Source: a virus (taxonomy: Duplodnaviria > Caudoviricetes). Taken from it: 51,358 nt of DNA. This document shows positions 1 to 51,358 of this stretch, in pieces (the first letter of the stretch is position 1; each line of letters starts with the position of its first letter). The notes under the pieces were generated by a model that made no database searches, was not told where the DNA came from, and was given only the letters and a program-made list of their open reading frames with translations. The DNA lies in the IMG/VR virus record IMGVR_UViG_3300030616_000032, positions 1-51,358 of that record; one strand, 5' to 3'. Both the position numbers and the translations under genes were made by a program.

Positions 1-140
1 CTGAAAGGAATCTTCGATTCATTGTTTCACCTCTTTTTCAGATCCGTCGTCATACACCGCAACTTTCACGATCTCCCAGAACTCTATCGGCCACTGCTTA
101 GTATCCTTCTTCATCCAATACCGCTGTCGCTGCTTGATCG
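1..140. repeat. Terminal direct repeat, left copy (circular assembly overlap)
   Basis: Identical to 51219-51358 except one base (T at 14 vs G at 51232). Confidence 0.95.
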
Positions 141-708
141 AGGCGTATTTGCCAGACGTTGTAAACAGTATGTCTATGCGGCCACGTTGACTCATTCGGT
201 CACGCGGAACACTCCAATACTTCTCACCCTTCACGTCGCTGTTGTAGTCCGGCACATGGACAAGAAATTTGTGGCGCCACTTGCCGTCCACACATATCAG
301 CGCCTCATGGTACTGCCTCAGTTCAGGTGGCAGGGCCACTGTAAAATGACACCTCTGGATACGCCTCTCCTGCAGGTGCAACTTGTCCGCGAACTTCTGA
401 TTCGCATAGATCCCTTTGGCCTCCACAGGCCCGTCCAGCTTGCTGTAGCAGGTACAGAACAGCTTCGCGTTGAATCTGTGGACAATCTGATACTTGTAGC
501 TAACTATTTTGGGTTTGGGGTGAGCCGGTGTGGCTTGGGTAGGGAAAGGAGTAGTAACCTCTGCTTTTTGCGGCAGAGGCGGGGACCACACCGGCTCGGT
601 AATTTCTTCTTCTGTGTGAGTGCCGTTGCTCAGGCAGCAGACGGACCATGCTGACATCGCCACCAGAGCCAGCCATGCCAATGTCCGCAGGTCGCCCAAG
701 CGTCTCAT
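19..708 (-). CDS. Exported 3D-domain-like (MltA-type) putative cell-wall hydrolase
   Basis: N-terminal hydrophobic signal/anchor, Pro-rich linker, then TCYS...VALPP...DRM..RGRIDILF resembling 3D domain motifs; RBS GAGGAG. Confidence 0.5.
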   Translation of the reverse strand: MRRLGDLRTLAWLALVAMSAWSVCCLSNGTHTEEEITEPVWSPPLPQKAEVTTPFPTQATPAHPKPKIVSYKYQIVHRFNAKLFCTCYSKLDGPVEAKGIYANQKFADKLHLQERRIQRCHFTVALPPELRQYHEALICVDGKWRHKFLVHVPDYNSDVKGEKYWSVPRDRMSQRGRIDILFTTSGKYASIKQRQRYWMKKDTKQWPIEFWEIVKVAVYDDGSEKEVKQ

Positions 709-727
709 TCACTTCTCCTCAATCAAA

Positions 728-841
728 GTGCTTGGCGGGGCAGGGCTGCTTTCGCTTATCTGCCCTGATCCACCGTGCACAGTGTATACGGAACGTGCCG
801 TGTCTACGACCCCGGCTTAGAGGTCCGCCACCCGCCAGCAC
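728..841 (-). ncRNA. Inverted-repeat-closed structured element (family member A)
   Basis: Minus strand GTGCTGGCGGGTGG...CCCTGCCCCGCCAAGCAC closing stem, same arms as the 46.0-47.3 kb elements. Confidence 0.45.
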
Positions 842-847
842 CATACT

Positions 848-991
848 TTACCGATTCTTCCCGCCGCCTCGTCCGCCGCCCTTGCCGTACCCGGGGCCAC
901 CGCTCGGACAGGCCTTCTTGTTCTTGTTCCTGCGCCCACCGCCGGGCATTCCACGGCCCTTGCCTGCGCCCTTCTTCTGTCCGTAAGCCAT
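848..991 (-). CDS. Small Gly/Lys/Arg-rich basic protein (47 aa, MAYGQKKGAGKGRG...)
   Basis: Translated by hand; GGAGG RBS upstream; below ORF track cutoff. Confidence 0.65.
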   Translation of the reverse strand: MAYGQKKGAGKGRGMPGGGRRNKNKKACPSGGPGYGKGGGRGGGKNR

Positions 992-1015
992 ATCAAATTC
1001 CTCCAAAATAAAGAG

Positions 1016-2074
1016 TTACTTATCCTTCTTTTCCCGCCGACGCCGCTCTACAGCGCATTCCTGGCAGAGATTTTCGTCCTTGCCGTACTTGCAATCGCCG
1101 GTCAAGCCGCAGATCGCGCACTTGTTGTTGATCTGGCTCTCAAACATGTCTGTCTGACCGTCGTTTTGGGCGTCCAGGGGCGACATCTCGTCTTCTACGT
1201 CCTCTGGGCTATCCGAATCGTCATCCTCCCGTAGAATGGCCGTTTCGGGCGTCTCAGCAGCCTTCGTTTCCTTACGAACCTTGTCCAGCTTGCCCTTCAG
1301 GTCTTTCTGCTTGTCCGTAGGGCCAGCCGGGACGTTGCCAAACACCTCTTCCAGCGTGGTCGTCTCCTCGTTCACGGCATTCACCACGCCACGCAAGATT
1401 ATCAGATGGTCGATTGTCAGCTCTTCAGCGGCCTTGACCTCGGAGGGATTGTCCTCAAGCGAGTTCAGCATGGCGAATAGCTGCTTCTGCTTGTATCCCC
1501 GGGCGTCAAACCATGCCAGCGCGGCCTTTCTCTTCTCGGCAATCGTGCGTTCGTCGCCCATGCCGACCTTCTTGACCTGCTCAACAACGTCCTTGAAGAT
1601 CGCGCTCGGAACGACTTTGAAGATAGCATTGCGGAAGGCAATGGCGCACCCGGCGTTGCTGGTCGTATTGACCATATCGTCCGAATAGCGCCTACCGCTC
1701 TTTGTTGTGATCCTGCGACGCACCTCAACGCTGGTCGCCACGTTGTTCTCAAGGTCGTGGCATACGCCTTGGCAGATCACGCTCGTCTCGTCATAGCCGA
1801 TCACCCTTGCAGCCGCCCTGAGATTCCCGTAGGAAGCGGCTATGATCTCAGCCATCCGCACAGACGGTCCTTCAATGACCTTGCCGTCACGGGGAAGCGC
1901 ATAGAAACATGCCTCTGCGGTCTTGGGGTCAAGTGTAGCAATCTCAAGGATTTTCTCCCTCGCCCGCTTCATGCTGCGGGGGAATTTTCTTGCGGTTTGG
2001 ATTTGAATATCAACCTCCGCCCGATTGATCGCTTCCAGCGCGTCACTGGTTCCAATAACTTCCGTCTCAATCAT
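1016..2074 (-). CDS. Conserved phage protein next to YqaJ, putative recombination/annealing protein
   Basis: ARKFPRS...FYALPRDGKVIEGPSVRMAE motif; position after exonuclease; acidic tail and C-terminal Cys motif; likely start MIETEV. Confidence 0.55.
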   Translation of the reverse strand: MIETEVIGTSDALEAINRAEVDIQIQTARKFPRSMKRAREKILEIATLDPKTAEACFYALPRDGKVIEGPSVRMAEIIAASYGNLRAAARVIGYDETSVICQGVCHDLENNVATSVEVRRRITTKSGRRYSDDMVNTTSNAGCAIAFRNAIFKVVPSAIFKDVVEQVKKVGMGDERTIAEKRKAALAWFDARGYKQKQLFAMLNSLEDNPSEVKAAEELTIDHLIILRGVVNAVNEETTTLEEVFGNVPAGPTDKQKDLKGKLDKVRKETKAAETPETAILREDDDSDSPEDVEDEMSPLDAQNDGQTDMFESQINNKCAICGLTGDCKYGKDENLCQECAVERRRREKKDK

Positions 2075-2093
2075 TGCATTGTCTTCGTTCAAT

Positions 2094-3164
2094 TTACAGC
2101 TCCCTTTTCCAAAGTTTCCAAGGCCACAGAAAAGTGCGGCTGGCCTTTGTGTTCGTGTTTTCGTCGATAATGTCATTGACCTTTCTGGTCCAGCTGTGGT
2201 CGTCCTCAGAGAAAAGGGCCTTCAGCTGCATCGCAACAGCCTTCCAGTCCGTGCGCGTCGCCTCCTTAGTCTTCCACGTCACCTTCTCGCCGTCACCGGC
2301 GTCAATGCCCTCGTCAGTGCCGATCAGTCGCTGCAGGTCATGCTTCTTTTTCTCGACCCTGGCCTTCGCCCGCTCCAACGCCAGCCAGTGTTTCTTGGCA
2401 ACCGACAGGTGCTTTGCCTCGGCCTCTGTGGCCTTACGAATGGTCTCAGGCTTTGTCTGGTGTGTCATCAGGTCTGGAGGTAGAACGTGAGGGACAATGT
2501 ATGTTTCCCAGAACTCTTTTTCGGCCTCAATCAAAGACGCCTCGATCTCCATGTTGCGCTTGATCGTGTAGACCCTGAAGTCAAGGTTGTTGCGGATGAG
2601 GCTCGTCACCAGATCAAGCGGCACCCCACCTTCCATTACGGCCACCAAGACAGAGAAAATTTGCTCGTCTGCGAACACTACCGGAACGTCCACGCTTTCG
2701 GCGTTGGCAACAGCCATTGCGTGTCGCACCTGTATGTCATAGACTTCGGGGATCTCGTCGCTTCCGTCCTCTCCCCATTCGTCAACGTAATAGATGCTGG
2801 CAGATTTGGCCTCTACCAGCGTCCGTGGTTCTTCAAACGGAGAGGAGGTAAACCCGTCTGGGGTGGCCGTCATCCACTCGTATTTCCCATGCCGAAGCAT
2901 CAGTGAATCACCGATCCCCACCTTTGCGCTCTGCCTATAAGCATCCAAGATAGCCGGTTCAAGCACATGCCCCCGGTGCATGGCAGGTGTCATTTCCTGC
3001 TCACCAGCCTCGTTCCACTTATCAAGGGCCACATCCCGTGCGCTTCGCCAATTAGAAAATCCGAGCGCACTAGGCGCATCACTTGCGCCCAGGCTTTTGC
3101 GCCGAGCCTCCAGCCACGCAGGGCTATTCGGTGCCACGTCAACTACAATCGGTTCATCGGCCAT
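2094..3164 (-). CDS. YqaJ-like viral recombinase / lambda-exonuclease family
   Basis: WLEARRKSLGASD, RGHVLEP, ATPDG, LVEAKS, YDIQVRHAM motifs. Confidence 0.9.
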   Translation of the reverse strand: MADEPIVVDVAPNSPAWLEARRKSLGASDAPSALGFSNWRSARDVALDKWNEAGEQEMTPAMHRGHVLEPAILDAYRQSAKVGIGDSLMLRHGKYEWMTATPDGFTSSPFEEPRTLVEAKSASIYYVDEWGEDGSDEIPEVYDIQVRHAMAVANAESVDVPVVFADEQIFSVLVAVMEGGVPLDLVTSLIRNNLDFRVYTIKRNMEIEASLIEAEKEFWETYIVPHVLPPDLMTHQTKPETIRKATEAEAKHLSVAKKHWLALERAKARVEKKKHDLQRLIGTDEGIDAGDGEKVTWKTKEATRTDWKAVAMQLKALFSEDDHSWTRKVNDIIDENTNTKASRTFLWPWKLWKREL

Positions 3165-3175
3165 AGTCAGCTCCA

Positions 3176-3439
3176 TTAAAAAGGAAATTCGTCAGAGGGC
3201 TCACTTGTCTGCGGCTCAGCGCTTTTGGGCTTAGGCGCTGACTTCGGCGTGGTCTTTATTGTCGGGTCCGAAGGGAATATGCGGTAGTCGGGGTGCGTGT
3301 CCTTGGTTTTGTTGTTTGTAAAGGCCACGAAATATCTCTTGCGACCTTCTATCTCGATGGTCATGCTCAGATACTCGTTCCCGGCACGGCTTTTCATAAT
3401 CCAGATTGCGCCGATATCCTTGTCTTTGTTATCCGCCAT
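3176..3439 (-). CDS. DUF736-like small ssDNA-binding protein
   Basis: IGAIW..SRAGNEYLS...PDYRI motifs and acidic DEFPF C-terminus. Confidence 0.7.
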   Translation of the reverse strand: MADNKDKDIGAIWIMKSRAGNEYLSMTIEIEGRKRYFVAFTNNKTKDTHPDYRIFPSDPTIKTTPKSAPKPKSAEPQTSEPSDEFPF

Positions 3440-3630
3440 TATTTGCTCTCCTTCTTGTCGTAACGATACATACCGCGACTGAATAGTCGCCAAAGAATCT
3501 CTCCGGACAACTGGATCATAAATGCAGCGGGTTTCGGCTTGTTCCAAGGGCAACAACCGGGAACAACCACTGACTTGCGCCTTTCTACCAGCCACCTCAA
3601 ATCAGCAAGCGACTCAACCTTCCGCTCCAT
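3439..3630 (-). CDS. Hypothetical protein (63 aa)
   Basis: TAATG-coupled to both neighbours, AGGAG RBS. Confidence 0.65.
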   Translation of the reverse strand: MERKVESLADLRWLVERRKSVVVPGCCPWNKPKPAAFMIQLSGEILWRLFSRGMYRYDKKESK

Positions 3631-4250
3631 TACTCGCTCTCCTTCTTGTCGCTTATGTGTTGATCAATTGAATATCCACGCTCCCAATCTAACTCATCAA
3701 TTTCTTTTGGGGCATCCAAATAGCCGTCAATGGCAGCACCCATCATTTCTGCCGCAACTTTCGGACTGACCTTCCCATAGCCTGTTCCCATGCCTGGGAT
3801 CAGCACCATTGGCCCGTCATCGCCCATATTGTCACTCTGCCAACCGTTGTGGCAGGCTATTATTGCCGCCCTGGTGGCGTTGTAAACGACCTCGGCATCT
3901 ATCTCTTTCGGTCTTCGCATTGTTGGTGTGTATGCCAGAAAAGCCGGATAGGGTCTACCCGTCTGAACTAAGAACGATGCACCAACCGGCTGCTCCCCGC
4001 AGTATTCAGCAATTATTTTGCGCTGAACACGCATTTGGATTGCTTCCCCAAAACATTCCCGAACAGCATAATCAAATCCGCCGTCCATTATTCCAAAGCT
4101 ATTGCCGGGGGTCACAAGAATATCGCCACGACAGGAATCAAGAGCGCGATCTAAGTCGAGTTGTGCAATTTCCACATGTGAGTTCATGTGCAATCGTTCA
4201 TGCCACGCATCACATATTTTTTTGTCGGTATCAAACAGCAGAAATATCAT
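3630..4250 (-). CDS. Macrodomain protein (ADP-ribose binding/hydrolase)
   Basis: VTPGNSFGIMDGGFD, PVG, PTMR, IPGMGTGYG macro-domain motifs. Confidence 0.9.
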   Translation of the reverse strand: MIFLLFDTDKKICDAWHERLHMNSHVEIAQLDLDRALDSCRGDILVTPGNSFGIMDGGFDYAVRECFGEAIQMRVQRKIIAEYCGEQPVGASFLVQTGRPYPAFLAYTPTMRRPKEIDAEVVYNATRAAIIACHNGWQSDNMGDDGPMVLIPGMGTGYGKVSPKVAAEMMGAAIDGYLDAPKEIDELDWERGYSIDQHISDKKESE

Positions 4251-4708
4251 CGTTCGCCCTTTTTCTTGTCCGCGAAATCGTGAATGAAACGACAGATATT
4301 TTTATCTCTATTTAGAACCATAATAGCACAACATATTGCCATTGGTAATTTGTCGCTTTCCGCAACAAGATAATTTTTTGATGGGATTTCAATTCTCCAC
4401 AAGCGATCTTTTTTGGCTAAAATTGCTTTATCGTCAAACAGTCCAAATGCCGTTGCTGCTTGAAACGCATTTTCGATGCATTTTGAATATGGCGGCGCAG
4501 GACTTGATGCTTTATACTCAACATCCCATTCAAGACGACAGGTTACGCAATGCTGAAAATCTTGCGCACACTGCTTTACTTCAGAAAATGACTTCCCACA
4601 TCGACAACAATGGGTAAAATTGTTTCTTCCAATAATAGGATACGGGCAATCTTTGTCGTGTCGTACACCAATAATATCAGCCACATGTTCGTCTATAGTC
4701 ACAAACAT
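4247..4708 (-). CDS. Phage protein, ABA-sandwich-like domain
   Basis: PPYSKCIENAF...LPMAICCAIM pattern; N-terminal Cys motifs. Confidence 0.5.
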   Translation of the reverse strand: MFVTIDEHVADIIGVRHDKDCPYPIIGRNNFTHCCRCGKSFSEVKQCAQDFQHCVTCRLEWDVEYKASSPAPPYSKCIENAFQAATAFGLFDDKAILAKKDRLWRIEIPSKNYLVAESDKLPMAICCAIMVLNRDKNICRFIHDFADKKKGER

Positions 4709-4710
4709 GC

Positions 4711-4947
4711 TTATTTCCCCTTCTTGTCCGCGAAATCTCGAACGCTACACTTGTAGATAGCCGCCAAAGAAAGCGCGTACTCCATGCCGGGAACGTGCTT
4801 GCCCGACTCGTAGTTATGCAGAAGTTGTGGCGACGCCTTGGTATGTCCCATGTCCCACAGAAGCCCCACAACATTGTTGATCGTCAGGCCAAGCTTCTCC
4901 CTTCGCGCCTTGAGCTTGTCCTTGGAAAAGTCAATCTTTTCCATCAT
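4711..4947 (-). CDS. XRE/Cro-type HTH regulator
   Basis: LKARREKLGLT...LHNYESGKHVP...LAAIYKCSV. Confidence 0.85.
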   Translation of the reverse strand: MMEKIDFSKDKLKARREKLGLTINNVVGLLWDMGHTKASPQLLHNYESGKHVPGMEYALSLAAIYKCSVRDFADKKGK

Positions 4948-5134
4948 TGCTTTCCTTGCTGATCAGGTAGTTGAACAACAGGTCTATCTTGGCCTCCATT
5001 CGTTCGAGCTTCAGCGCCATTCGCACCGGCGGGAACAAGTCCAGTATGCCTCGCTGCGCGTGTTCGCGTTTCAACTCGGCCTCGTTTTTGGCGAAGTCAG
5101 CTTCAATGTTTTCTTTCAGTTCTTTGAGGCTCAT
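4931..5134 (-). CDS. Hypothetical coiled-coil protein
   Basis: Start MSLKELKE with purine-rich RBS, first gene after promoter. Confidence 0.6.
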   Translation of the reverse strand: MSLKELKENIEADFAKNEAELKREHAQRGILDLFPPVRMALKLERMEAKIDLLFNYLISKESNDGKD

Positions 5135-5170
5135 TTTGGCCCTTCCCTTTCTTGTCCGTTTCATGCCGGG

Positions 5171-5199
5171 AGTATGCAACATGATTGGTAGAATGTCAA
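5171..5199 (-). promoter_or_regulatory. Sigma70-type promoter
   Basis: TTGACA-17 nt-CATACT on minus strand, AT-rich upstream. Confidence 0.75.
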
Positions 5200-5262
5200 G
5201 GGAAATTCTAAAGAATATTGTAGCGCCGACACAAACTGCTGTGAGTTAGCGTGTTATGCGGG

Positions 5263-5304
5263 AAAAAAGGCGGGTTCAGAGCGGACAAGATCTCCGAACC
5301 CGCC
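5263..5304 (-). terminator. Rho-independent terminator ending the late operon
   Basis: GGCGGGTTC...GAACCCGCC stem followed by T6. Confidence 0.8.
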
Positions 5305-5326
5305 GGTATGACCGACGGTGTGGCCG

Positions 5327-5542
5327 TCAGTCTTTTTTCTTCGTCTCGCTCCAAATGTAGACGCAGGCAACCGCGCAGATGCTTGCGAACTTGACCTGAT
5401 CGAGTTCACTGACCGCCAGGTACACCAATGCGGCAATCACATACATCCGCTTACTCACCAGTCCCCTCAGCGCGTTCTCGGTGCCGCTGTAAATACTGGT
5501 CAGCAATTCCATGATCTTACTCTTCGCCTTCTTCTCAGGCAT
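5327..5542 (-). CDS. Putative holin
   Basis: 71 aa, two short hydrophobic segments, charged C-terminus, last gene of late operon. Confidence 0.55.
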   Translation of the reverse strand: MPEKKAKSKIMELLTSIYSGTENALRGLVSKRMYVIAALVYLAVSELDQVKFASICAVACVYIWSETKKKD

Positions 5543-5555
5543 GTCACGCTCCTAT

Positions 5556-6014
5556 CTAAAGAATCTTTGCAACTGCGGCCTTCAACATCCTGGCCGCACC
5601 CCAAATAACTATCAACGCAAATATGAGAACCACCACGACAAGCCCGATGCCATACCAGATAGAATTTGTATCGTGGCTGGTTTTCACGCCACCCTCCACA
5701 TCGCCTGTCTTTGTACTCCCCTGAAGAGTCTCAAACCTTTGATTGATCGTCGTCATAATCGTCGTCTTGAACTCGGCGAACGATTGCTGGTACTTGATCA
5801 GGTCGCCGTTCAGCGTGTCAATTTCTTCTCGCATTTCCTGCTGGTTTTCCATCGACGCCTTGACCGCCGTTTCCAGCTCGTTCGACGGCTTGACGCTCTG
5901 CCCGTTGCAGCCGACGAGGAACAGCACGAACATCAGCAGGGCAAGCAGGGCAAGAAAGCCCCAGCCGAGTATTTCCCGTGTCTCCACTACGTTCTCCTTG
6001 TTATAGGCATTCAT
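5556..6014 (-). CDS. Lipoprotein with C-terminal TM helix, candidate unimolecular spanin
   Basis: Hydrophobic stretch ending in LVGC lipobox, coiled-coil middle, C-terminal TM segment. Confidence 0.5.
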   Translation of the reverse strand: MNAYNKENVVETREILGWGFLALLALLMFVLFLVGCNGQSVKPSNELETAVKASMENQQEMREEIDTLNGDLIKYQQSFAEFKTTIMTTINQRFETLQGSTKTGDVEGGVKTSHDTNSIWYGIGLVVVVLIFALIVIWGAARMLKAAVAKIL

Positions 6015-6166
6015 CGCATCCTCTTCTTATCTTTTCTATCTGCAAGCCGCTTGAACATCTGCATCTGCCGGTCTGTGACCGTATATTCGCATTTCGGGCA
6101 TTTCCATTCGTCCTTTTTCTGCACGAACTCAACGTCACGCTGCGGACATTTTATTGCGACGGCCAT
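6011..6166 (-). CDS. Small zinc-ribbon-like protein (51 aa)
   Basis: Hand translation MAVAIKCPQ...WKCPKCEY; ATGA overlap with next gene. Confidence 0.55.
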   Translation of the reverse strand: MAVAIKCPQRDVEFVQKKDEWKCPKCEYTVTDRQMQMFKRLADRKDKKRMR

Positions 6167-9100
6167 TGCTTTACGAGTTCCCGCAAACGGCGCAGACGGC
6201 TGCGATAGGCATCCTTCCGCTTGTAGCCTGCCCCGCCTTCTTCTTTTGAGCGTGTCCAGTATTTCTGAAAGGCGTCAACCATGTCCTCTTTCGAGTAGCC
6301 CTTGAGTTCCTCCATCGCCTTCTCTCGTGACTTCTGCCATGCCTCTTTGCGCTCCTCGAACTTCTCGTCGGCCTTGGAGCCCCATTCCTTGCGGTATTCA
6401 CGGTCAAGCACCGGCTCCTCGTCTGTCAGGATCTTGATCTTCCTGCCTGCATGGTTCTGCTTGGCCGTCTCGTATTGTTTGACCTGTCGGGGCGTCAGCC
6501 TGTCCTGATATGACAGCGGCCCATCATTCCACTTCGCATTTTCCAGCGCCTTCTCGTACAGGTACTTGCGGTCTTCTTCTGAAGACATCATGTAGTCCGC
6601 ACGTTCTTTGCCCACTGCGTTTCTGACAACATCCCTCACGTCCTTCAGGAACTGCGTTGCGCCCTCTATTGGAATGCCGGTCAGCCTCGATGCCTTGAAA
6701 GACTTATTCAGCGCCTGCTCGAACTTAGCCCATGCCTTGGAGTCGCCCTTCTTGTGCTTGCCGGTTCTCTTGGAATACTCTTCGTCATTCACAAGAGCAA
6801 CAATGCTTTCCCCAAGTAGCCGGAAGGTGTCGGTAGCATCTTTTACTGCATCGAACACCGGGGCGTTCATGGCGTCCTGGTCGTGGTAGTCGGATACCAC
6901 GGCCTTGAACATATCGCCGCCAAGCGGCAGATACCCGGCGAGATTCATCAGCGCATCTTTCAAGTAATCCTCGGGCTCCTTGTCGTCGCCCTTGCCGCGA
7001 ATCAATCCATACAGCGCGAGTCGTGCGGTGTTCGCCAGCGCCCCCATCATCAGAACATACCCGGCTGCGCGGGCGAATTCAGGACTGGCAATCGTGCCCT
7101 TCTTGTGATACTGGATGTTCATATTCACCAGAGCCTTGTCCATGTATGATCTGAACATTGTCAGATACCGGATCAGCTCAGACTTAGATCCGCCAAGTTG
7201 CGTCCGTGTCTCAACGTCGAAGGTCGGCTGTGTGCGCCTGACGGCTTTCTCAGCCAACGCCACCGCATTCTGAAGCGTCCCGCCCTTTGCTTCTGTTGAC
7301 AAGTGCGAAGCCAGAACGATTCTCTCTACGGTTGCCTGATCGAATCTGCTGATGAAATATCCCAGCTTGTTCCGCAGTGCCCGCTTGCCAGTCAGTATGG
7401 GCGACAAATCTCGCGCTGCAGACAGAGCGCCCAGGTCACGGTCAAACTTCATCTCGGCCCACCTGTCGCTCAGAATTTCAGACTGGCCAACGATCTCATC
7501 GATGATCTTCCGATTGGCGCTGCTTAACTCCTTGCCGCTCAGCGCTTTAAGCAGGTATATTTCGCCAACCTCGGTTGCGGCAGAAGGGTAAGACAGTGTT
7601 TGCGCCACCCACGTTGACGGCCTCAGCGACAGCGTACTGATCGTGTAGTTGCCTCGCAGTCTCGCAAAGATGCCCTCATCCGGGTTCTTCTTGATTGAAC
7701 CCCGCAGACGATCCATCATGCCTTCAAACACGCGGAACGCATCATTGCCGAACCGCGACTGGATAGATGCCCGCACTTCTGGGTCTTTGAGTATCGAGTA
7801 CATGTTTCGCATGGGCGACAAGTAGGCCGACAGTGCTGCGGATTCGTTTATGTGGTTGTCGAACACCTGAAACACATCTGGGATAATCAGTTTGGCTCTG
7901 CTGCCCACACGTTCCTGCAGGAAACCCGCGTTCTCCAACGGGTCGATCTTCTGCTGGACCATAAGCTGGTCACTGATGCTCTTCTTGATCTCATCCGAAT
8001 AGCGGAATATCCGCATATAGTTTTCTTTCCGCGCCATCTCAAAGCCGTACCGCTCAAGCGTGGCTTCATTGATGGCATTCTTGATCTCGCCGTTCATCGT
8101 GTCCTGGATGGCATTGGCGACCTTCATCTCCTCGTCGCTCATTGACTTTCTGATTGCAGCCAGATCATCCTCGGTAAGCGCCCGTGAGCGAATGTCCTGA
8201 TCGCCCTTCCGTGCGCTATAGTCGTTATAGACAAACCCGCCACTGGTCAGCAATGCGTTCAGGCCTTCGGCGTCCTGGCCGAGAAGATACAGGTACAGTT
8301 TCTGTCCCTTGGTCAAGTTGACGTTCTTGTCGTTGGCAAAGTCGAACTTCTCTGTTGCGGTTTTTCCGCCAAGCAGGTGCGACCATGTTTCGGGGATCTT
8401 CATGTCTCCAACACGCTTCTTGTATGCCGCCCAGAACGATTTGCCAACCCGACTCATCTTTGCCCTGGCATTGTTGATTTGGTCGCTGAAGAACTGCTGC
8501 ACCGGCCCGTTATCTCCCTTGTCGAACCTCACAGTAAAGGCCTCGATGTTGTATCCTATGCGGTTCCATGCCTTACCGATCGGCCCTTCCTTTTCGACAA
8601 CACGCTTGCCGCTTGGGTCTTCTTGGGGTTTGCCAACTCTTTCGATGATCGTATCTTTGACGTTTGCGCGCTTGCCAAGACGTTCCATGTGGATGTTTTC
8701 GGCAAGACCCTTCTGGGCCTGAATCAGATAGTTAATCGTGTCGGCAACCTGCTGCAACTCTTCGACGCTCATGTCGTAGATATTGCGCTTGCCTATCAAT
8801 TCCGCACCTTGCTCGACGTACCGCGCCAACTCGTCCGGCGTTTCCATCTCCTTGTTTTCGGTCTGCAGGTACTCAATGACGTTCTTCAGTCCCTTGGCCC
8901 GCTTCTTGAAATCGATGCCCTCAACAAATGCCGTCATCTCGTCGCGCAGGTGCGGAAACATCTTCTTGAATGCGTCACCGCCAGAGGAGAACTTCTTGGC
9001 CTTGTCCAGAGCCTTCTTCACACCAGCGATAGCGTCCGAATGCTCTTTCTGTGCGGCAATCACGTCTATGCGCTCAATGGCCTTGACGAAGCCCTGTTCG

Positions 9101-12100
9101 GTTGTGGCATTCTTGATCGCCGCCATCGCCTTTTCGCGTACTCCAGCAGGCAGGTTCTCCCTCGCATAGTCAAACAGTTGCTTCTTCAGCTCCTGCATCT
9201 CGGCCTTTCCTGCCTTCCATGCCTTGTTTTTTGCTATTGCCAGCATCTTGTATAACTGAGTCTTGGTTAGATCAATCTTTTCCCTGCCCTTGAACTGGGC
9301 CGTTTCTTCTTTGGTTACAGCCTTGCCCGGCCTCCTTGCCTCGACGGCCTCCTTGATCTTCTTTATCATAGCGTCTTTGGACAGCCCGGTGAGCCTGAGG
9401 CCCAGCCTCTTGCCGGCCGATCGCAGCTCATCCTGAGAAAGATCGTCTATGTCTTCTTCCTGCATTTCATTCAGCCACTGCGCGAACATCTCGTCGGCTT
9501 CGGCGGTAGTAATTTCGCCTTTGAGCGCGAATTTGGCGCCTGATGACCCTATCCTATGCTCGTCCATTAAAGCATCGTACAGTGCTTGCGCGTCAGTCTT
9601 GGAGCCTATAGTGAAGTCTACTTCTGGGCTCGACTCAAGGTTTTGGGCAATAACATCCCATCCACCGCCGTCTTGGGGAAGTCTCCTCCAAAGGGTGGGC
9701 GCGCTTTCCTTTATCTCCTGAAGGTCGATACCTGCCGCTTCTGCCTGGTTCTTCCCGGGCAAGCCACCGGCTATTTTCTCAAGATAATGCGTTATCGGGT
9801 AGCTGACCTTTCCTATTGGGGATGGCTTTGCCTTGGCTTTTGTGCCGCCAAGCATCTTGTCGAAGAACGCCCTCACATCGTCGTTCAGGCGGACGTTGAT
9901 CGGCAACCCCGTGAGCTTCTTGTAGATATCGGTCAGCCATTCCTTGAATCGGGCGAACACAGCCTGCAGCTTCTTCGTTGGCGCCACGCCCTCGCGCAGG
10001 TACTTCTCAAACGCATTGGCAAACCGCTCTTCGGTCTTGCCCGTCCACTTCGATTCCTTGACACCGGCCCACTGCTCAATGGCCTTCATGTCGGCAGGGT
10101 AATACTGGCTGGCGATTCGGCGCATCATGTGGGCAAATTCGTGAACAAAACTGCTTGCGTCGGCAGCCCTGCCAGCCCGAATAACAGCCTTACCATTTTC
10201 AAGAAACTTGATTCCCGCCCGTTCTCCACGCTTCGTGCCGCGCTTCACTTCTTGGATTAGGCTGTCGTAGGCGTCATCTGCGCTCTCAAAATGACCGTCT
10301 TTGACAAGCCGCTCCACCACAGCGTCGGCAATGGCGATGTTCGCATCTGTCTCTTCGTCGGTATAGTCAAACACGTCTTTGACGTTTTCGCGGAACTGGT
10401 CGCGTGTCATGCGGCTGTATGCCTGCTTTGCGGCTGGCGTGGCCATCTCAAGGAAAATCCGCTTCAGCTTCTCTTGGATTCGGTCAAGCTGCTTTCTGAC
10501 TGTTTCAGCGGAAACGCCAAGCTCTTTTGATAGATCAACCTGAGTTCTGTCGCCCATAATCACGTCAACATAGGGCTGATCTTCCTCTGCTAAGGCATTG
10601 ACGGCCTGACGCATAACATCCCGCTCGTCCTGCTCCATGCCCTCGACTTCGGGAGCTTCAACCTGCTCGGCCTCGGCAATGGGGACTTGCTTCTTGCGCT
10701 CCGCCGCCTGCTTGCTGGTGACGCTCTTCAGGTGCTCTTTAATCCATTTGTTGGCGAACCTCTCGAACGGTCCTTTGTCCGGATTGTATTTTTCGGCTGC
10801 TTTTTGAAGCCCGTCAAACGCGGGACCGGTCAGTTCATCTGGCTTGATTCCGAACTTCTTGCCGTACCGCTTGGCGTATTTGTCCACCAAGCCGATGTTG
10901 GCCGTGACAAGGCTCTGTTGTTCGGCGGAGAGCGGGGCTACTTCTTCTCCGGCACCTTCACGCTCGACAGGAGCTTCCCGTTCTTGTCCCTTATCTCGAA
11001 CGTCCCGCCCCTGAAGTCTATCCCCTCTTTCCGCATCGACATCAACCAGGAACCCAGGGAGTTCTCCCTTGGCCGGTCTAATTTTTTGTTCTGTTGCGAC
11101 ACGTTTTGCCTCCTCCATCTTGTTAGCGGCTTCACCGGTGGTGGCCCCTGTATCATAAACTAAGTGAGCCCCCTGAAAGGTTCTCAGCTCGCCGCTTTTG
11201 TCAATGAACCTGAATGCCATGTTCTTGAGGTCTTTGTTGACCCTATCAAGAACTTCAGTAAAGTCCTTGCCGGACACCTCGTGAGCCATCAGCTCGTCTC
11301 CGCCCCATCGGGCGACATCCAAGCCCTCGGCCTTGAGTACCTCTGCCACGCCTTTTAAGAGAGCGTCTCCGCCTTCGTAGGCCAGACGGTCATTTACCGC
11401 CCCGAGCCCAACTACGTCCATCGCGGCCTTCTGGCCCTTCAAGCCTCCTTCGTTCTCAAGGGCCTGCCATGCGATCCTCGTTGGGAGGCCGGTAACAACG
11501 TCCATCTGAGATTCGTAAACCTGATGAAGAAGCTGATCAATTCGTTCAGCCCTTACATCGTCAGGCAGATTCGCAATCTCAGCAACCAACCCGCCCCGAT
11601 TCTCCGGCGACAAAGCCTCTACCCGAGATCTCAACTCTAAGTCCTGCCGCCTCTCCACCATTATTGTGCCACGCTTTTCCTCAGACGGCAACTCTTTTTC
11701 TGCTTCCTTCCCCTCTAACATCTCAACGGAGTCTATTATGTCTTCATTTACGACCTCTATGTCGCCTGCTGCTTGCGCTGTTATTACTGCGTCATATCCT
11801 TCTGTGTATTTTTCATCATCAACAAAGCCAAGGCCTTCTTCGTCATATTCAACTTCTGCCAACTGGCTTGGTTTTATCTTTACCCTGTATATTCTGATAT
11901 CTGAGTAGTCTGGCTTTTCGTATGGTTCGGTTTGTCTCTTTACGGCATCTTCCGCATAGCCTCTCGCATCTTCAATATCGCTACTAAAAAAAGCACCGCT
12001 CGTTGCGTCTATCCGAAACGCACCCTCTATCATTCTGTCCGTTCCGTGATAAGCGGTTATCGTTCCCTCTTCGTCAACCTCAAAATCATATTTCTTGGCA

Positions 12101-13869
12101 AGGTCTATAGTCTTCTTTTTCTCTTTGGGAATATCCGCAACCCCCTGTTTTTCGGTATCTGCGGCCTCTATCTCTGTCGGGATGGGTAATGGGGCACTTT
12201 CTTCTGTTACCTCGCTCAGAGGCTCTTTTTGGGCCTCCTGTGGGGCTTCTACGGCCTGCTGCTGCGCCGATAGCTCCTGAAGTGCCTTTGCGCGGGACTC
12301 AGCCGTCCTATATTGCTCTGGAAGCGGCCCTTTGGGCAGACCCATTCGTTTCGCAAACTCGCGGCGGGAAACACGCTCTGTAGCGGCACCTGCTGCCGCA
12401 TATCCAGCACCCATCACGCCGAATGAGACCGCTTCTGCCAGAAGTTGCTTGCCTTCTGGGATTATATCCTCATCTGAAACGCCGGTTACATTCCTCAATG
12501 CAGAGCCAAGGCGCTCTTCGCCCATCTCCATAAGCATACCATTCCAGCCAAGCTCATTCAGCCTGTTGGCCCATTTGCCGGTTCTGCCGGGTATCTTCAG
12601 CCATTCGCTCTTCATTGCGCCTACAATCTTTGCGAACTTGGGAGATTTCGATGCGAGTTTCTGAACCGCCTGACCGCCAAGCTTGCCCATCACCTCGCCC
12701 GATTCTTCAGACAGGTATTCGATGAAGGTGTCTCCAACGGCCTTGTAAAGCGCGGAAACAGGAGTCTCCTTGGATTCTTCGATTCTCGCATTATAGGCAT
12801 CGTCGAAGACGGCCTTCGGGTTTGTTCTCTCAAGATAGCCTGCGGCTACCCTCGGAATGCCGACTGTTGCTGTACGTGCCGCTGCGCTTGCAGCCAAACC
12901 AACGCCGCCACGCACGGCCTTAGCAGCCAGCCCCTTGCCCAGCCCGGCAAGCATCTTCTGCGCCCCGGCTTTCGCCCCGCTTGCCAGTCCGCCGGAAGCA
13001 AAGAACTCTGTGACAAACGCAGGCATATCCGTCATAACGTCAACGGCCATGCCGCCCCATGTCTGTCCGCGGGCCTGCCTGTACTGATCGACGATCCACA
13101 GGTTGTGCAGGAATTCCATGTCATCAGCGTATTTCTCTGACAGAATATCCTCTCCAGCCTCTTGTGCATCCTTTATGCGATTCGACCGCTTGCGGATATC
13201 GTACAGCTCGGCAGCCTTCCATCCTACTCCAAACCCGGGAATCTTTTCTGGGATCGACGTACCGGCAAGCGTCTCGCCCATGTCAATCTCGCCCATTTGC
13301 CCCCACAAGTGACGCGGAGGAATGTTGAACGTCTTGCCCGGGAGCTTGATCTTGATCGTCATATCGTCTGGAATCTGCATCGCTGGGTTCTCGCCCATAA
13401 ACACGGATTTCAGATTGCGCGATGTCTCAAGGTCAAACTTATTCGGATCTATCTCGGTCTTTCCGGCCTTTCTCGTTTTGCCGATAGCGGCAGCAGACTT
13501 CCTGATGGCCCCAGTGTCGTTATACAGCATGTCCTTGTAGTCTCGGTAGTCGCGTTCGTCCCATTCGCCCATGTCACGCTTGAACCGGGCCAGCTCCAAA
13601 GGATTCTCGCCACTTGCCGTAGCCGCAAGCATTCGCTTGTAAATGCCGATTCTCCGGTCCATCTCGTCAATAGACTGCTTGTATTGACGGTTGAACGCAT
13701 CCACATCGGTATCGCCCCACTCGCCAAGCTCGGTTTTCATAGAGATCAGTTCGTCAGGGTCTTCGTTTGCGGCAACAATCTCGGTGGCCACTTTAGATAT
13801 GTCGTCGAGCCGCTTCTGGTCAAACGGCTTAGTCGCTGTTTCCTTTTGAGGGGATAGCAATTCGGTCAC
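6151..13869 (-). CDS. Giant polyvalent internal virion/ejection protein (ART + GGDEF + sigma70 + metallopeptidase domains)
   Basis: 2572 aa, at the usual ejection-protein position after tail genes; domain motifs listed separately. Confidence 0.85.
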   Translation of the reverse strand: MTELLSPQKETATKPFDQKRLDDISKVATEIVAANEDPDELISMKTELGEWGDTDVDAFNRQYKQSIDEMDRRIGIYKRMLAATASGENPLELARFKRDMGEWDERDYRDYKDMLYNDTGAIRKSAAAIGKTRKAGKTEIDPNKFDLETSRNLKSVFMGENPAMQIPDDMTIKIKLPGKTFNIPPRHLWGQMGEIDMGETLAGTSIPEKIPGFGVGWKAAELYDIRKRSNRIKDAQEAGEDILSEKYADDMEFLHNLWIVDQYRQARGQTWGGMAVDVMTDMPAFVTEFFASGGLASGAKAGAQKMLAGLGKGLAAKAVRGGVGLAASAAARTATVGIPRVAAGYLERTNPKAVFDDAYNARIEESKETPVSALYKAVGDTFIEYLSEESGEVMGKLGGQAVQKLASKSPKFAKIVGAMKSEWLKIPGRTGKWANRLNELGWNGMLMEMGEERLGSALRNVTGVSDEDIIPEGKQLLAEAVSFGVMGAGYAAAGAATERVSRREFAKRMGLPKGPLPEQYRTAESRAKALQELSAQQQAVEAPQEAQKEPLSEVTEESAPLPIPTEIEAADTEKQGVADIPKEKKKTIDLAKKYDFEVDEEGTITAYHGTDRMIEGAFRIDATSGAFFSSDIEDARGYAEDAVKRQTEPYEKPDYSDIRIYRVKIKPSQLAEVEYDEEGLGFVDDEKYTEGYDAVITAQAAGDIEVVNEDIIDSVEMLEGKEAEKELPSEEKRGTIMVERRQDLELRSRVEALSPENRGGLVAEIANLPDDVRAERIDQLLHQVYESQMDVVTGLPTRIAWQALENEGGLKGQKAAMDVVGLGAVNDRLAYEGGDALLKGVAEVLKAEGLDVARWGGDELMAHEVSGKDFTEVLDRVNKDLKNMAFRFIDKSGELRTFQGAHLVYDTGATTGEAANKMEEAKRVATEQKIRPAKGELPGFLVDVDAERGDRLQGRDVRDKGQEREAPVEREGAGEEVAPLSAEQQSLVTANIGLVDKYAKRYGKKFGIKPDELTGPAFDGLQKAAEKYNPDKGPFERFANKWIKEHLKSVTSKQAAERKKQVPIAEAEQVEAPEVEGMEQDERDVMRQAVNALAEEDQPYVDVIMGDRTQVDLSKELGVSAETVRKQLDRIQEKLKRIFLEMATPAAKQAYSRMTRDQFRENVKDVFDYTDEETDANIAIADAVVERLVKDGHFESADDAYDSLIQEVKRGTKRGERAGIKFLENGKAVIRAGRAADASSFVHEFAHMMRRIASQYYPADMKAIEQWAGVKESKWTGKTEERFANAFEKYLREGVAPTKKLQAVFARFKEWLTDIYKKLTGLPINVRLNDDVRAFFDKMLGGTKAKAKPSPIGKVSYPITHYLEKIAGGLPGKNQAEAAGIDLQEIKESAPTLWRRLPQDGGGWDVIAQNLESSPEVDFTIGSKTDAQALYDALMDEHRIGSSGAKFALKGEITTAEADEMFAQWLNEMQEEDIDDLSQDELRSAGKRLGLRLTGLSKDAMIKKIKEAVEARRPGKAVTKEETAQFKGREKIDLTKTQLYKMLAIAKNKAWKAGKAEMQELKKQLFDYARENLPAGVREKAMAAIKNATTEQGFVKAIERIDVIAAQKEHSDAIAGVKKALDKAKKFSSGGDAFKKMFPHLRDEMTAFVEGIDFKKRAKGLKNVIEYLQTENKEMETPDELARYVEQGAELIGKRNIYDMSVEELQQVADTINYLIQAQKGLAENIHMERLGKRANVKDTIIERVGKPQEDPSGKRVVEKEGPIGKAWNRIGYNIEAFTVRFDKGDNGPVQQFFSDQINNARAKMSRVGKSFWAAYKKRVGDMKIPETWSHLLGGKTATEKFDFANDKNVNLTKGQKLYLYLLGQDAEGLNALLTSGGFVYNDYSARKGDQDIRSRALTEDDLAAIRKSMSDEEMKVANAIQDTMNGEIKNAINEATLERYGFEMARKENYMRIFRYSDEIKKSISDQLMVQQKIDPLENAGFLQERVGSRAKLIIPDVFQVFDNHINESAALSAYLSPMRNMYSILKDPEVRASIQSRFGNDAFRVFEGMMDRLRGSIKKNPDEGIFARLRGNYTISTLSLRPSTWVAQTLSYPSAATEVGEIYLLKALSGKELSSANRKIIDEIVGQSEILSDRWAEMKFDRDLGALSAARDLSPILTGKRALRNKLGYFISRFDQATVERIVLASHLSTEAKGGTLQNAVALAEKAVRRTQPTFDVETRTQLGGSKSELIRYLTMFRSYMDKALVNMNIQYHKKGTIASPEFARAAGYVLMMGALANTARLALYGLIRGKGDDKEPEDYLKDALMNLAGYLPLGGDMFKAVVSDYHDQDAMNAPVFDAVKDATDTFRLLGESIVALVNDEEYSKRTGKHKKGDSKAWAKFEQALNKSFKASRLTGIPIEGATQFLKDVRDVVRNAVGKERADYMMSSEEDRKYLYEKALENAKWNDGPLSYQDRLTPRQVKQYETAKQNHAGRKIKILTDEEPVLDREYRKEWGSKADEKFEERKEAWQKSREKAMEELKGYSKEDMVDAFQKYWTRSKEEGGAGYKRKDAYRSRLRRLRELVKQWPSQ
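9350..9450 (-). other. Rho-N/SAP-like helix-extension-helix module in giant protein
   Basis: LSQDELRSAGKRLGLRLTGLSKDAMIKKI. Confidence 0.45.
9850..10260 (-). other. Zincin-like metallopeptidase domain (approximate bounds)
   Basis: ADASSFVHEFAH (HExxH) and downstream EERFANAFEKYL. Confidence 0.8.
10450..10935 (-). other. Sigma70-like domain, regions 2 and 4 (approximate bounds)
   Basis: LVTANIGLVDKYAKRY...GLQKAAEKYNPDKG.FERFANKWI (r2); TQVDLSKELGVSAETVRKQL..IQEKLK (r4 HTH). Confidence 0.8.
11090..11510 (-). other. GGDEF-like diguanylate cyclase domain (approximate bounds)
   Basis: DVVTGLPTR, MD..GL.AVND.L..EGGDALL, ARWGGDEL, ANKMEEAK. Confidence 0.85.
11720..12070 (-). other. ADP-ribosyltransferase-like domain (approximate bounds)
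   Basis: AYHGT, GAFFSSDIEDARGYA, IYRVKI, GYDAVI. Confidence 0.7.
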
Positions 13870-13871
13870 GT

Positions 13872-15086
13872 CTATATACCCAAGTTTAGAGGTTTTTCGT
13901 TGCGCTTGCCACCCCTTGACAGCTCTTCAAGGTTATCAATGTATCCCTGGATCGTTCTCCTGGCCTTCATGCGTTTCACGTCGTTTTCCGGCCCCGATGG
14001 TATGGCGTCAAACCGAGCAACGGCTTCCCTGATTTTGTTCACGTAGTCAGGGTTAATCTCTCTCCCGGTAGACTCTAGATTCTTGATCATATCCTCTATC
14101 GCTACACTGTATTTTGACGGCTGTTCTGGCGGACCACCTGGAACGCCCTCGCCCATAGGGGGCTGCTCCGGCTCTACCGGTGTTGCCGATACCTCGGGAG
14201 CGGGCTGCTGCTGGCTGGCGCTGGCAAGGTCTTGCTTGATGCTCTCGGTTGCGCCTTGGCCCAGCAGGAAGTCCGCAGTCGTTTCGAGAAAGCCCTTTTT
14301 CGGCGGCTCCCCGGCAGACGGTTGGCCTTGAGCGCCCATTATTCTATCAACAATCTTTTGCGCTTCGTCTATATTCGGCAGGCCCGTGTCCGCGTCTTTC
14401 GTTGCCTCAATCGCCATTTTCCAAGCGGCAGACTCCTTTTTTTCTTGCAGCGCCTGCTTGGCTTCCTGCTGCTTGTTCCACTCCAGTGTTGTTTTGCCGG
14501 GGTCGGGTCTGCCTTGGCTGTCCAGCAATGCCGGAACCTTTTCGCCACCGCCAATATCAACCATCGGTTGATTATCTTCTTTCTCGGCTTCCGCGAACCA
14601 CGGACCGGAAACGTCAGAGTGTTTATCGCTCCAATCCTTCATCGCCTTATTGCGCTGCTGTTCGTTGATTTTCCCCGCTTCATAGGCATCCTCGATCTGT
14701 TTTACTCCGGACTCAAATGTCGAGCGACGCTCTTTCATGCGCTGCTTCTCCGTATCGGTTTTCATCCGATACATTTCCTTCTGGCGCTCTAAAACCTCGT
14801 CGGGCATATCACCTTGAAGTTCCTGCCGCCGCCCCATTCTGTATGACAGGTCTGACTCTTCTATATCTATCGCAGCTCTTCTCTCTTGCTCCTCTCTCGC
14901 AAGCCTTTTCTCTTCGGGTTCTCCATATCGAACTATTTTGCTCTTTGGTTCGTGACGTGATTGAAAGCGTTGCGCCTCGCGCTGCCGGGCCATCGCTTGA
15001 TCGCCGGAGAGAATAGAGGAGAACCCCCCGAAGGAACCGCCGCTTACCGGGGTGAGTCGCTTATCTTTTCCTGATACTATAGGCAT
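13872..15086 (-). CDS. Putative internal virion/ejection protein
   Basis: 404 aa charged helical protein immediately upstream of giant protein. Confidence 0.55.
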   Translation of the reverse strand: MPIVSGKDKRLTPVSGGSFGGFSSILSGDQAMARQREAQRFQSRHEPKSKIVRYGEPEEKRLAREEQERRAAIDIEESDLSYRMGRRQELQGDMPDEVLERQKEMYRMKTDTEKQRMKERRSTFESGVKQIEDAYEAGKINEQQRNKAMKDWSDKHSDVSGPWFAEAEKEDNQPMVDIGGGEKVPALLDSQGRPDPGKTTLEWNKQQEAKQALQEKKESAAWKMAIEATKDADTGLPNIDEAQKIVDRIMGAQGQPSAGEPPKKGFLETTADFLLGQGATESIKQDLASASQQQPAPEVSATPVEPEQPPMGEGVPGGPPEQPSKYSVAIEDMIKNLESTGREINPDYVNKIREAVARFDAIPSGPENDVKRMKARRTIQGYIDNLEELSRGGKRNEKPLNLGI

Positions 15087-15096
15087 GAGTTATCCT

Positions 15097-15909
15097 TTAT
15101 GCGTAAAACAAATCGAGTGCTGCCGCTGCGTAGAATGGCCATGCGTTGTGAAAGGCGTAAGGGGCATTGGTGTTGTACTTGCCAACGGTTGCGCCACCGC
15201 CAGTAACCTGTACGCCGAAAGTGCCATGGATGCCGAAATGCTCCCAGAGGGTAATTCCTTCTGTTGCACACCAAGTCCTGAAAGAGTTGTACGCGGCCCA
15301 ATAGTCGGTAAGGAAAATATGAAAATACGTTCCGTTTACAGCCTCGTTCATGTTTTCAATATGAGCATACGAAGAATGATCGGTGTTGTCATACGGAATC
15401 GGTGGAGCGGTGCTTTTTAGCCTTCCATCGTTCTGAAACAGCACATATATTTCGCTTGGCTTGCTGCCCAGCGTAGCCTTGCCAATGTCGTACCATGACT
15501 GAATCTCTGCGAGAGACAAAGTGCTGGTGATGTTGCCAGCGTGTACGTTAGGAGTGACGGTATGCTCTGCCGTCACGATGTAATCGGGATAGCTGAAGCC
15601 CGCCGGAACGAGCATTGAAGTGCCTGTCGTGTAGAAGTTTCCGCTGGCATTATTGAGAGCGCCGCCACGCTTGAGACCAACCGTGACAACGACGTTGTCG
15701 CTGCCCTGAGCATGGGCAGTAGTCAGAGCGGCATAATTTGCTGCCCAGTTGGCGCTAATGGGGTAGGTGTCTCCAGCGTCTTCCCGCCTTTCTGATGTTC
15801 CGATCATCAACACCAATACGCCTCCTTGGCCCTGTTTGCTCAGAGCCCCCATCGGAGAACGATAAAAGGCACCCAAAGGAGTGCGCCCCGGTGTATCATC
15901 GATAGCCAT
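15097..15909 (-). CDS. Putative tail-associated protein
   Basis: 270 aa ORF in structural operon, coupled to neighbour. Confidence 0.5.
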   Translation of the reverse strand: MAIDDTPGRTPLGAFYRSPMGALSKQGQGGVLVLMIGTSERREDAGDTYPISANWAANYAALTTAHAQGSDNVVVTVGLKRGGALNNASGNFYTTGTSMLVPAGFSYPDYIVTAEHTVTPNVHAGNITSTLSLAEIQSWYDIGKATLGSKPSEIYVLFQNDGRLKSTAPPIPYDNTDHSSYAHIENMNEAVNGTYFHIFLTDYWAAYNSFRTWCATEGITLWEHFGIHGTFGVQVTGGGATVGKYNTNAPYAFHNAWPFYAAAALDLFYA

Positions 15910-16433
15910 TATGACTCAACCGCCCAAGACCGGCAACTGTTGATCTCCTGCCAGTACGTCTCTGGCCCGGCTATCTGAATCACATCCTGAAAGTTTATGG
16001 CAGTAATAAGATCACCGGCCACATAGTCAGGCGTCACCAGCCATGTCTCGTCAGATTCCGACCCCACCGCATCCTCGACAAGCATCTCGTTCACGTCTTG
16101 CTGGGTAAAGTCCTTGCCGTCATATGTCGCTGCCGTGTAGTAGCTGATCCTCAAGGTCGGCGGCTTGGCAACATACACCTTCTCGGTTTGAAATGAACAC
16201 AGCAGGTAATCGGCATATTCTGTCACCAGAACAAACTGGGCAACCATCGTCTTGCCCTTGAATCCGTCCTGAGTGAAGTTCCATCCATCACCACCACCGG
16301 ATACGTTCATCGGATCTCCGGGGTAATTCGGCATCTGGTCAAGCTGGAGTCCGCCCTGCATGTCTATTGCCGCGCCACGCGCAGCCCCAAGGTCAAGTAT
16401 TCCCTTATTCTTGTTTGCCCCGCCTCGTATCAT
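15909..16433 (-). CDS. Hypothetical virion protein
   Basis: 174 aa ORF in structural operon. Confidence 0.55.
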   Translation of the reverse strand: MIRGGANKNKGILDLGAARGAAIDMQGGLQLDQMPNYPGDPMNVSGGGDGWNFTQDGFKGKTMVAQFVLVTEYADYLLCSFQTEKVYVAKPPTLRISYYTAATYDGKDFTQQDVNEMLVEDAVGSESDETWLVTPDYVAGDLITAINFQDVIQIAGPETYWQEINSCRSWAVES

Positions 16434-17336
16434 TTATGTCCATCCCTGTGACTTCTGCGAGACAGCGACGTTCAGCAGCGCATTCAACGGCTCAAGGAAG
16501 CTCGGATAGTCATCGGTCCTGCTCTCGGCAAACCGCGTGACCACTTCGACAACCTTGTTGCGGACCTCCGTGCGGTAGCTGCCCTGCTTGTGCAGAATGT
16601 CGATCAGCCTGTTCCGGGCTTCGAGGAACTTCATGCGGATATCAACCTGCTTGTCGTACAGCCGCTCCTTGAGTTCAAGCTGCCGCTGCGTGATCTTGTC
16701 CTCAAGCTCAGAATCAGCATTGGCCATGCCCGTTGTGTTGCCGGTCGTGATAGAGTTCAGGGTAGTCGAGTTATACATTCCCCGGTCAATCAACTGCTGC
16801 GTCTGTGCCGCAAGGTCTGCTTCAAACGCATCGTCTATCCGTGTGCGCTCTGAGTCGGCCCAGTCATCGAGAGACCCGCTTACGTCTGTGTTGTGCGTCG
16901 TGTACTCTGTTGACAGGTTCGTAATGACCGCATCAACCAAAGCCTCAAAGGTGTCCTCGTCGTCCTCTATGGAATTCAGTTCGTCCTCGGTCTTGTCAAC
17001 GACCACGGCCAGCAAGGCAATGATTTCATCGTACCGATCATCGTTGATCGTCCGACCTGCATTGTATGCGTCTGTGAACTCATTTATGAGAACCTGAAGC
17101 ACGGCCCCCTCGTCAAACATGACCTTCGCAAGATAGGCATAGTCAGTAATCGCCGTTGGGTCCGTCAAGTACCATGATATGGGCGACCATCCCCTTGCAA
17201 TCAGCCAGTTCAACAGCTGCGGCGATGGCGCTATAAAATACAGGTATTGACTTGTTTGACAATCGGCCTGATTTACCGGCGATTCGTCGTCGATAGTCAA
17301 ATCGCTGATATAGTCATCAATCGCTATTTTGTCCAT
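16434..17336 (-). CDS. Hypothetical acidic coiled-coil virion protein
   Basis: 300 aa ORF with RBS GAGG. Confidence 0.55.
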   Translation of the reverse strand: MDKIAIDDYISDLTIDDESPVNQADCQTSQYLYFIAPSPQLLNWLIARGWSPISWYLTDPTAITDYAYLAKVMFDEGAVLQVLINEFTDAYNAGRTINDDRYDEIIALLAVVVDKTEDELNSIEDDEDTFEALVDAVITNLSTEYTTHNTDVSGSLDDWADSERTRIDDAFEADLAAQTQQLIDRGMYNSTTLNSITTGNTTGMANADSELEDKITQRQLELKERLYDKQVDIRMKFLEARNRLIDILHKQGSYRTEVRNKVVEVVTRFAESRTDDYPSFLEPLNALLNVAVSQKSQGWT

Positions 17337-17581
17337 CTCTCACCCCTCATGTTTGGCATCGCCCTTACAGTGACGCCCATCTCTTCCAACTCCTCTTTCG
17401 AGAACTGGCTCATTGCGCCACCGTGGAGCACATTGATCCTATAATGCCCGGGCTTGTCTTTGTGGTGCCGATGCGTTTCCTCTATGATCCTCCTCAGGTG
17501 ATTCTTGATCTGCGCTTTTGTCGGATTGCTACCATTAGGCACCAAGCAATTTCTTGTCACCATCTTTTTCTGTTCCATCAT
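17324..17581 (-). CDS. Hypothetical protein (85 aa)
   Basis: RBS AAGGA, fills gap in operon. Confidence 0.55.
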   Translation of the reverse strand: MMEQKKMVTRNCLVPNGSNPTKAQIKNHLRRIIEETHRHHKDKPGHYRINVLHGGAMSQFSKEELEEMGVTVRAMPNMRGERWTK

Positions 17582-17586
17582 GTTCC

Positions 17587-19011
17587 TTACGATGAAGCTG
17601 TTACGCCGAATCCGGCTTGTGCAGCGTTTATCGAGTCAATAGCTGCATTGTTGGCCTGTACGTCATCAATTAACGCCACAAGCTGCGTCCGTATGCTGGT
17701 CACGTCGTCAATCAATTTCTCAAGTTCGGCTTCGTTGGCTTCGACATCATCCTTCAAGCCGTTGTATTCCGCAGCAATGGTCGCGAAGTTATTTTCTACG
17801 TCAGCCTTTTCATTGTCCCACGTATCTGTTGCCACGTCAACAAGCGTGTGCGTTCCGCTCGGTGTCCCGCCTGTACTGTCCGTAATATCGCTTGCGTCAA
17901 GCGTTGGGTCGCCTGCGGTTATGGCATCGGGATCGGTGGCGGTAGCAGCCGGATCAGCAATATGAGCGGCCTGAGAAGCACCGCCCAGATAGCCCCACTG
18001 CGCTGCGCTGATAGTCGTTGTTCCTATGGCCTGCAACTGAGTTACCTCTGCTGCAGTAAGAGACTCAAGCTCCACCGCGTAATGCGTGTTTATCCATGTG
18101 TTGAGCTGCGTTAGAGTGGCCTTCTTCTGCGTCGTCGCCGTATCTCCGTCGTTCATCAGGAACGTATCGGCATCGGCCAAAGCCGCACCCATAGCCGTCG
18201 CATCATAAATAATATCATCCATCTCGTCACGAATGGCCTTCGACGTTGCAACCTCGGCGTTGGACCCGGCAGCAAAAGAAGTCACCATCGCATAGGTGTT
18301 CTGCAGCGTGTCCGCATCAGACCAGTCGGCCAGATATCCTGCCGCACCGGAGCCGTTGATCGGATAATCAATGTGATCTGTAATATCAGACAGTGTTATC
18401 TTCTTCTCGGTCCCGCTTTGAGTGCAGTACAGCACGTCAGCATCGTTCGTGCTTGTCACTGCATCCAAGGCATTCATGTACGTGTCGAAACCGCCAAGCA
18501 CAGAAGCCCTGAGTTCCGCCCACGTCGTCTTCTTCGGCGTAGTGCCGTTGACGGTCAGCACAAGATGTGCATCTGCTGGGGTCGAGCTCGCGTCTTTGTC
18601 GGATATGTCAAGTATGCTCGGCTCAAGTTCGGCAAGCATGTATGTGGCAAGAGTGCTCAGAGTTGCCGTGCCGTCCGTGCCAGCAACACCACCGTCACGC
18701 ACGATAATCGCATCTGCATCTGCCAGTGCCGCCACATTGCTCTCAGCCCACATCGCGGCATTGATCGCAGCCTCCACCACCTCAAACGTGCATTCCTCCA
18801 GCTTGCCGTCATCTTCCAAAACGACAAAACTATCGTCAGTTCCAATGTCGGCAAGCGCGTCAGCCGCCTCTATCTGGTCTATGACATACGCCGACAGAAG
18901 ATCGGGCGTTATGTGCTTCGCAGTGGAACCGTCGGCAACCGGGATCTTCTCCGACCCGCCTATGGTATCGGCTGGAAAATCGTCGGTATCTGTGAGTTCA
19001 ATGTTAGCCAT
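17587..19011 (-). CDS. Putative tail fibre-like protein
   Basis: Ala/Thr/Asp-rich repeats (D...G..KK.T...L), C-terminal coiled coil. Confidence 0.55.
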   Translation of the reverse strand: MANIELTDTDDFPADTIGGSEKIPVADGSTAKHITPDLLSAYVIDQIEAADALADIGTDDSFVVLEDDGKLEECTFEVVEAAINAAMWAESNVAALADADAIIVRDGGVAGTDGTATLSTLATYMLAELEPSILDISDKDASSTPADAHLVLTVNGTTPKKTTWAELRASVLGGFDTYMNALDAVTSTNDADVLYCTQSGTEKKITLSDITDHIDYPINGSGAAGYLADWSDADTLQNTYAMVTSFAAGSNAEVATSKAIRDEMDDIIYDATAMGAALADADTFLMNDGDTATTQKKATLTQLNTWINTHYAVELESLTAAEVTQLQAIGTTTISAAQWGYLGGASQAAHIADPAATATDPDAITAGDPTLDASDITDSTGGTPSGTHTLVDVATDTWDNEKADVENNFATIAAEYNGLKDDVEANEAELEKLIDDVTSIRTQLVALIDDVQANNAAIDSINAAQAGFGVTASS

Positions 19012-19023
19012 CTTGCTTTTCTC

Positions 19024-20589
19024 CTATTTGAGCTGACCCAGCTTCCGCATAAATATCGCCAGCGATTCGTAGGCCCACCGCCCTGCTGCATCAATCCAGA
19101 TGGCACACCACGCACCCCTCGCTTTCGGATATACAACCTTGTTGTGTCCGGCAGCAAATGTATGACTGCTGAACACGTTTGTTGTTGTCCCGCCTGTGAT
19201 ATCTGAAACAGTATTGTCCACGACTGTCTCAGCCGCATCTCCCCTGACAACCCTGCAGGTAAGCCCGGCAGTGCTGGTGGCAAAATCGGCAATCATTCTC
19301 TCCAATGCTCCATCGCGGCCATATTCTCCACCGGTTTGAAATGGGCCGAGTATGATATCGCTGTTGACTGCCGTTCCATCGTCGGTTGTTGCCGTGTTAT
19401 CGAATCTCCTGAGATACCCGTCCTTGCACCCCAGCACAACGTCAGAATACCCAGAATTAGGCAGCGTGGCAACCACCCAGGGCTGGTGATTGTTGTTCGG
19501 GAACGTCACTCGCCAGATAGCCTTGTGCTTCAGGTCAAACCACCAATGCTCACCCGCACTCGCAGCGTCAGGCGTCGCAAAGATATGAACGCCCTTGCTT
19601 TTGTGATCATAGGCCATCTTCACAATAACGCTCGTAACGTCAATGTCCTTCAGTTCCTCCGGTACAATTTCGGCTGATAGCTTCTGAGGAGGCTCCTTGC
19701 TTCCGATCGGCCATGTGTAGAGCCCGTCACGGGCCAACAACACCACAAGGCCGTCATGAGTGACACATGCGCTCTCAGCGCCGATTATGCCCACAGAATG
19801 GCTTATATTCTGCAGCTCCCCGGTTACAGGGCTGCCGTACAGCGCCCACAGCTCGTCGGTCGAGCCGAAGACAAACACCTTGTCCTTCCAGTTCATCGTG
19901 CACTTGTTCGTCCGGCTGACCTCACCGTACTTGCTGCCGGTCAGCGTCACGGCCTGCTTTATGTTTTTTGGCTTGTGCGTCGCTGCCGTCCAATCCGCAA
20001 TGTTGCCTATGCCGGAGAAGTACAGAAGGTGACTCTCCCCGCCAAGCACAACCCGTCTTTGGTAGGTCGTGACCAGCGGCTGGCTTGAGGGAGCGTTTTC
20101 AACGTCTTCTACGGCACCGGACAGTGGATTGTACCGCTTGAGCGTCGAGCTTGCTATCAGAAGCCTGCCCTGGTACTCCGCCGTCTGGTATGTGTCATCG
20201 TCGCCTATGGGATTCACCGACGCCAGATCCGAGTCAAAAACCACATAGTCGCCATCGAGCAAGACCTTATCGCCATCGATCGTCAGGTATGCGACAGTCG
20301 TGGTTACTGATTCTCCCTGCAGGACCGCTATGCTGCCGTCCGTAACGACAATCAAGTCGTGCTGCAGATCGCCAGAATCGTCGATGTACGAGACTTTGTT
20401 TACTGCGGTGATCTGGGTTCCGAAGTCGTTGTCGACAAACTTGGAAAGCATCGGGCGTGAACCGCCCCTGCTTCTGTGTTCAAGCGGCCCTACGCCTCTT
20501 ACATTTACAGCGTAAGGAGTCGTATAGGGCGCTTCTTGAGGATACCCCCCTCTACGATTTTCTCCACCCAGAGGAAAGCGTATGTTCAT
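19024..20589 (-). CDS. Putative tail nozzle / DNA stabilisation protein (P22 gp10 / T7 gp12-like)
   Basis: 521 aa beta-rich protein after the adaptor, podoviral synteny. Confidence 0.6.
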   Translation of the reverse strand: MNIRFPLGGENRRGGYPQEAPYTTPYAVNVRGVGPLEHRSRGGSRPMLSKFVDNDFGTQITAVNKVSYIDDSGDLQHDLIVVTDGSIAVLQGESVTTTVAYLTIDGDKVLLDGDYVVFDSDLASVNPIGDDDTYQTAEYQGRLLIASSTLKRYNPLSGAVEDVENAPSSQPLVTTYQRRVVLGGESHLLYFSGIGNIADWTAATHKPKNIKQAVTLTGSKYGEVSRTNKCTMNWKDKVFVFGSTDELWALYGSPVTGELQNISHSVGIIGAESACVTHDGLVVLLARDGLYTWPIGSKEPPQKLSAEIVPEELKDIDVTSVIVKMAYDHKSKGVHIFATPDAASAGEHWWFDLKHKAIWRVTFPNNNHQPWVVATLPNSGYSDVVLGCKDGYLRRFDNTATTDDGTAVNSDIILGPFQTGGEYGRDGALERMIADFATSTAGLTCRVVRGDAAETVVDNTVSDITGGTTTNVFSSHTFAAGHNKVVYPKARGAWCAIWIDAAGRWAYESLAIFMRKLGQLK

Positions 20590-20604
20590 AATACCTACCT
20601 AACA

Positions 20605-20793
20605 TCATTCTTCATCGCTTGGATCGCCTTCCCCTTCTGGTTCTTTGTCTGGTTCTTCAACGATCTCTACGTCAAAAAGGGCCAATGCACTCAAGAAGCC
20701 GCACAGCTTGTTGTATTCCGCCAGCGCCTTGTCACGCTTTGCGATCATCTGTTCGCGCAGTTTTTGGACCTGCTCCTTTGTGATTGCAGCCAT
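20605..20793 (-). CDS. Small coiled-coil protein
   Basis: Start MAAITKEQ with AGGG RBS. Confidence 0.55.
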   Translation of the reverse strand: MAAITKEQVQKLREQMIAKRDKALAEYNKLCGFLSALALFDVEIVEEPDKEPEGEGDPSDEE

Positions 20794-20801
20794 AGGTATC
20801 C

Positions 20802-21056
20802 CTATAATCCGAATTGTTTCTTGAAAAATGCGACAATAAGCCCGCCGGTCACGCTCCACACTCCGATGAATATGCGGGTATGCAATTTCACTCTGCGCTC
20901 CACGCCGCTCAAACGCTTTTCGTGAGTTCCCATACTGTCAATACCCACGGCCAAATGCCTGATACAGCGTATCGTATCAGCGTTCGTCATGTTGGCGTCG
21001 TTCTTGCCTTCCAATTCGGTGTCAATCGCCTGTCTGACCGTTATTCCATTAGCCAT
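20802..21056 (-). CDS. Small C-terminally anchored membrane protein (holin/XhlA-like)
   Basis: Coiled coil HEKRLSGVE then one TM helix. Confidence 0.5.
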   Translation of the reverse strand: MANGITVRQAIDTELEGKNDANMTNADTIRCIRHLAVGIDSMGTHEKRLSGVERRVKLHTRIFIGVWSVTGGLIVAFFKKQFGL

Positions 21057-21074
21057 TGAAGTTGCCTCACCTCA

Positions 21075-21111
21075 GAAAGATACAGGTACCGGCTGGGTCA
21101 CAACCGGTACC
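21075..21111 (-). terminator. Possible terminator/hairpin
   Basis: GGTACCGG...CCGGTACC stem, weak T-tract. Confidence 0.4.
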
Positions 21112-21119
21112 CATATAGA

Positions 21120-22139
21120 TTAGAATTCGCGGGCGATCCTCACCCAGTCGATCGTGGTGGTAACGTCGGCTCCACCATCTGAGTGCAACACCAAGTAGAA
21201 CGCCATCTCTTCGCCGTCCGGGAAGTCCGTCGCCGCCAGCGTGATGGTGTCGGCCAAGGCCACACCATCCGCGTAGAGCGTGATCGTCGTCCCGTCCGAG
21301 TAAAAGCCAACCTTCTTGTACGTGTTGGCTACCAGCGTCACCGCATCTGCCTTGATCGTGGTAGGAGATGTCCCACCGCTGGCCGTGTTGAATGCCGTAT
21401 CCATCTTATCGCCATCAGAGCCAAGGCGATGGAACCCGAAGTAGTCCTTGTCGGTTAGCGTATCATCATCGGAGATCAAGCCGTCTTCGGCCAACAGCGC
21501 CTGCTCGGCGAACCCGCAGAACACGTCGGAGATGTTTGTGACGAGATTCACCTTGATCCGGGCCTCGAACCACGCTTGCTTGCCACTGGCGAGAACGAAC
21601 ATGCCCGCGGCGTTCTTGCCGCCCAGACACGAGATACCGACACTTTCCTTGTCGGTCGTGGTGGACAGCACGAGCGCCCCGTTCGGGTCGTCGGTCAACA
21701 TGCTGATAGTTGAGCCACCAGTCGCTCCGGTAAATCCCATGACACCGTCACCGAGAGCCGTGGCTGTCTGGTTGTTGGCCAGTGCATAATCACCCTGGAA
21801 ATCATTAAAATACACACAGCCGTCTGTTGGGTCAAGCATGTACTGCAGGACCGGGCAACTGCCCCATATCAACGGAGACGGGCCGCGACCGGCAGCCGTA
21901 CCGGCCTGGGCGGTATCGCCACACTCAAACGTCTGTGTTCCGCTGGAGAAATCATTATCCCCGGTGAACGTTTCATTCCCGCTGTGAGTATTGGCGCCGC
22001 TGAACGTCTGTACTCCACTGACAGTATTCGCACCACTGAACGTGGTATCGCCACTGAACGTCAAGTCGTTTCCGTCATCCACAGAACCAAAGCGGTCTTG
22101 TGCTTTTCTCAAGTCTTCTGGAAGGGTATGCGCACCCAT
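21120..22139 (-). CDS. Putative capsid-associated (decoration/fibre) protein, paralog of 23580-24401
   Basis: Shared PSPxIW, YFxDF, FEAR, DWVR motifs; N-terminal TFSGxN repeats. Confidence 0.55.
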   Translation of the reverse strand: MGAHTLPEDLRKAQDRFGSVDDGNDLTFSGDTTFSGANTVSGVQTFSGANTHSGNETFTGDNDFSSGTQTFECGDTAQAGTAAGRGPSPLIWGSCPVLQYMLDPTDGCVYFNDFQGDYALANNQTATALGDGVMGFTGATGGSTISMLTDDPNGALVLSTTTDKESVGISCLGGKNAAGMFVLASGKQAWFEARIKVNLVTNISDVFCGFAEQALLAEDGLISDDDTLTDKDYFGFHRLGSDGDKMDTAFNTASGGTSPTTIKADAVTLVANTYKKVGFYSDGTTITLYADGVALADTITLAATDFPDGEEMAFYLVLHSDGGADVTTTIDWVRIAREF

Positions 22140-22154
22140 AGTACAATCCTTTCT

Positions 22155-23126
22155 TTAATCGGGCAGAACGTCATTGACAGTCACGTAATAATTGTCTTCG
22201 TCCCGCCAACTTGTAAAACTTCTGTCTGAACGGTCGGCATTGTAACCCAAATCGGTCGGTGCCAACTGCTCGTCTCTTAAAATAGATTCCTTTATTGCCT
22301 CCCGTATGTTCTGCTTGTACTCAACAAGAGGCACGTTATTCATCAAATACCGTGCTGCAGCAATGCAGCAATCAAGAATCGCCTGCCCGTGAACCTGTCC
22401 GCCAAGAGGGTATTTATCCGTGGCATCCAGGTCTTTCGCCGTCAGGATGTAATAGGAGTACCCAAGCTGATAGGCTGCGTCAGCAAGCGGATGAAAGCAC
22501 ACCTCGAATCGCTGTCCATCGGTATTGTCGAAGGATCCTGTCTTCGCACGGATTGCCGCAGTGTCGGGGTATCCGGTTGTGGTGTTTCCCGACCTCTTTG
22601 CAAGAAAGTCGGCGGCACTGATACGATTCAAAGGACTTCGATTGTATGTCGAGGAGTAGGTAAACCATGAATCAGGCTGCCCGAAGTCATCAGGCAAATC
22701 ATAGGCCACACGGCGCAGTTCATACGACGCTTCGGATACAGTGTCATCGGTCCAGTCCGCGTCCAGCTCAATATCAGAGCCGTCGGTACGCGAAGAGACG
22801 CTGTACTCGTACCCATTGTAATACAGGGTTCCTTGTGCAGCCCACGTAGGCCACGTCCCGTCCGCCAGCGTCACAGTCGCATCATCCTCGGTGAGGGTGA
22901 TCGTTCCAGTGGAATAAGGCGCGGTAGTGGTTATCGTCGCGAACTTCTTCAGGAACCGCCAGTCATGGGCGGCCAGGAAATCAGAATAGCCTTTATCAAT
23001 TGCCCGGTCGATATCCGCAGTTTCCTGCTCTGACCAGTCATCCGCCGAATAACTCAGGTCAAGCCCATATCGGGCCACCATTACCGACAAGTCGGCATAA
23101 GCGATCGAAAGCGAGCTTTCAGCCAT
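22155..23126 (-). CDS. Putative head-tail adaptor (tubular protein A-like)
   Basis: HDWRFL, YDLPDDF motifs; synteny. Confidence 0.6.
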   Translation of the reverse strand: MAESSLSIAYADLSVMVARYGLDLSYSADDWSEQETADIDRAIDKGYSDFLAAHDWRFLKKFATITTTAPYSTGTITLTEDDATVTLADGTWPTWAAQGTLYYNGYEYSVSSRTDGSDIELDADWTDDTVSEASYELRRVAYDLPDDFGQPDSWFTYSSTYNRSPLNRISAADFLAKRSGNTTTGYPDTAAIRAKTGSFDNTDGQRFEVCFHPLADAAYQLGYSYYILTAKDLDATDKYPLGGQVHGQAILDCCIAAARYLMNNVPLVEYKQNIREAIKESILRDEQLAPTDLGYNADRSDRSFTSWRDEDNYYVTVNDVLPD

Positions 23127-23129
23127 AGC

Positions 23130-23519
23130 CTACTCCGTTGCGGCCTCCACGGCCCTTTTGCCTTTCACGGACTCCAGCAGGAGTTCGCGTAATTCTTCTG
23201 AGGGCTCTTTGCCGTTCAGTTCAAACCCTCGCTTCTCCAGCTCCGCCTCAACAGCCCTTCGGTTCATCTTGCGGATGTACTCCTCCGGGCTTGGCTTCGC
23301 CGGTTTCGGTTCTTCGTAAGAGATAAATACCTTATCGTCCGCGAGGTCATTCACAATACTGACCAGCACCTCTGCCTGCATTTCAATAAAATGCCCGAAG
23401 AACCGTGTCATGCGTTCTTCCATGCGCTCAACCCGGGATTTTGCTTCATCGGATATCGTCGCCTTGGCATCTGAAACTCCAAGCAGCGTCCGCAAATTCC
23501 TGTCATGAATCCTGTTCAT
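23130..23519 (-). CDS. Hypothetical protein with C-terminal SAP/HeH-like motif
   Basis: Start MNRIHD after AAAAGGGA RBS. Confidence 0.55.
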   Translation of the reverse strand: MNRIHDRNLRTLLGVSDAKATISDEAKSRVERMEERMTRFFGHFIEMQAEVLVSIVNDLADDKVFISYEEPKPAKPSPEEYIRKMNRRAVEAELEKRGFELNGKEPSEELRELLLESVKGKRAVEAATE

Positions 23520-23532
23520 GTTGTCCCTTTTT

Positions 23533-23570
23533 ATCAAAAGATAGGTGCGGAGGCCGAAGCCCCCGCACCC
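23533..23570 (-). terminator. Rho-independent terminator after capsid genes
   Basis: GGTGCGGGGC-TTCG-GCCTCCGCACC stem, then TATCTTTT. Confidence 0.7.
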
Positions 23571-23579
23571 GGTCATTGT

Positions 23580-24401
23580 CTATCGCTTCTGGGCGACGCG
23601 CACCCAGTCCACATACAGCTCGGCATTCGCACCCGTTGCGGCTACCTGAGCGGCGAATGAAACAGCCATGTCGCCCGTGCCGATAGTGGTGGGAATGTCG
23701 TCCGTGTCGGTGATCGCGGTGTACGCCTTGCCGTTCACATACGGAACGACGCGCAGGGCACCCTTGCCAGCCGGGACGTATGCCATGAACCCAAGCTTGA
23801 TCCATGTGTTGTCCACGAAGGCAGTCTCGGTCGAGACGCTGGCAATACCCGTGCAGTCAGTCTGCTGATCTGCTGAACCAGCATTTGCGCTTGTGAACTC
23901 AATGTAGCTCGCGGTCGTGTTGGCATCAGTTGAGAAGCCAATCATGTTCCGCGAAGCATAATCAAGATCACCGCTGGTATCGATGATCGCGGTCTCAGTG
24001 TCGCAAAGTCCGATAAAGAACTCATCGCTCTCATCGTTGAGCATGACCCGTGCTTCAAAAAGCAGCGGATGCCCGGCTATCGGGCACCAGACTTCCTGCA
24101 CTGCTGAAGATCCAAGCTGAACGCTGCTCACTCCATCGTGCTGTGCATTGTGGCCGTTGCTTGATACATTCAGAATGCCAAGCCCTGTAATCGTGCTGGT
24201 CGGGCTCAGGAGTTTGATGGTGCCTGAATTTACCGTTGTGAGGACCGTACCACACGCGGTTGTCGGGTCAAAAGGCCCAAGGAAATCATCGAAATAATGC
24301 GCCCAAGCTCCAACCGGTGCCTCGTCGAACTCCGCCCAGATAGCAGGGCTGGGAGCCGCGTTGGTATCGCTCGGGTCTCTGTACTGTACATGCTGTGCCA
24401 T
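23580..24401 (-). CDS. Putative capsid decoration protein
   Basis: Directly after major capsid gene; beta-rich. Confidence 0.55.
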   Translation of the reverse strand: MAQHVQYRDPSDTNAAPSPAIWAEFDEAPVGAWAHYFDDFLGPFDPTTACGTVLTTVNSGTIKLLSPTSTITGLGILNVSSNGHNAQHDGVSSVQLGSSAVQEVWCPIAGHPLLFEARVMLNDESDEFFIGLCDTETAIIDTSGDLDYASRNMIGFSTDANTTASYIEFTSANAGSADQQTDCTGIASVSTETAFVDNTWIKLGFMAYVPAGKGALRVVPYVNGKAYTAITDTDDIPTTIGTGDMAVSFAAQVAATGANAELYVDWVRVAQKR

Positions 24402-24430
24402 TGGTTATTCCTTTTTCAACAAAATGTCAA

Positions 24431-25489
24431 TTAAGAAGCGAGAGGATCAGACTTGGCGCCCAGCCACAGGCCCTTCCGCCTGTCATAGCACTGGAAGTTG
24501 TACGAACTATCCATGTGGCTTACCCTGTCGTTGTGCTGTCCGTCCTTCTCCTTGAACGGTGTTTCCTTCATCCACCAGCCGGAACGGAAGACCGCATGGA
24601 ACTGGCTCCAGTCAATACCGACGAACGGCAGACTCGTAGCCTTGTTCTCTGTGATCCACGGCACATGCTCAACCGGAACACGACCGATACGCACCTGACC
24701 ATGATACTTGTCAAGGTCGCTGCCCAGGTCGTCGTTCTGACTTCGTGCCAGCTTCTCCAGTGTCTTGACCTGCGGCCATGCACTGTAGATAACCCGCTTC
24801 TGCCCGTTGGCATAGCCCTTTACCGGGGCATTGTTTACCATCGGCTTGAAGTCCGTGTAGACCAGAGCATCACGAACGCTGTCAACCAGATCCGTGTCGC
24901 TGACGGTCGTATAGTTGAACGTGTAATGCTTCAGCTTGGTATAGGTAGCAGCACTCTTGCCGCCAATGGTGCCGTAGTTTCCGTTGCTGCCGTTGAACCC
25001 GCTCGTGGCGTCATAGTCCAGCCAGTAGCCGAACACGCCGAACGGGGTGTCTTCGTCGGTCGAACCCGACGGTCCCTGCCAGAAGTTCTGCTCCATCAGC
25101 TCAACCCATGAGATTGCCCGCTGATACCGCTTAGTCGCAACGTAATCGACGATCTTTGCCGGGCCGCTGTTCATCGCATCCTCGCGCACGTCGAACGCAC
25201 AACCGGAGGTCGTGTGCCGCCACGGGATAGTCAGGGTTATCGTCCCGTCCTTGATGTTCACGTTGTCCCTGTTGTGGAGGCCCACGTTCCGGGCGTTGTC
25301 ATCGCCGTTCTGCAGCAGGTTCCATGTAATGCCCGTGCCGTTGTCAAACTTAACACGATACTTGTTCAGCAAGTTTGACGCAGCAATATATTCGGTGATA
25401 TCAGACGCGATCTCGACAAGTCTGAGCCTGCCCAAATCTTTCAAAGTCTGATTGGCCAGATCAGTGATGTCATCTGCATGAAGTGCCAT
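24431..25489 (-). CDS. Major capsid protein
   Basis: 352 aa after scaffold-like gene, strong RBS, biased codon use, terminator shortly downstream. Confidence 0.75.
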   Translation of the reverse strand: MALHADDITDLANQTLKDLGRLRLVEIASDITEYIAASNLLNKYRVKFDNGTGITWNLLQNGDDNARNVGLHNRDNVNIKDGTITLTIPWRHTTSGCAFDVREDAMNSGPAKIVDYVATKRYQRAISWVELMEQNFWQGPSGSTDEDTPFGVFGYWLDYDATSGFNGSNGNYGTIGGKSAATYTKLKHYTFNYTTVSDTDLVDSVRDALVYTDFKPMVNNAPVKGYANGQKRVIYSAWPQVKTLEKLARSQNDDLGSDLDKYHGQVRIGRVPVEHVPWITENKATSLPFVGIDWSQFHAVFRSGWWMKETPFKEKDGQHNDRVSHMDSSYNFQCYDRRKGLWLGAKSDPLAS

Positions 25490-25521
25490 TTGCTAATCCT
25501 TTCAGATCATGCCAGACGCAA

Positions 25522-26472
25522 CTACAGAATCTCGCTATAGTCAACGGCCTCGGTCTGCTCGGGATGTATGCCGCGCTCTTTCGCCATCCTCGATACGTTA
25601 GCCACCGCACGTTGGCGTGGTGACATATCCGCATCGTTCATAGCGCGCTGTGCGGGCTTCCCGATAAACCGGCCTTGACGGTTACGAGCTTTCTTAACGT
25701 CTGCGTCCTTGGCTAATTTTTGAGAGTGTTCTGCGAACAGGCCACTTGCAGCCTCCTTCACACGGCGGGAAACGCTCCCGCTGTAGAGGTCTGAAAACAC
25801 TGCTTTTTTCAACCGCTGAAGATTGCGGCCATGTTCGCTCCTGCCATCGGTCTTATCCCCTTTGCCGAAAATCGGCTCCCATTCTTTACCGAGGGATTCG
25901 ACCGCTTCCGTGAAGACATCGTTGTCACGTCCGGCAAGCTGCTCACCAAGCTCGTTGATGCGCTTTTCATACATGCCGAACATCTGCTCTACTGCCTTCT
26001 TCGTAGAGCCGTTCATGGATTTGAGGACTTCGGCCAGTTCTGGAGCGATATCTTCCATCGCCTCGTCGCTGAATTCATAGAACTCAACTTTCTCGGCATC
26101 GCCTGTCCCGCCACCTGAAGACGCCGGTTTGCGTGACTCCAAGATGTCGAGCATACCCTCAATGGCCTCATTCGATCCCAAACCCAACAGCCGGTCGGCT
26201 TCATCGTCAGACAAGCCCATCTTGCCTGCACGAATAAGCAGCCTCGGATCAATCGCCTGATCCTTCGCCTGCTTGTCGTCCCCGTCGCCCTCTCCTTCTT
26301 TGTCACCGGCGGAATCGTCATCGCCAGCACGAGCGGAATCGTCGTCGCTCAATTCGGAAAGGTCATCCGGATTACCGTCCGGTACAACAAAATCAAAGGC
26401 ATCCGCCATCGACTCGTCTTCAATCGGCTCGTTGCCCTTGTCATTCGTGTTTGCATTCACTTCGTCAGTCAT
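25522..26472 (-). CDS. Capsid scaffolding protein
   Basis: Acidic disordered N-terminus, helical, immediately upstream of capsid gene. Confidence 0.65.
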   Translation of the reverse strand: MTDEVNANTNDKGNEPIEDESMADAFDFVVPDGNPDDLSELSDDDSARAGDDDSAGDKEGEGDGDDKQAKDQAIDPRLLIRAGKMGLSDDEADRLLGLGSNEAIEGMLDILESRKPASSGGGTGDAEKVEFYEFSDEAMEDIAPELAEVLKSMNGSTKKAVEQMFGMYEKRINELGEQLAGRDNDVFTEAVESLGKEWEPIFGKGDKTDGRSEHGRNLQRLKKAVFSDLYSGSVSRRVKEAASGLFAEHSQKLAKDADVKKARNRQGRFIGKPAQRAMNDADMSPRQRAVANVSRMAKERGIHPEQTEAVDYSEIL

Positions 26473-26483
26473 GTCCTTGTCCT

Positions 26484-26870
26484 TCAATAATGACTTTCTG
26501 ATACAAAACCATGAGCCCGGTCCCATTTGTCACGGGCGCGTTTAGAACTAAAGTGTGGGCGAACAAGACCTCGCCCGTCCGGTCTCCAGTCAGCACTGAC
26601 ACCCTTCTGCTTGTCAATCGCCATCTGTTCCTGTACCTGGTCCATATGAATTGCACGGGACAGCGATCCTGTCTCGCCGCGCTGATTCTCAAAGCCGCCG
26701 GTCTGATTCCATGTGTCGCCCAGATCCATGCCGCCCTGCTCGGCCTTGAAGTCGCGCTTGCTCATCGTGCCGCACTTGCTGCACTTCAGCCGCTTCGGAG
26801 CCTTTGCCATTTCGGCAAACTTCTCCATGCGATTGCCGCACTTATGGCAGAAAAAACAATACGTGGGCAT
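26484..26870 (-). CDS. FmdB-family zinc-ribbon protein
   Basis: MPTYCFFCHKCG...CSKCG. Confidence 0.75.
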   Translation of the reverse strand: MPTYCFFCHKCGNRMEKFAEMAKAPKRLKCSKCGTMSKRDFKAEQGGMDLGDTWNQTGGFENQRGETGSLSRAIHMDQVQEQMAIDKQKGVSADWRPDGRGLVRPHFSSKRARDKWDRAHGFVSESHY

Positions 26871-26871
26871 G

Positions 26872-26982
26872 TCAGCTCATCCTTATGTACTGAACGATAC
26901 ACAATGCCGCCATGCAAAACAGCAGCAATGAGAGACACAACAAAGCCGTGTCCCTTTGGTATTTCTTTTCGTCGAAGCTCAT
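26872..26982 (-). CDS. Small membrane peptide (36 aa)
   Basis: Hand translation MSFDEKKYQRDTALLCLSLLLFCMAALCIVQYIRMS; GAGGAG RBS, TGATG coupling. Confidence 0.45.
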   Translation of the reverse strand: MSFDEKKYQRDTALLCLSLLLFCMAALCIVQYIRMS

Positions 26983-28019
26983 CAAATGTAGCTCCTCAAG
27001 GAAAGATAATCCAGCATAGCCCAGTCGGCACTCTTCGCATCGTCAAACGCTTCTACGTCTTCCAGTTCTATCTGCCCGAAGTTCGTGCCATCAGTGCCGA
27101 GTTCAAAGTTGTCTGCGTCGATCTGAGTGAACACACAAACGACGTGCTGCCGTACATCTGCGGCCAAGGTCGTTGTTGCCACGCCATTTACATACGTAGC
27201 AGCCGGTGTAAGGCCGGTATATGTGATCGTGCCGCTATCGACCATGATATCATTGCCCGTATCGACGAGCAGTATTTCCTGCGTGGTCGTTTCTGGGTCA
27301 ATTATGAACTTTACAGTCTGAATGTTTCCAATGTCACCCCAATCTATCTTGTCGTCCGTACCGTCGAACTTCATCCGCTTGCCAACAACAACGCCGCCGC
27401 TGTATGTCGGAGTGTGACGGAAGCGCGAGAGGTCAGAAACGCCGTCTACGGTATGCAGCACCAGCGAAGAGTCGGGTACGCCCTGCGAGAAGCGCCATGC
27501 CGCGAACGCCGCGCTCTTCGCTTCGTCATACACGAACAGATCACGCATCTCAATCTTGCCGTAATTCGTGCCGTCGTTCGCCGTCTCGAAATTATTGGCA
27601 TCGACTTGAGTGAACACACACATCACATGGCTCATCTCACCAGCGGCAAGCGTCGTGCCAGCATCACCGTTGACATACGTTGCGGCGGCAGTCAAGCCCG
27701 TGTAAGTTATCGTACCGCTACTGACCATGATATCTTTTCCGGTGTCAACCAGGATCAGCTCTTGAGTCGTGGTGTCCGGGTCAACCCAAAACTCTACAGT
27801 CTGAATTGTGCCGATATCACCGAAGTCGATCTTATCATCTGTGCCGTCATGACTGTAGCCGACTGCAAGCTGTTTCGCGCCAGTGACCGTGCCATCGTTG
27901 CCATACGAGGACATATCCTGCGCCTGCGTAGCGCCGTTGCATAACGCGGCGAGGCGAAGTGAGGCGTCTGTGATATCGGCGTTTGTCGGGAGCGGTTGTG
28001 ATCGTCTTGGCAGATTCAT
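26982..28019 (-). CDS. Tandem LamG/ConA-like domain protein
   Basis: Two internal copies of DGTDDKIDxGDIG...HVxCVF. Confidence 0.7.
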   Translation of the reverse strand: MNLPRRSQPLPTNADITDASLRLAALCNGATQAQDMSSYGNDGTVTGAKQLAVGYSHDGTDDKIDFGDIGTIQTVEFWVDPDTTTQELILVDTGKDIMVSSGTITYTGLTAAATYVNGDAGTTLAAGEMSHVMCVFTQVDANNFETANDGTNYGKIEMRDLFVYDEAKSAAFAAWRFSQGVPDSSLVLHTVDGVSDLSRFRHTPTYSGGVVVGKRMKFDGTDDKIDWGDIGNIQTVKFIIDPETTTQEILLVDTGNDIMVDSGTITYTGLTPAATYVNGVATTTLAADVRQHVVCVFTQIDADNFELGTDGTNFGQIELEDVEAFDDAKSADWAMLDYLSLRSYI

Positions 28020-28552
28020 AGTCCGCGCCTTCCCATGTGTCCCAATTTTATCGCCTCATCCAGCGACAATTCACACGCATAAAACTTTATCAACGCCAGC
28101 GAACAGTCACCGAAGTTGGTTGTCTCCACTCCGAAGTTCACGGCGTTCGCATTGATGCCAGTCGCACTGGCCACAACTACATGCTGCCAATAGTCGGCAA
28201 TCAGCGCAGAAGACAATGCGCCGTCTACATACACAGTCGGCGAAGTCCAGCCGGTCGTGCCGATTGTGCCAGCCGTCACATCAACATCTATCCCTGAAGC
28301 AAGCTCCATGAACTGCTCAGTCGTCGTGTCGGGGTTGACAAAGAAGGAAACCGATTTGATTCCATTGTAGACATCGCCGACTGCGATCTTATCGTCAGTG
28401 CCGTCGAAGTCCGCTGCCTGAGAACCCCAAGGCGTTGTGGAGTAGGATTCCCCGGTCCAAGTCCCATCATTGCCACGAATAAGCCCATCGGCATTTCCAT
28501 TGAGGTTCCACTGCTCGATTCTGAATTGTGGGGATGTCAATCTGTAACTCAT
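28016..28552 (-). CDS. LamG/ConA-like domain protein
   Basis: FDGTDDKI, WQHVV motifs. Confidence 0.7.
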   Translation of the reverse strand: MSYRLTSPQFRIEQWNLNGNADGLIRGNDGTWTGESYSTTPWGSQAADFDGTDDKIAVGDVYNGIKSVSFFVNPDTTTEQFMELASGIDVDVTAGTIGTTGWTSPTVYVDGALSSALIADYWQHVVVASATGINANAVNFGVETTNFGDCSLALIKFYACELSLDEAIKLGHMGRRGL

Positions 28553-29271
28553 AGCAAACGCCCAGTTCTGGTCAAGTGCATGACGTCCTTCACCTGCGTC
28601 TCTGTCAGAGCAGATGAAAAGATCATGGGGGAGTCGATGCAGCCAGCAAAACGACTAATCGTTGAACCATCGTTGTTATACGCTCCAACAAACATGTTGC
28701 TTTCCGAAGTAAACTCCGAAAAAACAACAGAACTCGTATCGCCCGGATACGAGGGATTATTTGGTGCGAGTTCGTCATCAAGGTATATCTTCAGCCCACC
28801 ATTTCCGGCAATCGAACTATCTGCAACACAACAAATAAAACGATAAGGATTAGCCCCATTTGCCAGCGAATTCGAAGTTGTATATGTTGCGTCGTTGCCT
28901 TCCGAATTATATCCAAAAACAATATGCCCGGTAGTAGCGATATACGCAAACACCCAACTATCATCACCAACAGAATCCCTTGACCCAAAAATCCTTTCCG
29001 TCGCAGCTGGCTGCCCATCGTCTGCTCTAAAGAAACACGCTATTGAAAAGCTCCCACGAAACACTGACTGAAACGGAGAGTTGAAATCTGTATGCTCGTC
29101 TGAGCCATTATAGCGCGTTGCCTTCCCGCCACCCACGCCCTGCACGATATTCGTCGAGTCAAGCCCTGAGCCGGTGCCGTTGTTAGAGCCGTAAGTATTC
29201 GGCGCCAGATTCACCGGATTGATGGTTGACATGTCGTATGCGGCAACGAGTGAGGAAAGATAATCTGACAT
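28549..29271 (-). CDS. LamG/ConA-like domain protein
   Basis: FSIACFF, KIYLD, FAGCID...FSSALT motifs. Confidence 0.75.
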   Translation of the reverse strand: MSDYLSSLVAAYDMSTINPVNLAPNTYGSNNGTGSGLDSTNIVQGVGGGKATRYNGSDEHTDFNSPFQSVFRGSFSIACFFRADDGQPAATERIFGSRDSVGDDSWVFAYIATTGHIVFGYNSEGNDATYTTSNSLANGANPYRFICCVADSSIAGNGGLKIYLDDELAPNNPSYPGDTSSVVFSEFTSESNMFVGAYNNDGSTISRFAGCIDSPMIFSSALTETQVKDVMHLTRTGRLL

Positions 29272-30149
29272 TACGCTACCTCTCCAATGTAATTCATTGC
29301 CTGAACGTCCATCAATTCATCGAACCAATAATTGCGGCTAACCATAGTCTTCGCATGGCAAGCTCGGCATAGCGACATAAGATTAAACGGTTCCAGGTCT
29401 TCTTTGATATAGTTTATGTGGTGAATGTCTAATCTTCGTCCGTTCTCTTTTTCAGTCTTGCCACACATCTGACACTCATGGTTATCACGATCCCTTATTT
29501 GCCTTCTCAATTCAGGATCAAAATCTACAGGATATGGATGTCGAGAAACACCGCCTTGCCACAAAGGGGCACGGATTCCAACGAAATATCTCTGAGCTTT
29601 TTTTTTGCACTCGTGCTTGCCGCAAGTTATAAGCTTGCGACCCTGCGTGATAAGTATATTTGGCATTACGCTAATTGGCTTGTTGCATCCTATGCAGTTT
29701 ATTTTTAACCTATCGCCAGCCCACATATGATTATCGGCACCTCTCTTCCCGCCAAACCCCCGCTTCTTTGCGAGGTCGCGCATCGCCGTGCTTCGACACT
29801 CCGGCCTGCCGCAAAGCAGGTTCTTCATTAGAGAAATCTGGCTCTTGAACTTCTTGAACTCGCCTCCGCAAACAGAGCATATAGCAGTAATCTTGCCACC
29901 CTTCCAGTTCTGCCCGTTCTTGCCGTTATACCTGCCCTCCCTAAAGAGTCGCTTCGTAGCCAAGTTTGCTTTTTTGCGTTTTTCTGGAGTAATTATTGAA
30001 ACACCGTAGGGCTTGACCCCAACGCTCATCAGGGCTTTGGATATTGTCGGAGTCGAACACCCAAACTCTTTGGCCGTTTTTCTCAGGCTCTCCACCTTAC
30101 GATAAAAAGCAAGAACTTTATCGGTGTCCAGGAAAATCTTGTTAGGCAA
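29271..30149 (-). CDS. HNH homing endonuclease
   Basis: NWKGG, RDNHECQMCG, LDIHHINY, NLMSLCRACHAK. Confidence 0.9.
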   Translation of the reverse strand: MPNKIFLDTDKVLAFYRKVESLRKTAKEFGCSTPTISKALMSVGVKPYGVSIITPEKRKKANLATKRLFREGRYNGKNGQNWKGGKITAICSVCGGEFKKFKSQISLMKNLLCGRPECRSTAMRDLAKKRGFGGKRGADNHMWAGDRLKINCIGCNKPISVMPNILITQGRKLITCGKHECKKKAQRYFVGIRAPLWQGGVSRHPYPVDFDPELRRQIRDRDNHECQMCGKTEKENGRRLDIHHINYIKEDLEPFNLMSLCRACHAKTMVSRNYWFDELMDVQAMNYIGEVA

Positions 30150-30167
30150 AAATCAAACCTTTCATTC

Positions 30168-30869
30168 TCAAAAAACAGACAAGCTAGCGAGGTTGCTGAT
30201 CTCAGTTGCGGTCAGGACTCGCTTAAATATCAATAGATTTCTAAGCGCAATAGATGGCGCACCCGACTCAATGCTTTTGTTTCCCCAACACCCTATAGTC
30301 AGGTCTTGATTATTTGTTAGAGTCAACGGATCATCAACACCGTCTGTCTCTCCTGCATATTGGTCAACATAAAATGTAGCATCCCCATCTCTATCACACG
30401 TTACCGCAACAAAGTGCCAATTCATATCAAACAACAAAGAAATCCGATTTGTTGTTAATCCCGTGTATGTATCGTTTACCTGGCTGCCATCGTTTATCCT
30501 TAAGTGTAAACCGTTGGCGCCCACAAGAACAAGCCGGCTCAATAGAAATGCCCATCCAACATTTGTTCCATTAGAGGATGCTTTATCACAAACCAAGATA
30601 GGATCGTCTGCAATATCAGCATTGGTAGTTCTTACCCATAATGCAACACTGAAATCTTCTGTACCAATCAAGTCACCCCTGTACGTCGCATCATCAGCGG
30701 CTACATAATCAGGAGTATCTATATCCAAACTCAACGCCTTCCCAAACGGACTATTCACAGGAGTCGGATTACCGTTGACCGTGTACCGCCTCCGCAGATC
30801 GTTCAGGTCCGATAGGGACTCAGCGAGCACGCAATCTTTGTCCTGAAGAAACCGGCGCATTTCGCTCAT
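30168..30869 (-). CDS. LamG/ConA-like domain protein
   Basis: DFSVALWV, WHFVAVT, LTIG, IFKRVLTATEI. Confidence 0.8.
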   Translation of the reverse strand: MSEMRRFLQDKDCVLAESLSDLNDLRRRYTVNGNPTPVNSPFGKALSLDIDTPDYVAADDATYRGDLIGTEDFSVALWVRTTNADIADDPILVCDKASSNGTNVGWAFLLSRLVLVGANGLHLRINDGSQVNDTYTGLTTNRISLLFDMNWHFVAVTCDRDGDATFYVDQYAGETDGVDDPLTLTNNQDLTIGCWGNKSIESGAPSIALRNLLIFKRVLTATEISNLASLSVF

Positions 30870-30870
30870 C

Positions 30871-31242
30871 CTACAGCTCCGCTACCACCGCAGTCTTGGC
30901 AACAAGATCAGTCCACGTCGTCACGCCAGCCTCGGCTTTCTTGCCGGCCAGGTACTTGGCTGAGTCGAGATGAGCCTTCACCTTGTCCAGCTCGGCAACG
31001 TAAGCAGTCTGCGTGCCTGCAACAGGCACCGCAGCCATAGCCTTTGTCTCAGCTTCTATCTCATCATACAGCGCAGAGATGGCTCCCCAGGCATTCAGTC
31101 CTTTGAGTACCTTGCTGCATACAACAATCTTATCCTTCTCACCGGCTTCGACTTCTGCTATAATGTCAGCAGCACATGCCGTCGTATCAATAGCATCGGG
31201 CTCGGCAGCATCCTCTTTTGCTCTCGGGTAAATATAATCCAT
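30871..31242 (-). CDS. Hypothetical protein (123 aa)
   Basis: GGAGG RBS. Confidence 0.65.
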   Translation of the reverse strand: MDYIYPRAKEDAAEPDAIDTTACAADIIAEVEAGEKDKIVVCSKVLKGLNAWGAISALYDEIEAETKAMAAVPVAGTQTAYVAELDKVKAHLDSAKYLAGKKAEAGVTTWTDLVAKTAVVAEL

Positions 31243-31254
31243 ATTTTTGCCTCC

Positions 31255-32643
31255 TTAATTCGATCCACGGTACTGAAACGTAACTGTGGAATCCGTGTCA
31301 CCTGCTTCTGAAACAAAGACCGGCTTCTGGTACTTATACCCACCATCAATCGTCTGAATTATATAAGTTCCACTTCCCGTAAGCGTAACAATATTAGCCG
31401 CGTATGCAGCAGTAGCCACGGCAGTTGACTTCAACCCCAAAGTGCCATAACCAGTATTCAGTGTTCCGTCTATTCTAACGACTACTTCGGTACAAGTGTT
31501 AAGCACTACGGTTACAGCCCATGTATGGCAACGAAAACCATCAGTATTCACAGGAATGCCGTCACCGGGAGCGGTAAGAGTTGTCTGGGCAGCAGGAGCG
31601 GACGGCACCCCGCTCACCGCCGTCGGGTCGATTGCTGTCAGTGCGCCCTGTGCAGCATCGTAACCGGCAAGGATCAGCCTGCGATACAAGTCCGTCCAGA
31701 ATGCGCCTATCTTTCCTGCCGTCAGCGCTGTTGGTACTGCATCGGAAGCATAGCCTCCTATCTGCATGGCATTTGTTGGCGCAGTGCCACCATCTGCCGC
31801 TACAGCCGCTTCAATAGTCTCAGTCGCCCCTTCTATTTCAGAAGCTGCAGTGCCTATGAATTCCAACTGGCCGTGAATGTTTCCATCAACATCAGCGGCA
31901 GAGCCAATTGCCCCGAATTGCGTATCGTCCGTTGCCAGAGTCACTGCTTGGGCTGAGGCCATCGCGCCGGTGCCAACAGCAAGCAGCGTTTCAAGCGCGG
32001 CCAAGTCGGTCGCACAGTTTCCCGTATCAGCATCAATCGTACCCAACAGAGCATTGCCAGCCGTGACCAAGGCTTCAAGCGCATCGAGATTCGCCTCTAC
32101 GCTTACGCCGTCCATTGTGATCTCGGTATTGTCTTCCGTGTACCGGCAAGGAACGATATTGACTGAATCGACCTTGATATCTTCGAGTGCGTCATCCTCT
32201 CCGTCAAAGGTCACGCCGATCTGCATGTACGTGATATTCAACGGGTCCCAGCCCGTGCCGTTAATCGCAGACGGTTGGCCTATCGTCGCCGTGCATAGCG
32301 TCCATCCCGTCTCCAGACTCGTATCGCTGACAGTCCACTGGACGTTGTTCGACGCGCTTGAGCCGAGCTTGACAAAGCAATTAGCCACGTCGGTCAGTGC
32401 GCTGAGATAAATCGCCCACTGTATCTTGTCGTGGAGCTGTATGCCCTCTGCTTCGAGATTGAGCGATACAGTCCGGTACGCACCGGCAATTTTGGTTTCC
32501 GCAGTCGCATCCGCCTTGTCGAACTCAAGCGAATACTTGCCGGTTATCCGCAGCCCACTCGCTGCAAGATTCTCCGTTTCGTCACCGAGGATGGTCCACA
32601 GAGTGTAATCGTCCATCCTGTCAATCGGTTTGATGCTATACAT
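31255..32643 (-). CDS. Putative head/tail fibre-like structural protein
   Basis: 462 aa, beta-rich N-domain, Ala/Thr-rich stalk. Confidence 0.5.
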   Translation of the reverse strand: MYSIKPIDRMDDYTLWTILGDETENLAASGLRITGKYSLEFDKADATAETKIAGAYRTVSLNLEAEGIQLHDKIQWAIYLSALTDVANCFVKLGSSASNNVQWTVSDTSLETGWTLCTATIGQPSAINGTGWDPLNITYMQIGVTFDGEDDALEDIKVDSVNIVPCRYTEDNTEITMDGVSVEANLDALEALVTAGNALLGTIDADTGNCATDLAALETLLAVGTGAMASAQAVTLATDDTQFGAIGSAADVDGNIHGQLEFIGTAASEIEGATETIEAAVAADGGTAPTNAMQIGGYASDAVPTALTAGKIGAFWTDLYRRLILAGYDAAQGALTAIDPTAVSGVPSAPAAQTTLTAPGDGIPVNTDGFRCHTWAVTVVLNTCTEVVVRIDGTLNTGYGTLGLKSTAVATAAYAANIVTLTGSGTYIIQTIDGGYKYQKPVFVSEAGDTDSTVTFQYRGSN

Positions 32644-32646
32644 TTT

Positions 32647-34539
32647 TTATCCTCCAAATGCGGGCGAACTCGCGCCCGGCTGACCGGACGTGCTCATTTT
32701 CGCCAAACTCTGCATCATCACATTATTATTTCCGTTGGGAGTCGTTCCCGGACGGCTGATTCGTTCGTTTACCGTATGGCTGGTCTTCAGCCGTGGCGGT
32801 GCCTGCACCTGTCCGGCAATCTGCTGTTTCATCGCCGGATCCATTTCCTTGAGCAGGATATCATACGGCACATTCAACTGCTTGCAGATATACCGCACGG
32901 TCTCTGCCGCATTCGGCATCTGACCGGCCTGCATCAGCGTCTCGGCATTCGGCAGTATCATGTTGTGCCATAATTCCATCACGCCCTGCGCTTTTTCCTG
33001 CGGTGTGCGGTCAACCAGAGAATGCGGGTCCAGCGTAAAGTTGTAATCGAGGAAATCGCCCTCTCGTTCCTCTGGTGTGAAGTGCCATTCAATCGGAATG
33101 TCATGTTCGCCGGGTACACTCGTCCAGCCCTTGAAATCCCGTATATCTTCCACCCACGTCCACCAGGCATGTTTACGCAGAACGCTCTTGGCAGTCCGCA
33201 TCAGTCCAAGCTGCAGAAACCGTATCAGGCCACTTGCCGTATCGTGGATCAGCTTGTCACCACGGAACGTCTCGGCGCTTGGGCCCAGACCGCCAAGGGA
33301 CTGCAGGTTCCCGCCTTCAGTATCGGTAGTCTGCAGGGACCAGATCAGCGCCTGCATCATCAGCGGATCAGCCCCGCCGTACTTCATGTCTTTCATCTGC
33401 GCCAATGAGCCACGCGGGACGATCACCACCCCGCCGTCACTGGATTCGCGGATGATAGCCGCAGCCTTTTCAGCGCCCTGCTCGGCAACCAGCACTTCTT
33501 TCTGCCTGTTGGCCTGCCTGCCGACCTTACGCATCAGCTCGTTCGCGTACATGTGCAGCTCAAACAGACTTGCCGCGGGAGGAATCGGCAACGGATAGCC
33601 GGGCGTGAAATACCAGCCGAGCATATCATACGGTCCGCCTTCAGGGCCATCCCATTCCCATACGGCAATCGGCTCGTCCGCGCCGTCGGCAATCGTGACC
33701 ATCGTGTTTTCTTTCGGCAGGTACATGTCCCAGACCCAGACGTTATCGTATATCCGTGCGCGTTCATCGCCTTCCTGGGTGCCGCTCATGGACGGTTCGG
33801 GCATCATCTGGCTCTGCATCCGGTCGTCTATAGTCGCCACCGGTTCGCCGCTCTTGGCTTTTCTCATCATCTCCTCGACCCATTTCTTGGGTCGCAGATA
33901 CCGGTCGCCTATCATGTCCACCTTGTCGTATGACTTGGCGCTCATGTCGATCATCAGATCATCAATGAATATCGTGTCCGAGAACGGTCTACCCGGATCG
34001 ATCAGTTCTCCGTCTGCCTCAAACACTTCGGGGGCGCCAACGCCCAAGCCGGTCTTGAAAACCCCTGCCGAGAACATGGCGTCCAACGTTCCTCTCGCAA
34101 ACACATCACCAAGCAGTATCTCCGACAAGTGCCGGTTCACGGCCAGCTCGAATTGAAAAGCGAACGGGCGAAGATTCGGGTATGGTGTTTCTATGCTGAC
34201 GCGAGGTTCGCCGGTTGCCATGTTCTGCAGCCATATACGAATAGCGTCCTGCAGTTTGTTAATGATCACCGGCTGCCCCTTGGGTGCGCCGTCCTCAACC
34301 ACAAGGTGTCCCGCGTACTGTCGCCGTATCTCGGCGCTGGCTCTCCGCAGCTTCGCCATGCGCTCGTAGTTATACACCGAGGCTTCGTTCAGGCATTGTA
34401 TCTGCCTTTTCGTCATACTGCCGTTGTCAAGGAAGAACTCAGGTGTCGCCGGTGCAACCTGCAGCTTCTGATCCTTGCGCTTGTTCCACCACTGCCTGAG
34501 TGAATTCAGTACACTGAAATGGCTATCAAGGAAGCCCAT
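32647..34539 (-). CDS. Portal protein
   Basis: ~630 aa immediately after terminase (TGATG coupling), Gln/Met/Pro-rich tail. Confidence 0.75.
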   Translation of the reverse strand: MGFLDSHFSVLNSLRQWWNKRKDQKLQVAPATPEFFLDNGSMTKRQIQCLNEASVYNYERMAKLRRASAEIRRQYAGHLVVEDGAPKGQPVIINKLQDAIRIWLQNMATGEPRVSIETPYPNLRPFAFQFELAVNRHLSEILLGDVFARGTLDAMFSAGVFKTGLGVGAPEVFEADGELIDPGRPFSDTIFIDDLMIDMSAKSYDKVDMIGDRYLRPKKWVEEMMRKAKSGEPVATIDDRMQSQMMPEPSMSGTQEGDERARIYDNVWVWDMYLPKENTMVTIADGADEPIAVWEWDGPEGGPYDMLGWYFTPGYPLPIPPAASLFELHMYANELMRKVGRQANRQKEVLVAEQGAEKAAAIIRESSDGGVVIVPRGSLAQMKDMKYGGADPLMMQALIWSLQTTDTEGGNLQSLGGLGPSAETFRGDKLIHDTASGLIRFLQLGLMRTAKSVLRKHAWWTWVEDIRDFKGWTSVPGEHDIPIEWHFTPEEREGDFLDYNFTLDPHSLVDRTPQEKAQGVMELWHNMILPNAETLMQAGQMPNAAETVRYICKQLNVPYDILLKEMDPAMKQQIAGQVQAPPRLKTSHTVNERISRPGTTPNGNNNVMMQSLAKMSTSGQPGASSPAFGG

Positions 34540-36533
34540 CAATACCACCTTTCGCCAACTGCTGCGGCAGCCATCTCATGTTCTTGTATCCTGCGGGCCA
34601 GCGTCCCCGGCTCTGGTTCTCTCCAGACAGGCATCGGTTCGGGCCGTTCACGCATGGCCCTGACAAGAATAACCTCGGAGGTCGTGACATCGCCATGCTG
34701 ATCACCGGCATCGGCCATGTTGTCCGTGGTTCTGCTGACCTGGTGGACAACTCCGCCCCTGCCGTCATGGACAAACTGTTCTGCCTGTTGGTATGCCTCG
34801 GCGCTTGGCGTGAAGAACTCTCCATGAAACAGCGCGTCACGATAGTCCGTGAACAGCTCTTTCTTGATACCACGGTTACTCGGTATGCCGGGTCGTCTTC
34901 CAGGCTTGGGGTCTTGCTCGTCACGAGACTTGTAGTACAGGACATCGATTTCGCCGTGTTCCAATACCTTCGTGCCGAACGGTCCGCCCGGACCGGCCTG
35001 ATCCCATGCCATGAACGACGCACCCATGTCGGTTGAAAACCACCTATACACAGCAACGCAGAGCCGTGAGAAGTCCTCCGGAGTGATACCGTTTGACCGG
35101 TACTCCATCACCTTTTCCTTGGTCGTGTCATCGCCGATGCTGAGAGACGAATCAGATGCTCCGCCGTTACCTGTGGCCACGTCCACGCCCATCGTGTACG
35201 TCGTATTCTGCGGCACCATACCGTTGACCAGCTTGAACCACAGCTTCAGCTTGTCGTTCCGTACATCCCGGTCGGTAAACCGCAGAGTCTCGGTTTCCGT
35301 GTGCAGGAAACGATCGGGGATGAAATCCAAGATATCCCCCACATGATTCGGCTGACGGGCATTCCTTGACCGTGCATCGGCCAGCTTGTCTGCCCTGAAG
35401 AACGGGCTGCCGCTGCCGAGGTATGAAATCTGTATTTCCTGCGAAACGTCCTGAAATGAGTCGGCTGATCGTTCCTCGCCGTCAAACCACGGGCTTCTCA
35501 GGAACTCCCACGGTGCGCCCGGATCTGAATGTGTGGGCGTAGTTACGATTTTGTAATCCGGATGCTTATCATGCCATTCCTTGTCCAGCAGTTCAACCTT
35601 GCCGCCCTTTATCGAGTACATGCCCTCTGATTTCTCGGGATGCAGCGACCAGTGAAGGGTCATCCAGTCGATACCGCCTTTCGTCTTCGCCGTGTGGAAG
35701 CTGTTGCCCACTCCGTTTGGCGTCGATACGCGGACCTGCATACGTGTCGTCTGGTTGAGGGATCGCGTGATCTCCGTGCCGTATGTGGCAGCGGCTTCCT
35801 CATCGCGGAAGGCCACGAAGTTACGGCCTCCTCGACCGGCCTGTTTGCCCGATGCCTCGCCCCGTATCTGGTTGCCCTGGCGGAGATTGATAACCTTCAT
35901 GGCAGGCCGACCGTGTTGCGCGTCGTGTTCGCAGCCCCGGACAGCCAGCGAGGGCGGCATTCTCGACTCGATGAAGTCCAGCTTCTGGAACAGCGCATCT
36001 TCATCGTCTGAGTTATCGACTCGTTCCTGCTTGGCCGATACGCAGCGCATCTGCCGGTTCTCGTTGAATCGCCAGATCCAGTCCAGGAAATACAGTACGC
36101 AGTAGGTGATACCCATATCACGCGACTTGTCGATCCCGACGTCCCACCGCCGATACCGGTTGTGGGGTTTCAGCGATTCCGCCGCATTGTATGCCAGCAG
36201 CATCAGAAGGATATCCTGGTAGTCATACGTGATAAACGGCTGAATTGCCCGGTCTTTGCGCGTATCGAGAGTGTAGCAGAATGTGTTGACGTAGAATCGA
36301 ATATCGTTCCGGCAGGACGCATGTATGCACCGCCGGGCAGCGGCATCCTCTCTGATCTGACGCCATATGAATGCCCGCCAGAGCAGATTCTCATCAGGTT
36401 GCTTCGGGACGTCCGAAAACGTCAGGCAGTTGTCCGGCGAATAGGCGTTTTGCTTGTCCCAATACGCCAGAAAACCGTTCTCGCAAAGCCGAAGGCATCC
36501 CTGTTGCGATAAATGCTCGATCGTCGTCGTCAC
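34539..36533 (-). CDS. terL: Terminase large subunit
   Basis: DKSRDMGIT Walker A variant, AFRDE Walker B, VSTPNG, MGVDVATG RNase H-like nuclease. Confidence 0.9.
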   Translation of the reverse strand: MTTTIEHLSQQGCLRLCENGFLAYWDKQNAYSPDNCLTFSDVPKQPDENLLWRAFIWRQIREDAAARRCIHASCRNDIRFYVNTFCYTLDTRKDRAIQPFITYDYQDILLMLLAYNAAESLKPHNRYRRWDVGIDKSRDMGITYCVLYFLDWIWRFNENRQMRCVSAKQERVDNSDDEDALFQKLDFIESRMPPSLAVRGCEHDAQHGRPAMKVINLRQGNQIRGEASGKQAGRGGRNFVAFRDEEAAATYGTEITRSLNQTTRMQVRVSTPNGVGNSFHTAKTKGGIDWMTLHWSLHPEKSEGMYSIKGGKVELLDKEWHDKHPDYKIVTTPTHSDPGAPWEFLRSPWFDGEERSADSFQDVSQEIQISYLGSGSPFFRADKLADARSRNARQPNHVGDILDFIPDRFLHTETETLRFTDRDVRNDKLKLWFKLVNGMVPQNTTYTMGVDVATGNGGASDSSLSIGDDTTKEKVMEYRSNGITPEDFSRLCVAVYRWFSTDMGASFMAWDQAGPGGPFGTKVLEHGEIDVLYYKSRDEQDPKPGRRPGIPSNRGIKKELFTDYRDALFHGEFFTPSAEAYQQAEQFVHDGRGGVVHQVSRTTDNMADAGDQHGDVTTSEVILVRAMRERPEPMPVWREPEPGTLARRIQEHEMAAAAVGERWY

Positions 36534-36918
36534 TCACGTCTCCACCAAACAGGTCTTTGGCTATCTTGTCCTGCAGGCTCTTCCAAGCCGGATCGCTGTT
36601 CCGCGCACCAACCAGCAATGACCATGCGAAAGCGCTTGGAGCGTCTGCCTTGGTCAGCGAACTGGGATCGTCACCGTAGTGCTCAAACGCCCAGTACCAG
36701 TCCTCGCGCACCGGCGCATGGGCCTTCATCTCGCTACTCGCAGCCTCCCAGTCCTCAACGATCTTGTCTGACGCCCATTCCTCAGCCTCAGCCTCAGACA
36801 TACCGCTATTGATGGAATGCTTACGATATTCCCCGAACGCCTTGACCAGGCTGTTTTCGCCGAGCCATACCCGACGGCTTTCTACGTGTTTCAAATCGCC
36901 CCACGGGTATGCTGGCAT
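36394..36918 (-). CDS. Putative terminase small subunit
   Basis: First gene after late promoter, upstream of terL. Confidence 0.45.
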   Translation of the reverse strand: MPAYPWGDLKHVESRRVWLGENSLVKAFGEYRKHSINSGMSEAEAEEWASDKIVEDWEAASSEMKAHAPVREDWYWAFEHYGDDPSSLTKADAPSAFAWSLLVGARNSDPAWKSLQDKIAKDLFGGDVSDDDDRAFIATGMPSALRERFSGVLGQAKRLFAGQLPDVFGRPEAT

Positions 36919-36929
36919 GTGTCTCGCTT

Positions 36930-36956
36930 AGTGTCTCAAGTGTCTCAAGTGTCTCA
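36930..36956. repeat. Three tandem AGTGTCTCA 9-mers
   Basis: Exact copies at 36930, 36939, 36948. Confidence 0.9.
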
Positions 36957-36968
36957 GTCTACGCAGAC

Positions 36969-36997
36969 AGTGTGGCAGATAAGTAACGGTTTGTCAA
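36969..36997 (-). promoter_or_regulatory. Sigma70-type promoter for packaging/structural operon
   Basis: TTGACA-17 nt-CACACT, A-tract upstream. Confidence 0.65.
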
Positions 36998-37129
36998 ATG
37001 TTTTTTTGACGTTACCGTGTTGTAGCGTGAATTATTGGAAGTGTGTTGTTATGGTAACATAGGATTGTACGGTGAATTTGTGGTTAAATGGTAATCGCAA
37101 AAAAAGTGAAAAAAATCAGTCGATGGCGA

Positions 37130-37333
37130 TTATTTGTAGAGCTCTGGACGCATAAGGCGATGCGTCCTTTTTATGAGATAATCCAACTTGACCTCGATGC
37201 CCTTGCCGGACATCAATCGCTCTTTCAGGTATGCTCTGGTATGGTTTGGGTGCATACGACAGGCAAGGTCAAGCACTTCCTCGACGGTCATGTCGATAGG
37301 CGCGGTGCCTTGCGCGTATGTCTTGTCAGTCAC
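37130..37333 (-). CDS. Hypothetical protein (67 aa)
   Basis: Overlap-coupled ORF. Confidence 0.55.
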   Translation of the reverse strand: MTDKTYAQGTAPIDMTVEEVLDLACRMHPNHTRAYLKERLMSGKGIEVKLDYLIKRTHRLMRPELYK

Positions 37334-37700
37334 GGTCTATTTTGTGACCGCATTCTGGGCAAAAGTTGTTCTGCGCCCAATGCAAATCATTTTTGACCCC
37401 CATATACCCTATATGCCGCTGAACTTCGCACTTCTCGCACTTCGGAGGCAACTCCACGTAGTCGTCGGTTCCAGAAACGTGGAGATCCTTCGGCTCCCAC
37501 ATCTTACATCTACCATCACCATCCAGCGGCGGAGCGCATCTATACGACTCTTGATATTTACATGTTCGACAACTAGGGTAATTGATCTCGTTGGCGATCC
37601 GCACCAAATCGCAGATCATGTGTGCTACGAGGGGGTCTTCTGTGTCTGCGTGCAACAATGCCTGCCATACAGTTCTCAGCGTTGATTTCTTTCCCATCAC
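37326..37700 (-). CDS. Cys-rich hypothetical protein
   Basis: CRTC, CEKC, NFCPECG motifs. Confidence 0.65.
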   Translation of the reverse strand: MMGKKSTLRTVWQALLHADTEDPLVAHMICDLVRIANEINYPSCRTCKYQESYRCAPPLDGDGRCKMWEPKDLHVSGTDDYVELPPKCEKCEVQRHIGYMGVKNDLHWAQNNFCPECGHKIDRD

Positions 37701-37831
37701 TTCCCCTTGTTCTTGAAGTATTCAACCGTCTTCAGACGCACCACGGCCTGATCGCGGCTCTTGTACGGCCCGCCAAGGTTCTTGCCCTTATGGCTGACCA
37801 CGTAATACCCGTCCTTGCGCTTGACGATCAT
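37697..37831 (-). CDS. Small basic phage protein (44 aa, MIVKRKDGYYVVSHKGKNLGGPY...VEYFK)
   Basis: Hand translation; AGGAG RBS; TGATG coupling. Confidence 0.7.
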   Translation of the reverse strand: MIVKRKDGYYVVSHKGKNLGGPYKSRDQAVVRLKTVEYFKNKGK

Positions 37832-37836
37832 AACGG

Positions 37837-38175
37837 CTACTCCTTCTCAACTCGCACCATAGAGATACAGCTCAATGCCTTATATATATTTGACTCAATA
37901 TACCGCATAGCATCTCCTTCTTCCATTTCGTCCATGCGGTTCAAGTCGGGTATATTCATCAACATTGTGCCGGTAATGCTTTGTTGTGGGGGCATACCCA
38001 GTTTTTCTGCATAAACCCGCAGCGGAAGTTTGATGATCACATGAATGTCCCCACGATCTCTCTCTTCGCGGTCTCTCGGGTAAAGGACGTTCCAAACCAG
38101 AAACGGCCCTATGGTCAGCTTGTTGAGAATGGCGCCAACTTCATGCCCAACGCGATCCTTTGTCCACTTCATCAC
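37837..38175 (-). CDS. Hypothetical protein
   Basis: GGAGG RBS in boundary repeat. Confidence 0.6.
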   Translation of the reverse strand: MMKWTKDRVGHEVGAILNKLTIGPFLVWNVLYPRDREERDRGDIHVIIKLPLRVYAEKLGMPPQQSITGTMLMNIPDLNRMDEMEEGDAMRYIESNIYKALSCISMVRVEKE

Positions 38176-38378
38176 AGCTCCTCCTTCGTCCCCAACAGCG
38201 TGTCAATCCAGCACTCGTAGCAGATATTGATGCCGTCCTCCTTTGATGCGTCTTCGTGGTGTTTTCCCCATTGCTTTTTCATGAACTCATCGGAATCCCT
38301 CGCCACTATACTGACGCCAATGACGCTTGCTCCGTGTTCATCCGTCATTTCCTTGCCGCATTTATAGCACTTCATCAC
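38172..38378 (-). CDS. Small zinc-finger protein
   Basis: CYKC...CYEC. Confidence 0.65.
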   Translation of the reverse strand: MMKCYKCGKEMTDEHGASVIGVSIVARDSDEFMKKQWGKHHEDASKEDGINICYECWIDTLLGTKEEL

Positions 38379-38560
38379 AGCTCCACAATGCTTGCGCTCA
38401 GAACCGCGTACTTATGCTCGGCCAGTTTGACCGTTCCGGTATAATCCTCGCCGTCCTTCATGGGGTTCTTCAGCAGGACCTCTCGCATTGCGTCCAACAT
38501 TCTCTCTACCTCTTTCTTGTATTCGACGATAGTTTGGTCAATGTCATATTCGCTCATCAC
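38375..38560 (-). CDS. Hypothetical protein
   Basis: Coupled ORF with RBS. Confidence 0.6.
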   Translation of the reverse strand: MMSEYDIDQTIVEYKKEVERMLDAMREVLLKNPMKDGEDYTGTVKLAEHKYAVLSASIVEL

Positions 38561-38859
38561 AGCTCCTCCTCTGTAATCTCCCCCCGTTTGAACGCCTCGC
38601 GCCGCTTCCGGCTCTCCTCCAGCTTCTTGCGGTCCTCACGCTGCTGCCGGTTCGTCTGATCCTTCCGGAACACCTTCTCCGTGTGCGCCTGGATTGACTC
38701 GCGACCGGCCACCGCAATACATGCGTCCACGACAAACCGGCTCAACGAGACACCTGCCCGATCCGCCAACTCTTGTATGGCGTCAAGCTCCGACGGCAGC
38801 AATCGCGCCCGAATTGAACACGAACGCCTCAGCGCGGCTGGTAACTTCGGTCGTACCAT
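38557..38859 (-). CDS. Ribbon-helix-helix (MobC/Arc-like) DNA-binding protein
   Basis: IRARL.PSELDAIQELADRAGVSLSRFV. Confidence 0.7.
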   Translation of the reverse strand: MVRPKLPAALRRSCSIRARLLPSELDAIQELADRAGVSLSRFVVDACIAVAGRESIQAHTEKVFRKDQTNRQQREDRKKLEESRKRREAFKRGEITEEEL

Positions 38860-38860
38860 A

Positions 38861-39295
38861 TCAGTCTCCTTCAAGCAGTTCTGGATTCTCGTAGATGTTG
38901 CCGACTACCTCAATTTGCTCCGGCACCATGCAGTGTAGTGCGATCCCGCCAAGATAGAAAGATCCGCGACTAAATGTCACGCTGCCCCTATCGCCTTGAC
39001 CTTGATCATTGCTGTTGAGCAAGCAAACGAAGTCGGCCGTGTCCCCCTCGTATATCTCCTTGCCATCCTTGTCCTTGAGGCCGGTGTATTGCATTAGATG
39101 ATACTCTGGCGTTTCTTCCTCTATGCGCCCTATTTTGCATGAGCAATGCCCTTGTCCCACAGCTTTGGGCGGGTTAGTTTCGTATAGCCGACCAGCTTCA
39201 ATTTTGCCCATACCTATCCAGTTATAGTACATCTGGCCAAAATACACCATGCTCTTCCACTTTGGCACCCACGCCCTGAACTTGATCTCACGCAT
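38861..39295 (-). CDS. YopX-family protein
   Basis: MREIKFRAW, MQYTGLKDKDGKEIYEGD, EVVGNIYENPELL. Confidence 0.92.
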   Translation of the reverse strand: MREIKFRAWVPKWKSMVYFGQMYYNWIGMGKIEAGRLYETNPPKAVGQGHCSCKIGRIEEETPEYHLMQYTGLKDKDGKEIYEGDTADFVCLLNSNDQGQGDRGSVTFSRGSFYLGGIALHCMVPEQIEVVGNIYENPELLEGD

Positions 39296-39305
39296 CAGCC
39301 GGCTC

Positions 39306-39437
39306 CTAATTGATACTGCGGGTTTTCTTCCAGACGGTCGTTACCTCTTCTTTGGTCAGGCATATCGGAATAAAGCCTCTCCCGTATTTCCGAATTTGGA
39401 AAATAAGATTCCAGATCAGTCGGCGTCTACGGATCAT
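39306..39437 (-). CDS. Small basic protein (43 aa)
   Basis: Hand translation MIRRRRLIWNL...; AGGAG RBS. Confidence 0.45.
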   Translation of the reverse strand: MIRRRRLIWNLIFQIRKYGRGFIPICLTKEEVTTVWKKTRSIN

Positions 39438-39451
39438 CCGCTTCTCCTGTT

Positions 39452-39558
39452 AAAAAGCGGGCCGGGCAGGGATTGGCTTAGACTCTCAATGAGCGCTAAT
39501 TTACAGGGGGTCTGTCGGCCCCCAATGACAGAATCACCGTTTACCCCGTCACCGGCCC
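39452..39558 (-). ncRNA. Structured element with closing stem and T-tract
   Basis: GGGCCGGTGACGGGG...CCCTGCCCGGCCC then TTTTT; internal GGGGG/CCCCC hairpin. Confidence 0.4.
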
Positions 39559-39888
39559 TTTGAATCTCTGGTCGAGGTGGGCTTTATCGGCGTCACGTCA
39601 ACACCCGTTTCCGAGCCCCATAGCTTCCCGTGCACGGTACACAATAGGCCTCCTGGCCGAACCTCGACATATACACTTGGAAACAGTATGAACCATGATC
39701 TGCGGTATGGCAAATGTTTCTGTGGGACAACTGGGGAACGTTTGGCAAACATTTTTGAAAACCCTAGGTGACAAAAAATGGCAGGGGTAAAAAATGGTAG
39801 AAAATTTTGGGGGGCTATGTAGTAGTACCTGCTCGACCGGGGGCGGGGTCGGGGTTCAACTTCTGTGCAGCAAGCTTCAAAAAAAACT

Positions 39889-39985
39889 CCTCTGTGCCTC
39901 TGTGCCTCTGTACGTGCCGCCCTGCCCTGTGCCCTGCGCCCTGGCGGCTGCCCTCCTGTGCTCTGCTGCGCCCTCTGTGTGCCTG
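39889..39985. repeat. Degenerate CTGTGCC heptamer array
   Basis: Multiple imperfect ctgtgcc/ctgcgcc copies. Confidence 0.7.
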
Positions 39986-40113
39986 CATGGTCACAATGAC
40001 AGGTGCCCATATCAGCCCATACTGCCCGTTTAGGCACTGAACAAAACCAGCCCGAGGCGTTGTCAGAATGCCCGTTGATCATAACCGCTTGTACCTGTGG
40101 GAGTTATGCCTGA

Positions 40114-40141
40114 ACGTCCGATAACATTCATTACGTTAGGT
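40114..40141. other. dif-like XerC/D recombination site
   Basis: ACGTCCGATAA-CATTCA-TTACGTTAGGT (11-6-11) vs E. coli dif GGTGCGCATAA-TGTATA-TTATGTTAAAT. Confidence 0.55.
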
Positions 40142-40261
40142 TAGCAGCGCAACTGAGCCCTTTCGTTACGTGATTGTAACAAAGAACGGGGCAAAACGTT
40201 ACGATTCGCAGACTAATTGCTTGAAATTGTTACGATATCCCCATAATCCCCCTCTTAAACG

Positions 40262-40385
40262 TTCTTTCCTGTTCCACTTTCCTTTCTTCGTTCCTTTCTT
40301 CTTTCTTCTTTCTTCTTTCCCTTCTTCTCTTCTCTTCGTTCTCTTCTTCTCTTTTCCTCTCTCTCTCTTCTCTTCTTCTTCTCTT
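40262..40385. repeat. Polypyrimidine low-complexity tract
   Basis: ~120 nt almost exclusively C/T. Confidence 0.9.
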
Positions 40386-40414
40386 ATACGTTTAAGAAGA
40401 AGATAAGAAGGGAG

Positions 40415-40447
40415 AACGTATAATAAACGTAACGTATAATAAACGTA
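40415..40447. repeat. Tandem 16-mer AACGTATAATAAACGT x2
   Basis: Direct reading. Confidence 0.85.
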
Positions 40448-40479
40448 AGAGCTGAACCTGGATTTATTTTGTTTTGTGG

Positions 40480-40507
40480 TTGATTTTTGCCCTGGAGGCG
40501 GCATTAT
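40480..40507 (+). promoter_or_regulatory. Possible early promoter
   Basis: TTGATT-16 nt-CATTAT upstream of first plus-strand gene. Confidence 0.35.
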
Positions 40508-40562
40508 GGGGGTGTAATCAGGACGGGCAAGACTTCAGGACACTTTTAGAAAGGGCAAGAGA

Positions 40563-40763
40563 ATGAAAACGGATAAACAGGGTTGCTCAACGTGTCAGGC
40601 TGGCACGGAGCAATACGAGCACTTCACGATGAACGGGCTGGAACTGATCCAGTACGACTACAGGACTGACAGCGGCAAGCTGTTCTCATGCGTCACGGGG
40701 AGCCTGTACAATGCGAGAGCACGGCGCGACAATTGGCTCAACAGGCAGAAGGAAGCCAAATAA
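40563..40763 (+). CDS. Early hypothetical protein
   Basis: AAAGGG RBS; first gene of plus-strand block. Confidence 0.7.
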   Translation: MKTDKQGCSTCQAGTEQYEHFTMNGLELIQYDYRTDSGKLFSCVTGSLYNARARRDNWLNRQKEAK

Positions 40764-40786
40764 CACTTTTTGACAAGGGGTAGAAC

Positions 40787-41119
40787 ATGGACTACGATAA
40801 ACAGAAAGCGCGTGAAGCCGTCAAGGCAACGGCGAAGCATACGCCGACACTGTATTTCCGCACACAGCCAGACGAGTGGAACGCAACCGCTGATTGCGGC
40901 TGTGAGATTGTCACAGAAGAAACGGGCTGTATAGCATTCAGGCAGTGTCCACTCCACGCCGCCGCGCCTGACCTGCTGGCAATGCTTGAAACCGTGGATC
41001 ATGTATTTGCAAGTAGATTCTGGCTTGTAAAAGGGTTTGACAAGATAAGCAAGCTGGACTATGGAAAACTGCGCAATGATATCCGCGCAACACTGGTAAA
41101 GGCCAGAAAGGAGGCATAG
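40787..41119 (+). CDS. Early hypothetical protein (AAAPDLL motif)
   Basis: LHAAAPDLLAML motif common in small phage proteins. Confidence 0.7.
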   Translation: MDYDKQKAREAVKATAKHTPTLYFRTQPDEWNATADCGCEIVTEETGCIAFRQCPLHAAAPDLLAMLETVDHVFASRFWLVKGFDKISKLDYGKLRNDIRATLVKARKEA

Positions 41120-41123
41120 CACC

Positions 41124-41264
41124 ATGGCGCGATATGACGGAAAAAACACCAAACAATGCAGTGTCAACAAGTTTCACGGTCAAGCGGTGGGCAGAGTGCG
41201 CATTAATGGCAAGCGCGTGCCCGTTTGCCTTAAATGTCAAAAACTGGCAAAGGCCAAACCATGA
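41124..41264 (+). CDS. Small basic protein (46 aa)
   Basis: Hand translation MARYDGKNTKQC...CLKC; AAGGAGG RBS. Confidence 0.55.
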   Translation: MARYDGKNTKQCSVNKFHGQAVGRVRINGKRVPVCLKCQKLAKAKP

Positions 41265-41380
41265 CAGACGCAATACTAGACTGCATGGATCACCTGCGCG
41301 ACAGGTACGGACTGGATGAATACGAGGCTTTATGCCTCGCGGAATTGCTTTACGAACTTGGTATCTTGGAAAGGGCATAG
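41261..41380 (+). CDS. Small acidic protein (39 aa)
   Basis: Hand translation MTDAILDCMDHLRDRYG...; ATGA overlap. Confidence 0.5.
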   Translation: MTDAILDCMDHLRDRYGLDEYEALCLAELLYELGILERA

Positions 41381-41381
41381 C

Positions 41382-41708
41382 ATGTACAAAACAGTATCAG
41401 AACACGATTTCTGCGAGAGATTCCGCAAGATACGGCCAAACAGCTTCAGCTATGCAGGGCTGAGGGCTCTGTTCAATTACTTGGAGGAGTACGAGGAGAG
41501 TACGGGCGAGAATATAGAGCTTGACGTGATCGCCCTCTGTTGCGACTTTGCCGAGTATGACACGGCACTGGAGGCCGCAGAGGAGTACGGATACGAACCG
41601 GATGAGGACGAGAGTCGCGAAGACCAGGAAGAGGCGGCCACAGAATGGCTGAACGAGCGCACCACAGTGATTCCCGTTGGCGATAGCGTGATCCTGTCCA
41701 GTTTCTAA
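41382..41708 (+). CDS. Acidic early protein, possible anti-restriction/DNA mimic
   Basis: FSYAGLRALFNYLEEYE...ELDVIALCCDFAEY; strongly acidic. Confidence 0.65.
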   Translation: MYKTVSEHDFCERFRKIRPNSFSYAGLRALFNYLEEYEESTGENIELDVIALCCDFAEYDTALEAAEEYGYEPDEDESREDQEEAATEWLNERTTVIPVGDSVILSSF

Positions 41709-41792
41709 TCGACCCCCTGAGAGCGTCCGGCACACGCTGGGCGCTCGACTGGTGGCCGATTGAACAGGGACTTTCATAGAAAGGGCGTAAAC

Positions 41793-41918
41793 GTGGCAGA
41801 ACAGAAAACACGTGAACAGATAATCATTGATTGGCTCCTGGGGCTGCGCTGGCCGATTTCGCGGGAGGATTTCGAGGAGTTGCAGAAGGCGGCAAGGGAG
41901 GTGCAGGATGAAAGTTGA
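41793..41918 (+). CDS. Small hypothetical protein (41 aa)
   Basis: GTG start with AAAGGG RBS. Confidence 0.5.
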   Translation: MAEQKTREQIIIDWLLGLRWPISREDFEELQKAAREVQDES

Positions 41919-42111
41919 CCTACGATGCGACGAGGAATCAATGAAGGCAATACGCCAGATGATAGAAGAGCGTATTGACGCGCATATCGAGGAGAACCCG
42001 GGCATGTATTCGGGTGCACAATTGGAGGAATTGCGGCCCGTATGGCGGAAGCATGCGCTTGAACGGCTGGAGGAATCGGGTTTAATGGTTTTTGACACTG
42101 AGGAGGAATGA
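41908..42111 (+). CDS. Hypothetical protein
   Basis: GGAGG RBS, start MKVDL. Confidence 0.6.
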   Translation: MKVDLRCDEESMKAIRQMIEERIDAHIEENPGMYSGAQLEELRPVWRKHALERLEESGLMVFDTEEE

Positions 42112-42114
42112 ACG

Positions 42115-42543
42115 ATGAAAGTTGTAGTAAATAGGTGTTTTGGTGGTTTCTCAATCAGCATAGAAGCTGCTGAATTTATGGCTAAACGGGGGAACAAACA
42201 GGCTCAAGCAGAGTTGAATGAACACAGGGAAGAGCGAAAGGTGTACGAGCATTACAGAGACACCGGAAAGTGGAAAGGAGGCAAACACGGTCAAAGTTTT
42301 GCCGATATTGCCCTGAGATATGGCCATCTCAACACATTTCATGGCTATGGCTACACCAAAGAACATCGCAACGGGTATGACCGAAGCGATCCTGACCTTG
42401 TGGCCGCTGTTGAGAATCTCGGTGAGAAATCTGGTGGTGAATGCGCCAATCTCGCCGTCGTTGAGATCCCGGACGACGTGGAATGGGAAATCGAAGAGTA
42501 CGATGGTCAAGAGTGGGTGTCAGAAAAACACAGGACTTGGTAA
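42115..42543 (+). CDS. Conserved phage hypothetical protein
   Basis: VVNRCFGGF...DPDLVAAVE.LG...VEIPDDVEW.IEEYDG pattern. Confidence 0.8.
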   Translation: MKVVVNRCFGGFSISIEAAEFMAKRGNKQAQAELNEHREERKVYEHYRDTGKWKGGKHGQSFADIALRYGHLNTFHGYGYTKEHRNGYDRSDPDLVAAVENLGEKSGGECANLAVVEIPDDVEWEIEEYDGQEWVSEKHRTW

Positions 42544-42549
42544 GGAGGA

Positions 42550-42738
42550 ATGAAGATGAACGCATATCTGTGGACGGTGCTTGTTTTGCAATCTGTTAGC
42601 ATTCTGTTGGGGGCCCTTGTGCTGGGCGCACGGCTGAACGGGTTTGTGCCGGAGCCTTTGGGCCTTGGCCTTAGCTTTGTGCGTGAGATAGTCGCAATTG
42701 GCTTTTTGGTCTGGACAGCGGTTCTGCTGTTCGGATGA
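42550..42738 (+). CDS. Small two-TM membrane protein
   Basis: Two hydrophobic helices, AAGGAGG RBS. Confidence 0.65.
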   Translation: MKMNAYLWTVLVLQSVSILLGALVLGARLNGFVPEPLGLGLSFVREIVAIGFLVWTAVLLFG

Positions 42739-42767
42739 TATGGTTTTTGATACTGAGGAGGAATGAC

Positions 42768-43079
42768 ATGAAAAGCGAATACGAACTTGCAAAGAAAGAG
42801 TGCGCGCTGTGGATATTCAATGTTGATGTTGGGCGGAAGCACTGTCCCATGACGTTGAGGTACACACCAAAGGACGGCTACACAGGGGGAGAATGTAAGT
42901 ACAAGGACGGAACGTGCGCCTTTTTCACCCCGCGCTCTGCCAGGATACGACGCTGCCCGGACTGCGGGGAACTGCTGAAACCCAGACAGCGGTACTGCGG
43001 GAAATGCACGATCAAAAGACGGAAGAAAACCAAGAGAGAATCAAAGCGCGGCAAAACCAACTTGCCAGTAGACAGTTAA
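42768..43079 (+). CDS. Basic zinc-finger protein
   Basis: CPDCG...YCGKC, Arg/Lys tail. Confidence 0.65.
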   Translation: MKSEYELAKKECALWIFNVDVGRKHCPMTLRYTPKDGYTGGECKYKDGTCAFFTPRSARIRRCPDCGELLKPRQRYCGKCTIKRRKKTKRESKRGKTNLPVDS

Positions 43080-43200
43080 CGCATTTTTGGCCGTCATAAG
43101 TCGTTGAAATGACAGCACCTAATTTTCGGGTTTTTTCAAGTATGATATACCCTACACGAAAGCCGTTTTTCGCGGTTAACTGTCCCCCTGTTTTGAGGGC

Positions 43201-43917
43201 TTGAAAATGAAAAAACAAACCGCCGTTCTGTATGCGCGATTCAGCCGGGGGTGGCCCTCCGCGGACAAGTGCGAGAGCGTCGAGTCTCAGCTAGAAGACT
43301 TGCGCCGATTCTGCATGACCAACAACATCTGGATGGCAAATGAGTTCAGCGACAAGGCGCTGTCGGCAAATGCCGAGTGCACGGGCGTGTGGGATGCGAT
43401 TCATGCGCTGAAAAAGGGCTGGCTGCTGATAGTCCGGTCGTTTGATCGTCTGCCGCACGACGATGTGTTGTTGCGCGTCATACGGCACAAGCTTGATCAG
43501 AACGGCTGTCGGATAATGTCGATAACCGAGCCGGATATCGTCGAGGATGCGTCCGAAAAGCGGTTTGTCCGAAACATCATCCAACGTGTATCAATCTACA
43601 ACATGGAGATCACACGGGCCAGAAACAGGGCGAAATTACGCAAGCGTCGGTTTAAGAGCAGCCGCTATTGCCCGTATGGATGGAAGCCAAGCAAAGAGAG
43701 AGACGGGACGATAGTGCGCGAACCGAAAGAGCGGGCCGTCGTGGACATGATCGTTATGTACTACAAGCAGGGCAAAAAGCGACAACAGATCGCCGATCTG
43801 CTTGTGAAAAACGGCGTGAGGACCCGCAACGGAGGGAAATGGGATCATACCCAGATCAGTCGAATCCTGGCGCGGGAGGGATTTCCGCGTGGGCATAAGA
43901 TTTCACAAGAGGGGTAG
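43201..43917 (+). CDS. Serine recombinase (resolvase domain plus recombinase-type C-domain)
   Basis: YARFS catalytic Ser, SQLEDL, SFDRL, PYGW, IADLL..NGVRTRNGGKW. Confidence 0.85.
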   Translation: MKMKKQTAVLYARFSRGWPSADKCESVESQLEDLRRFCMTNNIWMANEFSDKALSANAECTGVWDAIHALKKGWLLIVRSFDRLPHDDVLLRVIRHKLDQNGCRIMSITEPDIVEDASEKRFVRNIIQRVSIYNMEITRARNRAKLRKRRFKSSRYCPYGWKPSKERDGTIVREPKERAVVDMIVMYYKQGKKRQQIADLLVKNGVRTRNGGKWDHTQISRILAREGFPRGHKISQEG

Positions 43918-43918
43918 C

Positions 43919-44269
43919 CTATTCCTTGTCCATAACAAACGCGAACACGTCGCTGTCAACGGGCTTCACATAGGGCCATACCTTCTTGAGCGCGGCCATG
44001 CGCCGGTAGATACCCTGATTTCTGAGCTCAAGGCGGCGGTAGTAGTCGTAGATTTCTTCTTTATCAACGGCGACGTAGAATCCGCGGTCGCACGATATGA
44101 CCGGCAGCAGCTCCTTTTCCAGAAGATTCTCGCATGATTTTGTCACGCGCCTATATCCGGGTATCGGGGCGGGCATCAAGTACCGTATCTTCTGGGCCTT
44201 GATCGCATTCTCGGCCCCGCAGTGTCTGTCGCTCAACAATCGCCATATTGCAGATTCAAGCTCGTTCAT
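43919..44269 (-). CDS. Winged-HTH-like hypothetical protein
   Basis: GAENAI...PVISCDRGFYVA. Confidence 0.6.
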   Translation of the reverse strand: MNELESAIWRLLSDRHCGAENAIKAQKIRYLMPAPIPGYRRVTKSCENLLEKELLPVISCDRGFYVAVDKEEIYDYYRRLELRNQGIYRRMAALKKVWPYVKPVDSDVFAFVMDKE

Positions 44270-44393
44270 TTCGTGTCCTTTTCTTTAAGACAATGGCCAA
44301 CGCTTCTGACTCAGCCTCTTCACGGGAAAGCGCGCCATCATACTCCATTATCGCAGCTCGCTCTTCAAACTCTTCTTTTTCCTCCGGCGTCAT
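44256..44393 (-). CDS. Small phage protein with EERAAIMEYDG motif
   Basis: Hand translation FEERAAIMEYDGALSREEAE. Confidence 0.65.
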   Translation of the reverse strand: MTPEEKEEFEERAAIMEYDGALSREEAESEALAIVLKKRTRNERA

Positions 44394-44409
44394 ATCACAC
44401 ATTCATTGC

Positions 44410-44628
44410 TTACCTAACGCACTTGTATGTTATGGTGACGTTGTCTGAGCCCGAGTTGGTCGTCACCGTTGCGTCAAAGATTGAGCGCTGGAAGGCGCTG
44501 CACTTCGCGCAGAAGATCGGCGTCCATTTCGGATAGTCCGGCTCGACCGCTTTTGGGTCAAACAGCTCACCGCACTTATGGCAGTTTGTCATGCGGATCC
44601 ACTTCGAGAGTATGTCTGCGTTCTTCAT
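44410..44628 (-). CDS. Small zinc-finger protein
   Basis: CHKC...CAKC. Confidence 0.6.
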   Translation of the reverse strand: MKNADILSKWIRMTNCHKCGELFDPKAVEPDYPKWTPIFCAKCSAFQRSIFDATVTTNSGSDNVTITYKCVR

Positions 44629-45062
44629 CCCTCATCCTCCCATTGAGACAACGTTACAACGTATCCCGGTGAACACTCGTCGGCGTACCGCTTCGCGCTG
44701 AACTTCTCCGCAATCTGAGCGTCGTCACCATACAGCAACCCATTGGCCGCGTCTAAAAAAAGTTTCTCCAAATTATCAATGTCAGGACGCTTGCTCGAGT
44801 ACGGTATCAGCCGCTGTTTCTTGGTGTGCGACTTCGGGCGCGGCAGGAAGACCGTCAGCTCTATCTTGATCGGTCCTTCCATCGGCGTCCAATCCGCGTC
44901 CAGCCGCTCTTGGATAAGCACCTGCAGACTGCGCTCGGCATTCTTTGTCTTGGACGGCGTATAGGCAATGCCGCGCTTGGTCATCCTGGGGCGTCCCTTT
45001 GCCACCGGGATATAGTGCAGATCGAAATGGTGAACAAGCGCCCACATACATTGCCCTTTCAA
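44625..45062 (-). CDS. rusA: RusA-family Holliday junction resolvase
   Basis: PVAKGRPR, RPDIDNLEK..LDA.NG.LYGDDAQI. Confidence 0.92.
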   Translation of the reverse strand: MKGQCMWALVHHFDLHYIPVAKGRPRMTKRGIAYTPSKTKNAERSLQVLIQERLDADWTPMEGPIKIELTVFLPRPKSHTKKQRLIPYSSKRPDIDNLEKLFLDAANGLLYGDDAQIAEKFSAKRYADECSPGYVVTLSQWEDEG

Positions 45063-45283
45063 AACGGTGTTTCAATGTCGTCCGGCGGCAAGTCCGGCTC
45101 TGCCTCGGGCTGGTCTGCCAGACAATCGCGGCAGATCAGCAGATCGTCATACCGCTCTATGTCTGGTGAATGCGGGGGGAACGTCTCGCCGCACATGTCG
45201 CACACCAGCTTTTCTTCTGGTGGGTTCAGATTGCCAAACGCGGCATTCCGCAGATTGCGCTCGTGACTGGCCTGCCAGTTCAT
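45059..45283 (-). CDS. Small zinc-finger protein
   Basis: CDMC...CRDC. Confidence 0.65.
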   Translation of the reverse strand: MNWQASHERNLRNAAFGNLNPPEEKLVCDMCGETFPPHSPDIERYDDLLICRDCLADQPEAEPDLPPDDIETPF

Positions 45284-45558
45284 GTCTGCTCCTTGTCAAC
45301 CAAGCTAATCTTGATCGCCTTCACCAATTCCTTCGCTGCCAATTCCTTGATTCCTCTCTCAAGACCAGTTCCCCATATCTCTCGATCCGAAATCAAATTC
45401 TGTATGCGCCTGTTCATGGATATTTGCGAAAACTGATCCCTAATGTACTCTTTCGCCACATCAAATACCGCCTTATGCGCCCATTCGCGGATATCCTCTT
45501 TGGTGATGCCAAGCTCGTTGTGCATGTAGTTCTTAAACATCTTCCATTTGTCGTTCAT
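45280..45558 (-). CDS. Hypothetical protein
   Basis: Start MNDKWK in boundary repeat with AAGGAG RBS. Confidence 0.65.
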   Translation of the reverse strand: MNDKWKMFKNYMHNELGITKEDIREWAHKAVFDVAKEYIRDQFSQISMNRRIQNLISDREIWGTGLERGIKELAAKELVKAIKISLVDKEQT

Positions 45559-45800
45559 GTCTGCTCCTTGTCGAGATCGGCGATCAACCTGCCAACCTGT
45601 GCTTGCAATCCATGTATAGTACACTTCGTCCAATCTATTGCGTGCATCCACTCAATCACCCGCTGTCTGGCGTTCCATGCTATCCGCAATTCGCACGTCC
45701 GTATGCTTTCAACCGTTGCATAGGCGCAACTGCATTGGCCGACACAATTCGTTGGGCACAAATCAAGGCTACACTTCAACAATTCCTGCTCCATGCTCAT
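45555..45800 (-). CDS. Cys-rich protein, paralog of 46191-46424
   Basis: LKC.L.LCP.N..G.C...YAT...I..C.LR..WNA. Confidence 0.6.
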   Translation of the reverse strand: MSMEQELLKCSLDLCPTNCVGQCSCAYATVESIRTCELRIAWNARQRVIEWMHAIDWTKCTIHGLQAQVGRLIADLDKEQT

Positions 45801-46015
45801 CCCCTTGCATCTTTCGGCGCTTGTCCTGCCGGTAATATGCGCCATGTCTTTGTGCGCCTCCAATACCCGCTGTACCCATCCATCTGTGCAGCAAGAACCG
45901 CCCTCGGATTTTCTGCGCAATAATGCCCCGTGTCAACGCAAGTGATGAACGGCATCCACCCTGTGTTTCTGTACTTTCTCCAAAGCGTGTATGAATCATG
46001 CTTTCTCTCTGTCAT
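45797..46015 (-). CDS. Hypothetical protein
   Basis: Start MTERKH within 38-bp repeat. Confidence 0.55.
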   Translation of the reverse strand: MTERKHDSYTLWRKYRNTGWMPFITCVDTGHYCAENPRAVLAAQMDGYSGYWRRTKTWRILPAGQAPKDARG

Positions 46016-46025
46016 ACTCACCCTT

Positions 46026-46136
46026 TCATGTTATAGCTGGCGGGGCAGGTCACGGCATGGGCAAGGACGCAGGATATGAGAACTACGCAACGCCCGTTGA
46101 GGCGTTTCCCACGCTACTGCCGCCGCCAGCATATAA
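46026..46136 (-). ncRNA. Inverted-repeat-closed structured element (family member B)
   Basis: GCTGGCGG(C)GGCAG / CTGCCCCGCCAGC stem enclosing a second stem and two hairpins. Confidence 0.55.
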
Positions 46137-46190
46137 TTCAACGACCTTGAAAGGCTTTGCATTTGTGACGCATAAGACACAACGAACAGT

Positions 46191-46424
46191 CTATACATCT
46201 GTGTTTTTGCATGCCAATATACGCTTTCTTAACGCATCCCTCAACGCCGCCGCCTCATCACGGGCCCTTTCGGATACGGGCTGATGGGCGTTCCATGATA
46301 CACGCAATTTACAACTCTGTATGGTTTTTTCTGTTGCATAATCACGATCACATCGTCCCATCCAATTCATAGGACACAGTTCAATGTCGCACTTCAACTC
46401 GTCCGGCTTGTCAATCATCTCCAT
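46191..46424 (-). CDS. Cys-rich protein, paralog of 45555-45800
   Basis: Shared motif; GAGGAG RBS. Confidence 0.6.
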   Translation of the reverse strand: MEMIDKPDELKCDIELCPMNWMGRCDRDYATEKTIQSCKLRVSWNAHQPVSERARDEAAALRDALRKRILACKNTDV

Positions 46425-46428
46425 CTCC

Positions 46429-46593
46429 TCATGTTATAGCTGGCGGGGCAGGATTACGCGCTTCTCGCGCCGTCAAAACTACCAGCAAAACCGACCTGCC
46501 ACATACGGATGTTGCGATGGAACACCAATCGCGCATAAGGTATATTCCATCGCGCTGGTTTTATGTGTGTCGCGCCACCCGCCAGCATTGTCA
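46429..46593 (-). ncRNA. Inverted-repeat-closed structured element (family member C)
   Basis: GCTGGCGGG/CCCGCCAGC, ACCAGC/GCTGGT and GCGATGGAA/TTCCATCGC nested stems. Confidence 0.5.
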
Positions 46594-46630
46594 CGGCTCT
46601 TTCGTCCATTCCTTCTTCATACTCACCCTT

Positions 46631-47269
46631 TCATGTTATAGCTGGCGGGGCAGGGCCTGCGATCTTGTCTAACTCAACCCATTTGTCGTACAGGCATGGG
46701 TAATGTACTCGCGTCAATTCACGTTTTCGCTTGCCGCCCTTCGGACAGCAAAAACAAGATACGCGACTAAACACATCGTACAAGCCACCCCAATCATATC
46801 CAAGACTCTTGCAGTACGCCAAGCTATCTGCTTCACCCATTCCTGCCTCAATCAATGGAAACCGCACCGGCCATTTGCGGTCCTTCATCCATTTCGTCTG
46901 TGTCCGGTGAGATTCGTCTGCCGAAAACCCAACGTATTCAGTTTTATCACCCTTGATGTAGCGGATATACTTCATGCAGGTTCCGTGCTTACACGCCGTA
47001 CACCAGCCGCCAGAAGATTTTGGCCAACCATAACACGCGAGCTGTTCGTTGAAATGCCGATAATACCGCACCCGTATAATATGTATGCCAGTATTCGCAA
47101 TAACGCGATTGATATGATCCTCCATTTGCGGGTAATCCCATTCACACTCGAAATACACCGCTCGATCAATTGGCATTCTCCGTTCTAACATCAAATGAAT
47201 CGTTGCTGTAGAATCTTTGCCAAACGATGTTGAAACAATATTTTTTGATCCACCCGCCAGCATTGTCAT
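46631..47269 (-). CDS. PAPS-reductase-family (PP-loop) protein
   Basis: STSFGKDSTA, WCTACK, RFPLIE, RVSCFCCP. Confidence 0.88.
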   Translation of the reverse strand: MTMLAGGSKNIVSTSFGKDSTATIHLMLERRMPIDRAVYFECEWDYPQMEDHINRVIANTGIHIIRVRYYRHFNEQLACYGWPKSSGGWCTACKHGTCMKYIRYIKGDKTEYVGFSADESHRTQTKWMKDRKWPVRFPLIEAGMGEADSLAYCKSLGYDWGGLYDVFSRVSCFCCPKGGKRKRELTRVHYPCLYDKWVELDKIAGPAPPAIT

Positions 47270-47274
47270 TTTAT

Positions 47275-47649
47275 CTATTCCTCCCCGTTCTGCTGGAGCT
47301 TGGCCGTGGCCCTGTTTTCTTCGGCCAACTCAATCTCACCAACAGCTCCATCAATCACCAAAAACGCCTCGCAGGTCTTGCTGTTCAATTCGCATACCTG
47401 TTCGTGGTCATAGTTTGACAGATTCAGTTCTGGCGCATCATACAGAATATCCCTTGCGGCCCTCACCGCCTCAACCGCAGGCTCGGTAGGGCGGGCGTTC
47501 CATGTTTTTATAAGGTCTTTTTTGGTTAGCGTGTCAACTAAAGCAATCCCGCATCCATCGCAACAGATAGACGCAGTGCACTTTATAAACTTCGCTTGTC
47601 CGCCACAGAACGGACACGGCTTCAACTCGCCCTTCGCTTTGTCAGTCAT
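47275..47649 (-). CDS. Lar-family restriction alleviation-like protein
   Basis: ELKPCPFCGG...CDGCG...TWNAR. Confidence 0.75.
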   Translation of the reverse strand: MTDKAKGELKPCPFCGGQAKFIKCTASICCDGCGIALVDTLTKKDLIKTWNARPTEPAVEAVRAARDILYDAPELNLSNYDHEQVCELNSKTCEAFLVIDGAVGEIELAEENRATAKLQQNGEE

Positions 47650-48221
47650 TTGATAACCTCCTTTTTTGGCGGCAGCTCTCTCATGCCCTCGCCCAGCCGA
47701 GACACGCCCCTGGATATCGCATCGATCAGGCCGGGCTTTGGCTCTGACTCTAAACGCTCTTGCTGCTCCTTGTACGTGTCGATAAAGGTCTTGCGGCAGA
47801 ACGGGTCAATCAATCCTCGGTCCTCGATTACACGTATGCCGCCCATAGACTCTACAACCTGCCGTGTACGCTCGGGCAGTGAGGCCATGAACTCCCGCTT
47901 GTGATAGCGCGAATACTTTGGCATGACTTTCATCAGGTGCGCCCAGGCTTCGTCTGCGGGCAACCGATTCTCTGGCGGGGCAGCGGCCTGGTTGTATGCC
48001 GCCACGATTTCAGGCGCTGAAGGTGGGTGCTGCGGGTGCTTCTTTGGCAAAACATCTTTGAGTAACATCATCACCGCCTGAAAGTCAAGATCGCGCAGAA
48101 ACACCAGCCATGTTTCCTCCAGCGCAACGTCCTCGTGTTCGTCGCCAGACGGATACTTCAACCGACCCGGGTATGCCTTGCCGATGAACATCAGCACCTC
48201 AGCCAACTCAGAACGCTTCAT
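47646..48221 (-). CDS. Helicase loader/inhibitor (G39P-like)
   Basis: Follows initiator; AYP...W...L.D...PPSAPEI...ADEAW. Confidence 0.7.
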   Translation of the reverse strand: MKRSELAEVLMFIGKAYPGRLKYPSGDEHEDVALEETWLVFLRDLDFQAVMMLLKDVLPKKHPQHPPSAPEIVAAYNQAAAPPENRLPADEAWAHLMKVMPKYSRYHKREFMASLPERTRQVVESMGGIRVIEDRGLIDPFCRKTFIDTYKEQQERLESEPKPGLIDAISRGVSRLGEGMRELPPKKEVIK

Positions 48222-48903
48222 TTTGTTGCTCCTTTTGCCTGTGCATTTTGACGCGATCTATACCGGACTGCCCCCTGTTGCCGCCCTCGCGCTTTTTCCA
48301 TGCCTGGATCGCAAGGTTGTGGTTTTTGTACTTGTAGCCTCTCATCTCGATTCCCTCATCAAGGATCGCTATCATGCGCCTCAACTCTGGCTCTCCCCAA
48401 TCAGCCTCCAGCCGTCCGTACTCACGATCTGTCAGCATCACATGCTTGTACTCGCCGTGCCTATGTCGCACCTCTCTTATCTTACTCTCTTCTCTTCTAT
48501 TCTTATCTATTCTACTCTTATCTGGTAACGTATCGGCGTTACTGTTTGCGTTACGTTCGCGCTCCCTATACTTTGATACACGCAGTGCTGTTTGTGCTCT
48601 TTTCTTGGCGTTTTCGCTCATGTGCCGCTCATAATTAAGGAACGAAACACCATTACTTGTAACGCGCAGCCAAAGAGCTCTTTCCATTGCGCTTGCGAAT
48701 CCAGGGCAATCGACATAAGTGTCTATCCACATAGACGTTACGCCGTGTACCGTCCCGTCGTCGCTGTGAGAATCGGCCCAACTCCACAGCTTGTGAAGGC
48801 GCCCTATCGTCTGAAATTCATCAAGCGAAACACTCTGCATGATCGTTATAACTGCTGGATCTGTCGAGAGTTCTTTGCGCATCTTGATCCAGTCGTCGGC
48901 CAT
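48208..48903 (-). CDS. Phage replication initiator (O-like)
   Basis: DWIKMR..L..DP, IGRLHKLWSWAD, low-complexity linker. Confidence 0.75.
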   Translation of the reverse strand: MADDWIKMRKELSTDPAVITIMQSVSLDEFQTIGRLHKLWSWADSHSDDGTVHGVTSMWIDTYVDCPGFASAMERALWLRVTSNGVSFLNYERHMSENAKKRAQTALRVSKYRERERNANSNADTLPDKSRIDKNRREESKIREVRHRHGEYKHVMLTDREYGRLEADWGEPELRRMIAILDEGIEMRGYKYKNHNLAIQAWKKREGGNRGQSGIDRVKMHRQKEQQNEAF

Positions 48904-48912
48904 TATTGTTGG

Positions 48913-49000
48913 ACCCCAAAAGAAAACCCCCGGTCGCAGAGTGGACACCGGCAAGGGGCCGCTACGCAGCACTCTTTTGGTTTCTCTACGAACCGGGGGA
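48913..49000 (-). promoter_or_regulatory. Structured leader/attenuator upstream of initiator
   Basis: CCCCCGGTTCGTAGAG...CTCTGCGACCGGGGG then TTTTCTTTT. Confidence 0.6.
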
Positions 49001-49037
49001 TTACATTCATGCTCAATCCTTGCCAATGTCCAGTTGC

Positions 49038-49066
49038 ATTATGCCCTACGATCGGTGCAAATGCAA
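49038..49066 (-). promoter_or_regulatory. Sigma70-type promoter
   Basis: TTGCAT-17 nt-CATAAT with AT-rich UP element. Confidence 0.7.
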
Positions 49067-49136
49067 GCAAATTATTCGATTATTTTTTCAAATTCCACTA
49101 CCCACACCCAGGGATTGACGTCCCACGGGGAAATCA

Positions 49137-49631
49137 TCATAGCATAGGCCTTCCCGCACGATACCAAGATGATCGACTCATGCCAAGTCGGGTCCATGGC
49201 TTAATAATCGGAAGTCTTTCGGTTGGTTGAATCGACAATGCTTCGCCGATGCTCCATCCGTAATTATATATACGCCGACAAATGGTCGATGCTTTTATTC
49301 CAGTTCTCTCTGACCATTCGGATATTGTCATCTCTTTGCCAAGATGGGACAGCCTTGTATTCCTGCTTGTGTTTAGGGACTGTTGGCGTCTAGTGGCCCA
49401 CCGACAATTATCTGGCTCATAGTGTCCGTCATTATCAATCCTGTCTATCGAATATCCAGGGCCATTGGGTTCGCCCATGTCTTGATAAAACACATCAAAT
49501 GATTTCCATCTGTCACAAACGCGTATGCCGCGTTTACCATACGTTCCCTGTCTGTCATTCCTGCATCTGTCCCACATGCGCATCCATGTATTGTGGACAA
49601 CAGTACCTGACTTGCCATGTTTATAGTTCAT
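49137..49631 (-). CDS. HNH-type homing endonuclease-like protein
   Basis: YGKRGIRVCDRW, SIDRIDNDGHYEPDNCRWAT. Confidence 0.85.
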   Translation of the reverse strand: MNYKHGKSGTVVHNTWMRMWDRCRNDRQGTYGKRGIRVCDRWKSFDVFYQDMGEPNGPGYSIDRIDNDGHYEPDNCRWATRRQQSLNTSRNTRLSHLGKEMTISEWSERTGIKASTICRRIYNYGWSIGEALSIQPTERLPIIKPWTRLGMSRSSWYRAGRPML

Positions 49632-50251
49632 TATATAATCCTTTGAAATGTGAGACACCAACACCATGGATTGTCTTCCCATGAGCATCCTTGTCTTTTT
49701 CCGTTGATCGAGTCCCATAACGTACCGAAATCATCAATGACAACATCGGAAAGGGTTTCCTCTCCTTCCCCTTCTGTATCATTCGTCCACCTCCACGGGA
49801 TGCCCTCGGCCACGGCATCTTCCTTGCTAATCTCCCGCACCCGCTCCACGCGGATATTCGTGATCCTGCAAAACGTCCGCGCAGCCTCATACGGCATGTA
49901 TCGCTGACTGAGTTTGTTGAACTTCCAGCGCCATTTGACGTGAGTCTTTGTGAAAACGCTAATAACCTCGTCGTGTTCGTGCGCAAGCAGTGTTGCGCTT
50001 GGAGCGGCATAATAGGCCCAGCCGCCAATGTTCGCCAACGTCTCCCGCACCCACAGTTTCGTTCCACCGGTTCCGTAGGGGCATTTTTGTGGCTTGTTAT
50101 CTGTGTCATACCAAATAAACGGATAGCCTGCATCGCATGATAGTCCATCCTCGTCTGGCTGCGGCTTAATAACTCTTCTTGTTTGAGTCTTGCGCCCGTC
50201 CAGTATGGCCTTGACCATATCGCCGCTGAAAATAATCGGTTTCTCATTCAT
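49631..50251 (-). CDS. ASCH/PUA-like phage protein
   Basis: PIIFSGDMVKAILDGRKTQTRR, LWVRET, DAVAEG, W..NPW. Confidence 0.85.
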   Translation of the reverse strand: MNEKPIIFSGDMVKAILDGRKTQTRRVIKPQPDEDGLSCDAGYPFIWYDTDNKPQKCPYGTGGTKLWVRETLANIGGWAYYAAPSATLLAHEHDEVISVFTKTHVKWRWKFNKLSQRYMPYEAARTFCRITNIRVERVREISKEDAVAEGIPWRWTNDTEGEGEETLSDVVIDDFGTLWDSINGKRQGCSWEDNPWCWCLTFQRII

Positions 50252-50397
50252 CGTCACCCCTCTCATTGATCGCGCACAGGCACAGCATCAGTATGGTGCT
50301 GGGCGGGTTTCGCCAAGCTGCGTCCCCCGCCCGCACTACGTCTGCGTGTTCGTGTCCGCAAAGTGTTTGTTGCTCGGAACCGTCTACACGCATTTAT

Positions 50398-51240
50398 TCA
50401 ACCTCTTTTTCGTGTCCATTTCAGTTCGTAATCCTTCACAATTCTCCCCTTCTGCTTGTTCCCGCGCATGTGCGGAGGACACCACATATTGCCAACAAAG
50501 CCGCTTACGTGCGGCATCTCAGGAAGATACCGCATGATATGGCCCCGGCACAGATGAACCCGATTCGTCCATAGATGCTTTGCCTGTTGCTTCCCGTTTC
50601 TGCTCGTTGTTGCATGTTGCTCGATCTCAAGCGTGTAGTATGAGAACAGCGGCATGTGTCCTTTGCGCTGGTGCTTTTTGACCAGCTTCCTGTCTGTTTT
50701 CTTCTCCAAGAATCTGACATTCTTGCATGATAGCATGTCAAGGAACTGTCGGAGCATCCCGAAGATAGAAACGAAATGCGCCGTAGACTTCTTGTCACGG
50801 TTCGTATCGAATCTCTTTGTCCTCGACCAGTACAAACCGCTTGACCAGTATTTCAGTTTTATGGGTTTCGTAGAAGTGGAGAATCCTGACAAGTCTAATG
50901 TGAACTCGCAATGCGACATTGGATTAGAGCCGTCTTTGTATGCTTCAATCAATGTTGGCCAGAACGAGTATTCGTAAATGATAAGTTCTTCCTCGGCCTC
51001 AACCGAAATCAGCCACATCTGCAAGTCGTTGAATGACAGTATCATGTTGTCGAATGGTGGACGTGTCGGCCATTCCATGATGCTTTCGTCTGTATCGCGC
51101 AACTTCGTTGCACCGGCAAGGAAGGCATCCCATACGGTATCTGCATTTTCTGTTATCGACACAACTATCGCGTCATTGAACGTACATTCCTCACATGTCA
51201 TGTTCAGCAATGTCAATTCTGAAAGGAATCTGCGATTCAT
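50398..51240 (-). CDS. Conserved phage hypothetical protein
   Basis: C-terminal RVHLCRGH...W..PHMRG motif; coupled (ATGA) to the 19-708 gene across the junction. Confidence 0.7.
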   Translation of the reverse strand: MNRRFLSELTLLNMTCEECTFNDAIVVSITENADTVWDAFLAGATKLRDTDESIMEWPTRPPFDNMILSFNDLQMWLISVEAEEELIIYEYSFWPTLIEAYKDGSNPMSHCEFTLDLSGFSTSTKPIKLKYWSSGLYWSRTKRFDTNRDKKSTAHFVSIFGMLRQFLDMLSCKNVRFLEKKTDRKLVKKHQRKGHMPLFSYYTLEIEQHATTSRNGKQQAKHLWTNRVHLCRGHIMRYLPEMPHVSGFVGNMWCPPHMRGNKQKGRIVKDYELKWTRKRG

Positions 51241-51358
51241 TGTTTCACCTCTTTTTCAGATCCGTCGTCATACACCGCAACTTTCACGATCTCCCAGAAC
51301 TCTATCGGCCACTGCTTAGTATCCTTCTTCATCCAATACCGCTGTCGCTGCTTGATCG
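51219..51358. repeat. Terminal direct repeat, right copy
   Basis: Matches 1-140. Confidence 0.95.

Follow-up and report, generated by a model that had tools for sequence, protein, structure and literature searches.

Integron cassettes carry a single gene with complementary ends at the gene termini, and their attC sites, as they are described in PMC5027507 (Nivina et al. 2016), display L boxes, extrahelical bases and a terminal loop; according to the same description, TT/AA is the integron crossover point and the triplet is not important per se. Phage CALINs, as outlined in PMC9892861 (Qi et al. 2023), place such sites in an integrase-less phage context. Boundary sequences have been proposed as a source of phage mosaicism (PMC3029335), and the PeSL modules (Arbiol et al. 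2010, PMC2839356) are presented as units of promoter plus terminator; in the accounts given there, short direct junction repeats beside non-essential genes can drive shuffling. IS1111 elements, as treated in PMC11187229 and PMC11208160, carry subterminal repeats of 7-17 bp whose extensions differ in length, together with a core that is repeated, while the C4 antisense RNA of P1/P7 is depicted in PMC5320573 as having a three-stem layout.

The window analysed here, a stretch of 51,358 nucleotides, is the whole IMG/VR record IMGVR_UViG_3300030616_000032 and belongs to a tailed phage whose genes lie almost all on the minus strand. In IMG/VR it is entered as a linear sequence, 60% complete. The start of the record recurs in its final 120 bases, with one or more differences between the two copies (positions 1-140 against the last 140 bases), and because the record ends overlap the genome may be closed, a caveat for all statements on absence made below. 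In the accessory region, after the replication initiator, the loader and a Lar-like gene and before RusA, there are three units, each built of a left arm, a cargo and a complementary right arm, the cargoes being a PAPS-reductase-family gene, 122 nt and 66 nt. The parts are listed in the order of the coding strand, followed by a nearby recombinase gene:

47250..47268, minus strand: left arm L1, beginning at TGA and overlapping the start of the PAPS-family gene (MTMLAGG)
46631..47269, minus strand: cargo 1, PAPS-reductase-family gene (PF01507, phrog_424), 212 aa, with both arms in frame (MTMLAGGS...GPAPPAIT)
46617..46654, minus strand: right arm R1, with a 24-nt core at 46631-46654 that ends in the stop TGA
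46591..46620, minus strand: mini-ORF of 9 codons (MKKEWTKEP), whose stop overlaps the GTG of L2
46575..46593, minus strand: left arm L2, 19 nt identical to L1
46453..46574, minus strand: cargo 2, 122 nt, containing a single perfect hairpin of 9 bp at 46514-46553
46429..46452, minus strand: right arm R2, 24 nt
46191..46424, minus strand: orphan ORF of 77 aa between units 2 and 3, a paralogue of the ORF at 45555-45920
46117..46136, minus strand: left arm L3, a variant, pairing with R3 over 18 bp with two bulges, from TT/AA
46050..46115, minus strand: cargo 3, 66 nt, predicted to form, on the coding strand, a stem and two hairpins
46012..46049, minus strand: right arm R3, with a 24-nt core at 46026-46049 and the same 14-nt tail as R1
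43201..43917, plus strand, opposite to the operon direction: small serine recombinase (PF00239 + PF07508: resolvase plus short recombinase domain)

Exact comparison bore out most of what the sequence-only reading had claimed on the repeats. At 46026-46049, 46429-46452 and 46631-46654 the right arm has the same 24 nt, the identity extends to 38 nt between 46012-46049 and 46617-46654, and 19 nt are identical between 46575-46593 and 47250-47268; the third left arm, L3, has only 10 nt in common with L1 and L2. Start codons carry the left arms, while the right arms close with a stop codon followed by an RBS, the 14-nt tail beyond the core, common to R1 and R3, containing an RBS and an ATG. The sequence-only reading had the 3' arm read in different frames or non-coding; the distances from left to right arm are 609, 136 and 83 nt (0, 1 and 2 modulo 3), and therefore the PAPS gene is the only unit reading both arms in one frame. 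No exact repeats in the genome are longer than those of the right arm, at 38 and 24 nt; a right-arm 16-mer had 3 matches with up to 3 mismatches versus 0.24 expected, CCGCCAGC occurred 10 times versus 2.5 expected, with 6 of the 10 inside the array, and a 9-nt complement to the right arm was found in 9 of 20,000 19-mers drawn at random from this genome outside the array. The triple of bracketed units is real and non-random; going by this one genome, the cargo may be interchangeable.

The pairing of L1 and L2 with the right arm extends over 9 bp, as against the 18 bp of L3 and R3, and is in register, with G opposite the C of AAC. In units 1 and 2 the perfect pairing begins 6 nt inside the ends, and in unit 3 it begins at TT/AA. 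That both small cargoes are folded, as had been proposed, was found to be modestly true of the 66-nt cargo; the 122-nt cargo folds no better than shuffles, its interior reaching z = -0.1 and -0.8 on the two strands. For the 66-nt interior alone, the coding strand gave z = -2.1 (matched by 7 of 200 shuffles), which is marginal because four interior folds were tested, and the other strand gave z = +0.6; with its arms, unit 3 reached z -4.85 on the coding strand. A derivation of cargo 2 from a decayed attC hairpin was rejected, as 9-bp hairpins are frequent here (16 versus 9.3 in shuffles) and the attC covariance model described below gives it no score.

Among the small frames of the array, the 77-aa ORF had no homologue among 5.8 billion proteins, and the 46-aa frame of cargo 2 had no credible one: its sole match, a repetitive fungal protein from 1.84 billion representatives searched, was dismissed as chance. 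The frame through L3 (46086-46190, minus strand; KVVELYAGGG...ASTG) resembles the first, N-terminal motif of cytosine methyltransferases; this likeness was unsupported, a profile of 3 sequences giving E 3.2 and rank 4 of 1,695 segments and PHROGs giving nothing. The orphan ORFs at 46191-46424 and 45555-45920 are cysteine-rich and share 51% identity over 43 aa. The arms show 100% identity next to paralogous ORFs with 70%, which means that they were copied recently or are under selection. Further exact repeats of 12-20 nt, mostly at stop-RBS-start junctions, are spread over the genome (45278-45297/45553-45572; 42097/42543/42752; 38165/38368/38554; 3445/3636; 4263/4721); for example, DKEQT ends two adjacent genes. 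Given these other start/stop junction repeats of 15-20 nt, such copying is common in this phage.

The record encodes a YqaJ/RecE-type nuclease at 2094-3176, and no PF00589 tyrosine recombinase and no PF02371 (IS110) transposase were found in it. The terminase had no match in 401 Planctomycetota genomes. Apart from the array, a virion-region protein of 2,572 aa is encoded at 6151-13869 (minus strand), with stretches presumably resembling a GGDEF-type domain and a sigma-factor-like segment. The region 39549-40460, lying between divergent gene blocks, looks non-coding and contains tandem runs rich in purines and an 18-nt repeat in duplicate (40415/40431), and an ORF in the structural region (30168-30869, minus strand) gave a weak PHROG match (E 2e-4) to a toxin-labelled family.

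The PAPS-family protein has 214 homologues, and their alignment is confined to the stretch that the arms enclose; the agreement among 50 aligned homologues is restricted to the inside of the arms, which sit exactly at the gene termini. Gene flanks were inspected in 15 of the 165 loci fetched for this protein. Five distinct relatives with DNA context had at least 55% identity; attC-type ends were present in three of these five, and the arms of the window in none. The relative in NaphS2 (L191) is a canonical attC cassette, and the NaphS2 genome has an integron integrase above cut-off; a second (L113) lies in a phage array whose sites face against the genes, with the R box decayed upstream and intact downstream, and a third (L112), also from a phage, stands behind one inverted attC-type site. 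The close relatives L111 and L004/L114 revealed no attC ends. L113 is part of G005 (L536:3100-9550), an accessory region of a phage where some 15 attC-like sites lie inverted, several of them shortened to half-sites; half-sites and repeats of 16-56 nt occur among the sites of this array, and no integron-integrase match was obtained within the 25-kb record. In an alignment of fourteen sites from these loci, which sets the phage coding strand against the NaphS2 bottom strand, covariation exceeded that of all 500 shuffles; as the structure was set by hand on that same alignment, this result leans towards the structure. In 32 of the 96 homologues that could be scored, out of 119, a pair of S/P/A/H and Asn directly follows the last conserved motif, the outcome expected of an AAC box; this count has no control, and the Asn may belong to the protein itself. 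The cassette ends of the relatives are private and pair over 0-10 nt counted from GTT, whereas the arms of the window are common to three units. Scanning for attC-type left halves returned 100 distinct matches, 1 of them a true site.

Compared with attC, the array agrees in having complementary cassette ends at gene termini around a single-gene cassette. The right arm ends in the R-box-like GCTATAAC, directly beyond the protein's conserved end, at the place where the relatives have their AAC box, and the same 9-mer also closes a cassette in L113. Together with the integrase-less phage context and a cargo family that is attC-borne in relatives, this end likens the array to the phage attC sites and CALINs outlined in PMC9892861. 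AAC is present in all right arms; L1 and L2 carry GAC where GTT is expected and L3 carries ATT, and no AAC/GTT R box was found at both ends in the array. Neighbouring arms form no L-box stem, so the attC hairpin with extrahelical bases and a central spacer is missing. Up to an E of 10, a covariance model had no match within the array, and the same model recovered 2 held-out G005 sites (28.3 and 22.6 bits). With a profile of 16 left half-sites, R1/R3 ranked 191 of 102,656 positions at 6 bits (most held-out true sites reached 12-23) and R2 ranked 2,111 of 102,656. In comparison with the sites described in PMC5027507, the window thus has no L boxes, extrahelical bases or terminal loop, no GTT in L1/L2, and arms that serve three units instead of being private. 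Because of the absent L-box stem, the absent model score, the low profile ranks, the lack of GTT in L1/L2 and the sharing of arms, the arms of the array are not attC sites, but at best relics of them.

Beyond this genome, pattern scans, blastn and a 401-genome scan retrieved only chance matches to the arms. A scan of IMG/VR with a 16-mer found 3 loci, all chance matches, and a metagenome scan with a 17-mer found 66 loci, all of them lacking both a second copy and a partner left arm in the 260 nt upstream; at one of these (L059), attC-like letters follow the 17-mer match and the left arm is absent. A variant of a left-arm 15-mer matched 36 loci by chance, and a gapped scan for the arm pair in 35 of the 64 parts of the collection gave 112 distinct matches, none like the unit. 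In 401 genomes of the phylum of NaphS2, 8 matches to the arms were counted, not above the reversed control. The blastn search by which the sequence-only reading had proposed to catalogue further cargo yielded, against 50,697 phages, 5 short matches with E 2-8. Six IMG/VR contigs with terminases 54-80% identical to that of this phage stop before the accessory region; close relatives with terminase identities of 75-83% are also on record. The arm pair is not described in the literature found by topic, none of which was searched by sequence, making this weak evidence of novelty.

We favour, with a probability of roughly 0.4, an origin of the arms as decayed R-box ends of one integron-type (attC) cassette, inverted in the operon and then copied and refilled via short repeats. 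What was observed in this respect are the shared arms, their positions at starts and stops, the attC habit of the relatives and the lack of an intact attC and of an integrase. A cassette would have entered the accessory operon in inverted orientation, as in related phages, its genes being read through the site; the hairpin interior with the L boxes and the terminal loop would then have been lost, leaving the complementary cassette ends. Crossovers at the 19-38-nt repeats, plausibly through a pathway of the YqaJ/RecE type, may have swapped or duplicated modules, and such swaps would spare translation because the ends carry a stop codon, an RBS and a start codon. At present, the arms would probably act as gene-boundary linkers rather than as integrase substrates. 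Such a descent is favoured by the attC cassettes of three of the five relatives, the GCTATAAC end, the TT/AA start of unit 3 and the in-register pairing, and also by the half-sites and repeats of G005, the identity of the arms, the other junction repeats and the YqaJ recombinase. It is weakened by the missing covariance-model match and L-box stem, the GAC in L1/L2 and the low half-site ranks, as well as by the shared ends, the pairing that begins 6 nt inside, the two of five relatives without attC and the fact that no relative has these arms. The cassette-exchange system suggested earlier is supported as far as a cassette origin is concerned, with arms at gene termini and an attC-borne gene in three of five relatives; an active, dedicated exchange is not, as the record yielded neither a tyrosine recombinase nor an IS110 transposase and the scans no second genome with the arms.

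The arms might also be plain gene-boundary repeats of a mosaic accessory region with no cassette ancestry, their complementarity being left from one ancestral RNA or DNA stem, that of unit 3, whose halves were copied separately. Every arm indeed coincides with a start, or with a stop plus RBS, there are other such repeats in the genome (45278/45553, 42097/42752, 38165/38368, 3445/3636), and a long stem is seen in unit 3 alone; what the boundary sequences of PMC3029335 and the PeSLs of PMC2839356 have in common with this locus are short direct repeats located where genes with unrelated flanks meet, the PeSLs differing from it in that the repeats of the window lie on start and stop codons and form a complementary left/right pair. 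We hold this explanation to be unlikely, since it does not account for the correct alternation of left and right arms, three times, for arms on both termini of a gene that is cassette-borne in relatives, or for the R-box-like end. Even less probable in our view is that the arms are RNA stems cut by RNase III or RNase P, which would release a C4-like RNA from unit 3, a second RNA from unit 2 and a monocistronic mRNA from unit 1. Unit 3 folds on the coding strand only (z -4.85 with and -2.1 without its arms) into a basal stem, two hairpins and a single-stranded linker, in outline like C4 of P1/P7 and c4-2 in the descriptions of PMC5320573 and PMC5737381, from which it differs in having neither an Rfam match nor a cognate target in the genome. 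No Rfam family matched even at E up to 10, including the C4 and c4-2 models, and the loop and linker of unit 3 found no outstanding target in the genome, the best reaching 13.5 of 16 on a flat background; moreover, the interior of unit 2 is unstructured, and the stems of units 1 and 2 measure 9 bp, one of them spanning 600 nt. The RNA scaffold that the sequence-only reading had put forward therefore appears to have little in its favour.

A separate site-specific system deserves a similar weighing, in which the arms would delimit a mobile unit of its own kind, bearing 9-bp inverted repeats in a subterminal position and two copies of a TGA core, excised as a circle and inserted at start/stop overlaps (ATGA/GTGA) by the nearby serine recombinase or by a host enzyme of the IS110/IS1111 type. 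The right-arm identity stops at TGA and the L1-L2 identity starts at TGA, although start and stop codons alone explain a TGA at both ends. Joined at TGA, units 1 and 2 would each form a site of two 9-bp arms placed symmetrically around 14 nt, the removal of unit 2 would leave a normal stop-RBS-start junction, and the serine recombinase is located 2.1 kb from the array. The outer flank of L1 equals the right-arm flank at 9 of 14 positions in register, which 0.24% of genome positions reach; however, 6.5% of the 14-mers with RTGA at that offset reach 9/14 as well, and unit 2 reaches 5 and unit 3, with a different spacing, 3/14. In units 1 and 2, the subterminal inverted repeats, unequal extensions and short core at both ends are reminiscent of IS1111/IS110 elements, as these are described in PMC11187229 and PMC11208160, but the extensions are 7 and 4 nt instead of 7 and 3, this geometry is lost in unit 3, no transposase (PF02371) was found in the record, nor PF00589, and no guide RNA was detectable, guide-like matches of the flanks in the two small cargoes not exceeding 5 nt (longest 4-5). 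In addition, the arms did not occur elsewhere in the scans. Such a mobile unit is thus an unlikely source of the arms. A phage cassette system with its own ends (9-bp repeats, TGA core), run by the small serine recombinase or by an AGC/GCT-using integrase and slotting a gene or small non-coding cargo into start/stop overlaps so that the operon stays translated, is likewise rather doubtful. Several further candidates were discarded: a TG...CA-ended insertion sequence, as there is no target duplication outside TG/CA; a shufflon or invertase, as the arms are not internally palindromic; the geometry known from dif/Xer, which fits only a unit-3 junction; a Chi-like motif, as its orientation alternates; and a retron, as no reverse transcriptase was found among the 68 ORFs scanned.

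Were the arms live sites of an unrecognised recombinase, they would constitute a compact gene-insertion system and provide a function for a small phage serine recombinase. If, as we tentatively prefer, they are the worn ends of an integron cassette, the array would represent a late stage of phage-borne integron cassettes, in which the hairpin has gone and the ends are kept as translation-safe joints; this would, as a result of modest interest from one genome, tie attC arrays to the boundary sequences put forward as a source of phage mosaicism.
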